Source of the DNA: a virus
Direction: 5' to 3' (one strand)
DNA: 64,000 nt
IMG/VR virus record: IMGVR_UViG_3300028920_000029
Span: 96,001-160,000 of that record
Shown piece by piece: positions 1 through 64,000 of this stretch (within the stretch, counting starts at the first letter, position 1; each line of letters opens with the position of its first letter). The position numbers were made by a program, and so were the translations under genes. The notes beneath the pieces are model-generated. The model searched no databases and was not told the DNA's origin. It was given only the letters and a program-made list of their open reading frames with translations.

Positions 1-115
1 TCACTAACTTGACCGTCCTTATCATCTTTAATGATACACACTACGGATACTCCGTCAGTTTCCTTGACCTTATCATACAGCTCCTGTGCTTTCAGCTGGA
101 TAGATTTAGCTACCA

Positions 116-565
116 TTACTTACCTCCTGAAATGTGTTTGAGCCTGACACCTATTGCTGAGAACCACGCACCGATACCATACTCCAGCAAAATTTTTCCC
201 AGTGGTTTTTCAAGCTTCTCTTTTTCTTTTATCATTTCCTCTTTAGCTTTGATAATACTCTGCGCCCTGTCAATGTGAGCCTCAGTTATGTATTGCCTCT
301 TCTTTAACTCCCTTAATATCTTTGGCTTGTTGGACTGAAGTAGCTGGGCAATAGTATACCACTCCTCGTGGTGCATCTCTACTGTCCTCTCCTCCCAGCC
401 ATCGTGATAAGACTGAACTAAGTCTGCTACTCTCACCACCCTGCGCTCATCCTTATCCCAGAAGTATGTTTCAGTACCCTCGTCATTCACACCGCAGGGT
501 AACTCCTTTAACTTCCTCCAGTGTTTTGGTATATCACCTACTCCTTTATACATCATAGGTACCAC
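116..565 (-). CDS. hypothetical phage protein
   Basis: 149-aa ORF, GAGG RBS, same orientation as neighbours. Confidence 0.7.
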   Translation of the reverse strand: MVPMMYKGVGDIPKHWRKLKELPCGVNDEGTETYFWDKDERRVVRVADLVQSYHDGWEERTVEMHHEEWYTIAQLLQSNKPKILRELKKRQYITEAHIDRAQSIIKAKEEMIKEKEKLEKPLGKILLEYGIGAWFSAIGVRLKHISGGK

Positions 566-574
566 CTCATTTCT

Positions 575-892
575 TTAGAAGTGTGGGTCCCAGTATGCTC
601 TGCGATGCCCAAGTCCTATACTTGCACCGCTCTTCATACCACTACCCTGTTCTATCCAACGTCCGTTCTTTCTTAACGTGTATGTCCTAACCCTTCCGTT
701 TGGATTTGGTGAGTACTCATAAGTTTTATTCTCACTCTGTCCATTCTTGTCGGTTCTTTTGTAGTTATCATCTCTAACTCTTATAAGTTTCTTATTGGTG
801 GACACGAAAACAACGGTGGCTGGGTAACAGTCAGAACCCGCTCCCCACGTTGCTCCCATCCCCAGCTCTGGTATTACTGGTGTCTTATTCAT
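575..892 (-). CDS. conserved phage hypothetical protein (start revised to MNKTPV)
   Basis: AAGGAGG RBS before ATG at 892, promoter just upstream; GMGAT..SDCYP..RRAYWDPHF motifs recalled from phage proteins. Confidence 0.7.
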   Translation of the reverse strand: MNKTPVIPELGMGATWGAGSDCYPATVVFVSTNKKLIRVRDDNYKRTDKNGQSENKTYEYSPNPNGRVRTYTLRKNGRWIEQGSGMKSGASIGLGHRRAYWDPHF

Positions 893-911
893 ACCGTGCC
901 TCCTTAGTATA

Positions 912-939
912 ATTATACTTACTTTATTCAAAATGTCAA
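912..939 (-). promoter_or_regulatory. sigma70/sigmaA-type promoter
   Basis: TTGACA-16nt-TATAAT. Confidence 0.75.
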
Positions 940-996
940 GAAGTATTTTTAAGATGGTCTATCTCTTGCACTAGCGTATCAATGGTTGCATACCAG

Positions 997-1248
997 TTAC
1001 TCCCAAGAAAGTATTGTTTTACACTTAGGACAGGAGAAACTATCTTCTGGTTGCGTAGGCATATTAGGAGTATCAATCTCAATGTTACCGTAATCCACAT
1101 CAGCTATGCCTTCCTCACCGAGCGTAACAAACTCCTCTTTTACCTTACCAGTTTCATACTCCCACTCTCTCTTAACGTCTAGGTAGTCTATCTTTTTACC
1201 ACAAAATGGACATATCATATTACACCTCCAACAGTGTGACATCATCAC
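997..1248 (-). CDS. small Zn-ribbon protein
   Basis: CPFC...CPKC; true start probably MICPFC after GGAGG. Confidence 0.6.
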   Translation of the reverse strand: MMMSHCWRCNMICPFCGKKIDYLDVKREWEYETGKVKEEFVTLGEEGIADVDYGNIEIDTPNMPTQPEDSFSCPKCKTILSWE

Positions 1249-1444
1249 AGTTATCTTTTAGGATAATAAACACATCATTCCACGCAGTAATTTTTTGCTT
1301 AACGTGTTTAATAGCGCAAGGGATACATACGTAATAAGGTTTAATTTTCATTACCTTTTCACCCTTGTGCATCTCACGTTTACATCTAGCGCAAGGCATC
1401 GGTGTGCTAGTATTGACTACTGTTACCGAGTAGTCGTCAGTCAT
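1220..1444 (-). CDS. Zn-finger protein, CIxCA paralog family
   Basis: CARC...YVCIPCAIK. Confidence 0.65.
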   Translation of the reverse strand: MTDDYSVTVVNTSTPMPCARCKREMHKGEKVMKIKPYYVCIPCAIKHVKQKITAWNDVFIILKDNCDDVTLLEV

Positions 1445-1713
1445 TTCTGTACCTCCTTAGCATAGTCAATCATTTGTTTTAGGTCTTGAATTTCTTCTTC
1501 CATCCTTTTAATACCACAGGGTATACACAAGGTATGTGCAACCATAGTAGTATCATCCAGTATCCTATAGTCACCCAGCTCTATCCTCTTGTGGCACTTA
1601 TCACATGTCTTAACATAGGCGTGGTTTAGCAGTACTGATATACTCACGGACGCACCTCCACTCGTTTCTTTATACCACACTTTAAGTCCAGCACCCACTT
1701 CTTCCTCCCGCAT
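1441..1713 (-). CDS. Zn-finger protein, CIxCA paralog family
   Basis: CDKC...LCIPCGIK followed by a helical tail. Confidence 0.65.
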   Translation of the reverse strand: MREEEVGAGLKVWYKETSGGASVSISVLLNHAYVKTCDKCHKRIELGDYRILDDTTMVAHTLCIPCGIKRMEEEIQDLKQMIDYAKEVQK

Positions 1714-1939
1714 TTATCACACACGTAAACCTTATACCAGTTGTGGTTAACGTAGTCCTCCACGTATCTATCATACTTCCACTTATGTTTACACTTCCCC
1801 ATATCTATTCACTCTCCTTTAAACTTTAAAAATGCTTTTAATATTGCTTCAACTAATATAATTAGTATATTTGATTTATGCCATTCTTCTGCATACTCTT
1901 CCATTGGATATTCTTCCAATTTATTTGAAGGATACATAT

Positions 1940-2431
1940 CTATTCACTTTCCTTTAAAAGTTGTATTATCTTTTTTACTTGTTTTTTTCTTGTTAACCTG
2001 TATGCCGACCTGTTTGCCGACTCGTATGCCGACCAGCCTGCCGAACTGTATGCCGACCTGTTTGCCGAATAGTCTGCCGACCTATATGCCAAATAACGTG
2101 CCGACTCGCTTGCCAACCAGTCTGCTTCCTCTAATTCTTTTTTAGTCGCTGTTTTAAATATGTAATACTTCTCTATTACATCTATATAATGTTTTATTTC
2201 TTTATTCTTTGTTTTACATTGTCTTGCACACCATATTGCAAATATACGCCTGTCTAAATTACTTCCTAAGTTAGCAAATAGCCAAACCTTATCTTCATTA
2301 CTTAATTTATCTGCTTTATATTCCATACATTCAAGTAATGTCATTTTAGTATTCTCTGTTATTCCTTTTATTTCTGTAGGGTCATAACAGGGGTTTAATT
2401 TTCTAATTTGTTTTATGGTTATCTTTTTCAT
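1940..2431 (-). CDS. phage protein with 4-residue SAx repeats
   Basis: AT-rich ORF with 12-nt periodic TGCCGA repeats; architecture similar to 29906-30436. Confidence 0.7.
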   Translation of the reverse strand: MKKITIKQIRKLNPCYDPTEIKGITENTKMTLLECMEYKADKLSNEDKVWLFANLGSNLDRRIFAIWCARQCKTKNKEIKHYIDVIEKYYIFKTATKKELEEADWLASESARYLAYRSADYSANRSAYSSAGWSAYESANRSAYRLTRKKQVKKIIQLLKESE

Positions 2432-2432
2432 A

Positions 2433-2882
2433 TTACACCTCCTTAACAGTATATAGTTCTACTTCAAGCTTAGCGTCAGAGTGTTTAGTATTATTTATTA
2501 AAAACTCAGCTAACTTTTCACGGTGTGTTTCCCACCGTATAGGAGTACTTCCCATAAATACGTAGTACTCACCGCAACTCAACCTTAGGTGGTTGAGCGA
2601 TTTAGGGTCAACACCCTTAGTCAATTGCATAACAGAGTCCATTATGGACAGGATAGTCTGCACAGAAAACCTGCTGACATCCATCGAACCGACTATAATA
2701 TAGAACTTAAGAGACTGGTTACTTGTAGGTTTCCTTCGGTACCACTTAACAGAAGGAGTCGTAAAGCATTCAGGCAACCACTCCATCATAACTTTATCAC
2801 GCTCATTAAACTTACGGATACGTTTACTGCCATCGGAGTAGAACTTATGGTACGCACTCTCAGATAGTTTGGTCAAACCCAT
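2433..2882 (-). CDS. hypothetical protein
   Basis: 149-aa ORF, GGAGGTG RBS. Confidence 0.7.
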   Translation of the reverse strand: MGLTKLSESAYHKFYSDGSKRIRKFNERDKVMMEWLPECFTTPSVKWYRRKPTSNQSLKFYIIVGSMDVSRFSVQTILSIMDSVMQLTKGVDPKSLNHLRLSCGEYYVFMGSTPIRWETHREKLAEFLINNTKHSDAKLEVELYTVKEV

Positions 2883-2885
2883 TAG

Positions 2886-3128
2886 TCACCTCCTCAGACT
2901 TTCTTCTACCTTTTCGTCGTACACATACCCTTTGGGAGTCTTGCGTACCACGTTGTAGTTATCCGCACCGAGTCCAGCGTTCAGTCCTTTGAGAAAGGCA
3001 TCACGCTCCTTGCTAGTTTTGTACTTAAACTCAGTCAGCTGACACTCAGCTACAGGCTCTCCCTGTTCCAGCTTAAAGCTCACATCACTTTGTCCTACCA
3101 CTACCTTAAGTGTTCTCATATCAACCAC
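2886..3128 (-). CDS. hypothetical protein
   Basis: 80-aa ORF with RBS. Confidence 0.6.
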   Translation of the reverse strand: MVDMRTLKVVVGQSDVSFKLEQGEPVAECQLTEFKYKTSKERDAFLKGLNAGLGADNYNVVRKTPKGYVYDEKVEESLRR

Positions 3129-3132
3129 CTCC

Positions 3133-3387
3133 CTATCCTTTTAGTAGAACGTCAGAATACCCCAAGGCTTTAAGTAGCGCCTTAAGTTCGTCCATCCTGT
3201 TTAGTATTTCTTTAGTAGCACACGCAACACATCGCACTTCCCTATCCGAGTCAGGTTCCTCAACCCCATCATCATTAAAGAACGAGGTAGTAACATACTC
3301 AACCAATCTAATTTCTCCAGCCCCAATATCTTTATTACAATAATTGCATCGCTCATTAAAAGGTTCTTTAATTACTTCCATCACCAA
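3133..3387 (-). CDS. Zn-finger protein, CIxCA paralog family
   Basis: CNYC...CVACATKE. Confidence 0.65.
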   Translation of the reverse strand: MVMEVIKEPFNERCNYCNKDIGAGEIRLVEYVTTSFFNDDGVEEPDSDREVRCVACATKEILNRMDELKALLKALGYSDVLLKG

Positions 3388-3769
3388 CCACCTCCAAAGG
3401 TTTAAGGTTCATTATGTCCCTAAAGCATTTCTCTGAGGAATATAATGTGGTATGGAAAGACCACTCGCCTTTAAACTTTACACGCTTTCCATACGGTTCG
3501 GTAGTGTTTTCTTCTACCCAATCGTTAACAGAATACACACTCATTATCGGTACTATCTCTGTCTTTTCAATAGCCACATAAACGTTACGACTATGTATCG
3601 CAAAGGAAATAAGCGCTATGCCAACTACCAACGTAATTATCCCACCTACTATATGGCGGTCATAACTTTCCGACAGAACAACAACCCCACATAATACGCA
3701 CAGCCCACCGCATAGTATTCCCAGCGTAAGAAATAAAACAGCCAAAAACTGAGCATTTGATAATTCCAT
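3368..3769 (-). CDS. membrane protein (2 N-terminal TM helices)
   Basis: two hydrophobic segments, GGAGGTG RBS. Confidence 0.65.
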   Translation of the reverse strand: MELSNAQFLAVLFLTLGILCGGLCVLCGVVVLSESYDRHIVGGIITLVVGIALISFAIHSRNVYVAIEKTEIVPIMSVYSVNDWVEENTTEPYGKRVKFKGEWSFHTTLYSSEKCFRDIMNLKPLEVVGDGSN

Positions 3770-3770
3770 A

Positions 3771-3998
3771 CTACACCTCCTCCAACACTTTAATTACTTC
3801 CCACTCTACTCCGTCAAGAGTAAACTTCATGCCGACCTTCCACGTTACCGAGCCATACTCCTCAACCCCCACATCTATATTAAACTCTCTTTCCTCCCGC
3901 CTAACATAACCCATAGTAGTATCTGTATAACCATTGGTATCATCCACCACCGTGACTGACCGTTGCTCTGATAAATCCCTTGCTATAAATCTAGCCAT
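3771..3998 (-). CDS. hypothetical protein (start revised to MARFIA)
   Basis: GGAGGTG RBS before ATG 3998; promoter upstream. Confidence 0.65.
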   Translation of the reverse strand: MARFIARDLSEQRSVTVVDDTNGYTDTTMGYVRREEREFNIDVGVEEYGSVTWKVGMKFTLDGVEWEVIKVLEEV

Positions 3999-4047
3999 AA
4001 CTACACCTCCAAAGTAAACTTTTTTCACGACTAAAATCCTTATACAA

Positions 4048-4075
4048 AGTATACTATATATAATCAAAAAGTCAA
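4048..4075 (-). promoter_or_regulatory. sigma70/sigmaA-type promoter
   Basis: TTGACT-16nt-TATACT. Confidence 0.7.
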
Positions 4076-4080
4076 TCCCA

Positions 4081-4302
4081 TCACAAAAGTATATCGATAG
4101 ATGCTTTCTGTAAACTTTTTAAGTCATACTCAGCCTCCTCTTTCCAATGAGATAGTTCCTTAATAGCACAGGGTATACAGTAGATAGAGTTATTAAGGTG
4201 GACATACTTATGGTTAACACCTATCTCACCCCCGCACGAATTACACCATATAGGTATGGAGTTACTAACGTTATTGTATATAGTTATAGACATATCAAAC
4301 AC
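4081..4302 (-). CDS. Zn-finger protein, CIxCA paralog family
   Basis: CNSC...YCIPCAIKE; C-terminus IDILL like its neighbour. Confidence 0.65.
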   Translation of the reverse strand: MFDMSITIYNNVSNSIPIWCNSCGGEIGVNHKYVHLNNSIYCIPCAIKELSHWKEEAEYDLKSLQKASIDILL

Positions 4303-4306
4303 CTCC

Positions 4307-4546
4307 TTATAGTATGATGTCTATTGCTATAGTCTCCAGTTCATTTAGAGTTAGTTGTGTACGAAGAAGAGAGTAACTAGCGGGGTTCTTTGATTTTAAG
4401 TAGGCTATCCGTTCTCTTGATTGCTTAATAGCACAACGAATACACAGGGTATCTCCTATATTTATGACTACAGGATTACCTTTATGTATCTTTGTTTTAC
4501 ATAGTTTACAAGTTTCTTCCACGTTTGAGTGTGTTAGTATATACAT
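4307..4546 (-). CDS. Zn-finger protein, CIxCA paralog family
   Basis: CKLC...LCIRCAIKQ; C-terminus IDIIL. Confidence 0.65.
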   Translation of the reverse strand: MYILTHSNVEETCKLCKTKIHKGNPVVINIGDTLCIRCAIKQSRERIAYLKSKNPASYSLLRTQLTLNELETIAIDIIL

Positions 4547-4590
4547 AATAGTATCTCCTTTCCAAAGGGTATAGGGTATAACACAGGGGT

Positions 4591-4873
4591 ATTAAGGCTT
4601 AAGGAGGTCGTAGACCCGAGTGATTAAGGCGTACCCTATGATTTCATAGGGGGAATTAAGGCTTAAGGAGGTCGTAGACCCGAGTGATTAAGGCTTAAGT
4701 ATAGCCCCCACCGTACTCAAGGAACCTTAAGGCACCTACTTCTTGCGCCTACCTACTTTTCGGGGGACTCCGATGATATCATCGGAGGGACTAAGGGACT
4801 CGGGTGCATAGCACCTATTCGGGTGGCTCCGCCCGATGATATCATCGGAGGGACGCCGTTGCGTACGCAACGG
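4591..4873. repeat. non-coding block of direct repeats and perfect palindromes
   Basis: 40-bp direct repeat 4591-4630/4655-4694; palindromes CTCCGATGATATCATCGGAG (4768-4787), CCGATGATATCATCGG (4833-4848), CCGTTGCGTACGCAACGG (4856-4873). Confidence 0.9.
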
Positions 4874-4876
4874 GGA

Positions 4877-5233
4877 CTAGATAAAGTATACTATATCATC
4901 TTCTAACCTTAAAGCATCAATCCTTAAAGCATCAATCCTTAAATATTCTATACCCAGTTCCGCCCGATACTTCAATGTTTCGCATCGTTGGGTTACTATA
5001 CACCTTACATAATTGGCCAGCATCTTTACTAAGGCCCTCTTGGTAGTTAGGTATTTAACGCTACTCAGGTCCAGCTCCCAACACCAGTAGGGGAAGGGTC
5101 GTGAGCCCCAGTCCCTAGCAAACTTAGGGTCCTTCTCAATATTAAAGGGACCGTCTACTCTACTCTGTAGGGTCTTAGGCAGGTCTTTATACTTACCATT
5201 TAGGTGCGTACGTGTATTATATACTCTCTTCAT
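4877..5233 (-). CDS. hypothetical protein (GP-F/W..YxW family)
   Basis: shares RVDGPF/RLSGPW motif with 5247-5573; contains a 15-bp tandem duplication (LRIDA x2). Confidence 0.65.
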   Translation of the reverse strand: MKRVYNTRTHLNGKYKDLPKTLQSRVDGPFNIEKDPKFARDWGSRPFPYWCWELDLSSVKYLTTKRALVKMLANYVRCIVTQRCETLKYRAELGIEYLRIDALRIDALRLEDDIVYFI

Positions 5234-5246
5234 TTTTAGTTACCTC

Positions 5247-5573
5247 CTACCCTATGTAAAGTGTATCATCTTTAAGTAACGTGTCAATAATATCCTCAGG
5301 GTTATGGTCGTATAAACTATCCAGCCTGTTGTTTTTTAAAGTACCAAACATTATGTCGGGGTTGGTTTGATAAAGCTTCCTAAGTATAGCTATGACTGTA
5401 GTAGTGTGCAGGTCCTTATAGTTAAATTCCCAGTAGTACAGGCTGTATGGAGCCTTATATACAGCTTCCCATGGGCCGCTTAGTCTGCCTTTAAAGTCTA
5501 TCTTCTTGAGGCTATCCTGTATATCTTTAGCTCTTACCTCTTTAACAGTAATGTTAAAAGGTACTCTCTTCAT
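5247..5573 (-). CDS. hypothetical protein, paralog of 4877-5233
   Basis: MKRV start, GRLSGPW, YYWE, DDTLY. Confidence 0.65.
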   Translation of the reverse strand: MKRVPFNITVKEVRAKDIQDSLKKIDFKGRLSGPWEAVYKAPYSLYYWEFNYKDLHTTTVIAILRKLYQTNPDIMFGTLKNNRLDSLYDHNPEDIIDTLLKDDTLYIG

Positions 5574-5584
5574 GAGGTCCTCCT

Positions 5585-6037
5585 TTAAAAGTAAGGGAAT
5601 AAGTAGACTGGACCGTTGTTATCCAAGACCCTTACTACCTCTTCTTCGTTTGGATACATATACATGGTGGAGCCGTATACCTCGGGTCCTAGCGGCCTGA
5701 TTATCTCATAACTTGTGGCTACACACGTGGTGACTTCCTCGGGTGATTCTCTGAAGGGCCGTATGTCATATATGTACTTACAAAGCTTCCTAAGTATAGC
5801 CAGCTTGGTATAAGTAGTTAAGCTAGGCCCCTTGAACCTAAAGGAAGCACCCTTGAGGCCTGCGTAAACTAGTTTTTTGCGGTGGCGCAGCTCCACCTTG
5901 TCCATGTCAAAGTACTTTACGTCTGCGTACTCGCTATCCTTAAAACACTCCTCTAAATACTCGCCTATTACTATGTACGCCCTGCTCATTTTTTTATGCT
6001 TTTTCAGTAGGTATGGGTCCAGCTCTGGTAGTTTCAT
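5585..6037 (-). CDS. hypothetical protein
   Basis: 150-aa ORF; AILRKL motif shared with neighbour. Confidence 0.65.
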   Translation of the reverse strand: MKLPELDPYLLKKHKKMSRAYIVIGEYLEECFKDSEYADVKYFDMDKVELRHRKKLVYAGLKGASFRFKGPSLTTYTKLAILRKLCKYIYDIRPFRESPEEVTTCVATSYEIIRPLGPEVYGSTMYMYPNEEEVVRVLDNNGPVYLFPYF

Positions 6038-6420
6038 CCTAAGTATACCTCCCCATCAGTATCCGACACATACCAGTAGGATTTTACGTGTTTATCAGCA
6101 TAGGCTTCCGCTTCTTTTACTGAGTTAAAGAGTAGCTTCTTCCCCCCTCTTTTCAGCACATCCCCACCTGTGATGCTGTCGGTGTTCTCATCTTCCGTGT
6201 ACCAGTTAATAACATACTGCTTTTTAACGGCTTTCTTCCTCGTCTTCGTCTTCATCCTAAGTATACCTCCCCTTCCTTTAGTAGACACAGGGTATGGCAT
6301 GCGTATGTTAGTGCTACTCCGCGCAAAATACGGCCCATGGATCCTACCCTTAAACATCGTTGGCGGGGTGAATTCTTCACGCATTCTTTCTTCTATGTCT
6401 AAGGGCTTAAAGTCACTCAT
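6034..6420 (-). CDS. hypothetical protein
   Basis: GRIHGPY resembles the 4877/5247 motif. Confidence 0.65.
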   Translation of the reverse strand: MSDFKPLDIEERMREEFTPPTMFKGRIHGPYFARSSTNIRMPYPVSTKGRGGILRMKTKTRKKAVKKQYVINWYTEDENTDSITGGDVLKRGGKKLLFNSVKEAEAYADKHVKSYWYVSDTDGEVYLG

Positions 6421-7015
6421 CTTTCTTCTTCTTTTCTTGCAGGTGCAGCAGGTAGTTTACATAATCATGGACGTTTACTGGCCTATGTATCCTCTCCAGC
6501 TTGTGCATCGCGGTATTAGCTAGGTGTTCCTTAAAGAAAGGCTGCTTTAATAGCTCTACCTGGAACTTAGTTAGGTGCTTTAACGTGCGGTCGATGGCCT
6601 TTATTAACCACGCGTCCAGCCTGTTTCCCTTTAAAGTGATTATCTTTGCTGTACCCGCATACTGTATTAGATACTCCTTAGGAGTAGAGTAGTATAAGCT
6701 CCTTATTTTACGGTAGGTCATCCAGCATAGCTTGCCTCCTGGAGAGTAAAAGGGTATCGCTATAGATGTGTTGCCAGTACCCATGCCCTCATCTTTTAGG
6801 GAGCTCCACCTTAACATCTTTTTTACCACCGCTAGCTTGAACGTATCAGTAGTCATCTTGGACCACTTAGTCTCTATAAACACCGCCATGTTTGCCGCAG
6901 GCCGATCTCTATACGAAGACGTGTCGTCGTCGGTCCACCAATAACTAAACAACTTCTGCAGTTTCTTAAGCTGATCCTCTTCCTTTTTGGTTAGTACCGT
7001 GGATTGTTTACTCAT
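6413..7015 (-). CDS. hypothetical protein
   Basis: 200-aa ORF, GGAGGTAA RBS. Confidence 0.7.
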   Translation of the reverse strand: MSKQSTVLTKKEEDQLKKLQKLFSYWWTDDDTSSYRDRPAANMAVFIETKWSKMTTDTFKLAVVKKMLRWSSLKDEGMGTGNTSIAIPFYSPGGKLCWMTYRKIRSLYYSTPKEYLIQYAGTAKIITLKGNRLDAWLIKAIDRTLKHLTKFQVELLKQPFFKEHLANTAMHKLERIHRPVNVHDYVNYLLHLQEKKKKDE

Positions 7016-7039
7016 GTCTAGTTACCTCCTTTGTTTCGT

Positions 7040-7600
7040 CTAGCAAAACTTGAACGTTATCTTACGGTCCTTGGCCCTGGCAAACCTGAGCAGTTCCCTT
7101 AAGGCCGAGTCCTTTAGTGTGTCATTTGAGTCCTGATATGATCCATACACCCGCGTGCATATATACTTTCCTGGTCTCGTTAGTGCTTCTCTAGTTAACG
7201 TTATACTATACAGGTTAACTAAAGAATTCTTTCTCTTCCCCTCCCACGTCTGCTTGGTGTCTCTTATTACATTAAGCAGCACACCCCGAAGCGCGGCAGC
7301 AGTTTGTAACTTACCATCTGGCAGCGTAACTTCAGTGCACATCTCGTATTCGTTAATTAACATAGTATCATTATGCGAAACGTTGGCGCCTACAGGTAAA
7401 AAAGTATTGTCTACTATCTTCTTAATGTCTTCCTTGTTTGCAGCTATACTTCTTGAGCGATCAGCTTTCTCCTTTCTATTCCTAAAGTAGCTGTGTAGTT
7501 CTAACCTCCACTTGTTTATGGTATCGGTTAGTGCCATAACCAATACCACATAGCCCACAATGTATATAGCAATTTTTCCTATCGACTCCAAGAGTTCCAT
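7040..7600 (-). CDS. hypothetical protein with N-terminal TM helix
   Basis: hydrophobic N-terminus, RBS. Confidence 0.7.
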   Translation of the reverse strand: MELLESIGKIAIYIVGYVVLVMALTDTINKWRLELHSYFRNRKEKADRSRSIAANKEDIKKIVDNTFLPVGANVSHNDTMLINEYEMCTEVTLPDGKLQTAAALRGVLLNVIRDTKQTWEGKRKNSLVNLYSITLTREALTRPGKYICTRVYGSYQDSNDTLKDSALRELLRFARAKDRKITFKFC

Positions 7601-7688
7601 TGTATACCTCCCTAGTTATAGTATCGTTCCATTAGTAGTTATCGTGTATTTGTATCACATGATGAAACTATTTAGTATACTAACCTAG

Positions 7689-7850
7689 TTATCCTCCCAG
7701 TCTTCCCAGTATGATCTTACCTTTATGACAGTTAGGACAAACTGATCCCACGCAGCTGTTGCAATAGTGACTCCCGCAAGTACTGCATGTTTTCATGGGC
7801 TGCCCCTTACTAATGGTCCTTCCGCATCTGTCGCATGTTTGTGTCTCCAT
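7689..7850 (-). CDS. 53-aa Cys-rich Zn-finger microprotein (not in ORF track)
   Basis: METQTCDRC...CSTC...CNSC...CPNC; AAGGAGGT RBS. Confidence 0.7.
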   Translation of the reverse strand: METQTCDRCGRTISKGQPMKTCSTCGSHYCNSCVGSVCPNCHKGKIILGRLGG

Positions 7851-8104
7851 GTCTAGTTACCTCCTTAGTTAGTTATATGGTCTAGTTATCTATTCTTCCA
7901 GCAATACATCTACAAACTCAATATCTGATGGATAAAAATACTCATATTCCTCTTCGTATTCCTCTCCTAACTCCACCTTTACTAACCCTCCTAATTCACA
8001 GTCAACTACCTTAAAGACCTGCCCCTCGTAGTCTGTCCAGCCACCAGGCATAGAACCTTTAAGGACCCTAACATACTTAGCCATTATACGTTCCTAGTTA
8101 TCTT

Positions 8105-8788
8105 CTAGTGCTGCTTAAAGTATACGTTATCGTCTTTGTCGTTCCAGCATGTGAGACAGAGTCTCCCACAATAGTGGTGCTCGCCTCCCACATCCTTGCT
8201 TAACGGGCACATCTTAAAGTCCTTGTCCATGTTACCAGGGACCTTAGGTATCTTCACCGCTGCAGGAGGAGGCACTGGCTGCTCTACCTTAGTCATAACG
8301 TATGTCTTAGGAGTGTTAGGGATCTTTGGCACGTCCAGGTTGGACTCGTCGTAGCTCTGTTTTAGGTTAAGGTTCTTGGGCTTGGCGCTGAAGTCAAACA
8401 TGTGACTCTTAGTAAACGCCAGGAACGTAACTCCAGGGTACTCGGACATGAACTTGAGCGCGGCGTCTACGTAATCCTGCCAAAAGAAGTCCCCGCTTTC
8501 GTGGAACCTCACCTTGTCTACTCCATAGTCCTTGATCAGCGCGTCCATCTCTACGCGCAGCTCTTTCCAGAAGGACTCTGGGTTAGACGTTAGCTCGTTG
8601 TAAATCCTCTGTCTCTTCTCTCTTGCTGACCTGTAGCATATCTCTGCTTTATTTGCGTAGCACAGCTTTGAGCACAGTGGGCTCCTGCCTGGGCACGTAG
8701 TAATAGTAGGCAGGTTAAGGATAGGGATCTTCTTGTCTAACTTCCTGTTGAATCCAAAGCTAAACAACTTCGGTTTGATCTTAGCCAT
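8105..8788 (-). CDS. GP88-like (radical-SAM-related) protein
   Basis: TCPGRSPLCSKLCYA, VRFHESGDF, C-terminal CxxxCxxCW. Confidence 0.75.
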   Translation of the reverse strand: MAKIKPKLFSFGFNRKLDKKIPILNLPTITTCPGRSPLCSKLCYANKAEICYRSAREKRQRIYNELTSNPESFWKELRVEMDALIKDYGVDKVRFHESGDFFWQDYVDAALKFMSEYPGVTFLAFTKSHMFDFSAKPKNLNLKQSYDESNLDVPKIPNTPKTYVMTKVEQPVPPPAAVKIPKVPGNMDKDFKMCPLSKDVGGEHHYCGRLCLTCWNDKDDNVYFKQH

Positions 8789-8800
8789 GTCTACACCTCC

Positions 8801-9625
8801 TTAGAATTGGTCGTAATACTCATCTCTTTCCACACAGTTCATGTTAGGAACATGATCATTGTACCCCAATAGAGTAAGTTCCTTAGCTTTAATAGGGTTA
8901 AAGATATAGTCTTTTACTTCTACGTACTTTGGATCTACGCCGAATTTAATACCTTTAGTATTCTTAAAGAGCTTAGCTGTTACTGCGCCCAGAGTCTTAT
9001 CATATTTCAGCACCAACTTGTGTGGATTGCGGTCATCCCAAAACTTTGTCTTCTTATCCTTTGCCACAAACAGTCGCAGTTGGTTATCCTCCATGGAATA
9101 ACGGTCTACGATAGCAGAGTCCCGAGATACTACTACTGAGTCGTACGACTGCTTGGCGATCCTGTTCCAAACCGTTACTACGGTAGGAAGCTTAGAGTTA
9201 CTGCCGTTTAGCTTAGGCTTACCGAGTATCCTTCCGTCCTCTGCAGACCCTGCAAGTAAAAGAATGTTATTCTTCTGCGCTTTCTCTCTCTTCTTTGCCA
9301 AGATACTGTTGAGTACCTCAGGCACATCAAGTGACTCCAGGATCTTAGGCGCTTTTGAGATACATCTCTTAAGCTGTTTCTTATCGTGATACGCCTCCAC
9401 AAACTCAGTAAACTTATCCTTATGGGTCGACGCCAGCCAGATGAGCATTCCTGCAGTGGCTTCAGTCGACAACCAACACAGTCTTTCGTTTTTGTTCATC
9501 ATCTTAGCCAGCAGGACAGGGTCAGTGTCGCTGCCCAGCATACCTAAGAAGATTTGGTCAGGGACATAATAATAACCATCACTATCCTTCGTATCCATTA
9601 ACCTTTCTATTGATGATACGCGCAT
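8801..9625 (-). CDS. GPDTDP-family paralog 1
   Basis: MRVSSIER...MLGSDTDP...HKDK. Confidence 0.75.
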   Translation of the reverse strand: MRVSSIERLMDTKDSDGYYYVPDQIFLGMLGSDTDPVLLAKMMNKNERLCWLSTEATAGMLIWLASTHKDKFTEFVEAYHDKKQLKRCISKAPKILESLDVPEVLNSILAKKREKAQKNNILLLAGSAEDGRILGKPKLNGSNSKLPTVVTVWNRIAKQSYDSVVVSRDSAIVDRYSMEDNQLRLFVAKDKKTKFWDDRNPHKLVLKYDKTLGAVTAKLFKNTKGIKFGVDPKYVEVKDYIFNPIKAKELTLLGYNDHVPNMNCVERDEYYDQF

Positions 9626-9627
9626 AA

Positions 9628-10461
9628 CTACACCTCCTTATTCTTATTATACTTATTCTTAAGATGTCTTTTAAGAGAGTCTAAAGTTTTAAACTTGGTA
9701 CTTCCCTTAACTGTGTCACTATTGTTGTAGTACTCAAGTATTACTACCTCTTCACAATCTATGGGAGGTAACGTTACTTTGGAGTCAACTAGTTTACAAC
9801 TCCCATTAGTAGTAGTAGTTATTTGGTGCAGTTTCGCAGATAACTTTTTAGTTGCGGGGTCAAAGTTAAGCTCCAGCGCTCCATTATTAGATGTATTGTA
9901 GAAGTATCTGCCTCCTAATAGTAGCAACTTACCTACTTCAACACCTTTGTATTGGCTAGAAGACTCAACACAATGGAGTGCTTCATCCAGGATTGCTGTA
10001 CCATACTTCTTCTTAGCTATCCTATTCCACGTAGCTTCCATTTTTTTCACAGTATCTATTGTTGAGGTAAACTTTGGAGTACCAAAAGTCATTTTAGCAT
10101 CTGTGGAAGCCGTTAACACCAGTAGATTCATGTGTTTGAAGACCTCTTTCTCTGCCCTGAGTGCTGCGTTCACTGCCTCATTAACTCCAAGCTCCTTAAA
10201 AACCCCTGAACCATAGCGTAAAGTGTTCTTTAGCTGGCGTTTATCAGGGAAAGCAGCTACGTATTCACCGAGTTTATCCTTGTGATTCAATGCTACCCAC
10301 AGTAAACTGGCAGAAAGTACCTCAGTTTTCAGCCACTTCCTTTCCGATAGCATAGATGCAAGGGCTAGTGGGTCAGTATCTGGTCCAAGCATCGACAAAA
10401 TGAACGACTCGTAACCCAATTCCTTACTGTTCATTACCTTTTCAATCGATGAAGCGTACAT
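9628..10461 (-). CDS. GPDTDP-family paralog 2
   Basis: MYASSIEK...MLGPDTDP...NHKDK. Confidence 0.75.
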   Translation of the reverse strand: MYASSIEKVMNSKELGYESFILSMLGPDTDPLALASMLSERKWLKTEVLSASLLWVALNHKDKLGEYVAAFPDKRQLKNTLRYGSGVFKELGVNEAVNAALRAEKEVFKHMNLLVLTASTDAKMTFGTPKFTSTIDTVKKMEATWNRIAKKKYGTAILDEALHCVESSSQYKGVEVGKLLLLGGRYFYNTSNNGALELNFDPATKKLSAKLHQITTTTNGSCKLVDSKVTLPPIDCEEVVILEYYNNSDTVKGSTKFKTLDSLKRHLKNKYNKNKEV

Positions 10462-10472
10462 ATCACACCTCC

Positions 10473-11066
10473 TTATTTAAAGTTATAGTCTACAGTTACA
10501 TCAACGTAGAAAGTATACTTCTTTTTATCTTTGTTGTTAATTATCATCTTTACTTCCCGCTCTGTTAATCCTCTGGAGTGCCAATTAAATGAGGCTCTCT
10601 CACCATTCTCACGTTTAACCTCACCATTGATACTCACAATAGGCTTAGTTACTGGTACTGTACCGTCATCATCATCTTCTCCATCGAACTCTTCGTTAAT
10701 TTTTGCAAGGGTATCAAAGACTTTAACAATAGTAGACGCCCCATACTTCCACAAATCAAGCTTTAAGTGGTAGTAAGAGAGGTCAAAGTCCTTTTCTGCG
10801 CATTCAAAGTATCTAAACACAGGATTGTCCTCCAAAAACATCTCAAAATTCAGTTTACCGATTAGATTTTCGAGGTTTTCCACGTCTGTAGAATTATTCA
10901 TACCTGCCAAACCTCTCTCTTTTACCTCATTTAACAGCTGAAGATGAAGTTTTCTGGAGGTAACTGGTATCTTATTGGAGTTCCAGTTATGTATTTGTGT
11001 ATCTTTTACAGGAATTTCGTACTTTTCTTCACCATTTTCCTTAACAACTATAGAAAATCCCATCAT
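10473..11066 (-). CDS. hypothetical protein
   Basis: 197-aa ORF with RBS. Confidence 0.7.
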   Translation of the reverse strand: MMGFSIVVKENGEEKYEIPVKDTQIHNWNSNKIPVTSRKLHLQLLNEVKERGLAGMNNSTDVENLENLIGKLNFEMFLEDNPVFRYFECAEKDFDLSYYHLKLDLWKYGASTIVKVFDTLAKINEEFDGEDDDDGTVPVTKPIVSINGEVKRENGERASFNWHSRGLTEREVKMIINNKDKKKYTFYVDVTVDYNFK

Positions 11067-11283
11067 TTTTCCTCCTTTATAGCTAAAAATCCCCTGACTT
11101 TACTCTTACCTTTCTTAATTCCACCTCTTTTCATAGCTATTTTCATGGCTTCAGCGGCATTTTTAGCATAGATTATATGCTTTTGCTCGTCATATCTGCC
11201 TGCTCCCACGTGTCCTGCGGGTAAAAGGCATACAAATTTCTTTAGTTTCTGCATGATATGCTCCGTCCACAACGCGTTTCCCT

Positions 11284-11356
11284 GGAACTCCTGATGTGTA
11301 AGGGCAGTACCGTTCCACGATACGGCACCACCCTTACAACTATACCCTGGAATTCC
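11284..11356 (-). promoter_or_regulatory. long intergenic RNA hairpin
   Basis: 17-bp upper stem and 8-bp lower stem; G-U pairs close only on the minus strand. Confidence 0.55.
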
Positions 11357-11361
11357 CGCGA

Positions 11362-11670
11362 TTACTTATCGGAAACGACCCTGTACTGCTCGCCGCGGAC
11401 TTTCATTGACACCAATCCCTCTGTTGATATCATTCGGAACGCTTTCTTTTGCATATCGTACACCGTAATAAGCCCATGGTCCTCTGGATTGTACGGCATA
11501 CCAGTTCCGTTGACACCTTTCTTCACTCCCTTACGGCAAATCATCCTGCGGAATGGCCTGTTGCCATGCTCATCTTCAGTCCTCTTCCTGAAGATAGCCT
11601 TAAAAACTGTACCCTCCGCTGCCTCGATAATCTTCTTAGCATCCTCGTGTGTTACAACCTTGCTAATCAT
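11362..11670 (-). CDS. SH3-fold WYL_2/DUF2693-like phage protein
   Basis: FRK...RRMICRKGV...LITVYDMQKKAFRMI. Confidence 0.6.
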   Translation of the reverse strand: MISKVVTHEDAKKIIEAAEGTVFKAIFRKRTEDEHGNRPFRRMICRKGVKKGVNGTGMPYNPEDHGLITVYDMQKKAFRMISTEGLVSMKVRGEQYRVVSDK

Positions 11671-11695
11671 ATTACCACCTCCTTAAGTTTTAGTC

Positions 11696-12655
11696 CTAAC
11701 CCAAGAGTACCTTGAGTTCAGGGTCCTGCGATACGTCACATAGCTTAGTAACTACCTTGTCTAACTTGTATTCCTTAGCTTTATCCATAACAAACGCTTT
11801 GGCTGCGGCGACTACTATGTTCTTAGCCGACTCAGGCATATCATAGAACTGCCACCTATTGCTTCCTGGAGCGGGTGTTAGTGGTGAATATCTATAATCC
11901 TCTACCCTAAAGGTTGTTTCTACTTCTTTATTCCCATTTATAGGAGTCATAAGCAGTTCTAAATCTACTTTGCAGCCTCCAACTTTGTCTATCCACTCTC
12001 TTTCTGTTGCGGTCATCCTCTTTTTAAGATACTTTTTGAGCTGAGACTTAGTAACCGTCAGAGTATAAACGTGGTTTATATAGGTACTAAGCTTATCGTC
12101 GTTGATATACCATACAGTATCAGAGATTCGTATGTTACGTATAGTATGTGACATATGTGACAGGTATCTTTTGTAATTTAATCTTATGGATTCGTCACGT
12201 TTAGCTGACTCAATATGGTTTAACTCTTTCACTATAGCAGAGAACGTTCCTTGTTGGAGGTTAACAACAAACACTTTTCCGTCTGCGTTAAACCTCCTGA
12301 CTATCGTAGGCTTAATGTCGTTGTCCACCTTACTTGTAAGTATCTTAGAACCTTTTTCTGCAATAAAATCTGAGGCGTTCTCCACGCTCCACTTTAGCCC
12401 GTCAATAACATTGAGGTCTTCCACACCCTCCAAAACTTCCTGCACCTTATCCTCGTGGTTCACTAGGATATATTTGAAGACTGCCTGAAGAACATCATCT
12501 CTTCCAACTTCCTCACCATTGTAGTCCTTAAGGATAGCCTGGAAAAGAACTACTGGGTCAGTAGTTGGTCCCATAACACAGAGTAAATCGGTAGTAGATG
12601 ATATGGTTCCTTTCTCTATCATTCTAACTAGGGTACTTGAGTGCATTAAAATCAC
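11696..12655 (-). CDS. GPDTDP-family paralog 3
   Basis: MHSSTLVR...VMGPTTDP...NHEDK. Confidence 0.75.
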   Translation of the reverse strand: MILMHSSTLVRMIEKGTISSTTDLLCVMGPTTDPVVLFQAILKDYNGEEVGRDDVLQAVFKYILVNHEDKVQEVLEGVEDLNVIDGLKWSVENASDFIAEKGSKILTSKVDNDIKPTIVRRFNADGKVFVVNLQQGTFSAIVKELNHIESAKRDESIRLNYKRYLSHMSHTIRNIRISDTVWYINDDKLSTYINHVYTLTVTKSQLKKYLKKRMTATEREWIDKVGGCKVDLELLMTPINGNKEVETTFRVEDYRYSPLTPAPGSNRWQFYDMPESAKNIVVAAAKAFVMDKAKEYKLDKVVTKLCDVSQDPELKVLLG

Positions 12656-12989
12656 CTCCTCTTTTTCTTTTTACTATAGATACTTACTAGTTTGTTAAGT
12701 GCTTTATCATCCTTAGCTAACTTCCTGCACCATCGTCTAACGTTAGCTCTAACTAATTCTTCAGGCCATAGCTTATCTGGTAGTAGCTCACCTACTGTAA
12801 TCTGCTTTCGCTTCACCCCACATTTAATACACTTAAAGTAGTGGGCACTGTAAGGATAGAACTTATGTTCACACATTAAAATCACCTCCGTTTTATGTAG
12901 TGGAACAACAACGCAGTTATAAAACCTCACGTATGGGGACTTGAAAACCCCCTCATCTGTGGTCTTGTTTCAACAAGCGAAACAACTAC

Positions 12990-13211
12990 TCAAACTCCAT
13001 CGTCCTCCCCTTTCTTCCACTTACTAAGCAACTCGTAGATATCATTGTAGGCTTTCAGCTTACCTTGCAGCACCTCGTCTGACGGATTGTTCTTGATGCG
13101 TTCTTCAGTTCTTTTTACCCAGTGTTCTGTCAGACGAAACAAGTCATCAATACAGGCATAAGATTTGTTTCCATCGAAGATTGCTTCAACGTCAATGTGT
13201 TTGTCACTCAT
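12990..13211 (-). CDS. hypothetical protein
   Basis: 73-aa ORF overlapping upstream stop. Confidence 0.6.
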   Translation of the reverse strand: MSDKHIDVEAIFDGNKSYACIDDLFRLTEHWVKRTEERIKNNPSDEVLQGKLKAYNDIYELLSKWKKGEDDGV

Positions 13212-13704
13212 CTTCCCACCTCCTTACTTTGTTCCTAGTAAATCTAGATGGCTTCGATGTATTGTAGAAACTTACATCATACGGGTTAGCATTAAGTAGC
13301 AGCTGGTACCTTAAGGTAACTGAATGTATACCCTCGATGTTAACACAATCTGCTGCGTCATCAAACTGGTCCGCTGGATATCCTATTTCACCATTGACGT
13401 AAAAAGGATGTGGCGGCAGGTCTACTATGACATCCACCTCCTTCCCGTCTGCTAGAGGAACAGCAATCAAGTGAGCCTCGATAGCAGTATGTTTCTTCAT
13501 CAAGGCGTGAAAGGTTTTACCTAGTAAGTCAGATGGACTAAAGGTAACTGAGATTCCTACCCCAGTGTTGGTTGTGATGCAGGACTCAACGTCTATGTCT
13601 AACTTACACGACTTAGGTATCCTTAGGATGTTATCTTTGATGTGCTCCCAGGTTTCCTCAAGTATGTAAATCTCGTTTACGTTAAATCTACGAGCGTGGT
13701 TCAT
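13204..13704 (-). CDS. hypothetical protein
   Basis: 166-aa ORF, GGAGGTG RBS. Confidence 0.7.
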   Translation of the reverse strand: MNHARRFNVNEIYILEETWEHIKDNILRIPKSCKLDIDVESCITTNTGVGISVTFSPSDLLGKTFHALMKKHTAIEAHLIAVPLADGKEVDVIVDLPPHPFYVNGEIGYPADQFDDAADCVNIEGIHSVTLRYQLLLNANPYDVSFYNTSKPSRFTRNKVRRWEDE

Positions 13705-14722
13705 CAGATGTCACCTCCTCCTTTTTATTTCCTTTAAGTAACTCGTACAGCTCAGTAGAAGTTAGCTCTTTTATCTCTATTTTATCCTGGAAAGCTCCTG
13801 CCAGTTTCTGAGTTACCTTAGCTTCCACTGCCTCCTTAATTCGTTCACCGAACACAGAGCGCACCTCACCCTTAGTGGTGCACTTGGTATAGGATTCGAA
13901 GTTAGTATTTGTTTTGTATCTCTTTGTTATTCTTCCTTCGTTAGTCAGGATAAACTCTACCATACAGTTTATAGTTTCTATCCTAGCTAGTTTCTTTTTT
14001 GTCTTGTATCCCTTTAGATGATAAGGAAAAAGATCTTTGATGTCTTCCATCTTAAGATTAAAACTCAGTCTCGGAAGCTCATACTCTTCAACATGAAAAC
14101 CCTCCTCAACCAACAAACTCTTTATGGGCTGAAACATAAATGAATCTGAGATGTCATCAGTTACCTCTACCCTTTCACAGCTATAGCCACCTGTATCTGG
14201 CTCACCAAAAGGTTTAACTAACGATACAACACCGCCATTTGGGTACGTAAGGTATGAGTTTCTTACCCTAGCATTAAACTGAAGTATTGAGTTGTCGTTC
14301 GTCTTAAGTAACTCTCTCATGCGGCCTATCAAACGGCTTGATATCAAATGTATCCCATCTCCGAGTGCTTCCTTAAGGTTAGGAGTAAGTTCTTCGATCC
14401 TTTCTTTGAACCTTTCGCAAACCTTTTTAGAAATGTAAGTGTCATCATCTTTGACCATTGAGTATAACTCAGACAGCTGAGTGATACTTGTGATCTTTTG
14501 AGTTAGCACTTCGAACATGTCTGACTGGTAAACAACCGAGTACTTTAGCATTGCTGAAACAAAGTGTGTGGCACCACTAGGTTTTGAGGTTCCAACCTCA
14601 GGATTAACTAGGTAGTCATACAGCATCTCTAAGTCTGTATCAGGTCCCAGTAGCAAGACAAAGTCGACAAGACTTAACGCCTTATCTGTCTCAAAGAACC
14701 TGACAATACTAGACGTCTTCAT
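13688..14722 (-). CDS. GPDTDP-family paralog 4
   Basis: MKTSSIVR...LLGPDTDL. Confidence 0.75.
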   Translation of the reverse strand: MKTSSIVRFFETDKALSLVDFVLLLGPDTDLEMLYDYLVNPEVGTSKPSGATHFVSAMLKYSVVYQSDMFEVLTQKITSITQLSELYSMVKDDDTYISKKVCERFKERIEELTPNLKEALGDGIHLISSRLIGRMRELLKTNDNSILQFNARVRNSYLTYPNGGVVSLVKPFGEPDTGGYSCERVEVTDDISDSFMFQPIKSLLVEEGFHVEEYELPRLSFNLKMEDIKDLFPYHLKGYKTKKKLARIETINCMVEFILTNEGRITKRYKTNTNFESYTKCTTKGEVRSVFGERIKEAVEAKVTQKLAGAFQDKIEIKELTSTELYELLKGNKKEEVTSDEPRS

Positions 14723-14728
14723 CTAACA

Positions 14729-14902
14729 TCACCTCCATGTCAGTATTTTGTATGTGGTTTTTGAATCCTTGATTGCATCACCTCTAAACTCACCTCGGGT
14801 ATCGATGATGGCGAACTTGGTAGAGTTAAACAAGCTGCCCTGAATAAATAAACCCTGAGCTTTCAGCTGCTTAACGTTGTAGCTGTTACCTATGACTATC
14901 AT
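14729..14902 (-). CDS. 57-aa hypothetical protein (not in ORF track)
   Basis: MIVIGNSYNVKQL..., ATGA overlap with the upstream gene, fills the gap. Confidence 0.6.
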   Translation of the reverse strand: MIVIGNSYNVKQLKAQGLFIQGSLFNSTKFAIIDTRGEFRGDAIKDSKTTYKILTWR

Positions 14903-15231
14903 ACTGCACCTCCTTCCTCAAACTTTACTGCCTCAACAGTTCCGTGCTTGTCGTGGATTACTGAGTAAAGACTGTCATAGTCGTAGAGATACTCAATGTA
15001 TACACAATCCTCTTTCTTAAACATGTCAAGGATTTGTTCTGCCACTTTCTTAAGCAGCGTCCTGGAGTATGCTGTTGGAATGTGTATGGATACTGAGTAG
15101 TCTGCAGTGACTGTACAACTTTCAGTGCTGTAGTCAATAGCAATGTCGTCAGTTTTAACCTTAATGAGTGGAGCGATGGCGTCTTTCAACACCACCTGCT
15201 CCGAGTGAGAATGTCTAGTCATTGTTACCAC
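14899..15231 (-). CDS. hypothetical protein
   Basis: 110-aa ORF coupled to the VWA gene. Confidence 0.65.
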   Translation of the reverse strand: MVTMTRHSHSEQVVLKDAIAPLIKVKTDDIAIDYSTESCTVTADYSVSIHIPTAYSRTLLKKVAEQILDMFKKEDCVYIEYLYDYDSLYSVIHDKHGTVEAVKFEEGGAV

Positions 15232-16474
15232 TCCTCCCTTCGATGTCGGAAGAGATGTTAATGTTGATGTACGGATTGACTGCTCCTTTGTAGTGCACCT
15301 CTTCGTTGGTAGTCATGATAACCGTACGGCTTCTAACTGGTCCAACTTCCAATGGAGGTATCTCACCATCAGTTAAGACTACAAAGTTACATCTCGCTCC
15401 GATAGTTTCTTTCTCGTGCTCTGCGAACTTAGCCATTGCTGGGTTCAAATCTGTACCACCCCAGCCTGGGATAGTCTTTGGTATTGAGTCACCTTTAGAC
15501 AGCGTATGTGTAATTCCTGTATCGAAGAAGTACACTTTCTCTATCTCAGGCAACGCCAGAAGATACCCTGCAAAGTCCTCGATGTAATCAAAGCATGAAC
15601 CAGATACATCAACAGCGGCCCACACTTTAATCTTCTCGCTTCTTTTCCTTGGGAATATACAACCAGGAATATGTATCCTCCTGTGCCCTCGGGAAAAGTC
15701 TGGCTTATCTCTGTGGATAATCTTATCCAGTATCTGTTCGAACGGAAAGGACTTCTTAACTACTTTCATTAAGTCCTGAACAAACCCTCCAGCCTTAGAA
15801 CCGTACGCTCCATTCTTAGCAGCTCTTACGATGTCATTGATATGCTCCTTAACATCGTCATCCAGTTCATCAGCATTAAAGTGAGGGTCATGCTCGTCTA
15901 TCCTGTCTCCGTCCAAAGCTACAATTAGAGACCCTTTATCTTTCTCTTCCTGTTCCTTAAGAAGTAATGAGTATACTTCCTCAGAAGTTATCTCGTTTTC
16001 CTGCATACCCATCTCGTTGAGGTCAATTAACTTCTCTTCCTCAAGCTTCTGTAAGGACAGTCCAATCTCGTGTCCGTCTTCAGCTTTAGGCATACTAACA
16101 TAGCTCCCGTAACTTCTGTTGATAAGAGAATTGAGTACGGAATCTGTAGCAACATTCCATACTTTGCGGTCCTCTATTCTCTTACACCTTATCAGATGTC
16201 CCAACAGAATGTGAGCTCCCTCATGCATCAGGATATACATCTGTTCCTTGATGGGAAACTCATTGAGATACTTAATGTTAACATGAAGTAAGAGCTTCTT
16301 GTTCCTGTCAAGACTGACTGCTGCCAGTCCTGCCGTTCCAGATATGTCCCTTACTGGCATCAGTAAGAACATGTCCAGGAAGAACCTGAGCTCAGGCTGC
16401 GTAGCGAACTGCTCGAAAGGCAACTGCGATCTGAGTTTATCAGACCCAGTAACTACGTCTTTAAATCCTGCCAT
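15215..16474 (-). CDS. metallopeptidase-like + VWA domain protein (DUF2201 type)
   Basis: HEGAH (HExxH), WNVATD, MIDAS DVSGS, GGTD, VLTDG. Confidence 0.85.
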   Translation of the reverse strand: MAGFKDVVTGSDKLRSQLPFEQFATQPELRFFLDMFLLMPVRDISGTAGLAAVSLDRNKKLLLHVNIKYLNEFPIKEQMYILMHEGAHILLGHLIRCKRIEDRKVWNVATDSVLNSLINRSYGSYVSMPKAEDGHEIGLSLQKLEEEKLIDLNEMGMQENEITSEEVYSLLLKEQEEKDKGSLIVALDGDRIDEHDPHFNADELDDDVKEHINDIVRAAKNGAYGSKAGGFVQDLMKVVKKSFPFEQILDKIIHRDKPDFSRGHRRIHIPGCIFPRKRSEKIKVWAAVDVSGSCFDYIEDFAGYLLALPEIEKVYFFDTGITHTLSKGDSIPKTIPGWGGTDLNPAMAKFAEHEKETIGARCNFVVLTDGEIPPLEVGPVRSRTVIMTTNEEVHYKGAVNPYININISSDIEGRSGNND

Positions 16475-16488
16475 AAAACCTCACCTCC

Positions 16489-17040
16489 TCAGTAGTTTTT
16501 TAACTCTGGAAAAATTATGTCAAACCTGGTGTGAATGTATCTGTTCTTCGCGGCGCCTATCTTTAATGCTAAGTCATCTAAAGGGGCATACTCAAATCCT
16601 TTAGATTCATACTCCTCCGTAGTTGCATGCCACTCCCATAACTCTGATGCATTAGATACATCTCTGCTGCTTCTAGGTCTTGGGCAGTTAAAGTGTACTC
16701 CGCATTCCTCACCCATGATAGTTTGTTTACCACTCATGTCAAGCTCAACATTAGTGATTGAATTATGCATTGATGCTAACTTACTGCAGTCAATCATGTA
16801 CTGTCGAGCTTTCTTCATTGTAGCGATAACAAACGTTGTTGTAGCCTCATCAGGAATACTGAAACATGCAGATACATCTGGACTACGTTCTCCGTGGCAG
16901 TGTTCATTCCAGTAAGGTTTTTCAAGCATCACCAATCCTTTAAACTTCTTACTCAAAGCATTAAGGTACAGCCTTGAGTAGTGGTTGAAGATGCGGGAGT
17001 GCCAGTATTCCCTGGCACTCCCCGTTTTTCTGAGAAACAT
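16489..17040 (-). CDS. hypothetical protein
   Basis: 183-aa ORF between the ATPase and VWA genes. Confidence 0.65.
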   Translation of the reverse strand: MFLRKTGSAREYWHSRIFNHYSRLYLNALSKKFKGLVMLEKPYWNEHCHGERSPDVSACFSIPDEATTTFVIATMKKARQYMIDCSKLASMHNSITNVELDMSGKQTIMGEECGVHFNCPRPRSSRDVSNASELWEWHATTEEYESKGFEYAPLDDLALKIGAAKNRYIHTRFDIIFPELKNY

Positions 17041-17042
17041 GA

Positions 17043-18167
17043 TTATTTATCTTTCTTCGGTGTCTTCCCAAGCCTCTGCTTGAGCAGGTCATCGAAGTAA
17101 GTTCCGATAGGCTTACCTTTAGCAGTCAGTGATTCATACAGGAATGGATCACCATCACCAACTAAAGTAAGGAACTTAGTAATAGTATCTGCTTCAGTCT
17201 CGGCATCGACCAGCTTGTCGATAAACTTCTGCAGTACCTCTTTCCTTTTCTTCTCAACCTTGTATTCCTTTTCAGTAAACACTATACCCGCTACTTCTTC
17301 AAGAGCAAAGGACCTCTTGAGGGCTTTAGCTTTACCATACTTGGACCACGCGGCTGCAACACAGTTCAGCAGTCCTCTGGCGTCTATAATGGAATCCTGT
17401 ACGAACTCCATTAACTTAACGACAGTGCTGGCAGACAGGATACCTTTGGCAAGGTCAGCGAATTCTTTCATGTCGACATCCTTGGTCAGGTCCAGCTTAA
17501 GCTGCTTGCATGTGTCATCTAACTGTGACCACGATCTTGGACATGTCCACGGTTCAAACGGGCTGTCCTTGGACGGTCCAGTAACAAGAGCTTTCATTCC
17601 TATAGCCTTAACAAAGGCACCTATCTCTTTGATAGGCTTCTGGAAGTCAAGCCACTTGTCAACTCTTGGCGGCTGCATCATGTAGACATAACCTCTTCCG
17701 CCAGTAAGCGCTGATGTAATTATCTTGGCGAAAGTACCGTCTTCACCACCCATGTTACCTGAGATAACAAACTGTGTCTTCTCAGGCAGCTTGATGTTAT
17801 CCAGGTTTTTACCCAGGACTATATCAAGCACAGCACCCTGAACGTCCTCTGTTGCCAGAGTAAACTCGTCAAAGTGAACTACGACATTACCTTTGGAGTC
17901 TATGACTTTCTTCCAAAAGCTTGGCGCTTTCCACTCAACATAGTCTCCCTCAGGCGAAGGAATACCTTTGATGTCATAGGCTTCAAGCCTGCCCAGTGAC
18001 AACGTAATGTACTCCCTGCCCGCTGCGATAGCTCCGTCGTGGATTGAAACGGTTTTTCCTACTCCAGGATCACCTAAGATGATCAGGGTTTTCGGATTAG
18101 CCATCTCGCTAAACCTCTTGATAAGACTTACACACTCATTCGCAGCAATTGCACGCATCAAAACCAC
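17043..18167 (-). CDS. MoxR-family AAA+ ATPase
   Basis: Walker A GDPGVGKT, DIKGIP, Walker B HFDE, SGN, CPRSW. Confidence 0.85.
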   Translation of the reverse strand: MVLMRAIAANECVSLIKRFSEMANPKTLIILGDPGVGKTVSIHDGAIAAGREYITLSLGRLEAYDIKGIPSPEGDYVEWKAPSFWKKVIDSKGNVVVHFDEFTLATEDVQGAVLDIVLGKNLDNIKLPEKTQFVISGNMGGEDGTFAKIITSALTGGRGYVYMMQPPRVDKWLDFQKPIKEIGAFVKAIGMKALVTGPSKDSPFEPWTCPRSWSQLDDTCKQLKLDLTKDVDMKEFADLAKGILSASTVVKLMEFVQDSIIDARGLLNCVAAAWSKYGKAKALKRSFALEEVAGIVFTEKEYKVEKKRKEVLQKFIDKLVDAETEADTITKFLTLVGDGDPFLYESLTAKGKPIGTYFDDLLKQRLGKTPKKDK

Positions 18168-18348
18168 CTCCTAAAAGTTTTTTACTTCTGTTTTGCTAGG
18201 GGAACTTTTTTAATTCTGGCGTCAGGATAAGCTCCCCTGCATTCGTTCTTAATCCTAAGCGCTTCGACGTGCCCGTACTTAATGGCAATCGTCATGTTTT
18301 TCGATGGAGAATACACGATGTACATAAAGTTCTCCATGGCAACACCTC

Positions 18349-18684
18349 CTAGGCAAACTCTATTCGTACTGAAGTAACTCCCCATGTGTCCATGTCGTTC
18401 ACTAAATCTTCTTCCTTAAGAGGTTCTTCAGACGAACAAAAGTACCGTGACATCACTGACCCATCCTTAAGTAATTTAACCTTAAGGCTTTGTTCCTTGT
18501 CAGTCTCCTTAACCGACGCAAAGAACTTTCTGAACAGGGTTGTTAGAATGGTTGGTGATGGGTCACTGTGGAAGTCTACCTCTATCACCCTGTCTCCAGT
18601 CCTTTGCAGGTCACAATGCTGAGCACGGTTAAAAACTTTAATCGCTTCGTAATACTTTGAGAGGTCTGTGTAATCTTCACTCAA
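18349..18684 (-). CDS. hypothetical protein
   Basis: 111-aa ORF. Confidence 0.6.
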   Translation of the reverse strand: MSEDYTDLSKYYEAIKVFNRAQHCDLQRTGDRVIEVDFHSDPSPTILTTLFRKFFASVKETDKEQSLKVKLLKDGSVMSRYFCSSEEPLKEEDLVNDMDTWGVTSVRIEFA

Positions 18685-18936
18685 AATAGCACCTCCATTT
18701 TTTGCAGAAAAAGTTTGACAACTTCTTTGGTAGGCTTATCAAAGATATAGGTGTCTCTGTTTTCATCCATTAACTTATCCGCATACTCTCCCAAACGCCT
18801 ACCGTTACACGTAACCTCTTCCCACACCAAAATGTCGTGGTTAGCATAACGTAACACCAGTTCCAGCCACGTATGGAATAACATATGTTTCTGTTTTTCC
18901 ACTAATTTCCGTCGTAGCCTTTGTTTATACTGGCGG

Positions 18937-19362
18937 TTATTCATCTCCAGGCTCCTCTAACTTAACATAGATTTCGCCTGCTCTGCCGTGTAAGTAGACG
19001 CCTTTCTTTCCAGCCTGTGTAAGCTCTGGAATATCCAGCTCACCTGACTTAGCAACTTTAGGAATTGAAGCGACTTCACTTTCTATTTCTTTTAGGCGCT
19101 TAGCTTTAATTCCAGCTAACGCCTGGTCGAAATCAGAGGAAGGTATAACTCTTACCTTAGACTCTGGTACATCTGCTTCTACTTCTTCGGGTGAGGCTTT
19201 AGCTAATACAGAGATAGCTGAGTCAATCTGATTAGCCTCCTCAACCAGGACTTTCTGTGCTTCCTTTTTACTTACCTGAGCAGCGCCAATGATATCGGCT
19301 TTGGTCTTACTCAGGGCAGTAATAACAGAAGAGTAACTTGGAACGTCCTTTTTCTTACCCAT
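18937..19362 (-). CDS. hypothetical protein
   Basis: 141-aa ORF, AAGGAGGTGA RBS. Confidence 0.7.
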   Translation of the reverse strand: MGKKKDVPSYSSVITALSKTKADIIGAAQVSKKEAQKVLVEEANQIDSAISVLAKASPEEVEADVPESKVRVIPSSDFDQALAGIKAKRLKEIESEVASIPKVAKSGELDIPELTQAGKKGVYLHGRAGEIYVKLEEPGDE

Positions 19363-19605
19363 GTAACTTCACCTCCTTTTATTCACTCCAATAGATTTCA
19401 AATCCTAACAGTTCCAAATTAAACCATTTCCTTCCATCGCTTGAATCTGCATGTATTCCAAACAGAGCTACTTCAAACAACTCGATACATATCGCAAGGT
19501 TGAAGCATCTGTTGAGAATGTTAACATACGCTTCAAATCCTCCACGTATATTAAAGTTCTTCCAAGTACTACTAATCGTAAACATAGTATCACCTCCTTA
19601 ATAAA

Positions 19606-19633
19606 AGTATACCCTAGATTGTCAAAAAGTCAA
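19606..19633 (-). promoter_or_regulatory. sigma70/sigmaA-type promoter
   Basis: TTGACT-16nt-TATACT, followed by AAGGAGGTG RBS. Confidence 0.75.
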
Positions 19634-20397
19634 GGGCTAGTTCAATACAAAATGCAGCTGATGTTCTTTAATTACTAAGTAGTTATAGTATTTCCTGACG
19701 TCCTTTCCTTTCTCTATGGGGATATTGTTGAGCTTATCCACCAGCACCTGAGACCTGTCTACATCGGCAGGCTCAGCGTGTACTACATATATCGTATCGT
19801 TATCCATGATTGCACCCCCGAGGGGAAATAGGTGACGCATCCCTTTCGGTTAACATCGCCACCTTTTCAAGAGGTTTATTTCCTCTTGGTGTACTGCGGT
19901 AAAGCGTTGAGTGAAGCCTTTGTAATGTAGTGGTTAGGTATCTTGGCGTAGTTACCTTTCTTACCCACTATCATCACGTCCTTACGTGTACGTGATACAT
20001 ACGTAAGTGAGGTACCTTTCGGTATACGTATGTTGGTCGGCCTGGTCGTAAAGTCTTTGTCTAATACTATCTTGTAATGTCTCATGTTACTCACTCTCCT
20101 TGTGTTTAGATTTAATGACTAACAACAATATTTCATCTCTTAATGCTTGTTCACTACCAAACACATTATTTCTACATACTTCCTCTATATCCTGTATGAT
20201 CTTGTTTGCTTTTAATAATTCTGTTCTACCTTTTTTGTTTTCTTCTATTACATTTAACACTTCTTTTGCACAAACTTTACATATATCCATATCACTCACC
20301 TCCTTCACTCCCTATAAGATAACCCACTAAATAAGAAACTACAACTGATAATACAAAAACTAATGAACCTAATATATCTTCCATATTACTCACCTCC

Positions 20398-20739
20398 TTA
20401 TTCGTTTGGCGTGACGTAAGGAACTACTCCGCCACCTGTGAAATAATATTCATACCAGAGATCCCCATCGGTAAAGGATAGGTTGCCTACTGATACGTGT
20501 GGAGCAATGGCGGCGAACAGTCTGTCCTGCCTTGCGTCCCTGCCGCCCAGGAACTCAATGGTACCTCTGGTAATGGTGAAACCAAAGAGCCTCAAAGCGT
20601 GGTCTAAGTTCCTGGCGCACAGTATGCGCTGCCCCTTATCCCATGCCTTGCCGTACTTGACGTTACCTTTCAACGCCTCAAACGCAGCTTTCTCGTTCTC
20701 AATCTTAAGCTTGGATTTAAAACACCCGTGTCTGCTCAT
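20398..20739 (-). CDS. hypothetical phage protein
   Basis: 113-aa ORF with RBS. Confidence 0.65.
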   Translation of the reverse strand: MSRHGCFKSKLKIENEKAAFEALKGNVKYGKAWDKGQRILCARNLDHALRLFGFTITRGTIEFLGGRDARQDRLFAAIAPHVSVGNLSFTDGDLWYEYYFTGGGVVPYVTPNE

Positions 20740-21168
20740 ACTAATTCACCTCCTTAGAAGATTTAAGTTTTCCCACTAAAATTTGTAGTTCTTTTTCTTT
20801 TTTTGCATTGAGTTCACGAATTTTGTCGTAATATGCTTCTCTGCATTCTCTACACCAATGTTTTACGCCCTTTATGTTTTGTTCACAAAGCATAATCCCT
20901 TTTGTGCTTCCTTCTTCCGAGAAAAATACATCTTGAGTTTTGCATAAATCACATGTATAGTTTTTCACGTCATACCTCCTTAGAAGATTTAAATCCGTAG
21001 TCCTTTACCTCTACCTTTGGTTTCCTGGCTATCGCTACCACCTTAACCGTCAAACCAATTAAGGCGTTAGCTCCCATACCTGCCAGAAACCAAGCAAACC
21101 AGTTAGTCATTACATCACCTCCTTATTTTTTATTCCTATGAGTGCGAGGGGGCCGAAGCCCCCAAGTA

Positions 21169-21879
21169 TTACTTACCGTCAGTTAACAGCTTAGATTTTT
21201 CGCTTACTTCTTTACTTGCCTGGTCAAGAATACCAAGAACTTTCTTACCCTGTTCAGACGCCATAAGGGCTTTCTTGGTGAGATTAGTTTTCATCTTCTT
21301 GATCTGTGCAGGCAGCTCCTCAATCCTGTTACCGATATCCATAATCTTCTTGGATATCTCATTCTGCTGTTTCTTGTATTTGTTGAGCTCTTTGAGCTGT
21401 TTCTTGATGAGCGCAGGAGAAACATCAAGGTCAACCTTAAGGTTATTCTCCCTGATGTTATCATTCCCGTCGTATCTGGTAATCATTCTGGTTCTTTTGT
21501 TCTGTACGTTGAAGTAAACCTGAACCTCACCGACAACGTTTGTAAAGTCTGCGCCGACACCATGACGGTCTACCTTACCGAGTGCGCAGTGTGCATCACA
21601 AAAGTAATACAAGGGAGTAGCCGCACCACCGAGGATTGCGCTGATGTTGGAGATAATAGGCTTGCATACTGTGTTAGCCCATTTCGTTACCTCTTCCTTG
21701 TGCTTTGCCTTAACAGCTTTAACCACCTCACGTAAGTCTGCGTTTTCCTTCTTGGCGGCCGCATACTCAGCGGCAAGCTCTTCTCTGACTTGGTCTTCGT
21801 ACACCTCAACCAGTTCGTGCTTACTGACTTTCATTTCTACAAGCTCAGTAAGGTCCGTGCCGAGAACTTTCTCACTCAT
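21169..21879 (-). CDS. coiled-coil protein
   Basis: long charged helical segments; GGAGGTGA RBS; UUCG hairpin just downstream. Confidence 0.7.
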   Translation of the reverse strand: MSEKVLGTDLTELVEMKVSKHELVEVYEDQVREELAAEYAAAKKENADLREVVKAVKAKHKEEVTKWANTVCKPIISNISAILGGAATPLYYFCDAHCALGKVDRHGVGADFTNVVGEVQVYFNVQNKRTRMITRYDGNDNIRENNLKVDLDVSPALIKKQLKELNKYKKQQNEISKKIMDIGNRIEELPAQIKKMKTNLTKKALMASEQGKKVLGILDQASKEVSEKSKLLTDGK

Positions 21880-22626
21880 AACTTCACCTCCATAATAAGA
21901 TTGGTGTTAGTCTTCTTCCCATTCGTCCTTTGTTTCCTCCTCGCCGTTAACTCCTACCTCCGTAGCGATGTAGTTCCATAATGCTTTGCCTTCGTACTGG
22001 CTTTCGGGGAATGATCCGTATGCCTCGTCATACTCCCTGCATATCTGTTTAACTTTCTCTATAGGCACTTCCATCTTAATACCTCCAGACGTCTATGATG
22101 CCCCGCACTGCTATATAGTAACAGGGCACACAGACCAGCAGTCGTATGAGTATCCCCATACCTATCTTCTTCATTGATACCCAAAGCCCCATGGTACAAG
22201 CGAACAGGGCTATCAGTAAGAACGTTACTACTAATGGATTCATAGTACTCACCCCCAAAGTAGGATTATGCTCCTGCCTAAGATAAAGAAGGCAAGGTAA
22301 CATGCAATTCTATACATAGTTCTTTCAAGTACATCATCAACTTTAGTTTCTGTTAACCACATCAAGCACACAACCACTGCCAAAGCACAACCCAGTAACA
22401 CTGTCATAACGATTGGATTCATAGTACTCACCTCCTATTAGTTTATAAGTCCGAGGGAGCCTAAGCTCCCTCATACTACCAAAGGCTAGACATCTTCATA
22501 GTAACACCTCCTTAGTATTATTTTATTTATTATTTATTTTATTGTCGAGCACAAGAATATTGTAGAGTACTACAGTACTAGGGGGTATACCTATGCTCGG
22601 TGCCCCCAGGGTGAAAATCACCTTCT

Positions 22627-22962
22627 CTCCCGATACCTAGGCTTCTAGGCTTCTAGGCTTCTAGGCTTCTAGACTTCTAATACTCCCGATACCTAGGCTT
22701 CTAGGCTTCTAGGCTTCTAGACTTCTAATACTCCCGATACCTAGGCTTCTAGGCTTCTAGGCTTCTAGACTTCTAGACTTCTAATACTCCCGATACCTAG
22801 GCTTCTAGTACTCTCGATACCTAGGCTTCTAGGCTTCTAGTACTCTCGATACCTAGGCTTCTAGGCTTCTAGTACTCTCGATACCTAGGCTTCTAGGCTT
22901 CTAGTACTCCCGATACCTAGGCTTCTAGGCTTCTAGTACTCCCGATACCTAGGCTTCTAGAC
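22627..22962. repeat. hierarchical 8-bp tandem repeat array
   Basis: GCTTCTAG units interleaved with 9 copies of CGATACCTAG spaced 56,48,56,24,32,32,32,32 bp. Confidence 0.95.
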
Positions 22963-23158
22963 TACCCGTTGGATACCCAACGCGCGGACTTAAGGTACCC
23001 CTCTTTCCCTATGGATATATCTTGGGTCCCCAGAAGGACTAAAAAATTTCCCTGGTATTTTTTGGGGATTGCTTGACAATATAAGGTATAATTTGGATAA
23101 ATAAGGCTATCTGGGATGTTACCTCTATTTAGGAGGCGATCGTTGATTCTAGGGGGTG

Positions 23159-23599
23159 TTACGGCTTAAATGGGGCTATTCTGAACAGCTTATGGACTAT
23201 ACTAAATATAGTACGTACTAGGTTACTAAGTAAGCGGTGTGATTTAAGTACTATACCATACCACCATGGGAATAACAAAAGACCTTTGGCTACGGGGTAA
23301 ACATAAGAATGATAGGTTTCTACTCTTGGTTTATATCTTTTATAAACCTTAACTAATCTATATAACTCACTCTCTGGAATCCTACCATTTTGGAAGTCTG
23401 AGCACCCCCAATCTCTTATATTGGAGAATATATACTCAATACATGTAACTGTATACCTCTTGTATATTATCTTTATAGGAGTGGCCGTGTGATGCCTGTG
23501 TATTACGTTATTTTCTTCCAGCCACTTCTTTAGTACTGTCATTATAGTTACGTTGTGGCACTTCCTTATTTTCTTCCAATCCTTAACTAGGTCCATCAT
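23159..23599 (-). CDS. DLVKDW-family protein (start revised)
   Basis: MMDLVKDWKKIRKCH; first 41 bp identical to 23999-24039; YKRYKP and PWWY motifs. Confidence 0.7.
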   Translation of the reverse strand: MMDLVKDWKKIRKCHNVTIMTVLKKWLEENNVIHRHHTATPIKIIYKRYTVTCIEYIFSNIRDWGCSDFQNGRIPESELYRLVKVYKRYKPRVETYHSYVYPVAKGLLLFPWWYGIVLKSHRLLSNLVRTIFSIVHKLFRIAPFKP

Positions 23600-24039
23600 T
23601 TCTTGTTTTCCTGAAACCATATGAAAGCCGTGCTGGTAAACAATCTTATCAGTCCTACAAGCGCACGCGCATACCACGGTATAACCGATATCCAAATAAC
23701 TGTTTCTGTAATAGCTGTGACTTTTGGTTTATACTTTTTATAAGCTGTGGCTACCTGCCACCAAACATCGTCCTCGACATCTCTCATGCTCATATCTATT
23801 CTATTTTGTCTGTTAAACAAATTATAGCGTGCTCGGTCGTAGTCTATGAATATATTGTTGTAACTCGTGCGCCTTCGAAAAAGTGTTAGGATTTCACATC
23901 TCCAGGGGGTTAATTTGCTGCAATATTCCACCTGATGATACTGCCTAATCCCAATTCTAAGTATACTCTTTCGTAATATTGTTATGATCGTTACTATATG
24001 GCACTTCCTTATTTTCTTCCAATCCTTAACTAGGTCCAT
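23596..24039 (-). CDS. DLVKDW-family protein
   Basis: MDLVKDWKKIRKCH...YKKYKP...PWY. Confidence 0.7.
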   Translation of the reverse strand: MDLVKDWKKIRKCHIVTIITILRKSILRIGIRQYHQVEYCSKLTPWRCEILTLFRRRTSYNNIFIDYDRARYNLFNRQNRIDMSMRDVEDDVWWQVATAYKKYKPKVTAITETVIWISVIPWYARALVGLIRLFTSTAFIWFQENKK

Positions 24040-24065
24040 AGGTTCCTTCCTTTCTTAGTATCGGC

Positions 24066-24437
24066 TTAAACTGGGATGCCGTGGAGGACTCTCCAAAAGG
24101 TATCGTCTTTATTGCTAGTAGTTACTGAGGTTAGGATAAAGGGCCTTCCATAGTTATTTAATAACCACTCTCTTACCTCGTCTCTAGTTGTGCAGGCTAT
24201 TTCAGCCCTATAGTTATTGCGTATATAATTAAGATGATAATGTAGATATTTTTCGTCTACAACAGTAATGTATGTGGTATCATAGTCCACCAGATTGTGC
24301 AGCAAGACTTCTAAAGCGGTCACCGATACCCCTTTCTTTGGATATATACAGGCTGTCCAGGTCCCTAACGGAATCGCCTTAAATAGCCCAAAGTCTTTTT
24401 CCTTTATTGGGTTCTTGGTTTTCATGGGCCTACTCAC
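24066..24437 (-). CDS. PKKGVSxTA-family protein
   Basis: PKKGVSVTA...EWLLNNYG. Confidence 0.65.
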   Translation of the reverse strand: MSRPMKTKNPIKEKDFGLFKAIPLGTWTACIYPKKGVSVTALEVLLHNLVDYDTTYITVVDEKYLHYHLNYIRNNYRAEIACTTRDEVREWLLNNYGRPFILTSVTTSNKDDTFWRVLHGIPV

Positions 24438-24712
24438 TCTCCCTGTGATTTGATAATATCTTTTATTTCAATTAATGCTTCCTGTTGAATTATCTCTACT
24501 GTTCCAGTATGTTGGTCTATTGTATCACACATAAACTGACACTTTCTTAATGCCTCTTTTATATCCTCAATAACCTTGCCTCGCTGAGATGCTAACTTTA
24601 TTAAATATCTTAATGACATATCACTTCCACAATCCTCACACTCATATACAGGAATAGTAACCACTGCGCCTTCATAATATTTCATTTTACCATTACATTT
24701 AGGACACTTCAT
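24434..24712 (-). CDS. Zn-ribbon protein
   Basis: CPKC...CEDC. Confidence 0.6.
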   Translation of the reverse strand: MKCPKCNGKMKYYEGAVVTIPVYECEDCGSDMSLRYLIKLASQRGKVIEDIKEALRKCQFMCDTIDQHTGTVEIIQQEALIEIKDIIKSQGE

Positions 24713-25308
24713 TTTACTCCTCCTTTATTTTTTTTAATACGGCCACGACCCCGAACTCGACCACGACCACGCCATTGACCTACCATAAATATTTAAATAT
24801 ATCATTTCACTCCTCCTTATTCCTGATAGGACACGTGTCATAATTACACTTATGCCCGTCATTATCTTTATGCTTACATATTACATTTTCAGGCATTCCA
24901 CTTGTGTCTATTACATATTTTCTATGTTGACAATTCTTTTGCCAGTTCTCCCACATATCCTTACTCCCCTGTTCGTATGCCTTATTCTTTTCTGCTTCCA
25001 TTTCTTCTTCAATACTTTCTGCCTCATCAAAACTTCCTGCATACTTTAATCGCCTTTTACAATTTTCTATTTCTTCTTTTATTTCTTTTTTATCCATATC
25101 ACTCACTCTCCTTTATTGTTAGGTTTAAATTGTCTGCAATACTTACCGCCCTCTAAAACTCTCCCCATTTGAGGTATTGGAGCCTTACACCCAAAAGTCT
25201 TTCTCGTGCCAGCCGCGATCCTTAATCCTGACGCCTTAAAAGCTTTGGACGCCTCGTTAGTAATCGTATACCTCCCTCTATAAAAGTATCTGCACTTTGC
25301 GCACCTGC

Positions 25309-25587
25309 TCATTTTTTAACTCCCTCATCTATTAAAGTCGCACCTAGGGCCGCTAAAACAAAAAACGGTCCGAAACCTATTACTACCATACCTACCAAAC
25401 TTCCAAATACTTTTGTAATATACCAAAATTGGGCGAAAAAATTGCACGGGTTTTCTGGCTGCTCTATAGCCATAATCGGCGCTTGGTGGTTACTGTTATA
25501 ACACTCCATGGCTGTCGCAAAACTTATTACGTATACTATACCCAGTATACAAACTAAAACTCCTAAAACAATCTTTGTTATATTCAT
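25309..25587 (-). CDS. membrane protein
   Basis: two hydrophobic segments. Confidence 0.6.
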   Translation of the reverse strand: MNITKIVLGVLVCILGIVYVISFATAMECYNSNHQAPIMAIEQPENPCNFFAQFWYITKVFGSLVGMVVIGFGPFFVLAALGATLIDEGVKK

Positions 25588-25668
25588 ATCTTCTCCTTTA
25601 GTTTAAGTGACACGTCTCAACCTACAGCACGTGGAGCAGTCGAACGCGACCATGTTTAACGAGGTCAA

Positions 25669-26415
25669 TCACTCCCCGCCACGTTTACGGTGGGAAATCC
25701 CACACGTGGCACTTTTAGTTTTTTCTTCCCGCAAAGCCTTAGTACAATGATGCTGCAAGTTTGACGGAGACACGTTGTATATAACACTTAACTCCGCCCA
25801 CGTTAATTTCTTTCGCAGCATCATTATATTTTTCGTGTCTTCCATCGATATTTTTGGTATACGTTTTACTCCGTAATCGCGCAAAGCCTGTCTTACCCGC
25901 TGCTCCGACCTAGATAGCTTATCCGCCGTTTCTCTTATAGATAGCCCCGCATTGTGTGCTCTTAAAATCTCTTTATCTATTTCCTTTCCTTGCTCCACTT
26001 TTATGTTCTTTTGTACAGAATAGTGCGTTCTGTGTGTCCACGATACTACGGATTCTGGAAGCCTTAGCTTTTTGCCTATCTCCTTAAATGATATGTTATT
26101 CTTTCTATAGGTGTCTATTACCTCCGCTCTTTTACTAAGCGACGAGGTTTTCTCTATGGAAGATTTGTACCATAAAGTAGCTGCGGCTTTGGGACCGTAT
26201 TTGTTAAGTAATGTTTTGTATTTCGGTTTTTCTTTAGCGATGTATCTTAGCAACTCCTTAAGGTATTCTTTGTTTTTACTAGGCTTCGCTTTAACGAAGT
26301 GTACCTTCATTGTTGACCTACACGTTTTAGTTTTTTCTTCTGCAGCTCTATGGGTACTACCATTAGCCAACAACGTCACCCATCTATCTAAAAGTCTTTC
26401 CCTGTGTTTAGTCAT
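25669..26415 (-). CDS. multi helix-turn-helix DNA-binding protein
   Basis: repeated HTH-like segments (SFKEIGKKLRL, SIRETADKLSRS, TWAELSVIYNVS). Confidence 0.65.
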   Translation of the reverse strand: MTKHRERLLDRWVTLLANGSTHRAAEEKTKTCRSTMKVHFVKAKPSKNKEYLKELLRYIAKEKPKYKTLLNKYGPKAAATLWYKSSIEKTSSLSKRAEVIDTYRKNNISFKEIGKKLRLPESVVSWTHRTHYSVQKNIKVEQGKEIDKEILRAHNAGLSIRETADKLSRSEQRVRQALRDYGVKRIPKISMEDTKNIMMLRKKLTWAELSVIYNVSPSNLQHHCTKALREEKTKSATCGISHRKRGGE

Positions 26416-27288
26416 AACCCCTACCTCTGTTGAGGAGATATAGCAAACGTTGCCACGTCCCCTTGTATACTATTACTTACCCTTGTTTTTTCTCCGTGAG
26501 ATATCTTTGCTTTTCTCTCTATACTCTCCACTATCTTTACCCACGTACTAATATGCTTTACGGAATCTTTCGGTTGTATGAGTATTTTAAACCCTAATGT
26601 GTACGCGTCTGCTTGGTACGCTAAAGACGTAATAAACTCTTTTAAAGGTATTAAAGTTATTACGTCATGTATTACTCCTATGTTAATAAATACCTTACAA
26701 TCTCCTTCCTCTAACCTGGATAAGTAATCATATAACCCTTCTTCCGTTAACATTTCACTTCTCCTTTGGTAATATAAATGTTGGAAGGCCTTCCTTTTTT
26801 AAACGAATTTCTATTTGCTTCCATTGGTCTTTCACCTTTTGTATATCTTCTGGCCCATCACCATCGTATATAGGTAATTTTCATCACACTCAGACCATTC
26901 ATAAAACTTAAGTTCTCTCATAGTTCACTCTCCCTTGTTTATTAAACATTCTATTAGTGCTACTATTAATGCTACTATTAGTAAAGTTGCGAAAACTGCT
27001 AGTCCTGCTGCTATATGGCAATCACCTTCCATTGTTATCACTCCTCCTTATCTGTACTTGGATATAATCTTAAACACTGCTTTGTTAAACTCTTCTGATG
27101 TCATACTTAAATTGGGTTCTTGATATAGTTCCTCAATCTCTTTAATAACTTTAGATAGCCTTGCTTTGTATCTTTTCTTACACTTATCCCAACCCTCTTT
27201 ATACCCATCTTTATAACTGTCACCTTCTTCAAATATTACTCCTGAAATTTCCTTAGTCATTACTCCTCCTTTTCTACCCCACTGTATC

Positions 27289-27750
27289 CTATGTGTCGTC
27301 TTTTGGATCCTTTGGGTTTACTGGTCTCCAAGAAAAGAACCTATCCCATATTCTAATATACATATCTATAAAGAAGTTTGTCGGTTGACCTACTAGGTCG
27401 AAGGTTTCTATGTACTTGGTAGGTGAATACCTGGTTATTGGTCTTTTCTTCTTATAGGTTTTTGCAACAGTATACCAAGCTAACTCAGGTATTTCTCCCG
27501 CTCTGGACGTAGGATACGACCAAATTTTATTAAATCTGTAATTTACTTGTAGCGCTATTCCTCGGTTTTTGTTGCTTAACGTTTCTAAAAACAGTATCTG
27601 TATAGTGGGTCCGAACTTTAGTGTACACGATATTTTTCTGTAGCCATTTGTGTCCTTAGCATGTAGCCATCTCTTTAAAAGCGCCATAACAGTAATAGTG
27701 CTCATCTTCCTTATCCTCTTCCAATCTTTAACTAAGTCTATTCCTGCCAT
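27289..27750 (-). CDS. DLVKDW-family protein
   Basis: IDLVKDWKRIRK...YKKKRP. Confidence 0.7.
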   Translation of the reverse strand: MAGIDLVKDWKRIRKMSTITVMALLKRWLHAKDTNGYRKISCTLKFGPTIQILFLETLSNKNRGIALQVNYRFNKIWSYPTSRAGEIPELAWYTVAKTYKKKRPITRYSPTKYIETFDLVGQPTNFFIDMYIRIWDRFFSWRPVNPKDPKDDT

Positions 27751-28085
27751 GGAAACACTTCCTTTCTCTCACACAGGTCTAAGTATGACTTCAGTAAATC
27801 GATATTCCACACACACGCATGTATTTCTTTACCTGGGTTCTTAAGTATGTATGATGCTATGCTATCCCTAGTATTGTACTCGGTTAGGTTCCCATCCCCG
27901 TTTATATTATATAACTGTGCTCCTGAAAAAACTTTTAATATATTAGCCGCTATAGCAGTGGCTGATAAGCCTTTCTTAGGAATTATTACCATGCGCTCGT
28001 CTAATCCAGCCTCCAAATAAAAAAACTTGTGCTCATACTTGCAGCTAGTATGCCTATTAAATATGTCCCTCCAACTATTGTTCAT
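27738..28085 (-). CDS. PKKGVSxTA-family protein
   Basis: PKKGLSATA...ILKNPGKE. Confidence 0.65.
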   Translation of the reverse strand: MNNSWRDIFNRHTSCKYEHKFFYLEAGLDERMVIIPKKGLSATAIAANILKVFSGAQLYNINGDGNLTEYNTRDSIASYILKNPGKEIHACVWNIDLLKSYLDLCERKEVFPWQE

Positions 28086-28593
28086 CGTTATTCCCCTTAG
28101 GCTCTCGCGGCCAAAGACCGAGTTTAGTTTTTATCACATACCATACCCGCATTATTGCTATCCGTATCTTAACGACTATCCCCATAAACATAAGTATTGG
28201 ATACGTTTTAAATTGGGCTATAGTTAGTGTTATTATCCTGCCGCTGCCATCGTTATGCGTTAGAATATTATTCTTTTCGATACGCATCGTCGGCTTATAC
28301 TTTTTATACCTTAAGGCCATAGTATATAAATCTTCCTCCGTCGATTCTTCTGACGGTACCGCCATGCGTCCTCCGCTAAAGTCATACCACGATGTTGTAA
28401 CGTATACACTACCGTCATCCCGCAAACTAAAGAATAGGGTAGTTCTTTTTACTTTAAATGGCTTCTCAAGTTCTGCTACTGTTATTTGGTAATATATAAT
28501 ATTATCGGACTTCTTTACCCACCGAAGCATTAGCTTCATTATAGTTATAACGCTGTATTTTTTAATTATGTTGTAATCTTTTATTAAGTCCAT
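28075..28593 (-). CDS. DLVKDW-family protein
   Basis: MDLIKDY...YKKYKP, hydrophobic C-terminus. Confidence 0.7.
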   Translation of the reverse strand: MDLIKDYNIIKKYSVITIMKLMLRWVKKSDNIIYYQITVAELEKPFKVKRTTLFFSLRDDGSVYVTTSWYDFSGGRMAVPSEESTEEDLYTMALRYKKYKPTMRIEKNNILTHNDGSGRIITLTIAQFKTYPILMFMGIVVKIRIAIMRVWYVIKTKLGLWPREPKGNNDEQ

Positions 28594-28929
28594 TTATTCC
28601 TCACTAACAATTTTTGCGAAGAAAGGCTCCCCTGGATTATCTAGTAGCCACTCCTTAAACTCATCTTCGCTAGTAAAATACTCTTCATCTTTCGCCCCTT
28701 TGATGGCGGCGCTCTTTATTATAAAAATTTGGTGTGGGTGCGACTTCTTTATATCGGCCACCGCAGCCGTTATGCTTACGCCTTCCTTTATAGTAAATTT
28801 TACTATGGAGGCAAATGTGCCATTACCATACTTAGCCGTCAGTATATTTGCCCTTCCTTCTCCCAGGTACTCCATAGTGTGATATCTATAGGCTAATATC
28901 TTCCTGGCAAACTTAAAGTTTAAGGCCAC
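28594..28929 (-). CDS. PKKGVSxTA-family protein
   Basis: KEGVSITA...EWLLDNPG. Confidence 0.65.
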   Translation of the reverse strand: MALNFKFARKILAYRYHTMEYLGEGRANILTAKYGNGTFASIVKFTIKEGVSITAAVADIKKSHPHQIFIIKSAAIKGAKDEEYFTSEDEFKEWLLDNPGEPFFAKIVSEE

Positions 28930-28939
28930 CTTTACCTCC

Positions 28940-29233
28940 TTATTTTATATCCAAATAGTTTTCACTAAAACGGCTACTAACGGCTATTCTAAATGTTGGG
29001 GGCTTTTTGTTTCGATCTTTATAATGTATATACCACCTACAAAATACATCTGGTGTACGGAATTGACTGGTATCTTTATAAGGCATCCAAAAATTATATC
29101 GCTTATCAAGATACTTAAGTAGCGCAGTTATACTAACCGTTGGCTTTGGGGTTACCTCATATATACTGTTGACTGTTGACGGTCCACCTCCCCTAAAATC
29201 AACTGTACAAATAATATTATCTTCTTCTATCAT
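28940..29233 (-). CDS. PKKGVSxTA-family protein
   Basis: VTPKPTVSITALL. Confidence 0.6.
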   Translation of the reverse strand: MIEEDNIICTVDFRGGGPSTVNSIYEVTPKPTVSITALLKYLDKRYNFWMPYKDTSQFRTPDVFCRWYIHYKDRNKKPPTFRIAVSSRFSENYLDIK

Positions 29234-29426
29234 CTTTGAGCCTTATTCTTTGGCCATCGGTTAGGTTTTTCGTCTTGGTTAATTTCTACTGACGGACCTG
29301 GTATACCATCCTCAACTTTTACGTGAACGGGGCACCCAAAATGCCAATACACCTTAACGGGCCTTGTTGGATCCTGAACCCAATAGCCTCCAGGATACTC
29401 TTCTTCTATACTTTTAGGTAGCTTAC

Positions 29427-29744
29427 TCATTGTTTCCTCCTAGGTATTGCTTGATTAGGTTGAATAGTAAAGTTTCCTCCAGAAGCACAAAGATCTTTTA
29501 CGGTAGTGACTCTAAATTCTTTACCAGGGTTATCCAGTAGCCAGCGCTTAAACGTATTTGGGTTGGGTTTTAACACTAACCTACCCTCAATCGACTCAGC
29601 AAACGTCTTGTTTAATTCCGCTAATACTGCGGTTGCCGACGGGGTTCCTAGTGGTGTTATTTTCCACCTACGCTCACCAAGCCAACTGCCCACACCGTCG
29701 TCTGTTATTTCCTCAGTCTTAAATATTTTACTCACTGAACACAC
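29427..29744 (-). CDS. PKKGVSxTA-family protein
   Basis: ITPLGTPSATA...RWLLDNPGKE. Confidence 0.6.
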   Translation of the reverse strand: MCSVSKIFKTEEITDDGVGSWLGERRWKITPLGTPSATAVLAELNKTFAESIEGRLVLKPNPNTFKRWLLDNPGKEFRVTTVKDLCASGGNFTIQPNQAIPRRKQ

Positions 29745-29905
29745 CTTCCGACTCTATTGGTTCTATGATAGATAGCTGACTTATTTTGTTCTCCAGATTT
29801 TCTACCCTATCCTCAAGTCGCTTAAACTTATCAGTTGTAACTACCATAAACGCTATCATCACTGCCATAAACAGCGTTATCACAACGGACTCAACCTTAT
29901 CCATA

Positions 29906-30436
29906 TTACTCACTCTCCTTTAATATTTTAATACCATATTTTAATATCTTTAACCTCATTTTATTTTTTGCATAAGCAGCATCATAAGCAGCATCATAAG
30001 CAGCATAAGCAGCATCATAAGCAGCATCATAAGCAGCATCATAAGCAGCAGCATAAGCAGCATCATAAGCAACAGTATAAGCAGAATAAGCAGTAGTATA
30101 AGCAGTAGTATAAGCAGCATAAGCAGCCTTTTTATTTTTTTGTGTAGGATTTTTTATACATTTTTTTGCTGCCTCTATTGCTTTTCTCGGTCTATCGTCA
30201 CTCGGATATTTCTTTTCAAAAATATCTATTACTTGTTCTGCTGCATATACAGCATAAGATACATATTGCTTATATTCCATTACCCTAACAATTAACCAAT
30301 TAGCCCAGTCTAAATGCTTCTCTTTTATTAACTTCTTTACAACCTTTAATCCGTCTATCTCTTCCTGTTTGGTAAACCACTCAATACCCTCACTACAAGC
30401 ATCCTTTTCTTCTAACCATTTAACTGTTATATCCAT
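29906..30436 (-). CDS. phage protein with AAYD repeats (Imm5-like region)
   Basis: ACSEGIEWF, PSDDRPRKAIEAA, 12-nt tandem repeats. Confidence 0.7.
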   Translation of the reverse strand: MDITVKWLEEKDACSEGIEWFTKQEEIDGLKVVKKLIKEKHLDWANWLIVRVMEYKQYVSYAVYAAEQVIDIFEKKYPSDDRPRKAIEAAKKCIKNPTQKNKKAAYAAYTTAYTTAYSAYTVAYDAAYAAAYDAAYDAAYDAAYAAYDAAYDAAYAKNKMRLKILKYGIKILKESE

Positions 30437-31243
30437 ATTACACCTCCTTAATGTGTTATTATTACATCATCTTTGCATTTATGAAAAATTTTAAAAAGAA
30501 TCCACATACCAACAGCTCCTAGACCAAGACCACAATAAAAAATAGAAACTGCAAAAATAATAATGTCTACTTCTGTAAAAGTGCTTGGGACCATTATAAC
30601 CTTATCCTCTAACATATTACTCACTCTCCTTTAATTATTTTAGGGCTGTGGTGTGTCCTAAACCCCTACGAGTTTAGTCTGCCCTTTGCAATAGGGCTTT
30701 GGCTTTACACATATTTCAGATACCCACACCACATTTAAGCACCCTTACTCACTCTCCCTGTGATTTGATAAAACTAATTTTTAAGTTTTATTTCACTGTA
30801 ATCAAAACTGTGTTTCCTTAATGCGTCAATAATATCGTTTTGAATACTATTTATATTCATTTCTATTTCATCCTTTGTGAGACCTGTCATTTTTACATCA
30901 ACTTTCATACTTATTTCATCCGTCCAGTGTCCATTTGTTGCTACTACCTTAAATGTTCTTTTCATTTCTAGTTACCTCCCTGTGATTTGACTTTTTAATT
31001 TCTATATTTAATCCCATAATTCCAAAGATAAAAGACCTTTCAACTATTTGAATTTGAACTCGGAATAAATGAATATCAAAAAAAGATATTCTTAAATACA
31101 ATAAATCAGTAATACCATAATACATAAACTGAAAACACCTAAAATCTATTTGAATTCCCTCTTTTATTTGTATATCTATTTTTTTATCATATGTTAACCA
31201 GTCTTGCCAAAACTTTATATCCATATTACACCTCCTTATTTTT

Positions 31244-31525
31244 TCATCTATCGTGGGCGCTTATCTGAATAACTATAGAGTTGTTAGGCTCTCGTATTAG
31301 TCTATCTGCTATAGCATCCTGCTCTATTGATTTAAAATCCCAACGATCTTTTACACGTAACTTTGCCGAGGGAAACCTTTTTCTTATAGCAGAAACTACG
31401 GCGGTTATGCTTACTCCTTTTTTAGGTGTAATATCGCACAGATACCATCCAAAACTTCCTGCGCCATAAAAGGTGCACTTAAACAACTTATCGTAGTTTT
31501 CCAAAGTTGATTCCTTATTTCTCAC
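31244..31525 (-). CDS. PKKGVSxTA-family protein
   Basis: ITPKKGVSITAVV. Confidence 0.65.
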   Translation of the reverse strand: MRNKESTLENYDKLFKCTFYGAGSFGWYLCDITPKKGVSITAVVSAIRKRFPSAKLRVKDRWDFKSIEQDAIADRLIREPNNSIVIQISAHDR

Positions 31526-31757
31526 AGAATGTTCCTACGGCGTAACTAACGCCCAATAATGCTACCACAATCATACCGCCATAAAAACTTATTTCGTTTG
31601 TTGTGTACCATTTATGGAGTGCCCAGAGTATTACTGCTAGTGCGTCCAGTATTACTACGGTTATTCCTATGTGCAGTAATCCTATGCCTATTCTTCGTAG
31701 AATAACTTTCCATATAGGTTCTATTACGGGATCTGGATCGGACCATAATTCTGACAT
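31515..31757 (-). CDS. small membrane protein
   Basis: two TM segments; AAGGAGG RBS and promoter upstream. Confidence 0.65.
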   Translation of the reverse strand: MSELWSDPDPVIEPIWKVILRRIGIGLLHIGITVVILDALAVILWALHKWYTTNEISFYGGMIVVALLGVSYAVGTFCEK

Positions 31758-31796
31758 ACCGTGCCTCCTTCAATGTAGTATATCGCTTACAGTATA

Positions 31797-31824
31797 AGTA
31801 TACTGATAGAATTGGATTTGTCAA
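31797..31824 (-). promoter_or_regulatory. sigma70/sigmaA-type promoter
   Basis: TTGACA-16nt-TATACT with AT-rich upstream element. Confidence 0.75.
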
Positions 31825-31845
31825 GAAAAAATTTAAGAAATTTTA

Positions 31846-31878
31846 TGGTGCCAGCAGATGGACTCGAACCACCGTAGC
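31846..31878 (-). pseudogene. orphan 3' half of a tRNA (T-arm, acceptor strand, CCA)
   Basis: GGTGG-TTCGAGT-CCATC-TGCTGGC-A-CCA; acceptor strand pairs with 32534-32540. Confidence 0.8.
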
Positions 31879-31882
31879 TATA

Positions 31883-31966
31883 TGGTGGGCAGGGATGGAT
31901 TCGAACCATCGTACCCGAGGGAACGGATTTACAGTCCGCCGCCTTTAACCGCTCAGCCACCTACCC
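31883..31966 (-). tRNA. tRNA-Tyr(GTA)
   Basis: cloverleaf, loop CT-GTA-AA, long variable arm, CCA. Confidence 0.95.
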
Positions 31967-32443
31967 ACGTTTTTTACTACCATATGTATCTGTTTGAGTA
32001 TGACAATTTGGACAAAGAATTCTTAGGTTCTCTAATCTATTGTCAGTATGATCACCGTTTATATGGTCTAAGTGCATACTTAGTTTTTTATTATTCCATA
32101 CGTTACCTTGACTACATTTCTCACATATTTCCTGCTTTAATCCAAACTCATATAATTTTTGTTTTAATGCATGACTTGTCCACTTAGCACCATCTAAACA
32201 AAGAACATTTTTTGTGAAGGACGTTATGGAGTGTTTCCTGCTATTGGCCCCAGTAGATGACCACCCACGATTTTTAAAATGGGACGTATCTAGCCCATAA
32301 TCCTTAATACGTTTAGCCACTAAATTGTGACTTCCTCCACCTACTCGTAAACCTAACTCTCTAATAATGTCCGCGACATTATAATGTCTTTTGACTAACT
32401 CGTTTAACAGTTCCTTACTATATTTTGTAGTATTTGCTTTCAT
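31961..32443 (-). CDS. HNH homing endonuclease (start revised to MKANTT)
   Basis: CEKC...LDHINGDHTDNRLENLRILCPNCH; stop codon lies inside the 5' end of tRNA-Tyr. Confidence 0.9.
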   Translation of the reverse strand: MKANTTKYSKELLNELVKRHYNVADIIRELGLRVGGGSHNLVAKRIKDYGLDTSHFKNRGWSSTGANSRKHSITSFTKNVLCLDGAKWTSHALKQKLYEFGLKQEICEKCSQGNVWNNKKLSMHLDHINGDHTDNRLENLRILCPNCHTQTDTYGSKKRG

Positions 32444-32470
32444 AGTAAACCTCCTATCTAGAATACTACT

Positions 32471-32499
32471 AGTATAGCATATTATAGTGACAAAAGCAA
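32471..32499 (-). promoter_or_regulatory. promoter of the HNH cassette
   Basis: TTGCTT-17nt-TATACT. Confidence 0.55.
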
Positions 32500-32504
32500 A
32501 TACC

Positions 32505-32540
32505 AACAGCCAGATGTCATTGCCGCTAGACTATACTGGC
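32505..32540 (-). pseudogene. orphan 5' half of a tRNA (GTN anticodon)
   Basis: GCCAGTA-TA-GTC..GAC-A-TCTGG-CTGT then breaks off. Confidence 0.8.
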
Positions 32541-32548
32541 ACTATATT

Positions 32549-32635
32549 TGGCGGAAAGCTCAGGACTTGAACCTGAACGGGATTGCTCCCCAGAGTTTAG
32601 CAAACTCTTGCCTTACCAATTAGGTCTAGCTTTCC
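32549..32635 (-). tRNA. tRNA-Ser(GCT)
   Basis: AGAGT-TTGCTAA-ACTCT, long variable arm. Confidence 0.92.
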
Positions 32636-32643
32636 TTTATTTC

Positions 32644-32739
32644 TGGAGGAGAGGGAGCGATTCGAACGCTCGAGCGTCATCTCTGACGCCACCTATTTTC
32701 AAGATAGGTAGAATAAACCTGACTCTCTTACACCTCTCC
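32644..32739 (-). tRNA. tRNA-Ser(TGA)
   Basis: CCTAT-CTTGAAA-ATAGG, long variable arm. Confidence 0.9.
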
Positions 32740-32745
32740 TCTATA

Positions 32746-32824
32746 TGGTTGCGGAGGTCAGATTTGCACTGACGTTGTTTCAGGGTATGAGCCTGCTGCT
32801 GGAACTACTCCAGCCCACTCCGCT
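32746..32824 (-). tRNA. tRNA-Met(CAT), initiator-like
   Basis: CT-CAT-AC loop, unpaired 1:72. Confidence 0.8.
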
Positions 32825-32831
32825 TATTTTT

Positions 32832-32908
32832 TGGTCCCCAAGCCTGGAGTTGAACCAAGAAAAAGCAGGTTTTGAATCTGCCGCCTATGCCAATTCGGCT
32901 ACTTGGGG
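32832..32908 (-). tRNA. tRNA-Leu(CAA)
   Basis: TT-CAA-AA loop, short variable region. Confidence 0.88.
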
Positions 32909-32909
32909 T

Positions 32910-32995
32910 TGGTGCGCCAGGTAGGACTTGCACCTACACGACCGAAGCCGACGGATCTTAAGTCCGTTGCGTCTGCTAAATTCCGCCACTAGCGC
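32910..32995 (-). tRNA. tRNA-Leu(TAA)
   Basis: ACGGA-CTTAAGA-TCCGT, long variable arm. Confidence 0.92.
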
Positions 32996-32996
32996 T

Positions 32997-33072
32997 TGGT
33001 GGGTCCACAGGGAATTGCACCCCAATCTTCCGATTAAAAGTCGGAAGCTCTAACTAATTGAGCTATAGACCC
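32997..33072 (-). tRNA. tRNA-Lys(TTT)
   Basis: TCCGA-CTTTTAA-TCGGA. Confidence 0.93.
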
Positions 33073-33073
33073 T

Positions 33074-33150
33074 TGGTGCCCCTAGAAGGATTTGAACCTT
33101 CAGAATTCTGATTCTAAGTCAGATAGCTATACCGATTCGCCTATAGGGGC
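33074..33150 (-). tRNA. tRNA-Leu(TAG)
   Basis: TCTGA-CTTAGAA-TCAGA, short variable region. Confidence 0.88.
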
Positions 33151-33152
33151 AT

Positions 33153-33227
33153 TGGTGCGTCGAGGTGGGAACGATCCACCGACCTTCTCCTTAAGAAGGA
33201 GCAGCTCTACCACTGAGCTACCGACGC
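33153..33227 (-). tRNA. tRNA-Lys(CTT)
   Basis: CTCC-TTCTTAA-GGAG. Confidence 0.9.
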
Positions 33228-33231
33228 ATTA

Positions 33232-33304
33232 AAGGTTGGGCTGCGTACACGCTGTATCGTTTCTCCAAGGATTACGCCTCCTAGGCGACCAACTACCCAA
33301 CCTT
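33232..33304 (-). ncRNA. unidentified ~73-nt structured RNA
   Basis: 9-bp closing stem AAGGTTGGG/CCCAACCTT with internal CGCCT/AGGCG hairpin; fills the gap between RNase P RNA and tRNA-Lys. Confidence 0.45.
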
Positions 33305-33312
33305 ATTTTTAA

Positions 33313-33603
33313 AAGTAATTCATAACCCAGGTTCTGTTTTTGCAGTCATTAATCTTAGCGTCCTTACCCGCGTGCTCCGTGAGGTCTCATCATCACACGC
33401 CTATTTGGACTTGCTCACAGTAAAGGTTGGTCGTCTCACTTGTTTTTAGTTTATATAATTTTCAGAATCTGAGTTTTTATAAAACTAAAAACAACTCGTC
33501 TCTGTCCCCTATTTGTCGCTCACGCGCCCAGCTTTTAAGACTGGTACTGCGCCTCAATTGAGCCTGGAGTTTCCTCGGTTTCCCGCGACTGCTTGAATCA
33601 CTC
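33313..33603 (-). ncRNA. rnpB: RNase P RNA
   Basis: P1 GAGTGATTCA/TGAATTACTT, P2 GCAGTC/GACTGC, GAGGAAACTCCAGG and AACAGAACCTGGGTTAT forming P4 with the bulged U; ACAGA, GAGCAAG motifs. Confidence 0.9.
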
Positions 33604-33816
33604 TTATTTTTTCAACAATGCAATTAATTCTCTTCTAGCTTTTGCTTCCTCTGGGGTATCGTGAACACTATGATCTACCCATTTAACATCCACTTCTGAA
33701 TACTCAACAAATCTACCATCAACTAAAATCCATCCTCGTTTTGTGTTTTTGTTTCCAAATAATACTGGTCCAGCAATTTGTACTTTTTCTCCTGTAGCTT
33801 TAATTATTGCTTCCAT
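33604..33816 (-). CDS. hypothetical protein (start revised to MEAIIK)
   Basis: AAGGAGGT RBS; the longer ORF in the track overlaps tRNA-Asp. Confidence 0.65.
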   Translation of the reverse strand: MEAIIKATGEKVQIAGPVLFGNKNTKRGWILVDGRFVEYSEVDVKWVDHSVHDTPEEAKARRELIALLKK

Positions 33817-33841
33817 TTGTTTACCTCCTTCCCGTAAATTT

Positions 33842-33916
33842 TGGCGCCCCACGACAGAGTTGAACTGTCCTATTCGGCGCGACAAGCCGACGTAATAGCC
33901 GATATACGAGTGGGGC
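33842..33916 (-). tRNA. tRNA-Asp(GTC)
   Basis: TCGGC-TTGTCGC-GCCGA, G73. Confidence 0.9.
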
Positions 33917-33928
33917 ACTATTTCTTTT

Positions 33929-33957
33929 AGTATACTTAAAATACCAACAAGCGTCAA
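33929..33957 (-). promoter_or_regulatory. internal promoter upstream of tRNA-Asp
   Basis: TTGACG-17nt-TATACT. Confidence 0.7.
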
Positions 33958-34199
33958 TTAGCTTTTTTATTTTTTACTATACTTCTTAATTTATTATGCA
34001 GCCCAGCAAAAATTGGCAAATAAACATTCTTAAACGTTTCTTTCCATTTTTCACAGTATGGACAACCGTCTATGTGATCGTCCTCATTTATGTGTTTCTT
34101 ACACATATGTACGCCGTCTTCAGCAATATAATAGTGTTCCGTCTCAGTTACCAAAATCGGTTCCGTTACACCTTTTCGATACAATAATTTTTTACCCAT
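33954..34199 (-). CDS. hypothetical protein
   Basis: 81 aa, AAGGAGGTGA RBS, own promoter. Confidence 0.65.
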   Translation of the reverse strand: MGKKLLYRKGVTEPILVTETEHYYIAEDGVHMCKKHINEDDHIDGCPYCEKWKETFKNVYLPIFAGLHNKLRSIVKNKKAN

Positions 34200-34219
34200 A
34201 GTTCACCTCCTTTCTTTTA

Positions 34220-34248
34220 AGTATACTTAAGGTTTTGACATATGTCAA
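34220..34248 (-). promoter_or_regulatory. internal promoter
   Basis: TTGACA-17nt-TATACT; -35 is half of the palindrome TTGACATATGTCAA. Confidence 0.75.
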
Positions 34249-34261
34249 GCCTTTTATTTCC

Positions 34262-34336
34262 TGGCACCCCCTGTAGGCTTCGCACCCACGCACCGCGGTC
34301 CGTAGCCGCGAGCTCTGTCTCCTGAGCTAAGGGGGT
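34262..34336 (-). tRNA. tRNA-Arg(ACG)
   Basis: CGCGG-CTACGGA-CCGCG. Confidence 0.9.
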
Positions 34337-34337
34337 A

Positions 34338-34412
34338 TGGTGTCCCTTGATGGAATCAAACCACCGTCTCAGCTTTAGGAAAGCCGTGTTCTATTCACTG
34401 TACTAAAGGGAC
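34338..34412 (-). tRNA. tRNA-Arg(CCT)
   Basis: CGGCT-TTCCTAA-AGCTG. Confidence 0.9.
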
Positions 34413-34413
34413 A

Positions 34414-34489
34414 TGGTGCCCTGAGAAGGACTCGCACCCTCGACCTACGGAGTAGAAATCCGCTGCTCTGTCTCCTGAGCTACCAGGGC
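34414..34489 (-). tRNA. tRNA-Arg(TCT)
   Basis: GCGGA-TTTCTAC-TCCGT. Confidence 0.9.
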
Positions 34490-34494
34490 CTTAC

Positions 34495-34570
34495 TGGTTG
34501 CGGGACCACGGATCGAACGTGGACTATTCTGAGTCAGGGTCAGATGTTTTGCCTATTAAACTATCCCGCA
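34495..34570 (-). tRNA. tRNA-Gln(CTG)
   Basis: TCTGA-CCCTGAC-TCAGA, T1:A72; C33 instead of U33. Confidence 0.85.
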
Positions 34571-34571
34571 A

Positions 34572-35117
34572 CTATATCTTCCATTTTTTACGTCTTTTAA
34601 TAACAGCTTGACCACTACAATTTTTAATAGTAGCAATCTCTTCGTTAGTTTTTCCGTCTTTTACTAAGGCCTCAAGTTCTCTTTTGTTCCATTCTATTTT
34701 TCCAGCTAATTTTCCTGCACACATTAAAGAACAAGTTTTTCTATATGCCATCTTTTCCTTGCCACATACTGGGCAAAAATCCTTTAATTCGTTTTTAGTA
34801 GAATCTGTTATAAGTTTATCATTAAATCTCAATGCTGTTTTTGGAATTATACTTATTAATCCATGCACTTCGCTATGACAATTGCTACAAACCATAACAC
34901 ATTTTTCTACTTCTTTTTTAATTTTTATCCACTTCGTAGGATCTCTAAGCATAAAAGCAATTCCGCTTTCTTTATCTTTACTATTTAAATGATGGAACTC
35001 TAAAGCGTCTATATGTTTATTATACCCACAAATGCAACATTTTCCACCAAAACCTTCTACTAGTTTCTTTTTTGTATTCCGTCTCCAACGTTTTACAGCC
35101 TCAGATTTAGCACTCAT
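34572..35117 (-). CDS. HNH endonuclease with C-terminal Zn-finger/HTH
   Basis: GGKCCICGY...ALEFHH...KCVMVCSNCHSEVH. Confidence 0.88.
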   Translation of the reverse strand: MSAKSEAVKRWRRNTKKKLVEGFGGKCCICGYNKHIDALEFHHLNSKDKESGIAFMLRDPTKWIKIKKEVEKCVMVCSNCHSEVHGLISIIPKTALRFNDKLITDSTKNELKDFCPVCGKEKMAYRKTCSLMCAGKLAGKIEWNKRELEALVKDGKTNEEIATIKNCSGQAVIKRRKKWKI

Positions 35118-35147
35118 AGTAAAACCTCCTTATAGTTTATTACTACA

Positions 35148-35177
35148 AGTATAACATAACACGGTGTGTTAATGCAA
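35148..35177 (-). promoter_or_regulatory. putative promoter of the second HNH
   Basis: TTGCAT-18nt-TATACT with extended -10 TG. Confidence 0.5.
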
Positions 35178-35192
35178 CTTGTTACGTTATAT

Positions 35193-35267
35193 TGGCTCCA
35201 GCGGGTGGAGTCGAACCACCATTTTACTCCTTAACAGGGAGGCGCATTACCATTATGCTACACTGGA
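35193..35267 (-). tRNA. tRNA-Asn(GTT)
   Basis: CT-GTT-AA, G73. Confidence 0.92.
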
Positions 35268-35269
35268 AC

Positions 35270-35346
35270 TGGTGCCTCCGAAAGGATTTGAACCTTTGGC
35301 CAAAGCGTTATCAACACTCTGCTCTACCAAGCTGAGCTACAGAGGC
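35270..35346 (-). tRNA. tRNA-Ile(GAT)
   Basis: TT-GAT-AA loop. Confidence 0.92.
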
Positions 35347-35347
35347 A

Positions 35348-35423
35348 TGGTGGAGACGATCGGGAACGATCCGACAACCCCCTGATTGCAAATCAGGCGC
35401 TCTCCCAATTGAGCTACGTCCCC
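35348..35423 (-). tRNA. tRNA-Ala(TGC)
   Basis: TT-TGC-AA, G3:U70. Confidence 0.93.
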
Positions 35424-35424
35424 A

Positions 35425-35500
35425 TGGTGGATACTTTTGGAGTCGAACCAAATTCTCTTGTTCTTCAGACAAGCGTGATGACCGCATTCACCAAATATCC
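35425..35500 (-). tRNA. tRNA-Phe(GAA)
   Basis: CTTGT-CTGAAGA-ACAAG. Confidence 0.9.
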
Positions 35501-35501
35501 A

Positions 35502-35578
35502 TGGTGCTCTCCGAAGGACTCGAACCTCCGACCCTCTCATTATGAGTGAGACGCTCTAACCGACTGAGCTAGAAGAGC
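35502..35578 (-). tRNA. tRNA-Ile2 or elongator Met (CAT)
   Basis: TCTCA-CTCATAA-TGAGA; identity not resolvable by eye. Confidence 0.85.
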
Positions 35579-35585
35579 AATATTC

Positions 35586-35659
35586 TGGAGAGGCGAGTAA
35601 GATTTTAACTTACCTTATCTGGGTTGCAACCAGACGCCTAGACACTTGGCTATCGCCTC
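35586..35659 (-). tRNA. tRNA-Cys(GCA)
   Basis: TT-GCA-AC, U73. Confidence 0.88.
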
Positions 35660-35670
35660 TCTTAATTCTC

Positions 35671-35745
35671 TGGTAGTCGGAGTGGGTACTGCCCCCACCT
35701 GGTCCTCTTTGTAAGAGAGGTGCATGACTAATCTGCCATCCGACT
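35671..35745 (-). tRNA. tRNA-Val(TAC)
   Basis: CCTCT-CTTACAA-AGAGG; atypical D and T loops. Confidence 0.85.
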
Positions 35746-35766
35746 TCTATTAAGATCTATAAATCC

Positions 35767-35840
35767 TGGTTGCCTCAGAACGGGTCGAACGTTCGCTACC
35801 TGTGTCAAAAACAGGCGTGCTACCACTACACTACAAGGCA
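35767..35840 (-). tRNA. tRNA-Gln(TTG)
   Basis: CCTGT-TTTTGAC-ACAGG, T1:A72. Confidence 0.9.
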
Positions 35841-35844
35841 TTTT

Positions 35845-35918
35845 TGGAGAGGGCTAAGGGACTCGAACCCTTTTTTTCAGTTTGGAAGACTGGAGTTAAA
35901 CCTATTAACTAAGCCCTC
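35845..35918 (-). tRNA. tRNA-Gly(TCC)
   Basis: CT-TCC-AA, U73. Confidence 0.88.
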
Positions 35919-35920
35919 TC

Positions 35921-35991
35921 TGGTACCACGAACTGGAATTGCACCAATCCTCTGGGCGTATGAAACCCTGAGTCCATCTAATGGTCGTGGC
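35921..35991 (-). tRNA. atypical tRNA(CAT) with shrunken D-arm
   Basis: acceptor GCCACGA/TCGTGGT, GGGT-TTCATAC-GCCC, T-arm, CCA; D-arm reduced to CCAT-TAG-ATGG. Confidence 0.7.
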
Positions 35992-35999
35992 CTATATTT

Positions 36000-36075
36000 T
36001 GGAGCCCACGGAGGGACTTGCACCCCCAACCGTCGGTTTACAGGACCGCTGCTCTTCTATTAAAGCTACGCGGGC
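36000..36075 (-). tRNA. tRNA-Thr(TGT)
   Basis: CGGT-CCTGTAA-ACCG, C2:G71; C33. Confidence 0.85.
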
Positions 36076-36085
36076 TCTTAATTTT

Positions 36086-36159
36086 TGGTGTGAGGCGGGG
36101 ATTTGAACCCCTCTGGGAGAGCCACAATCTCCCGTGCTAACCATTACACTAGCCCCACC
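36086..36159 (-). tRNA. tRNA-His(GTG)
   Basis: TT-GTG-GC loop, encoded G-1. Confidence 0.9.
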
Positions 36160-36162
36160 ACT

Positions 36163-36237
36163 TGGCACCGCCGTAAGGAATCGAACCCTATCTTTCTGTT
36201 CTGGAGACAGATGTGCTAACCATTACACTACTGCGGC
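36163..36237 (-). tRNA. tRNA-Trp(CCA)
   Basis: TCTGT-CTCCAGA-ACAGA, G73. Confidence 0.92.
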
Positions 36238-36240
36238 ATT

Positions 36241-36317
36241 TGGTGACGCATGTGGGACTCGAACCCACAATCCTCAGACTGAAAATCTGATGGCTTAAAC
36301 CATTTGCCTAATGCGCC
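36241..36317 (-). tRNA. tRNA-Glu(TTC)
   Basis: TCAGA-TTTTCAG-TCTGA. Confidence 0.92.
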
Positions 36318-36349
36318 ACATCTCTTTAACTGTTAAGAACTATAAGTGC

Positions 36350-36426
36350 TGGTCTAGGTGGAAGGATTTGAACCTTCGACATCTTGCTTCCAAGGCAAGC
36401 AGGCTACCAGACTGCCCCACACCTAG
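36350..36426 (-). tRNA. tRNA-Pro(TGG), first gene of the array
   Basis: CTTGC-CTTGGAA-GCAAG, C1:G72. Confidence 0.92.
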
Positions 36427-36431
36427 TCGTT

Positions 36432-36471
36432 AAAATAAAAAAGGCCCGACGGATTTCTCCGCCAGGCCTTT
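36432..36471 (-). terminator. intrinsic terminator (attenuator) directly upstream of the tRNA array
   Basis: 14-bp stem AAAGGCCTGGCGGA-GAAA-TCCGTCGGGCCTTT running into a U-rich tract, ending 5 nt before tRNA-Pro. Confidence 0.9.
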
Positions 36472-36492
36472 GTCTAGTACTACTCTAATTCG

Positions 36493-36645
36493 TCACATAG
36501 AGCTGCCTGGCAGACCTGGCGGTTTTTGTGTATCTATACATACCGCCGCCAACAGAATATAGGCATGCATAAATAACTGGCTATCGCCAAGCCATTCTGC
36601 TCTTCGCCTATTCTCTGTGGTCTGTGACAAACTCTTAAGCAACAT
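36493..36645 (-). CDS. 50-aa leader peptide containing all 20 amino acids (not in ORF track)
   Basis: AGGAG RBS at 36655-36659; MLLKSLSQTTENRRRAEWLGDSQLFMHAYILLAAVCIDTQKPPGLPGSSM*; lies between promoter and terminator. Confidence 0.8.
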   Translation of the reverse strand: MLLKSLSQTTENRRRAEWLGDSQLFMHAYILLAAVCIDTQKPPGLPGSSM

Positions 36646-36717
36646 GATTTATTTCTCCTAATTTTGGTGCTATGTTGGACTAGCACCTTATGCTAACACA
36701 ATCTTTATGACAATACA

Positions 36718-36746
36718 AGTATACTCATGGTTTCGGTAAATGTCAA
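36718..36746 (-). promoter_or_regulatory. promoter of the leader/tRNA operon
   Basis: TTGACA-17nt-TATACT. Confidence 0.85.
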
Positions 36747-36759
36747 GTAAATTTGTAAA

Positions 36760-37107
36760 CTAAGTAATAAAAAATGTACAGTATAAAACGCCCACAAGAA
36801 GTATAATTCCCATAGCAGTAACAAACAAAATTTCTGAAATAATACTGCGCTTCTTAAACCTGGTACACCTCCCATTCTTATTAAGCTGTGCTTGGCCTGC
36901 TATCCTAACTTTTTTACATTGTGTACCATATGTTGGATCCCACACATCTTGCGGGTCAAAACAATCGTCATGAGTACACACAATAGTATAGCCACTAATA
37001 ACTATGCTAGAATTGGGTTCATTGGGATCAATAAACCTCTCTTCTACACTGGTGTACCCATTATTTAGATATGTACAATCTTCACACTTTACCGTGCCTT
37101 TTTTCAT
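36760..37107 (-). CDS. Cys-rich protein with C-terminal TM anchor
   Basis: CEDC..C..C..C..C, hydrophobic tail. Confidence 0.6.
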   Translation of the reverse strand: MKKGTVKCEDCTYLNNGYTSVEERFIDPNEPNSSIVISGYTIVCTHDDCFDPQDVWDPTYGTQCKKVRIAGQAQLNKNGRCTRFKKRSIISEILFVTAMGIILLVGVLYCTFFIT

Positions 37108-37570
37108 CTTTCCACCTCCTTTGAAATAGTTTCTTAATTTTTCTTATTCCGTATTTGATACCCCACCTAATACGTCTCAATAGCCCTATAACGCTAATCA
37201 TTATATGACCATACCAAGGTACCAAACTTATAAAGTCGGCATCTGGTTGTCCAACAAGTACGTTTTTACGTTTAGGTTTATGAACTCTATACTTACTAAC
37301 AAGCTCTAATAAATCTTCTTCCTCGATAACGCCGCTATTGTCACCTATAATATATACAACGCTATGTGTACTCGATGATTTACCAACGCCAGAAAGTGAG
37401 GTTGACGTAACTCTAAAAAAGTTGTGTACATTCAAATACGTGCAACTTTTATACTGGCGGGAGCTGCGAACAAACCAACGCCTAAATAACCCAACCAAAG
37501 TTACGGTGCAGTAACCTTTAGAGGCTTTCCAATCTAATACTGGATCCCACGCCAGCTTCTCGCTACTCAT
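37082..37570 (-). CDS. divergent DLVKDW-family protein
   Basis: DPVLDWK..TVTLVGLFRRW..YRVHKP..PWY. Confidence 0.65.
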   Translation of the reverse strand: MSSEKLAWDPVLDWKASKGYCTVTLVGLFRRWFVRSSRQYKSCTYLNVHNFFRVTSTSLSGVGKSSSTHSVVYIIGDNSGVIEEEDLLELVSKYRVHKPKRKNVLVGQPDADFISLVPWYGHIMISVIGLLRRIRWGIKYGIRKIKKLFQRRWKDEKRHGKV

Positions 37571-37992
37571 TTAGTATCTCCTTTAGTAGGGTAAGTTCTT
37601 TTTTCGGTATCTGGTTCTACAGATATATCGCCAACTCCTATATAAGCTTCCAAGTTCCTCTTGGGTTTAACTTTTGAATTAATGGTATCTATGTACGCAT
37701 GCACTTTATCAGACATAGTTTTTGTAGTTATATCTTCTGGAAGCTCATCCTCAACAATCTTTTTGTCGTTTAGAATAACGGTGAATCCTCCAAGCATTCC
37801 AGGGGCCTTTGGGTTCGATGTAGGCATTACCGCAACAGGTTTATAAAACTTAAAATCCTTTTGTAACTGAATACCTAATGATCGAGCCAGTTCCATAGTA
37901 GTCGCTGCACGAGATAATACGTCCGATAAATCCTTCTTAGATAACTTCATGAACTCTTTCCACTGTCTTGGTTCTATTCTATTCATCTTCAT
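37567..37992 (-). CDS. hypothetical protein
   Basis: 141-aa ORF. Confidence 0.65.
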   Translation of the reverse strand: MKMNRIEPRQWKEFMKLSKKDLSDVLSRAATTMELARSLGIQLQKDFKFYKPVAVMPTSNPKAPGMLGGFTVILNDKKIVEDELPEDITTKTMSDKVHAYIDTINSKVKPKRNLEAYIGVGDISVEPDTEKRTYPTKGDTK

Positions 37993-38416
37993 AGCTATCC
38001 TCCATACTAAGTCTTTTAAGTGTTGAATATACGTGTCTGTTATCTAACTGATACTCGTGCGGGAAATAACACTCATATTTTTCGGCTATGAACCTTGCTA
38101 CCGCCGCAGACCTGCTAACTCCTCCTTCACAGTGTACCACTATATGCTCAATGTCCTTTGGAAGCATATCTATAAACTCTAGTATCTTACGTGCGTCATC
38201 CTCCGTAAAGTTTATATACTCATTCTCTTCTGCGCCGTCAAAGACCCAGGCACCTCTGACGCCATCCACGTCATGAAAAGCAAGCCTTAAAACATACTTC
38301 CATAACTTGTGTAGTGTTGGGGCGTCTCTTTTGGGGTCCCTAATGGAAATTAAAGCTACATGTTCATTAGGTACCACCTGTTCTATAACTGCCCTGGATA
38401 CGAAGTCGACTTTCAT
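37979..38416 (-). CDS. dual-specificity/tyrosine phosphatase family protein
   Basis: CX5R motif VHCEGGVSRSAA, FHD loop. Confidence 0.85.
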   Translation of the reverse strand: MKVDFVSRAVIEQVVPNEHVALISIRDPKRDAPTLHKLWKYVLRLAFHDVDGVRGAWVFDGAEENEYINFTEDDARKILEFIDMLPKDIEHIVVHCEGGVSRSAAVARFIAEKYECYFPHEYQLDNRHVYSTLKRLSMEDSYEDE

Positions 38417-38432
38417 GTTTCCTCCTAATTAT

Positions 38433-38924
38433 CTATCTTCTCTTACCTAATATTCTGTATTTCCAAGATTTTAAATTACTAGCATTCACAAACACTTTAA
38501 AATCTTCTTCAAAGATCCAACCACCTGTAGTGGTTTCCCATCTAAAATTTGTGACTTGATATGCTCTACATTCTTTATTATGTCCTACAATAAGAACTGA
38601 GTGAAATCCTGTTTTTGGGTGCCAAACACTTACTTCGCACGGAAGAAGTATTTTATACTTACACAGCATTTTACCATCTTTGTCCTGTGCATCAGGAAGA
38701 TAATCTCCTTCCCAAATTGACTCAATACCTAACCTCTTGTGAGCCTTCTTAATACTTATCGCCGCTCCATTCCTGGCACATACAAGATCTACCATTTTTT
38801 CATAGCGCTTAGATTCAAGAGGTATAACCTTTCCCGTCAAATAGTAATAAGCATTTACCGCGCTTATTAACTGACAGTCAGAGTAATTTTGTTTGTTATG
38901 ATACTTATACCAATCTCTAATCAC
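38433..38924 (-). CDS. papain-like (C39-type) cysteine peptidase
   Basis: Q..DCQLISAVNA and FHSVLIVG. Confidence 0.55.
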   Translation of the reverse strand: MIRDWYKYHNKQNYSDCQLISAVNAYYYLTGKVIPLESKRYEKMVDLVCARNGAAISIKKAHKRLGIESIWEGDYLPDAQDKDGKMLCKYKILLPCEVSVWHPKTGFHSVLIVGHNKECRAYQVTNFRWETTTGGWIFEEDFKVFVNASNLKSWKYRILGKRR

Positions 38925-39254
38925 ATGCCCTCCAGATATGCGCGTATATTAGCCAGCTTTTGTTGTTCGCTAACATCGCTGTTTAGTATGTTCTTTATTA
39001 CTTCCTTAAGCCTTTCCTTACCTTCCTCTACTCCATTATCAAAACCATTTTGGTACTCAAAACTACTATTCATATATTACCTCCTCTTTATAACCTTTAT
39101 TTCAAATTCCCCAGTAAAATCTTTACCGCAATTATTACACACCTCTTTAATTCTAAATTTATTTTTTGTTCTTTTAAAGTCGTCTAAGTACAAATACTGA
39201 TCTCTCTTACAAAATGGACATTTAACTAGAATTGTACTAGTCATATATTACCTC

Positions 39255-39743
39255 CTACTCTTTAAGTAGCTCATCCCCAGTCTTATTAAGACTTGGGTCA
39301 TCTATATTGTACCAAGTCTTACCTCCGTCCTTAGAGAAGAAACTTGGGTCTCTTTTGTTTTGCCACAGGGTTTTGGCGTTTTTACCACACATATCTGTGA
39401 TGTCCATCCACTCATCTGGATTAGAAGAAATAGGTGTTAAAGTTTTATACTTAAGCAGTTTGTTTAGTATATCTATGGTAAGACTTGCCGAGAAACCGCT
39501 ATGACCTTGCGTAGAAAAAACCTTAACCATGTCTAATATACTTTTACCAAGTGCTCCGTTATAATCTGAGCCTTTGTCAAACATGCCAGCTCTCCGAAGT
39601 TCTTTTTCCGCATGACTAACTAAGTTGCTTTTTCTAAACCGTTCCTTAAAGTTAAAAAAATTTACTATCCTTGTCCACCAAGATATATACCAAAACAGTT
39701 TAGGTGTTGCTACGGGCTCAAGATCTTTCTCATCACTCGACAT
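39255..39743 (-). CDS. conserved phage protein
   Basis: HAEKEL..GHSGFSA..DEW..QNKR motifs recalled from phage proteins. Confidence 0.7.
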   Translation of the reverse strand: MSSDEKDLEPVATPKLFWYISWWTRIVNFFNFKERFRKSNLVSHAEKELRRAGMFDKGSDYNGALGKSILDMVKVFSTQGHSGFSASLTIDILNKLLKYKTLTPISSNPDEWMDITDMCGKNAKTLWQNKRDPSFFSKDGGKTWYNIDDPSLNKTGDELLKE

Positions 39744-40476
39744 TTTGTCTTCCTTTCCCTAACGGATATGGACTCTTGTACATCTCCTGCCGTTTACGAG
39801 CCTGATCCTTCTTTTTTTCTTCTCTGTGTTTTGGGCACAGCGCCTTTCTGTATCCTGCATCCACCCCACAAACATAACATTTACCCATTAGTATCTCCTT
39901 TCTACTACATTTCTCTATAAAACAATATAATGAGTTTTATGTTTTTGTTTGGGAACACCTTTTTATACTCGGCAATAATAGCGTCCGATACCTTTATTAA
40001 CTTATCGTACGAGTCTAGTTTGTCCTCCGAATCAAAAACGCTGTTCCCAAACATTTGTCCTTTTCCTTCAACATCATAAGCGTAACTTACAAAATACTTA
40101 GTAGGTTCCATGGTTACCACCTACTTACCCTTTTCTTCTTCACACAGAAGTAGCTGTAACTGAGCTTCAAGCTTGGCTATCTTTTCTCTGTCAATGTTTC
40201 TCTGGTGAATAAGGTAGTTTATGTTTTTAGTATTCTTATCTATTACCGTAAGCAACTCAAGATACTTTGTGGTTAACACTTCTCCCATTTCAACAACAGA
40301 TTCTTTGGATGACATAAATATTTCGCCAACTTCATCCAACGACTCTATAATGGTTCCTTTGTCTCTTGCGTAAGATATACCACATAACACCGCTGTACTA
40401 AAACATACAATTATCGCTATTAGCAACAGTGCCTGTGCTAAATCTAGTGAGTCCTTAACTGAAAGTTTACTCATAG

Positions 40477-41019
40477 TTATACCTCCTTTCCGTCAATAGT
40501 ATTATCGGTACTCAAAACTCCAATAGGCTCAGATGCGGAAGTAGTCAGAGTACATGTATCATCGGTGTACACCATATTGTACGAGTCGTCTTTGCTAGGA
40601 AAGTAGTGTGTAAACTCAAAAGATATTGTGCTAATGGTTGGATCTAGCAGCGCCGTCTCTAGCGACTTACTTAACTGATCCTTCAGCGGAACGTTAGAAT
40701 GATCTCCGCGTTGAATCGTGATAGATGTTTCCCCTATCAGTATTATTGATCTAAAAGTATTTATATCTATGGAGTTAAACATCCCTAAAACTTTTTTACA
40801 CATTTCTAGCTTTGTTGTTGTACAAAAATCTTTTACTAGGAAAAAAGACATCCTAACATTAATACTGTGTTTTTCTGAAATTACTGCTAAACTAGGTACT
40901 GCCCCGTTAGATCCACTTTGTACAAATATGTCCTTAAATTGGTTACATAGTTGCCTTTCTAGCCGTTCCGCGTCAGAACTTTTGTAACTTATTCCGTATA
41001 CCTCAGTCATAGTTGCCAT
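40477..41019 (-). CDS. hypothetical protein
   Basis: 180-aa ORF, GGAGGTG RBS. Confidence 0.65.
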   Translation of the reverse strand: MATMTEVYGISYKSSDAERLERQLCNQFKDIFVQSGSNGAVPSLAVISEKHSINVRMSFFLVKDFCTTTKLEMCKKVLGMFNSIDINTFRSIILIGETSITIQRGDHSNVPLKDQLSKSLETALLDPTISTISFEFTHYFPSKDDSYNMVYTDDTCTLTTSASEPIGVLSTDNTIDGKEV

Positions 41020-41021
41020 AT

Positions 41022-41669
41022 CTACACCTCCAAAGATGTTAGTTGTTTAATGGTTTTGTATAGCTCCATCGCGTCTGATTCCTGGTACAAGTATAAATCC
41101 CCTACCTTTTTATTGTCCTCAAACTTCAGTGGAAATTCTATACTTGTAATATCTAAGGCTTCGTGCCTATTCTTTTTCTTTTCTCTACCGATCTTCGCCC
41201 TAGAAGTATCCGTGTATAAGTTTACGGCAAAATCCTTTGTCTTGTATGTTACTACCAAATCTATACCCTGTTGACTGTCTATTAAAGGATTGTGCCATAC
41301 TGAATCAAATACGTGAGTTTCCTGCAAAAGCTTGCCAAAATGAAAATCTCTTACTAAAGATGGGTACGCCCTAAACGCTCTAGCCTTTATTCCCTCTAAC
41401 TGTTCTTCCGACAGAGCGGACTTATCAAACCACTCAGAGTTATGAAGTAAGTATCCCCTATAAAATTCTTCTTGTGTAGGAACTACCTGGCTTGATATTA
41501 ATATAGAATAAAAAGAATCTATGAACGACGGTAGTCTCATTTCCCACTCTACGTCATTACGTCTTATAGGAGAAAACGTAAGCGCCATAGATTTAAGCCT
41601 GTCTTCTACAGCTTTAGATGACAACGCTACCGAAGTTAACGTATTTGGATACTCCTCGAACCTAGTCAT
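41022..41669 (-). CDS. putative PD-(D/E)xK endonuclease, TaqI-like
   Basis: GIKARAFRAYPSLVRDFHF...D..GIDL. Confidence 0.45.
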   Translation of the reverse strand: MTRFEEYPNTLTSVALSSKAVEDRLKSMALTFSPIRRNDVEWEMRLPSFIDSFYSILISSQVVPTQEEFYRGYLLHNSEWFDKSALSEEQLEGIKARAFRAYPSLVRDFHFGKLLQETHVFDSVWHNPLIDSQQGIDLVVTYKTKDFAVNLYTDTSRAKIGREKKKNRHEALDITSIEFPLKFEDNKKVGDLYLYQESDAMELYKTIKQLTSLEV

Positions 41670-41922
41670 AACTCTCCTAACTATACCTTTTTAGGGTATA
41701 TCTTTTCTCTAGTTCGGCTTAGTTTTCTTAGTAGTTGGATATTGTAGTCGTATAGTAATTCCCAACACTCCTCATCTGTGTGGTCCTTTCTTAGCTCTCT
41801 AATAAACGTACGTATACCCTTAACGCGTTGTAGGTCTTCTTTAGGTATTTTTTTAAGCAGCAATTGCATCAGTCGTTGCTCAGTTATTTTCTTTCTTCCC
41901 ATGGTTTCTCCTTTCTATACTA

Positions 41923-41950
41923 AGTATACTGATAAATTGCTATTTGTCAA
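41923..41950 (-). promoter_or_regulatory. sigma70/sigmaA-type promoter
   Basis: TTGACA-16nt-TATACT. Confidence 0.75.
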
Positions 41951-42788
41951 GGTCTTTTCTAAGTTTTTTTCTAATAGGTATTTCGCTTTCTAGGCACCCA
42001 ACACTTCCAGATCCCATACCATTTTGTAAGGTTTCTACATACTTACCTATTTTTAAACATCCTGGGGGCTCTATAGAGGACGCCTGGTCTGTGCCGTACA
42101 TCGATCTATCAAGTGTTATATGATACTCTAACATTTCCGCCCCCAATAAGTACGCCGCCACAATAAAGATTATTCCTGCATAATGATTTGAGTAGCCTAT
42201 TTTATACTTATCTCCATACATATCCTTAAGTGTTGATAAACGTTTTAGATTTACATCTTTCACTGGGGTGGGGTAGCTTGAAGTACACGACAGTATATAC
42301 TCAACAGTATCTCCAAAGATTTCTAAAGCTGCGTTTAGTTCATCAATACTACTCATACCAGTGGATAGTATAACCTTTTTACCCGTACCCTTTATTTTCT
42401 TAAGTAGAACTTTGTCCGTCAACGACGCCGACGCAACCTTTATATATGGTATATCAAATTGGGATAAAAATTCTACTGAGTTAACATCCCAAGGTGTGGC
42501 AAACCAAGCGATACCCTTATACTTACAATACTTATCTATTTCTTTATATTCTCGTAATCCGAATTCTCGAGCCCTTTTGTAATCCCCTACCGTAGCACCC
42601 CATGGAGACTCCAGATACTTATCAAGCTCCTCTTGTGTATATAAAAAATCTATATCTCTTTTCTGAAACTTAACTCCGTAACAACCACTAATAGCGGCGA
42701 TATCTATAAGTTCTTTAGCCATATCCACGTCGCCATTAGCGTTTATACCTATTTCAGCTATAAGTTTTGTATTAGACACCGTGCTCAC
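41940..42788 (-). CDS. neuB: N-acetylneuraminate (nonulosonic acid) synthase family
   Basis: IAEIGIN, VKFQKR, KVAS, LSTGMS, CTSSYP, GYSNH, EYHITLDR. Confidence 0.9.
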   Translation of the reverse strand: MSTVSNTKLIAEIGINANGDVDMAKELIDIAAISGCYGVKFQKRDIDFLYTQEELDKYLESPWGATVGDYKRAREFGLREYKEIDKYCKYKGIAWFATPWDVNSVEFLSQFDIPYIKVASASLTDKVLLKKIKGTGKKVILSTGMSSIDELNAALEIFGDTVEYILSCTSSYPTPVKDVNLKRLSTLKDMYGDKYKIGYSNHYAGIIFIVAAYLLGAEMLEYHITLDRSMYGTDQASSIEPPGCLKIGKYVETLQNGMGSGSVGCLESEIPIRKKLRKDLDK

Positions 42789-43464
42789 CCCAATACTGTT
42801 TTAAATTTTCTTCACAGATAATCAAATCTGTAACGTCGTCTATCTCTTGAAGTTGCGGTTTATCCATCAGATATACGGAAATCTTTCCTCCCAGCCTGTT
42901 ACGGTGCTTTTTTATAAAGTCTGGAGTGAATATGTATATGGACCCGTTTTCTACTATCAAAGTTTTTCTATTGTCGTCTTGGCGCATACCCCTATTCTTG
43001 TAATCATACGTTACGCTATTTGGTGTATCGTCCCAAACACACGCAGAGGTTAGCGGTACACCAGAAAATAGCGTATCTGCCTCCTCCAATACATACTGAT
43101 CTAAAGCCTTATCGATATCGCCGACATATCGTAAAGGTGACGTAGCCTGAAGAAATACTACCAAGTCAATATCTTTTATACCTGAGTAATCCAATACGTG
43201 AATAATTGCGTCTTCCGATGGAGACGTATCTGTGGCCATACTTTCTGGTCTATCTACTACGCAAACCTCGGGATATCTTTCTTGTACAAACTCCATTATA
43301 TCTTTGCTATCGGTAGTAACAAATACTTTACTAACTTTAGTACTATCTAACGCGGATTCTATTGTCCAAGATACCAGCGGCTTTCCATTTATTGGTATTA
43401 AGTTTTTTCCTATAATACCCTTAGATCCACCACGAACAGGTATTATTGCAACTACGTTATTCAT
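42772..43464 (-). CDS. neuA: acylneuraminate cytidylyltransferase
   Basis: IPVRGGSKGIIGKN, LQATSPLR, ENGSIY, EIDD. Confidence 0.9.
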   Translation of the reverse strand: MNNVVAIIPVRGGSKGIIGKNLIPINGKPLVSWTIESALDSTKVSKVFVTTDSKDIMEFVQERYPEVCVVDRPESMATDTSPSEDAIIHVLDYSGIKDIDLVVFLQATSPLRYVGDIDKALDQYVLEEADTLFSGVPLTSACVWDDTPNSVTYDYKNRGMRQDDNRKTLIVENGSIYIFTPDFIKKHRNRLGGKISVYLMDKPQLQEIDDVTDLIICEENLKQYWGEHGV

Positions 43465-43583
43465 ACTTTTCTAAACCCCCTAAAAGACGCATCCTTATTT
43501 TTGTATAGTCTGTCTATAGAAGCCAAAGTTGACGCGCAGTTTTTTGTGTAGTAATCCATTATCATATACTATTACTAGTGTTC

Positions 43584-44534
43584 TCATTGTATGCTCGCTT
43601 TAAAATATTCTATGGTTCTTTTTAGTCCTTCATCTATTGAAGTTTTAGCTTCGAACCCCAACAACTCCCTAGCCAATCTCGTATCGCTTTGTCTAGTTCT
43701 ATACCCTACCCGTTCAATACTTTTATCAAATACAACATTAGCGTTACTTCCACTAATGTATACTATTTTTTCTACTAAATCTTTTATAGTTATTTGGTCA
43801 TCACATGCTAAATTTATTGGAGTAGCATCCTTAGACTTTTCTGACGCCAAAAGTATTCCTTGTACTATATCCTTTACATATATAAACGATCTTGTTTGTA
43901 AACCATTACCCCACACCACTATTTCGTCTTTAGTTACGGCCTTGTTAACTAACGCAGCCACTACGTGCGCCACCTTAGGGTCAAACTTATCTTTAGGGCC
44001 GTATGCGTTGGACGGCCTAACTATAGTAACTGGTTTTCCAGAATATTTATACATAGTTTGCCCAAGCTGTTCCATAGTTCTCTTAGCTAATCCGTAGCCT
44101 AAATTTGTTTCTTCTGGAAGGTCTAAAAACCCTGCGGATTCTGGAGTGGGTACCTCAGCGTCTCTAGCGTATACGCAGGCCGAACTCACTAACGTAACTG
44201 CTTGGATATTATTGTCCTGTATGGCTTGAAGTACATTACTTGACATAATAACATTATTATTAAATATGCTAAAGTTACTATTCATATTGTACTCTATACC
44301 TCCAACATCTGCTGCCAAATGCATTACATGATCGAAGTCTTTGATAGCTTCAACACACTGTGGTAGATTTTTAAGATTTGCAGTTACGACTTTACATCCC
44401 ATAAACATATCTTGAGGAATTCTAGATAGTATACTAACATCAGCCATCTCTGATTTTAACGCCTCACATAGATGTGAACCTATGAACCCAGAGCCTCCAG
44501 TAACTAAGACTTTTTTGTTTTTCCAAAAACTCAC
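43584..44534 (-). CDS. NAD(P)-dependent GDP-sugar epimerase/reductase (Fcl/ColC/GME-like)
   Basis: TGGSGFIG, LAADVGGI, SSACVY, YGLAK, VWGNG..RSFIYV. Confidence 0.85.
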   Translation of the reverse strand: MSFWKNKKVLVTGGSGFIGSHLCEALKSEMADVSILSRIPQDMFMGCKVVTANLKNLPQCVEAIKDFDHVMHLAADVGGIEYNMNSNFSIFNNNVIMSSNVLQAIQDNNIQAVTLVSSACVYARDAEVPTPESAGFLDLPEETNLGYGLAKRTMEQLGQTMYKYSGKPVTIVRPSNAYGPKDKFDPKVAHVVAALVNKAVTKDEIVVWGNGLQTRSFIYVKDIVQGILLASEKSKDATPINLACDDQITIKDLVEKIVYISGSNANVVFDKSIERVGYRTRQSDTRLARELLGFEAKTSIDEGLKRTIEYFKASIQ

Positions 44535-45694
44535 TTTAGTATCTCCTCAAATGTTTTTCCTATGTAGTCTATATCGCTATCCGTTATATACTGATGACAT
44601 CCAATGTAAAATGCTTGTGACCCTAGAAATTCCGCATTCTTTAATTTACCCTTATACTCAAATTTAAAGTTTGAATATGCTGGCTGTTGTGTAGGTATAC
44701 ACCCAAACAGCGGCCTCGACTCAATTCCTTTAGCTGTTAGTTTACTCATAAGCTCTTCTCTATTTAGGTTGGTAATTATTGGATATGCTAAATAGCTTAC
44801 GTTCTCGTCATACTTAGGGAGTATCAAAGCGTTCGAAATTCCTTTTAGCCTATTGTTTAGTTTCTTAACATTTTCTGATCTTACTTTAACTATTTCATCC
44901 ATTTTAGCTATCTGCCCTATCCCTAACGCTGCTTGAAATTCCATAGTCTTAAAATTATATCCTACATGGGTATGCGTAAACCTTGGGTTGTTTCCTTCTT
45001 TTGGACACGTACCTTGAGCCTTCGTGCACACCAAACAATCACATGCCCTACCATTAGCTTTTAATCTCCTTATTAACTTCGCGACTTCTGCATCATCGGT
45101 AACTATAGCTCCCATCTCGCCAACCTGAATGTTGTGCGCTATATAAAAGGAATAGTCCGCAAGTAACGACATAGTGCCCACATTCTTTCCGTTTATCTTG
45201 GTTCCGTGAGCTTGTGCAGCGTCCTCAAATACAGTTAGGTTATACTTTTTGGCTAGATAGTTTATTGCGTCCATGTCGCATGGATAACCCATTAAATGTA
45301 CTGGGAGTATCGCGGCGTATCCTTTCGGGTCAACCTGTAGTAACGACTCCACCTCAACAATAGACATATCAAACGTTATGGGGTTCACGTCAACATATAC
45401 TGGTTTAAGTCCTGCAAGTATTAAGGCGTTTGATGTTGCTACATAAGTCAGCGGAGTAGTAATAACTTTGCTGCCTTTAGGAACCTTATTAAGGTACTTA
45501 AGCGCTAGCAAGCCTACAAGCAGTGCAGACGTACCAGAGTTAACCGTTACACAGTATTTTGTACCTATCTTCTTGGCAAACTCTTTTTCAAACTCCTTAA
45601 CATACTTGCCTTCGGATATCTGCCCAGAGTCTAATACGGCGTTAATGGCGTCTCTTTCTTCCTTACCTATTCTAAAATCTCCTACCCTAATCAT
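44531..45694 (-). CDS. DegT/DnrJ-fold PLP enzyme, probable 3-dehydratase (ColD/RfbH-like)
   Basis: VNSGTSA, EDAAQAHG, SFYIAHN with His at the catalytic Lys position, Cys cluster CDCLVC..C. Confidence 0.8.
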   Translation of the reverse strand: MIRVGDFRIGKEERDAINAVLDSGQISEGKYVKEFEKEFAKKIGTKYCVTVNSGTSALLVGLLALKYLNKVPKGSKVITTPLTYVATSNALILAGLKPVYVDVNPITFDMSIVEVESLLQVDPKGYAAILPVHLMGYPCDMDAINYLAKKYNLTVFEDAAQAHGTKINGKNVGTMSLLADYSFYIAHNIQVGEMGAIVTDDAEVAKLIRRLKANGRACDCLVCTKAQGTCPKEGNNPRFTHTHVGYNFKTMEFQAALGIGQIAKMDEIVKVRSENVKKLNNRLKGISNALILPKYDENVSYLAYPIITNLNREELMSKLTAKGIESRPLFGCIPTQQPAYSNFKFEYKGKLKNAEFLGSQAFYIGCHQYITDSDIDYIGKTFEEILK

Positions 45695-45695
45695 A

Positions 45696-46661
45696 CTAGC
45701 CCTCCTTTAGCAACTTTATATCTTCGTGGACCATCATGTCTATTAATTCTTCAAAACTAACCTTAGGCTTCCACCCAAGTTCTGCCTCAATTTTTGTAGC
45801 GTTACCTACCAAAAGATCAACCTCGGCTGGCCTATACAATTCCTTATCAATCTTTACATAGTTTTCGTAGTTTAGCCCTACTCCGCCGAACGCCACCTCT
45901 AACAACTTTTTAACAGTATGTGTCTTTCCAGTTGCAATCACATAATCTTTCGGCTCGTTGTTTTGTAGCATCAAATACATAGCCTCAACATAGTCACCAG
46001 CAAATCCCCAATCTCTTTTGGAATCTAAATTACCCATACTTAAACTTTTTGACAGTCCCAACTTTATCTTTGCAACTTCATGAGTTACCTTTCTAGTAAC
46101 AAACTCCATTCCCCTACGCGGGCTTTCGTGATTGAAGCACATTCCAGAACACGCAAAAAGATCATAACTTTCTCTATAATTTACAGTAGCCCAATGACCG
46201 AAAACTTTCGATACTCCATAAGGACTTCTAGGATAGAAAGGTGTTGTTTCAGTTTGTGGAGTTTCAACTACCTTACCGAACATCTCACTACTAGATGCTT
46301 GATAAAATTTCGTTTTAGGACTAATCAATCTTATAGCCTCAAGCACATTTACAACGCCAACACCCGTAACGCTAGTCGTTGTAAGCGGTGCTTTCCACGA
46401 ATGAGGCACAAATGACTGCGCACCAAGATTGTACACTTCATCTGGCTTAACATCTCTCAGTATTGAAATTAAAGAAGACAGATCTGTTAAATCTCCAGAT
46501 ACAAATGTGATACTATCGAGCAGGTGGTCGATTCGATGTGTAGTTGTGGTACTTGAGCGTCGCTTCAACCCAAAAACATTGTATCCTTTATCTAGCAACA
46601 ACTCTGCCATGTAAGATCCATCTTGCCCAGTAATACCTGTAATAAGTGCCGTTTTACGCAT
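45696..46661 (-). CDS. gmd: GDP-mannose 4,6-dehydratase (start revised to MRKTAL)
   Basis: [42 protein letters not shown]. Confidence 0.95.
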
Positions 46662-46662
46662 G

Positions 46663-47787
46663 CTAATCCTCCAGTGCCTTTTTCGCCAAAATAAACCTGC
46701 GAAGTATTTTGTTGTCATCTTTTATTTCTCCAGCCACCTTAAGTGAGAAACCACTGTAGAGTAAGTACTTAATTTTTTTATCAAAGTTTTTATCTACTGT
46801 AGTTACATCTCCACTTTCCAATAAAAAATATCCTCCAGGATTTAGTAACCCTTTAACTTTATCACAAAACTCAATAAAAGTATACCTTGTATAAAAATCT
46901 ACTACTAACGAAAGTATGATATCATATTTAGCCGTAACGTTAAAATCTTCGAAGCTTATATTATATAGGGTACAGTTCGGTATATCTAGTATTCTTTTAG
47001 CCTCATTACCTACGCTTACAAGATCGGCGTTTATATCGATAGCGTCTACATGTTTTACATACCTACTTAACACTAGCGATATAAATCCCGTATTACACCC
47101 TATATCCAGTAGTTGCGAGTTAGCATTTATAACTGATTCTATACTGTACTTTTCCAACCTATGTAACGTAGAACGTTGACCAGTTAGTTTTAATAGCGGA
47201 CAGCTTTGATAAAAATCTCCACGACCTAATAATTGCTTTGAGGCTGTGTATGCCTCTTTTAAACTAATTATATCGGCCACTTTTTTCTTAGCAAAATCCT
47301 CGGATATACGATAGTTAAACTTAATCAGGTCCCACGTTTTGTTAACAAGATTAAGTTCTTTTGGTGAAAAGTTACGATTTTCAAACCAATCTATACCATA
47401 TCTCGGATCACCGTCTTCCCGAATAAGTATCTCAAACTTTGATACGTTAGCAAACAAAAGAATGCACGCAAGCCTGTGAGCGCCATCGATTACACGTAAA
47501 TGCTTGTTCACAATTATAGGAGACGCATAGTTATACCCGTTGGCTTGAATAGACCTAATGAGGAGTTTAAATTTTTTTACGTACATATCCGCATCATGAT
47601 CGGACATACCCAATCTTTCCTGCTGCATTTTTTTATATAAGGCTATTCCAGGACCTTGCGTTTTGCTTACTAGTTCTTCTGCTGCAAGGTATCGTACCGC
47701 AATATCATATCTGTTAAACGTGTATGCCCCTCCATCTTCAACAAATTGATCCAATAACAGCTGTCTCGGTGTTGTTAGTGCGTGCAC
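46663..47787 (-). CDS. ParB-like domain fused to class I SAM methyltransferase
   Basis: IDGAHRLA and LDIGCNTG. Confidence 0.7.
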
Positions 47788-48716
47788 TAGTTTTCTCCTT
47801 GTTTAAGTATATTGTCATAAATTTTTTCATATTCTGCAACTATGTCTTTTGGGTTCCAATATTTTCGCATCCACTCTTTATTTTTCTTTCCCCTATGTAT
47901 AAGATTTTTTCTTCCTAAACCAACCAAACCATTTAAGTGACCCTCTAAATCATCAAGCCAAACGTTATCTACGGGTAACATGTCACTTCCAGAAACTTTC
48001 TTAAATATTGATTCTACCTCGTCATCCATGGAGCAAATAGTTACGGCTCCCTGCGCTAAACCTTCAAGCGTACATCTATGATAGCTTTTTGTTACACACT
48101 CATCTATGTGGATTACACATACGGATTTTCGACGCATACACATCTCAAAACTAGTATTACTTATAATATCTATTTCAACATTATTAAACTTACGTACCAT
48201 ATTATCAAGAATTTGTTTTGTCTCTGGAACCGCTTTACTTGAGTAGGTTCTATTTCCTCTTGGTAATAGTGTGGACGGAGAAAACGCTATTCTTATGTTT
48301 GTAGATTTATCAACATACTTGTACAATTCGTCATCCAAGTCTATAATATTTCTGACCCACAAACAATTCTTATACTCTGGTAGTGTCGCGTGGAATTGTG
48401 CTATTACTAATTTTGTGTAGGGAAACTCTAATTGTGTAACCTGCCCAACGCTATGATACTGAATGACCTGAGGTTTTGTCGTTTTTAAAAACTTGTTGTG
48501 GAAATGTACTATACTATACTTGTTAAAATTAGTATCCTTTAGTATTGGTATGTCTTTTCTTGGTATAGAATTTGACCTATCGCCGCCATAGAATTCATTT
48601 TCGTTTGGGCTAATCAACACTGCGCGGTATCTGTCGCTATACTTATTTATACACTGTACTAAGGCATCTGGTGCCCACGCTATAGGCGTCTCTTTGTAGT
48701 GTGCAACGGTTAACAC
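47787..48716 (-). CDS. putative GT-B glycosyltransferase
   Basis: C-terminal LEGLAQG...YEKIY pattern; cluster context. Confidence 0.5.
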   Translation of the reverse strand: MLTVAHYKETPIAWAPDALVQCINKYSDRYRAVLISPNENEFYGGDRSNSIPRKDIPILKDTNFNKYSIVHFHNKFLKTTKPQVIQYHSVGQVTQLEFPYTKLVIAQFHATLPEYKNCLWVRNIIDLDDELYKYVDKSTNIRIAFSPSTLLPRGNRTYSSKAVPETKQILDNMVRKFNNVEIDIISNTSFEMCMRRKSVCVIHIDECVTKSYHRCTLEGLAQGAVTICSMDDEVESIFKKVSGSDMLPVDNVWLDDLEGHLNGLVGLGRKNLIHRGKKNKEWMRKYWNPKDIVAEYEKIYDNILKQGEN

Positions 48717-48728
48717 TTTGTATCTCCT

Positions 48729-49424
48729 TTAATTTTTTCGTTGCCCATCATTAAGCTCCTCCTTTAGTCCGTTAATTTGTTCCAGTATTGTATATTTTCT
48801 ATACCCATCTCGTATATAACTATATCCGTATCTTTGACCAACTAAGGGAGGATTTATTACGTATGACTTTCCTCTGGGATGTACATGATCCCCTAAAATT
48901 GTATCAATTGCCACATTATAACTACTACACGCATTCATGGCAATATCATAACATGAGTTGTGAATTAAGTATGCGTGAGTACACAAGGTTCTTGATGTCT
49001 TAAATACCTGATTATTATCTGTTTCTTGTAGCGTATTCCACCACGATGTACCTCCTAGATAAAACATCTCCCATTGGTGAGTACTTATAAAGTTGCGTAC
49101 AACATCTAAGTGGTTATTGAAGTGATCAAATATTTTTAGGTCGTCTTCAAACACGCAGATATACTCTAAGTTTCGCTCCTTTGCTAAGCTAACTATTTTA
49201 TGGTGTCCCATTCTACACCCAGCGTCTCTATCCTCTGTGGTTTTACCGCCGTTAATTATTACTCCCTGTATTTCCTCAAACTTTATGTCGGGAATTTTTC
49301 CTATTTCTTTTTCAAAATCATTCCATCTTTCTTCTTTGAGGGTATCTAGTGTCAGTACAAACGTGTTCTCAAATAAATTTTCCATACAATTACTCCTATA
49401 ATGTTCCATATTCAAACGCGTCAA
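48729..49424 (-). CDS. glycosyltransferase family 25-like
   Basis: GCRMGH, VFEDD, YLGG, THAY. Confidence 0.75.
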   Translation of the reverse strand: MTRLNMEHYRSNCMENLFENTFVLTLDTLKEERWNDFEKEIGKIPDIKFEEIQGVIINGGKTTEDRDAGCRMGHHKIVSLAKERNLEYICVFEDDLKIFDHFNNHLDVVRNFISTHQWEMFYLGGTSWWNTLQETDNNQVFKTSRTLCTHAYLIHNSCYDIAMNACSSYNVAIDTILGDHVHPRGKSYVINPPLVGQRYGYSYIRDGYRKYTILEQINGLKEELNDGQRKN

Positions 49425-50136
49425 ACGTAGGATTCTTACTTATATTAAGTATTTTTAAACCCTTACGTTTGGCGTGCTCGTTTAATATTTTAAAATTTTC
49501 TACTATTATATGTCTGTGAGGAACAAACCCCTTCCATCCAGGAACATTTGGTATTTCCAATATATTATTACCAGCATACCCATACGCGTAGTCCAACTCA
49601 ACGCCAACCACATATATTGGATTGCACAGCATAAGAATTGCAAAAGAAATGCAGTGTTCTATAACAGTGTATACCGCGGTATTTCTTTCACTATACCCAG
49701 TAAATTTTTGGACCTCCTCTTGTATTGTAAGTCTACCAGGTATTCTTCGGGCGCAACAATCGTACACCTTACATAAGTCTTTGTGTAAAGGTCTATCTGT
49801 GAAATGTCTTTCATCAAATTGAAGATAGTCCACCTTTAGAAGTTTTTCAGCTTCTTCTCTCGGAGTTTGGTCAACTGATTCAGCGTAAAAAACTGGTACC
49901 CCTCTAGAGTTTATTACTTCATGTAGGTTTTTTATGGTATTGACGTTGTTAGATAACATCCAATAGTGCATATTTACGTCGGTAAGTTTGTACCACTGGT
50001 TACAGGACATCATAATATACTTACTTCTGTACTCCTTTAGCTTATCTAAATGTGGGTTTAAGCTAGGCCCTAACCCCATAATAAAGCAAGGCTTATTTTT
50101 ATGCTTACCCAGTATATCTTTAATTTGAAGTTTCAT
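49396..50136 (-). CDS. DUF115/Maf-like (sialyltransferase-related) protein
   Basis: FIMGLGPSL, SCN, PIYVVGVE. Confidence 0.6.
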   Translation of the reverse strand: MKLQIKDILGKHKNKPCFIMGLGPSLNPHLDKLKEYRSKYIMMSCNQWYKLTDVNMHYWMLSNNVNTIKNLHEVINSRGVPVFYAESVDQTPREEAEKLLKVDYLQFDERHFTDRPLHKDLCKVYDCCARRIPGRLTIQEEVQKFTGYSERNTAVYTVIEHCISFAILMLCNPIYVVGVELDYAYGYAGNNILEIPNVPGWKGFVPHRHIIVENFKILNEHAKRKGLKILNISKNPTFDAFEYGTL

Positions 50137-51035
50137 TTAAGTATATCCTCCAACGTATGTATTACGTCGTACTTTTGTAGTAATAAGCGCTTTGCAGCTC
50201 GAATATGCTCTATTCTATGTTCCCACTCCTTGTCTTTTATGGCCTTTTCTATGGTACCCATTATGTCCTGCGGAGTACTATTTTCTTTTAGGCGAATAAA
50301 GGATTTTTCTGGTATAAACTTTTCAAGGTTTGGCGCTCCCCAATATATGGGGAGGCACTCACTAATTATGGCATCCCAAAATTTTTCGGAAAACCAATTA
50401 CCTTCAAAAGTATTTTCTATAACCAGTGTATATTTATACGTATTAAGGACGTCATGCTTATTTGGTATGTCTTTATCCTTCCATTGCTTGTACGCCGATA
50501 TATTTTTATGTACACATGAATACCTTTTTCCGCCGTATAGGTCATAATCAAAGTTTGAATCGTGCATCGCGTCAAGTAACCTTAGTCTTAGAGCATGGCC
50601 TGAATAGGTATTCCATAATGAGGTTATAAAACATAGTCGATCCTGTCTTTCCTCTTTATTTGGAATCGTCGCACAAGGTTTAAAACACTCTCCTTTTACA
50701 TCATAGTATGGAAATACTATCGGTCTGTTTCTCTCCATATCAAAAAACTTATATATAGTATTATCTAGATAAGCTTTATCTGCCCACTTACCCCACATTT
50801 TATGTCGTTCTGGGGGCTCGTATTGGTGAAGAATAACTTTTTTTAAATTTAAATCCTTTTCTTTTACACTTCCCCTATTGCCCACACAGTTTGTAACGAC
50901 AACAAAATCGGCGTTTTTGTGGAACGGAACCGCAGTAATCTTATTGCTATTATACAGCGAATATATCTTCTCTATATACTTCGTGTAGAAAATATCTGTT
51001 GATGTCCAATCTGGTACATGACAAATTTTTATCAC
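50133..51035 (-). CDS. glycosyltransferase family 10 (fucosyltransferase-like)
   Basis: YKYTLVIEN..WFSEKFWDA..PIYWG. Confidence 0.8.
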   Translation of the reverse strand: MIKICHVPDWTSTDIFYTKYIEKIYSLYNSNKITAVPFHKNADFVVVTNCVGNRGSVKEKDLNLKKVILHQYEPPERHKMWGKWADKAYLDNTIYKFFDMERNRPIVFPYYDVKGECFKPCATIPNKEERQDRLCFITSLWNTYSGHALRLRLLDAMHDSNFDYDLYGGKRYSCVHKNISAYKQWKDKDIPNKHDVLNTYKYTLVIENTFEGNWFSEKFWDAIISECLPIYWGAPNLEKFIPEKSFIRLKENSTPQDIMGTIEKAIKDKEWEHRIEHIRAAKRLLLQKYDVIHTLEDILK

Positions 51036-51862
51036 TGCTTATCCTCCAATATAAGGCTGTAGTCTCTTTCTTCGTGCACCGAAGTTGGTGTGTGGCCATA
51101 AAAGTTTTTGGTATCTATTTTGTACCCCTTTAAATACTTATCATTTAATGTAGTTAGAGAAAACTCCTCATTAGTTCCGTGAGGTGTATACCCCCGTTGC
51201 GTAAGGTTGTTTGGAACTGTCATCAAACACGTATGTAAATCAGAAACCATCATAGGTTTTTCTGAGGTACGTTTACCATTCATCTGTCCTTCCAACGCAT
51301 TTGGATGTTCAAAGTTTAATGTATTAACTATTTTAGTAAAATACTCCCTCTTATATATGTGGGAATCTACAGCGTGTGGATAACCCCACTCACCTCGCGG
51401 GTCCGACGATCTCCAGTCCCACTTTAAAAAGTCTTTTTCTTCGCAAAAACTTGGCGTAGTTACCTTTATTCCTGCAGAATGACTGTACGTAAGCTGCTTA
51501 CTCATGCGAAGTGACACACACGTTACGTCATCGGTATAGGCTTGTAACAGCAAACTAATATTGGGTTGTCGAATTACTACGCAATCGTCAACAAACCCAA
51601 TAATATATTCCCCAGAAAACGACTTCAACATAGCCAAAACCTGAGGTTTAAACTCGCTTTCTTTTATCCACGTAACTGTTAGATTTTTATTGCTAGCGTA
51701 TGTATTTATGAGCTTATCATACCCAAGTTTAAATTGGTCATTAGAATACGTATATATAATACTAACTTCGGATATTTCTTTAAAGTTATCCTGTATACTT
51801 TGTAATAGTAAACTTAACTGCATGGCTCTATCTTTTGAAAATACAAACGCGTCTATACTCAT
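51032..51862 (-). CDS. GT-A fold glycosyltransferase
   Basis: FSKDRAMQL, FVDD. Confidence 0.6.
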   Translation of the reverse strand: MSIDAFVFSKDRAMQLSLLLQSIQDNFKEISEVSIIYTYSNDQFKLGYDKLINTYASNKNLTVTWIKESEFKPQVLAMLKSFSGEYIIGFVDDCVVIRQPNISLLLQAYTDDVTCVSLRMSKQLTYSHSAGIKVTTPSFCEEKDFLKWDWRSSDPRGEWGYPHAVDSHIYKREYFTKIVNTLNFEHPNALEGQMNGKRTSEKPMMVSDLHTCLMTVPNNLTQRGYTPHGTNEEFSLTTLNDKYLKGYKIDTKNFYGHTPTSVHEERDYSLILEDKQ

Positions 51863-52683
51863 TTTAGCTCCTTTAACGTTACATCCAATTTATCTATATC
51901 TCCACAATCGGTGTGTAATGCAAAATCGAACGCGCGGGTTACCATACTCTCATACTTATCTCTAGGAAAACTTATAAGATACTCAGATAGTTTGTCGACG
52001 CTATCGAATTTTCTATAGTCTATAAACAACTCTGATGGAACATACTCTTCTATATTATAGCATCCATAGTAAATGGGTACGACCTTAGCCCGAAAGGCAT
52101 CAAATATTTTTTCTGTGATATACCCATTTGAGTGTTCGGAATGGTAACAATTTTCAAAGCTTAGGTTATACATATATTTATCTAGCGTTTGTAACTTTGA
52201 CACAGAGCCTGGAAATGTCTCCTCTTTAGTCTCTCCAACAACCCCCTTATATAATTGTTCTCCATAAGGAATTTTTCCGTAGCAATCAGCAACTAATTTC
52301 TTACTTAGCTTTTTCATGGTATCAAGTCGAAGGTGCGTTATGTCTCCGTTACTATGAGTTGATTTTCTATGCCTACACAGTAATATTACCCCTAAAATTT
52401 TTTTGTCATACGGAGTATAATTATCCAATGTGTTGGTATATGGAATTGGAAATCCGTGAATTTTTACCACATTAAAGTTACGCTTGTACTTAATATACAA
52501 TACGTTATTCCAAGTTATGATACCCTTATACCGCTGCCAAATACTCGTATCGTAGAGCTGAGGCGATACTGCCATACACTCAACCAAAAACAAATACTTG
52601 TTCTTACTTCTGCATTGTGGGGTATCCCCAAAACAAACGTGAGGATTCTCCTCTATTAACTGTTTCCATCTATCGACTATCAT
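51859..52683 (-). CDS. glycosyltransferase family 10
   Basis: YNLSFEN..GYITEKIFDA..VPIYYG. Confidence 0.8.
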   Translation of the reverse strand: MIVDRWKQLIEENPHVCFGDTPQCRSKNKYLFLVECMAVSPQLYDTSIWQRYKGIITWNNVLYIKYKRNFNVVKIHGFPIPYTNTLDNYTPYDKKILGVILLCRHRKSTHSNGDITHLRLDTMKKLSKKLVADCYGKIPYGEQLYKGVVGETKEETFPGSVSKLQTLDKYMYNLSFENCYHSEHSNGYITEKIFDAFRAKVVPIYYGCYNIEEYVPSELFIDYRKFDSVDKLSEYLISFPRDKYESMVTRAFDFALHTDCGDIDKLDVTLKELK

Positions 52684-53333
52684 TAGTTTTCCTTAGTTAA
52701 CGATACTAATGTACCGTGATTACTATGCTTGGACGTTTTTTGTACGGAGCACTGCACTCCCATCCGCTTACATACGTCATGTATTATAGATTCGTATTCG
52801 TGGTCTCTGGGATTTTCTAGTACTAATATGTAGCGGTTAGATAATTGTACCATATTCTCTACGAAAGTTACAACCTTTTTTGTACTTAGGTGCATCAACA
52901 CCGCCTGCGTATATACGAAGTCAAATTTCTTTTTAAAATGTTTGTGCGCCCCAACGACAGACATATCTAACACAGTTATATTCTTCAATACACTTTCCGA
53001 TATACCGAGTTTTGTTCTGCCAAAATCTATTTGGGACTGCAAAAGTTCACACCCGCATAAATCCAACTTATTATTTATTGTATATAGATTTTGAAGATGT
53101 TGACCAGACCCACACCCACACTCAAGAACACTAGATACTCCAGTTCTTACAACTTGGTAATATAGCTCCTTCCAGTTTGCGCACAAGTTATCATAAAACT
53201 TAATATCGTTATCTGCTACAGAAAAGTCCTTAAGTAGCAGCTCCCTAACGGGCTTTATTTCTTCAAGAATTTGTTTTGAGTACTGATTTGTGTACTCTTC
53301 CCATTTATAATCGTCACTTAACTTTTCTTTCAT
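52683..53333 (-). CDS. class I SAM methyltransferase
   Basis: VLECGCGSG, FDFVYTQAVLMHL. Confidence 0.8.
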   Translation of the reverse strand: MKEKLSDDYKWEEYTNQYSKQILEEIKPVRELLLKDFSVADNDIKFYDNLCANWKELYYQVVRTGVSSVLECGCGSGQHLQNLYTINNKLDLCGCELLQSQIDFGRTKLGISESVLKNITVLDMSVVGAHKHFKKKFDFVYTQAVLMHLSTKKVVTFVENMVQLSNRYILVLENPRDHEYESIIHDVCKRMGVQCSVQKTSKHSNHGTLVSLTKEN

Positions 53334-53337
53334 TTAC

Positions 53338-54012
53338 TTACCTCCAACTCCACGAGTTTACATAACTAACTAAATCATCTTTGGGCAATTTTTGAATTTT
53401 TAGTCTCTCTGCCCTATTACTATGATAGTACTTATTGCCGAACATACCTTCATATTTTCTTGGGTGGTATAAATGAAATAGCTTTCCAGGTAATTTTTCT
53501 ACCTTACCGCCTAATTTTACGACTCTATCTATGCGCTCTAAATCTTCTTCTCCCCACTGTACCATATTTTCATTTTCACCGCCCATACTAAGATATTGTT
53601 TTCTATTAACAAAAACGCACCCTCCAACAGAATCATTGTGCAATGATAAACTTTCTAGTTTTAACTTATCCAGTGATGATAGCGGTTCTCTTTTCTTATC
53701 CCTCGGCACATCTAAAAATTCTCCGCCGTACGGAACCACAATAGTTGTGCCCTTTAAACACATATCAATTGCCTCGCGCATACTTTCTAACGCAATAAGC
53801 GCGTCAGTATCCATTAGGCATGCCACTGGAGTGGTGGCTTTGTTAAGCATACTGTTTAAATATCTCGTTCGGTGAAACGGGCGTTCTGTAACCTCATGTA
53901 CCATAACCTCTTCGTGTAGTTTAGCCAGGTGAGCCTTAACTATTTCTAAATTTTCTTTTCTGTCCTCGCTATCTTGTTTGTATGGTATACAAAACGTACA
54001 CGTTTTACTCAC
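53338..54012 (-). CDS. galactosyltransferase-like (GT2/GT7 C-domain)
   Basis: DTD, GGENE..WGEED, HLYH. Confidence 0.75.
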   Translation of the reverse strand: MSKTCTFCIPYKQDSEDRKENLEIVKAHLAKLHEEVMVHEVTERPFHRTRYLNSMLNKATTPVACLMDTDALIALESMREAIDMCLKGTTIVVPYGGEFLDVPRDKKREPLSSLDKLKLESLSLHNDSVGGCVFVNRKQYLSMGGENENMVQWGEEDLERIDRVVKLGGKVEKLPGKLFHLYHPRKYEGMFGNKYYHSNRAERLKIQKLPKDDLVSYVNSWSWR

Positions 54013-54013
54013 C

Positions 54014-55885
54014 TTACACTCCCAAGTACCAATCTTTGTGCTTATCTTTTATATAAGACTTTATGGCATCTAAGTTTTTGTCGGCAACCGTTGTCCTGCT
54101 TGAACCCTTAACTCTCCAAAACAAGGAGGATTCTAAACACTTACCAATTCTCTTAGTTCGCTTAGCTATCCTTAACCAAAACTCGTAGTCTTCCCAGCCT
54201 AATGACATACCTTCATCAAAGCCTCCAACCTTTTCCCACAGTGATTTCCTAAACATAGCCGAACAGTTAATAAACGGCCCTTTCCGTATCTTCTCCTCTG
54301 AGTATTCTGGCCAATCATAAATCTTATCCGACGAATCAAAACATGTGGAGCTAGTATAAGATACGTCCAGGTTATTGCTTGTAATGTTGTTATAGTTAGC
54401 TTTTAGATAGTTAGTCGGCAATATGTCATCCCCATCCACGCACACTATAAACTTATATTTAGCCTCACTAATACCTCGGTTTCTTGCAGCAGATACTCCC
54501 ATATTCTTATCTTGTTTTAACAGTCTTATATCCATATCTTTTTCTTTGTCTATGTAGTTTTGTATAACCTCCACAGACTTATCGGTAGACGCGTCGTCAA
54601 CCACTATAACTTCGAACTCCATTGTTTTAGAGTTAGCTTTTATAGACTGCAAAGTTTCCTCTATGTATTTCTCCTGATTAAAACACGGAACAACAACGGA
54701 TATTTTATCAACTTGGGGCTTGGATATTACCATAGAAGATATACCTTTCTTTAGCTTTTCATCTACTATCTTCTTATACCAATTAGCTGTTTGCTTGGCC
54801 ATTATCCTTTGATCAAACTTTCTCTTTACCAACTCTTTCCCAGCCATACCTATGCGTTTTCGAAGGGCTTTATCCTGTATAAGTTTTTCCAAAGCCTTAA
54901 CCCATCTCAGATGGCACTTTCCTTTTGGAGAAACTAACAGTCCATCCTGGCCATCTGTTATTGTCCTATTATACGCAGGAACGTCTGACGCGATAACTGG
55001 TATACCTAATCCAGCCATCTCTATATATTTAAGATTGGATTTGTTAGAGTTAAACTCGGAATCCTTTAACGGACACAGCCCTATGTCTATGTTATATAAC
55101 CTACTGTAGTGTTCGTATAAGTTCTTCGTCCAGTCAAATCTTTGAAACCTGTCTGGCGGTAAGTCGTTAAACCCTTCAAAGGTTCCAAACCCACCAAATA
55201 GAAACTTAACTTTTGGGTACTTATTAAGTATCTCCTTTATTGCAGATATTATTTGTTGTAGGTCCTCGCCGTGGCTATGCCCTCCAGTCCATCCTATAAC
55301 TACATCATCTGTCTCGTAGTTTCTTGGTAGATCATTAAGGTTTCCATATATGCTAAGGTCTATTCCATTTGGAATAACTCTAACATTTTTATTCTTGTTT
55401 TGTAAAGTTGTCTTAAGTACATCCGTACTTACTGTGACATAGTCTGCGGCCTTAGTCATATTATTAAGAACACGTTGAGCATCTGCATTCATAAAAGCAT
55501 CATAAGCGGGGTTGTCTGGAGCCAGATTCGACAAGTCATCGTCCAGTTCAAACGTATATACGATATTAGGATTCTGTTCTTGCATCACCTGGTAAATGTG
55601 AGGCTCATAAACTCTCTGAGTACCTATTATTTTAAAGTGGGGATTTTGGTATAGCTGTGCTGAACACCAGTTAGTTATGGTTATGTTAATATCATCGTAG
55701 TGTTCGGTATTTATTGCCCAGGCTAACTGAAGTAATCTATACCATCCGCACGCATTTATACTACTTAGTATATATAAAACCTGCATAGCTTTTGGATTAC
55801 TCTTTAGTATTCCTGGTGCTATGGTTGCTGTTCTACTCTTATCAAACAACACTGTCCAATCTCTTAAGAATTGAAAGTCCATCAT
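54014..55885 (-). CDS. GT4-GT2 fusion glycosyltransferase
   Basis: ELDD..KSNLKYIE..GIPVIASD, then VVVPCFN..VDDASTD..DGDD..WEDY. Confidence 0.85.
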   Translation of the reverse strand: MMDFQFLRDWTVLFDKSRTATIAPGILKSNPKAMQVLYILSSINACGWYRLLQLAWAINTEHYDDINITITNWCSAQLYQNPHFKIIGTQRVYEPHIYQVMQEQNPNIVYTFELDDDLSNLAPDNPAYDAFMNADAQRVLNNMTKAADYVTVSTDVLKTTLQNKNKNVRVIPNGIDLSIYGNLNDLPRNYETDDVVIGWTGGHSHGEDLQQIISAIKEILNKYPKVKFLFGGFGTFEGFNDLPPDRFQRFDWTKNLYEHYSRLYNIDIGLCPLKDSEFNSNKSNLKYIEMAGLGIPVIASDVPAYNRTITDGQDGLLVSPKGKCHLRWVKALEKLIQDKALRKRIGMAGKELVKRKFDQRIMAKQTANWYKKIVDEKLKKGISSMVISKPQVDKISVVVPCFNQEKYIEETLQSIKANSKTMEFEVIVVDDASTDKSVEVIQNYIDKEKDMDIRLLKQDKNMGVSAARNRGISEAKYKFIVCVDGDDILPTNYLKANYNNITSNNLDVSYTSSTCFDSSDKIYDWPEYSEEKIRKGPFINCSAMFRKSLWEKVGGFDEGMSLGWEDYEFWLRIAKRTKRIGKCLESSLFWRVKGSSRTTVADKNLDAIKSYIKDKHKDWYLGV

Positions 55886-56471
55886 TTTTTATTCTTAGCC
55901 CCTTTTGACTCATAAAACGTGAGTATCCTATACACCGAGTTCATAGTCTTTGTGAGCATATCTGGAGATACTTCAAAGTTTCTGGCCCAAACTGGCTTTA
56001 ATGCCTTCGGGTGTACCCCAGCAAAACTTACGTCATACTTAGTTGTTTCTGGTGAGTATGTTATGTAGTGCTGTACCTGTAATCCATTATCTACCGAAAA
56101 TGCTAATAGGCACTTCATAGCATACATATTATAAAACAACGTTTGAGGTTCAGATTTTTCTTCTACCGCCTCTTCTTTGCCTATTTTTTCTTTTTCCACA
56201 ACACCCTCCTTTTAAGGCTGAAACTAATTTATTAACTTCTTTTTCATCTAAGCAAACCGCATCTGTATACGGATGCCCAGTTGTGATTGTGTTCCATATA
56301 CACCTAAGAACAAACTTAATATCATAACCTCTACTACGCTTATGTCCGTAACCATAAAAACTCATATAAGCTTCTTTAGTTTCTGGATCCTTTTCAATCG
56401 CTATAATGTGACACCCACAAGAGCACCTTATAAATTTTGACTGTAGTTGTTTTACGGAATACATATTGTTT

Positions 56472-56801
56472 TTACTCACTTTTCTCTCCCATGATCTTAA
56501 TATTTTCTATCCCGTACTCCTTCATAACTCGTTTGCAGTCATCACAACAATACCAATGACCAAATAAATACAAAGTACCTCCTCTTGCCCCATCTCCAGC
56601 AGCCTTACAAGCCATTACCTCGGCGTGCCCTTCTTGCTCACATACCGTTTTACATAACTCGTATCCCTCACCAGTTTTGCATCCTTGAATATCCCTAGGA
56701 CAGACCGCAACGTAGTTCTTACAATTATTTCTGCCTACCCAAAACTTACCGTCGTTCTCTATTATGGCTAGGGTTTGCTGCTTTTTACAGGTATAGCTCA
56801 T
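56472..56801 (-). CDS. cytidine/dCMP deaminase-like Zn protein
   Basis: GHAE...CCDDC. Confidence 0.7.
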   Translation of the reverse strand: MSYTCKKQQTLAIIENDGKFWVGRNNCKNYVAVCPRDIQGCKTGEGYELCKTVCEQEGHAEVMACKAAGDGARGGTLYLFGHWYCCDDCKRVMKEYGIENIKIMGEKSE

Positions 56802-57103
56802 TTCTTTTTACCTTTTAGTTCGAACCATAGTAGAAATAATATGCAACATCCACAGTGGGCTAAGTGACTAATGGATGTCTCAGGATCCGTTTTTTCTCCC
56901 ATCTTCCATGCAGTCAGGTGTCTAAAGAGGGCATTAAAGTACCTCTCTTTTGCGTCAGGTACATATTGCCAATTATCTTTACTATATTTTTTTGCCCCAA
57001 AAGTAAGCACTTTTACTATTTCCTGTAAAGGCTCAAACGGTAGTAAGCCCCACATCGGCTTACTCTTATCAAGCTTCCTTCCCCGCGATTTTTTCTTTTT
57101 CAT
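56798..57103 (-). CDS. dATP/dGTP diphosphohydrolase domain protein (DUF5664)
   Basis: GRKLD..VLTFGAKKY..NW..DPET..HLAH. Confidence 0.85.
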   Translation of the reverse strand: MKKKKSRGRKLDKSKPMWGLLPFEPLQEIVKVLTFGAKKYSKDNWQYVPDAKERYFNALFRHLTAWKMGEKTDPETSISHLAHCGCCILFLLWFELKGKKK

Positions 57104-57107
57104 AACG

Positions 57108-57362
57108 TTAGCCCTCCTTCACTTTTATTAAGCCAGCCTGGTCAAACTCATATATTACATTTCTTGGTGCGGGCGGATCTTTTCGCATCACAAGTCCCAT
57201 GTAAGTAATCCCAGGATTCTCGTCAATAAACTTCTTTATTTTTGGATACCACTCCATAAAACATTCTTTGCATATTCTCTTCTCTTTAGTTACTTTACCA
57301 CAAATGGTACAGTTTCTCATATCAATTTGTAAGTCTTTTGAATCTATCTTACTATCGTCCAC
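57108..57362 (-). CDS. Zn-finger/HTH protein resembling flagellar-operon YvyF
   Basis: MRNCTICGK..ICKEC..IKKFIDENPG..I.EF..AGLI. Confidence 0.45.
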   Translation of the reverse strand: MDDSKIDSKDLQIDMRNCTICGKVTKEKRICKECFMEWYPKIKKFIDENPGITYMGLVMRKDPPAPRNVIYEFDQAGLIKVKEG

Positions 57363-57633
57363 GTTTCTTACCCCACAATATAAAAGCGGTAACTAATAGC
57401 ATACACGCAAATATGTTAACTATAAGATTAAAAATTATAGGTTTCTTGGGAGCTGCTGTAGCCACGTATACTAGCATAAGAAACTCCCCTAACCACCACC
57501 ATAATACAAACACCAGAGATAACCCGTCAACATTCTTAACTTTATATGTATGAATAACTTGTGGGAGGCCACACGTAGCCAACAAAACTCCCCCAATCCA
57601 TCCTATAAGTTCAACGAGATCCATTAGTTCCAC
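57352..57633 (-). CDS. PQ-loop (SemiSWEET-like) membrane protein
   Basis: GWIG..LPQVIHTYK.KNVDGLS, 3 TM. Confidence 0.8.
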   Translation of the reverse strand: MELMDLVELIGWIGGVLLATCGLPQVIHTYKVKNVDGLSLVFVLWWWLGEFLMLVYVATAAPKKPIIFNLIVNIFACMLLVTAFILWGKKRGR

Positions 57634-58226
57634 CAGGAATCCATATATTTAGCTATGATATTGAATGCTTTTTTGTAATACTTTTGTCTGTTATACCAAT
57701 ATCTTCGACTTATCCTAATGGCAACTTTAGCGGCGTGACGTTCTTCTTCCTCCGTTTTACACTTACTTCTGGTAAACTTACAAGTAACTTCTTTTCCATC
57801 TTCAGACGGTATAGTTTTCATATCCAATTCACCGTACTTTTCTTGGTGTAGTTTATAAAGTGGGGTATCCAGTTCGTCTTCTTCGTGAACCTTTTTGAGG
57901 TATGTGGCAGCTAAACGCATAAGTCTTGCGTAAGACTTATTATGAATATGATAACCGTACTTCGCGTGATGCTTGGCTAACTCTTCCAGACGTTTTTGTA
58001 TCATTGGAATAAAATATACTGAGGTATCCCAGTCCTCGTTGTTATACATAAAACGAAACCACCGAAATGCTCTGGAAAACTTTTCTGGAAATCTGGTAAT
58101 CTCACACCAAACATCTTTAAAAAATCTTACGACGGCCCACCAACCTCCACCAAAACACCTTTCTACGCTTTTGGCGAACGTATCTGTTAGAACGACTTTG
58201 TATTGCTTATCTTTCTCTTTATGCAA
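57624..58226 (-). CDS. conserved phage hypothetical protein
   Basis: DWD..F, C-terminal WWN. Confidence 0.65.
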   Translation of the reverse strand: MHKEKDKQYKVVLTDTFAKSVERCFGGGWWAVVRFFKDVWCEITRFPEKFSRAFRWFRFMYNNEDWDTSVYFIPMIQKRLEELAKHHAKYGYHIHNKSYARLMRLAATYLKKVHEEDELDTPLYKLHQEKYGELDMKTIPSEDGKEVTCKFTRSKCKTEEEERHAAKVAIRISRRYWYNRQKYYKKAFNIIAKYMDSWWN

Positions 58227-58441
58227 TTTACTCCTCCATCAATACATCACAATTAGATTTGGGTATAGGACAAAACTTAAGTGCCTCTTTACCGTATAAA
58301 GTTACTAGATGTTCAAAATACTCCCACTTCGTCAGGTCTTCGTACATCGCACAAATATCGAAGTTTAAACTTCCTCCATATACCATGTCATCTATTATCC
58401 ATCTACTACCATCTACCATATTGACCACCTCCAGTTTATTA

Positions 58442-58470
58442 AGTATACACTAAAACTCCTCTGATTTCAA
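58442..58470 (-). promoter_or_regulatory. sigma70/sigmaA-type promoter
   Basis: TTGAAA-17nt-TATACT with extended TG. Confidence 0.6.
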
Positions 58471-58579
58471 GTTATTTTTTAACATTTTTCGTACGCGTTT
58501 TCGGCCCTTTTTCTTAAAATATCGCTTTGACTTTGTGTGCGCTTCCTCTGGGTGGGACGGTCGTTTAGCTGTATATAAT

Positions 58580-59401
58580 TTATTTATGCTTTTTGCCACC
58601 AGTTTTTCTCCTTTTAGTATACCTATCACACGAACTTCTAAAATAGCAGGTTGCACAAGACGCCTCTTTTTTGTGGTAAACCTTTGTTGTTTCAATGGCG
58701 TGTATAACATCAATAAGCTTGTTAAACTTATCTACCCTACTTTCCTTTGCTGAAGCTAACTCTTTCTTATTTATTTTCTTATTTAAAAACATATACATAA
58801 AACTCATGTCTCGGTCAAAGATTAAAGTATACAACATTACCTGAAAATTGTTTGTCCAACTCTTTTTGAACGACGTAATATTTTGAGTTTTAAAATCTAT
58901 TACCAATCCTGGAGCTATGTATAGGTCTATCTTTCCGTTTACCAATATATGACTATATCTCTCCCACTCTTTGTGTAGTCTATTTTTTGGGAGGGTTGTG
59001 GCCAAGTCTCCTATACTAATAGAAAATTGTTTCTCTGGCTCTATCTTTGCGGAGTATAGTTTGTTATCTACTACCCAAGATACATACGGTCTAACGTAGT
59101 TGTTCACTATCATATAGTATGGCATAAGTCCTTTTGTATTTTTAGAGTACTGACCGTGTCTTTGTATGGCAATACTCTGTCCCTTAGTTAATATTTTCTT
59201 AAATAGGTCATCCGTATTATCTGCGAAGTTTTGGGTTAACAACCACCTATTAAGATCCTCTAAGACCTTATGTACTAATCCGCCAAATACCATACCCTTA
59301 CTCGGAGCACTTTGCTGACGCTTTAAGTACTTTAAACTGTATCCGTATGGGCAGTTTAACCATTGCTCTATCTTAGTTGCAGATATCTTAGTTATAGCCA
59401 T
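58580..59401 (-). CDS. PD-(D/E)xK (Cas4/RecB-like) exonuclease
   Basis: ISATKI..CP, GGLVHKVLE, GKIDL, IDFKT, QVMLY, CATCYFRSSC. Confidence 0.85.
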   Translation of the reverse strand: MAITKISATKIEQWLNCPYGYSLKYLKRQQSAPSKGMVFGGLVHKVLEDLNRWLLTQNFADNTDDLFKKILTKGQSIAIQRHGQYSKNTKGLMPYYMIVNNYVRPYVSWVVDNKLYSAKIEPEKQFSISIGDLATTLPKNRLHKEWERYSHILVNGKIDLYIAPGLVIDFKTQNITSFKKSWTNNFQVMLYTLIFDRDMSFMYMFLNKKINKKELASAKESRVDKFNKLIDVIHAIETTKVYHKKEASCATCYFRSSCDRYTKRRKTGGKKHK

Positions 59402-59421
59402 ATAGTCTCCTATAAGTTATT

Positions 59422-59503
59422 CGCGGCGGCCTGGAGGCACCGTATTTGGGTGAAAATACGAGTGGGTAGTAGGAGGGGAGACCTAATACTGGTGGCCGCC
59501 GCG
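59422..59503. other. GC-clamped three-way-junction element
   Basis: CGCGGCGGCC/GGCCGCCGCG enclosing two hairpins. Confidence 0.6.
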
Positions 59504-61528
59504 TTATTTATTAAGTACTTTTGATATTCCATCTCTCTTCTCCACAATAATTAAATTTTCAAACATATCTTCAAGATCGGGAAAGTGCGTAACAACAAAA
59601 ATCTGAAATTTGTTTGCCAATAATTTTATCATATCTCCTATAATCTCCCTAGCTTTATCATCGAGGTCAGTGAACCCTTCATCTATAATCATAAATCTAA
59701 ACCCGTATTTTGTAGCCATAATAGTTGAGAATGCCAACCTAATAGCAAAGTTAACTGTTGACCTTTCTCCACCAGACAAAAGTTCCAACCCGTATATTCT
59801 ATCCTCGGAAATCTTTTTTACCATAATATCAAACGTGGGCTTGAACCCTTCCCCAGATTTCTTCTGCCGCTCCATTTGAAATATAACAGAGTAGTTCATA
59901 ACCCGTAATAGAGAATTAGCTAACGTAGCTATCTCTCCTAACGCAGTAGTAAAAAGCCACCGCTGTATACCATTAGGAGACAGTATCTCTCCCACACTTC
60001 TAAGTATCTTTTCAGCTCTTGCGTGACCTTGTATATCGTTTTCTAATACACCGATTTCACTGGCGTATGAATCTACGCGCCGTGTATCGTTTAGGTGGTC
60101 AGACAGCCTACCAGTAAGCCTGGTTAACTTTGACTTAAACTCATCTAACTCGCCACGTATATCATTTATTTTTCTTTCCGCAGCTACATTCTCTGCACTT
60201 TCTACGGCCTTCCATTGCTCCTTTAAGCTTGCTAAAGACTTCTCAAACGCCTGTACCTGTGTCTCTAATGTACGTACCTGCCCAGATAGCATGGCTATCT
60301 TACTCTCAACATCTTCTTTACTTCTGATATGTTCTGCGTATACCACAGCTTGTTGTGTTATAGTTGCTAACTCCTCACTATCTTTTACCCTCTTAGCTTT
60401 AGCAGCGTCGGTTTTTTTAGTCAGCTCGGTTAGTTCGTTTGATTGTTTTTGTATTTCTATGTTTACGTGGTCCGCTATAGCTGTTTGTTCCTCACCTGTT
60501 AAAGCTCTATCACACATCGGACACCTATTAGCGCTTAGCATATCCTGCATGGAGGCCCTATATTTCTGCAGTACATCAGTCTTTATTTTTACCTCATGCT
60601 CAAGAGACGCTATATACTTCTCCATATTTAAAGAGCTGGCTACAAGCGCCTGCCTGTAGTTGTCGTCTATGGCAGTTATCTTTTTAGACTTTAGGTTATC
60701 TAATATAGTCTTCTGCTGCGTTAAGGCTGTAGTCGATTGATCTAGGGAATTCTTAGCTAACTTATAGTTTCCCTCCGCAGTATCAAGTTGAGATTTTAGC
60801 TCAACCTTTCTATTCATATTGTTTATAGTTGCTGCGTGCGCCGTAAGGACTTCTTCTTTTTGTTTTATCGCATCATTAGTACTTGCTATGTCGCTCTTTA
60901 GTTTCTCCGTATCAACTCCAGCAACAATTTCCTTTAGCTCGTCCATACTCTTAGTAAGCATCTCCATCTTTACTTTAAACTTACTTGTCGACTTAGATAG
61001 TTGAGTACTTAAACTTTTTGCGACGTCGTAATACTTTCTCCACCTATCTATGTCAAGAAGCTCCATTATGAATTCTGACTTCATTTTAGGAGATAGCAAC
61101 CCAAAGAACTGGTTAAACCCCTGGGCCTGGAATATCGTTTGGTCGAATAGCCTTTTACTTATCTTAAGAGTTTGGCGTATAAACTTTTCTACCTCGACCT
61201 TAGATTGCGACGTTTTCACTCCATCCTTATATAAATCTATGGAGTAACTATCCGTAGTCATTATCTTTTGTATTTTAAACGTTGTGGAGTCGACTATAAA
61301 CTCTAGCTCTACCGAACCAGTGGACTTACCGTGCTGTAAATATTGTGAGGTTTTACCATATAGGGCGTATTCGATACCATCAAATATAGATGATTTACCC
61401 GCACCATTCGACCCGCTCCTATCAATGTTTATACCTTTTATTAGCACTGGCGAAGCCATAGTTGAAAAGTTTATATACGTATCTCTGTGTGATTTAAAGT
61501 TTTTAAGTCTTAGGCTTTTCAGTATCAT
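59504..61528 (-). CDS. sbcC: SbcC/Rad50-like SMC ATPase
   Basis: GSNGAGKS, Q-loop, Zn-hook CPMC, LSGGE, IIDEG, VVTH. Confidence 0.92.
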   Translation of the reverse strand: MILKSLRLKNFKSHRDTYINFSTMASPVLIKGINIDRSGSNGAGKSSIFDGIEYALYGKTSQYLQHGKSTGSVELEFIVDSTTFKIQKIMTTDSYSIDLYKDGVKTSQSKVEVEKFIRQTLKISKRLFDQTIFQAQGFNQFFGLLSPKMKSEFIMELLDIDRWRKYYDVAKSLSTQLSKSTSKFKVKMEMLTKSMDELKEIVAGVDTEKLKSDIASTNDAIKQKEEVLTAHAATINNMNRKVELKSQLDTAEGNYKLAKNSLDQSTTALTQQKTILDNLKSKKITAIDDNYRQALVASSLNMEKYIASLEHEVKIKTDVLQKYRASMQDMLSANRCPMCDRALTGEEQTAIADHVNIEIQKQSNELTELTKKTDAAKAKRVKDSEELATITQQAVVYAEHIRSKEDVESKIAMLSGQVRTLETQVQAFEKSLASLKEQWKAVESAENVAAERKINDIRGELDEFKSKLTRLTGRLSDHLNDTRRVDSYASEIGVLENDIQGHARAEKILRSVGEILSPNGIQRWLFTTALGEIATLANSLLRVMNYSVIFQMERQKKSGEGFKPTFDIMVKKISEDRIYGLELLSGGERSTVNFAIRLAFSTIMATKYGFRFMIIDEGFTDLDDKAREIIGDMIKLLANKFQIFVVTHFPDLEDMFENLIIVEKRDGISKVLNK

Positions 61529-62606
61529 CTATTCCTAATTCCTCCAAGTCAAACGGTGAATCATTTTTTGTCAGAGTCTCGTTTTGGATTTTATCACATA
61601 TACCTAATATGATATCCTTCTCTGCAACTAAATCATTTTTCTTTATCCAGTCATCCATAAACGCCCGCGAGTTTGTTAAGGTTGTGTCTGTTGCCGTTTC
61701 AAATGTAACATCCTGTAGATTTAAGTCTATGTACGCAAAGTTATTTGTTTTACTTAATTGAGAATATAGTTTATCAACCTTAGGTAACGCTTCCACAGTT
61801 ACCCCCTTGGCTACTATTTTTACTATAGCTGAGTCCAATGCGTAAACCTCCTGCGGAACGTTTCGTATATCTACCTCATAGATGGGCATAGCTGGGGTAA
61901 CTATTGTTTCCACGTTACCTTCATCCCACATATATATGGATTTATTAGGTTCTTTCTCCCCTAAATTCCACCTAAATGGAGAACCACCGTAAGCCCAATT
62001 ACCGTATACAAACCCCGCTTTGTGTATATGTCCTAAAGCGCCGTACTTAACCTTTGTCATATCCTGTAATAACTCAACAGGAACTACATATTCGTTAGAT
62101 GGCGGGGTAATACCAGGAACACTTCCAGTAACCCAAAAATGTCCTATAGCAAATAGGTTATCCCCAGTATACTCATCATGCAATTCTTGTATCTTAGCTA
62201 GCTCATCCTCCTGATTTAAGTATACGTATGGCATCGCCAAAACATCTATGTCTCCAACCGTATATATACCAGTTTCGGATAATACGTGTAAGTTTGGTAG
62301 AGCTAGTGATTCTATTGGACTTAAAGTATGGTGCGATCCTTCCTTAGCTGGGATGTCGTGATTACCAGGAACGATAACTAAATGAGTATTTAAATCTAAT
62401 ATTCTACGTATAAAAGCGTTGGCTAGAGAACGCTCACCAGATGTTGGAAGTTTTGTATTAAATAAATCTCCAGCTATGAATACATAGTTGGGTTTTCTTT
62501 CTTCTATAGTATCCAAAATAAACCGTATAGAAGTAATTAAATCTTTTCTATACCGCTTATCCCGTTTTAGTTCTATGTGAATATCTGATAAATGTAGTAT
62601 TTCCAT
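61503..62606 (-). CDS. sbcD: SbcD/Mre11-like nuclease
   Basis: SDIH, AGDLF, GNHD, LGHIH, YGGSP. Confidence 0.92.
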   Translation of the reverse strand: MEILHLSDIHIELKRDKRYRKDLITSIRFILDTIEERKPNYVFIAGDLFNTKLPTSGERSLANAFIRRILDLNTHLVIVPGNHDIPAKEGSHHTLSPIESLALPNLHVLSETGIYTVGDIDVLAMPYVYLNQEDELAKIQELHDEYTGDNLFAIGHFWVTGSVPGITPPSNEYVVPVELLQDMTKVKYGALGHIHKAGFVYGNWAYGGSPFRWNLGEKEPNKSIYMWDEGNVETIVTPAMPIYEVDIRNVPQEVYALDSAIVKIVAKGVTVEALPKVDKLYSQLSKTNNFAYIDLNLQDVTFETATDTTLTNSRAFMDDWIKKNDLVAEKDIILGICDKIQNETLTKNDSPFDLEELGIDDTEKPKT

Positions 62607-62976
62607 ACTCGATCACCCTAAAAAGCCTATCGTTAAGTCTTCTACTATTACTGTACCACCTACGCATACGCCTAATTCTAGTAACTATAGAGTTAATTCT
62701 TTTAGTTACCGAGCGCTCCGCCTTAGCCGTAAGCATTGTAGAAGTCGAAGGCTTATCAATATTTTCCTTCGGTATGGGATCTCCTAACAGTTTCATTAAC
62801 CTATTCAGGTCTCCCCCAGTTTTACAGCCGAAACAATAAAAACTGTTTGTTGCTGGGTAAATTGTAAAGGACGCTACTTTCTCGTTGTGCCACGGAAATG
62901 GACAAGGTATTCGTAGTGTGTCACCCACACCCTTAGGGACGTATCCTTTTGATCTTAAGTAATCCTCAATCTCCAC
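62557..62976 (-). CDS. stand-alone CHC2 (primase-type) Zn-finger protein
   Basis: CPFPWHNEKVASF..FYCFGCKTGGD. Confidence 0.85.
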   Translation of the reverse strand: MEIEDYLRSKGYVPKGVGDTLRIPCPFPWHNEKVASFTIYPATNSFYCFGCKTGGDLNRLMKLLGDPIPKENIDKPSTSTMLTAKAERSVTKRINSIVTRIRRMRRWYSNSRRLNDRLFRVIEYGNTTFIRYSHRTKTG

Positions 62977-63421
62977 GCTTTTTACGTCCTTTCTTTTTTG
63001 GGACTTTCTTAGCTATTCTTTTTCTTATATCTTCCCTAGACGTTTTAACTCGATTAACTGTGTAAAGTTTCTTTAGTGCCTTATCCAGCTTACATGACGG
63101 AATAACCATACGTTTTAGCGCGGACATCGATATATCCAATAGCTGCTCGTGTACTTCTACTACTCCATCAATAGATTGAAGATACACTAAATGGTCTGAC
63201 TCGTCAACCTTAAATGCTACCATATCTAAGTCGTAATAATCGCAAACGTCTCGTAACCACGACATAATATGCGTACACTTAAATGTGCCTAAAAATGTTA
63301 TCCACAATACTTTTGTGCCATTCTTGGTAAAAATCTTATAGTCATCGCACCGTACGTTAGGATTGTGTTCCTCTATGTTGGCTCTAATGTTATAGTATAG
63401 TAGGTCTTCATCTTTTGGCAT
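62966..63421 (-). CDS. hypothetical protein
   Basis: 151-aa ORF. Confidence 0.65.
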   Translation of the reverse strand: MPKDEDLLYYNIRANIEEHNPNVRCDDYKIFTKNGTKVLWITFLGTFKCTHIMSWLRDVCDYYDLDMVAFKVDESDHLVYLQSIDGVVEVHEQLLDISMSALKRMVIPSCKLDKALKKLYTVNRVKTSREDIRKRIAKKVPKKKGRKKRGD

Positions 63422-63572
63422 TCGCTTTCTTCTTCGGCGGAGGCTCTATCGCGACGTTTCGGACGCAGTCTTTTTCACGAATAGATAGTAATTTACCGCC
63501 CGTATAGATGTTTGTATACAGCGTAACCCTACCGCCGTCAAAGAATTTTATACTCATATCATCTTTCATTAT

Positions 63573-63998
63573 TTACACCTTTTTTAAGAAATCTATAACG
63601 TCTACCTCGTTGTCGCTCTTGTAGGAATATCCCTTACCGTTAATTCCGTAGTTATACCCTTCCTGCAAAAGTTTTGTCTTTGTAAAGTCTAAAGCGTCGC
63701 AAGGTCTATCTTTAGGATAAAGAGCAAGTACATCCCATCCCGCAGTCTTAACCTTATCCTTTATTATCTCTTCAGCAACCTGCTCCTGCGCGTTCATAGA
63801 TGCTGGAACGGTCTGAAGTATGGCATCTCTGTATGCTTCATAACTCTTAGTATTGTCTGGAGCCACAATTCCCGTACCTATATCAACATACTCATCTGGA
63901 TAACAGAAAACAACTATTACCTTCTTAACCTGTTTGTTAGGAAAGGCTGTGTTGTATTTGTTAAGAGCTATAAATGGATTATTCGCCCCAGCTCCTCC
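63573..63998 (-). CDS. hypothetical protein, 5'-truncated by the window edge
   Basis: frame stays open upstream of 63866 to the end of the window. Confidence 0.6.
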   Translation of the reverse strand, partial: GGAGANNPFIALNKYNTAFPNKQVKKVIVVFCYPDEYVDIGTGIVAPDNTKSYEAYRDAILQTVPASMNAQEQVAEEIIKDKVKTAGWDVLALYPKDRPCDALDFTKTKLLQEGYNYGINGKGYSYKSDNEVDVIDFLKKV

Positions 63999-64000
63999 AT

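Follow-up and report, generated by a model that had tools for sequence, protein, structure and literature searches.

We propose that a 50-codon leader ORF and the intrinsic terminator that follows it constitute, in an uncultured phage, a ribosome-mediated transcription attenuator of the whiB7-uORF type that is placed before the phage tRNA array, a reading that we hold with moderate confidence. As a model, the anatomy, which consists of a leader encoding all 20 amino acids, a switch with a duplicated antiterminator strand and the tRNA array behind it, is well supported; within the same model it is plausible that the leader serves as a sensor of decoding capacity, and slow reading by the ribosome would probably raise the tRNA output.

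Phage tRNA genes have reportedly been discussed for fifty years as supplements to codon usage and lately as substitutes for those host tRNAs that defence systems destroy, while to our knowledge the control of their expression has barely been addressed, and in the literature we found no published account of leader-peptide control of tRNA genes, in phage or host. A translated test gene that contains every amino acid and controls access to the array would let decoding capacity feed back on the tRNA supply of phages, and would carry the attenuation of the trp/whiB7 type over from amino-acid and stress genes to tRNA genes.

The leader cassette and the tRNA array

The window, i.e., the whole stretch of 64,000 nucleotides that was analysed, is taken from a record that is a single virus genome of 173,362 bp with 40% G+C. 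The phage is uncultured and without a DNA relative in 50,697 phage records, marine-sediment metagenomes contain its DNA, as found by matching to sequencing runs, among which no RNA run is listed, and its large terminase is only 26% identical to that of the nearest cultured phage. The tRNA genes are preceded by the following elements.

36718..36746, minus strand: promoter TTGACA-17-TATACT, 11/12 of the consensus
36646..36711, minus strand: 5' untranslated leader of 66 nt, with the predicted start near 36711 and two small hairpins
36659-36655, minus strand: ribosome-binding site AGGAG, 9 nt 5' of the ATG
36493..36645, minus strand: leader ORF, 50 sense codons plus TGA (ATG at 36645, TGA at 36495-36493)
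36433..36471, minus strand: intrinsic terminator, with a 14-bp stem, a GAAA loop and a U run, -25.2 kcal/mol

The leader ORF is very unlikely to be accidental, because AGGAG at such a spacing is found at 3.8% of all ATGs in the genome and only 2.5% of the shuffles of the leader sequence stay open for 50 codons; a chance ORF was rejected on these grounds. A strong ribosome-binding site is present in 111 of the 169 phage genes. The terminator begins 21 nt past the stop codon of the ORF, with tRNA-Pro beginning 13 nt past the stem, and it is the strongest terminator-like site on its strand in the 173-kb genome. The combination of a ribosome site, a short ORF and a strong terminator occurs nowhere else across the 173 kb, and the same script found no equivalent cassette before about 60 tRNA blocks in KVP40, Atu_ph07, T5, XacN1 and GAP32, five cultured phages with large tRNA sets, so that the arrangement is not a generic by-product of tRNA arrays. 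It is noted that a tmRNA identity was also tried and was rejected with ARAGORN.

About 10 promoters in the phage genome, the leader promoter among them, share the nearly identical sequence TTGACA...AGTATACT. They have the form TTGACA-N14-(A/G)GTATACT and mostly lie 20-30 nt upstream of a strong ribosome site; the family members on the minus strand of the window are at 939, 4075, 19633, 31824, 33957, 34248, 36746 and 41950, and it is only at the leader's copy that a long structured 5' region lies downstream.

The array, also on the minus strand, contains 29 tRNA or tRNA-like genes that together serve all 20 amino acids. This number was already given in the first-pass annotation and is confirmed here, with 26 of the 29 being called by ARAGORN at default settings and the three missed ones being the following.

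36000-36075, minus strand: Thr-UGU with C33, missed by ARAGORN and the only one of the 3 found by the Rfam tRNA model
35671-35745, minus strand: Val-UAC with the deviant T loop GGCAGUA, missed by ARAGORN and by the Rfam tRNA model
35921-35991, minus strand: CAU tRNA-like gene with a 3-nt D loop and an 8-bp anticodon stem, missed by ARAGORN and by the Rfam tRNA model

The array is divided in the following way.

34262..36426, minus strand: first 19 tRNA genes, for which the leader promoter is the sole predicted promoter
33929..34248, minus strand: two internal promoters (34248-34220 and 33957-33929) and an 81-codon ORF
31883..33916, minus strand: remaining 10 tRNAs (Asp, Lys x2, Leu x3, Met, Ser x2, Tyr) and the RNase P RNA
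33308-33604, minus strand: class-A RNase P RNA, lying within the tRNA array, 112 bits against the Rfam cut-off of 100

The order of the first block is Pro, Glu, Trp, His, Thr, the CAU-like gene, Gly, Gln, Val, Cys and Met, and then Phe, Ala, Ile, Asn, an HNH gene, Gln and Arg x3. Since the stretch from the leader to 34262 has no further predicted promoter or terminator, these 19 tRNA genes can be reached only through the leader. The internal promoters at 34248 and 33957 feed the Asp, RNase P RNA, Lys, Leu, Met, Ser and Tyr genes independently of the leader. The isoacceptor sets of Leu (three), Lys (two) and Ser (two), which the earlier annotation had counted among those answered by the leader, lie downstream of the internal promoters and are therefore not gated by the leader alone. 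The best reading is that the switch directly gates 19 of the 29 tRNAs, while the other 10 have other promoters too. As a separate observation, the P4 strand of the phage RNase P RNA is unusual, with GAGGAAACUCCAGG in place of ...AGUCCGGG.

Folding of the leader RNA and the proposed switch

The leader RNA contains five segments that can engage in the alternative pairings.

36542..36552, minus strand: segment 1 (UUGGCGGCGGU), codons 32-35, forming a -12.4 kcal/mol hairpin with segment 2 (anti-antiterminator)
36512..36523, minus strand: segment 2 (ACCGCCAGGUCU), Pro-Pro-Gly codons 42-44, forming a duplex of -23.6 kcal/mol with segment 3
36505..36514, minus strand: segment 2' (UCUGCCAGGC), Leu-Pro-Gly codons 45-47, forming a duplex of -20.5 kcal/mol with segment 3
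36458-36469, minus strand: segment 3, the 5' arm of the terminator
36440-36453, minus strand: segment 4, the 3' arm of the terminator

Segments 2 and 2' are adjacent and both lie inside the last nine codons of the ORF (codons 42-47), segment 2' being 9-18 nt 5' of the stop codon. In shuffled sequences the best complement of segment 3 has -13.6 +/- 2.1 kcal/mol, and 0/400 equal segment 2 or 2'. The 286-nt leader RNA as a whole folds with -105 kcal/mol (z = -8.2 against shuffles), the fold of the untranslated RNA having a closed three-way junction, and the antiterminator domain (-27.8 kcal/mol) and the terminator (-25.2 kcal/mol) are of comparable stability.

The nascent RNA was folded without the 3' arm of the terminator, with a ribosome footprint of 29 nt masked codon by codon. 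In these masked folds the antiterminator reaches a probability of about 0.9 on ribosome-free RNA and with the A site anywhere in codons 1-40, and drops to 0 for A-site positions in codons 42-49, the fold switching at codon 41/42. For the untranslated nascent RNA the antiterminator is predicted to be favoured by 5.1 kcal/mol. The complete RNA at equilibrium always forms the terminator, and the decision between terminator and antiterminator must therefore be kinetic; the modelled outcome of the switch thus rests on kinetics beyond equilibrium folding. A weak point of the model arises when the ribosome is placed exactly at the stop codon: segment 2 is then exposed and, on thermodynamic grounds, favours pairing with the terminator arm (0.82), so that prior formation of the local 1:2 hairpin is required.

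Based on these folds, we propose the following pathway. When the ribosome moves in step with RNA polymerase and arrives at the end of the ORF, it would cover segment 2', and segment 2, emerging behind the ribosome, would be taken by segment 1; the terminator would then form and the tRNA genes would be off. When the ribosome is delayed before about codon 41, or when there is no translation at all, segment 2 or 2' would pair with the terminator arm, with a delay upstream leaving segment 2' free and a delay at codons 28-40 freeing segment 2 as well. The resulting read-through would lead to transcription of the first 19 tRNA genes and probably of the whole array. The duplication of the antiterminator strand would remove the 'superattenuation' of the trp type, so that any stall would count, and because any stall would count, a codon-diverse ORF would be useful. 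Pro-Pro-Gly, encoded here at 36514-36522 on the minus strand, is a motif that is slow to translate, and we speculate that it would park the ribosome over both antiterminator strands.

With every amino acid and nearly every codon class present in the ORF, failed decoding of almost any codon would raise the tRNA output in this model, the possible causes of such a failure being starvation, host shut-off and tRNA cleavage.

Codon breadth of the leader ORF

The 50 codons of the leader include 37 distinct ones and cover 20/20 amino acids. It had been claimed in the first-pass annotation that these codons mirror the anticodon inventory of the array. The codons listed there are all present. AGG-CGA-AGA stand consecutively as codons 13-15 (36601..36609, minus strand), each matching a different one of the three Arg tRNAs of the phage, with the probability that three Arg codons fall into three classes being 0.12-0.18. 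Further, the leader has AAG/AAA, CAG (twice)/CAA, AGT/AGC (twice)/TCA/TCT and ATT/ATA/ATG (three times), and each of N, W, F, H, Y, V and C is represented by a single codon. The Leu codons, TTG (three times), TTA, CTT (twice) and CTG (twice), had been matched to Leu CAA/TAA/TAG; they are present, but CTT has no direct match to Leu-UAG.

For the comparison the array was grouped into 28 decoding classes under standard wobble, with 26 distinct anticodons and with CAU split into Met and Ile2. A cognate leader codon is found for 27/28 of the classes. The class that is missed is Gly-UCC, because the leader Gly codons are GGC, GGT and GGC, all three of which miss the only Gly tRNA of the phage. At the level of single codons, 8/49 are unreadable by the array under standard wobble, i.e., CTT (two), ACC, GGC (two), GGT, GCC and TCT. 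Random codons and the phage genes alike lead one to expect an unreadable share of about 20%, so that the share in the leader is at the chance level (P=0.32-0.35). With U34 superwobble in four-codon boxes, the array decodes 99.8% of all phage codons, and therefore any ORF would 'match' the array. On both counts the codons cannot be said to mirror it.

What can be said is that the coverage is broad. The simulation of 50-codon windows that the earlier annotation had suggested as a check was run, and equal coverage is not common, as can be seen from the following null sets.

In-frame 50-codon windows of phage genes: P(20 amino acids) 1-1.5%; P(at least 27 classes) 0/40,000
Independent codons at gene usage: P(20 amino acids) about 2%; P(at least 27 classes) 0.0005
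Random sense codons: P(20 amino acids) 4.5-5.4%; P(at least 27 classes) 0.002-0.005
Stop-free dinucleotide shuffles of the ORF: P(20 amino acids) 11%; P(at least 27 classes) 0.019

Among the six-frame ORFs of 40-60 codons in the genome, 1/379 reaches 27 classes, and this one is the leader ORF itself; the five other frames of the leader DNA reach 18-22 classes. The codon breadth of the leader is real and uncommon, being 1 in 50 to 1 in 500 against the sequence-based nulls, with the coverage statistic having been picked post hoc, after inspection of the ORF. That 37 distinct codons are little above the expectation, as had been cautioned, is borne out (33-34 expected, P=0.07-0.12). The earlier annotation placed the signal in a complete coverage of isoacceptor classes; 27/28 classes are covered, with Gly-UCC missed, and the extra coverage over that given by 20 amino acids has P=0.02-0.05 in random ORFs and 0.11 in self-shuffles. 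A sensor based on the ribosome is codon-specific by nature, but the idea that this particular sensor resolves isoacceptors is not borne out, there being no preference for array-readable codons and the coverage given 20 amino acids having P=0.02-0.11.

Two readings of this breadth can be considered. The first is that the attenuator is real and is worked by the ribosome, with the codon content being incidental: the switch would gauge the overall speed or coupling of translation, the peptide would drift freely under the constraints of the RNA structure, and the coverage of 20 amino acids and 27 classes would be luck. This has a real, if minor, chance of being the case. [quoted passage not shown] However, a joint coverage of this extent is still expected in only 1 of 50 to 1 of 500 cases, the composition is slightly, and at most slightly, more even than that of random draws (lower 4.7% tail), and the other five frames fall well behind with their 18-22 classes. 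In the attenuator that we propose, it is plausible that the breadth was selected.

The second reading goes further than the attenuator that we propose. It holds that the leader is a selected 'whole-pool' probe, in which every isoacceptor class is represented, so that the loss of any single host tRNA would stall the ribosome on the leader and switch on the replacement tRNAs and the RNase P RNA of the phage; an anticodon nuclease, or some other defence that likewise cleaves tRNAs, would be the most obvious trigger. If this were true, the stretch would represent a sense-and-respond circuit of counter-defence. We consider it unlikely. Phage tRNAs are reported to be able to replace host tRNAs that are cut by anticodon nucleases, PARIS or retron effectors (PMC10264068, PMC11464382, PMC11555353), which gives a rationale for the cleavage idea; by contrast with what is proposed here, these papers describe the tRNAs, and in their searchable text no sensor that switches them on was found.

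Known systems, relatives and neighbouring genes

By analogy, the closest working counterpart of the proposed attenuator is the whiB7/wblC uORF of Actinobacteria, where a uORF of tens of codons stands before an intrinsic terminator and stalling brings about antitermination (PMC10274678). The uORF of M. smegmatis whiB7 encodes 19/20 amino acids, i.e., nearly all of them, as compared with 20/20 in the 50 codons of the phage leader; the amino acids sensed follow the composition of the uORF, with a single Trp codon conferring Trp sensing; and loss of the start codon leads to higher basal expression (PMC10274678), which matches the read-through fold predicted for the untranslated phage leader. The two are analogues with no sequence relationship and no Rfam match. 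They also differ in that whiB7 regulates the gene of a host transcription factor while the phage leader precedes tRNAs, and in that whiB7 uORFs are enriched in Ala while the composition of the phage leader is even and its antiterminator strand is duplicated.

The classical leaders (trpL, hisL, leuL, thrL, pheL and the multivalent ilv leaders) share with the phage leader the promoter-proximal short ORF, the 1:2 / 2:3 / 3:4 pairings, the intrinsic terminator and the choice of the fold by the ribosome position. Unlike it, they stall the ribosome at a defined place where one to three cognate amino acids occur in runs, they give termination in the absence of translation (superattenuation), where the phage leader is predicted to read through, and they regulate biosynthetic enzymes, not tRNAs. 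What is usually looked for in a leader-peptide attenuator was found here in the promoter with its ribosome site and short ORF, in the intrinsic terminator before the genes and, in silico, in the exclusive antiterminator. Clustered regulatory codons such as those of the classical attenuators were not found in the leader ORF, where Arg-Arg-Arg at codons 13-15 is the only run and sole exception, the amino-acid frequencies being near-random.

A further comparison can be made with toiL, the uORF of E. coli topAI-yjhQ, where stalls at different positions are reported to signal many translation stresses and to remodel the downstream RNA (PMC12121999); toiL differs in using occlusion of the ribosome-binding site and Rho-dependent termination, in answering antibiotics and in controlling a toxin-antitoxin operon. 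The T-box is likewise a leader RNA with a choice between terminator and antiterminator that reports tRNA status; it differs in that it binds one uncharged tRNA directly, has conserved Stem I and T-box sequences and belongs to synthetase and amino-acid genes. A T-box riboswitch was rejected for the phage leader, as no covariance-model match was found at E of 10 or less (search of 336 nt with lax filters) and the leader instead contains a ribosome site followed by an ORF. The Rfam search of the leader gave nothing above chance, with the weak matches to the trpB motif and the Thr leader (E 0.12-4.4) resting on the terminator hairpin.

These searches bear on another possibility, namely that the switch is worked by an agent other than the ribosome, such as a phage or host antitermination protein, a bound tRNA or a small ligand, with the ORF being irrelevant or a small early gene. 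Phages commonly time their genes by antitermination, the RNA is exceptionally structured (z = -8.2) with the closed three-way junction in its untranslated fold, and conservation of the ORF is unseen, there being no leader homologue among the relatives searched. Yet no Rfam family, T-box included, emerges at E of 10 or less beyond the hairpin matches just mentioned, and the ribosome site, the open frame and the location of both antiterminator strands in the last nine codons would all have to be coincidences; we regard this possibility as very unlikely. It is as improbable that the stretch is no more than a small early gene of the ordinary kind, or a stable small RNA, that has its own promoter and a plain terminator that leaks somewhat, the tRNAs arising from constitutive read-through, since, although the same promoter family drives other small phage genes, the two strong complements of the terminator arm are unexpected by chance (0/400), 19 tRNAs would have to rely on leakage past the strongest terminator of the genome, and the peptide has no homologue in 5.8 billion proteins.

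Relatives of the proposed attenuator were searched for at several levels. The leader with its flanks gave no match in the DNA of 50,697 phage records, where the array gave only tRNA-level matches; the leader peptide found only itself among the 5.8 billion proteins and belongs to no PHROG family; and the neighbouring proteins and an SbcC-like protein gave no match in IMG/VR. Of the short probes, the 28-mer of tRNA-Pro found no match, the 17-mer of the Val T arm gave at least 119 matches, by chance only, the 17-mer of the RNase P P4 variant gave one chance match, without RNA genes, and the 20-mer of the leader gave six chance matches in JGI metagenomes, in GC-rich bacterial DNA.

By their large terminases, relatives exist at 45-67% identity, and three IMG/VR records of terminase relatives are long enough for inspection (G001, G002 and G003). 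They have one tRNA (G001), nine tRNAs at the contig end (G002, which appears collinear with the phage) and 63 tRNAs (G003). The only array-flanking proteins common to these three records and the phage are HNH genes, and the short ORFs upstream in G002 and G003 show no amino-acid match to their own tRNAs (permutation P=0.41). In G003 (IMGVR_UViG_3300028800_000066; terminase 34% identical) the 63 tRNA genes are on one strand at 39.5-81.5 kb, within 42 kb, and those for one amino acid mostly stand together (Asn x3, Arg x4, Leu x4, Met x3, Lys x4 and others), with small ORFs interleaved.

A near-identical strain is present in a second marine-sediment sample. Its leader differs by the synonymous change TTG>TTA in codon 2 and by two further bases between the ribosome site and the ATG, which together are too little to weigh; the sites listed for this strain are at 36640, 36651, 36652, 36329 and 38321 of the window.

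Finally, we note the genes around the leader. A protein of the Tad3 (Thoeris inhibitor) family (39255-39743, minus strand; Pfam E = 6.6e-38) and a dual-specificity-phosphatase-like protein (37979-38416, minus strand) are encoded 1.5-3 kb upstream of the leader, and anti-defence genes therefore neighbour the tRNA array; homologues of Tad3 are widespread and so uninformative for synteny. The 115-aa protein that abuts the leader promoter has distant homologues only, none of them beside tRNA arrays. Further upstream, at 41940-47787 on the minus strand, lies a sugar-nucleotide cluster with NeuB, two epimerase/dehydratases, a DegT aminotransferase and a GDP-mannose dehydratase, and an unrelated contig carries one distant homologue of the 115-aa protein within a NeuB cluster that resembles this one. 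Other genes of the phage code for a GroEL-type chaperonin and an NrdD-like anaerobic ribonucleotide reductase (L006:1740-3374, L006:6994-9012).
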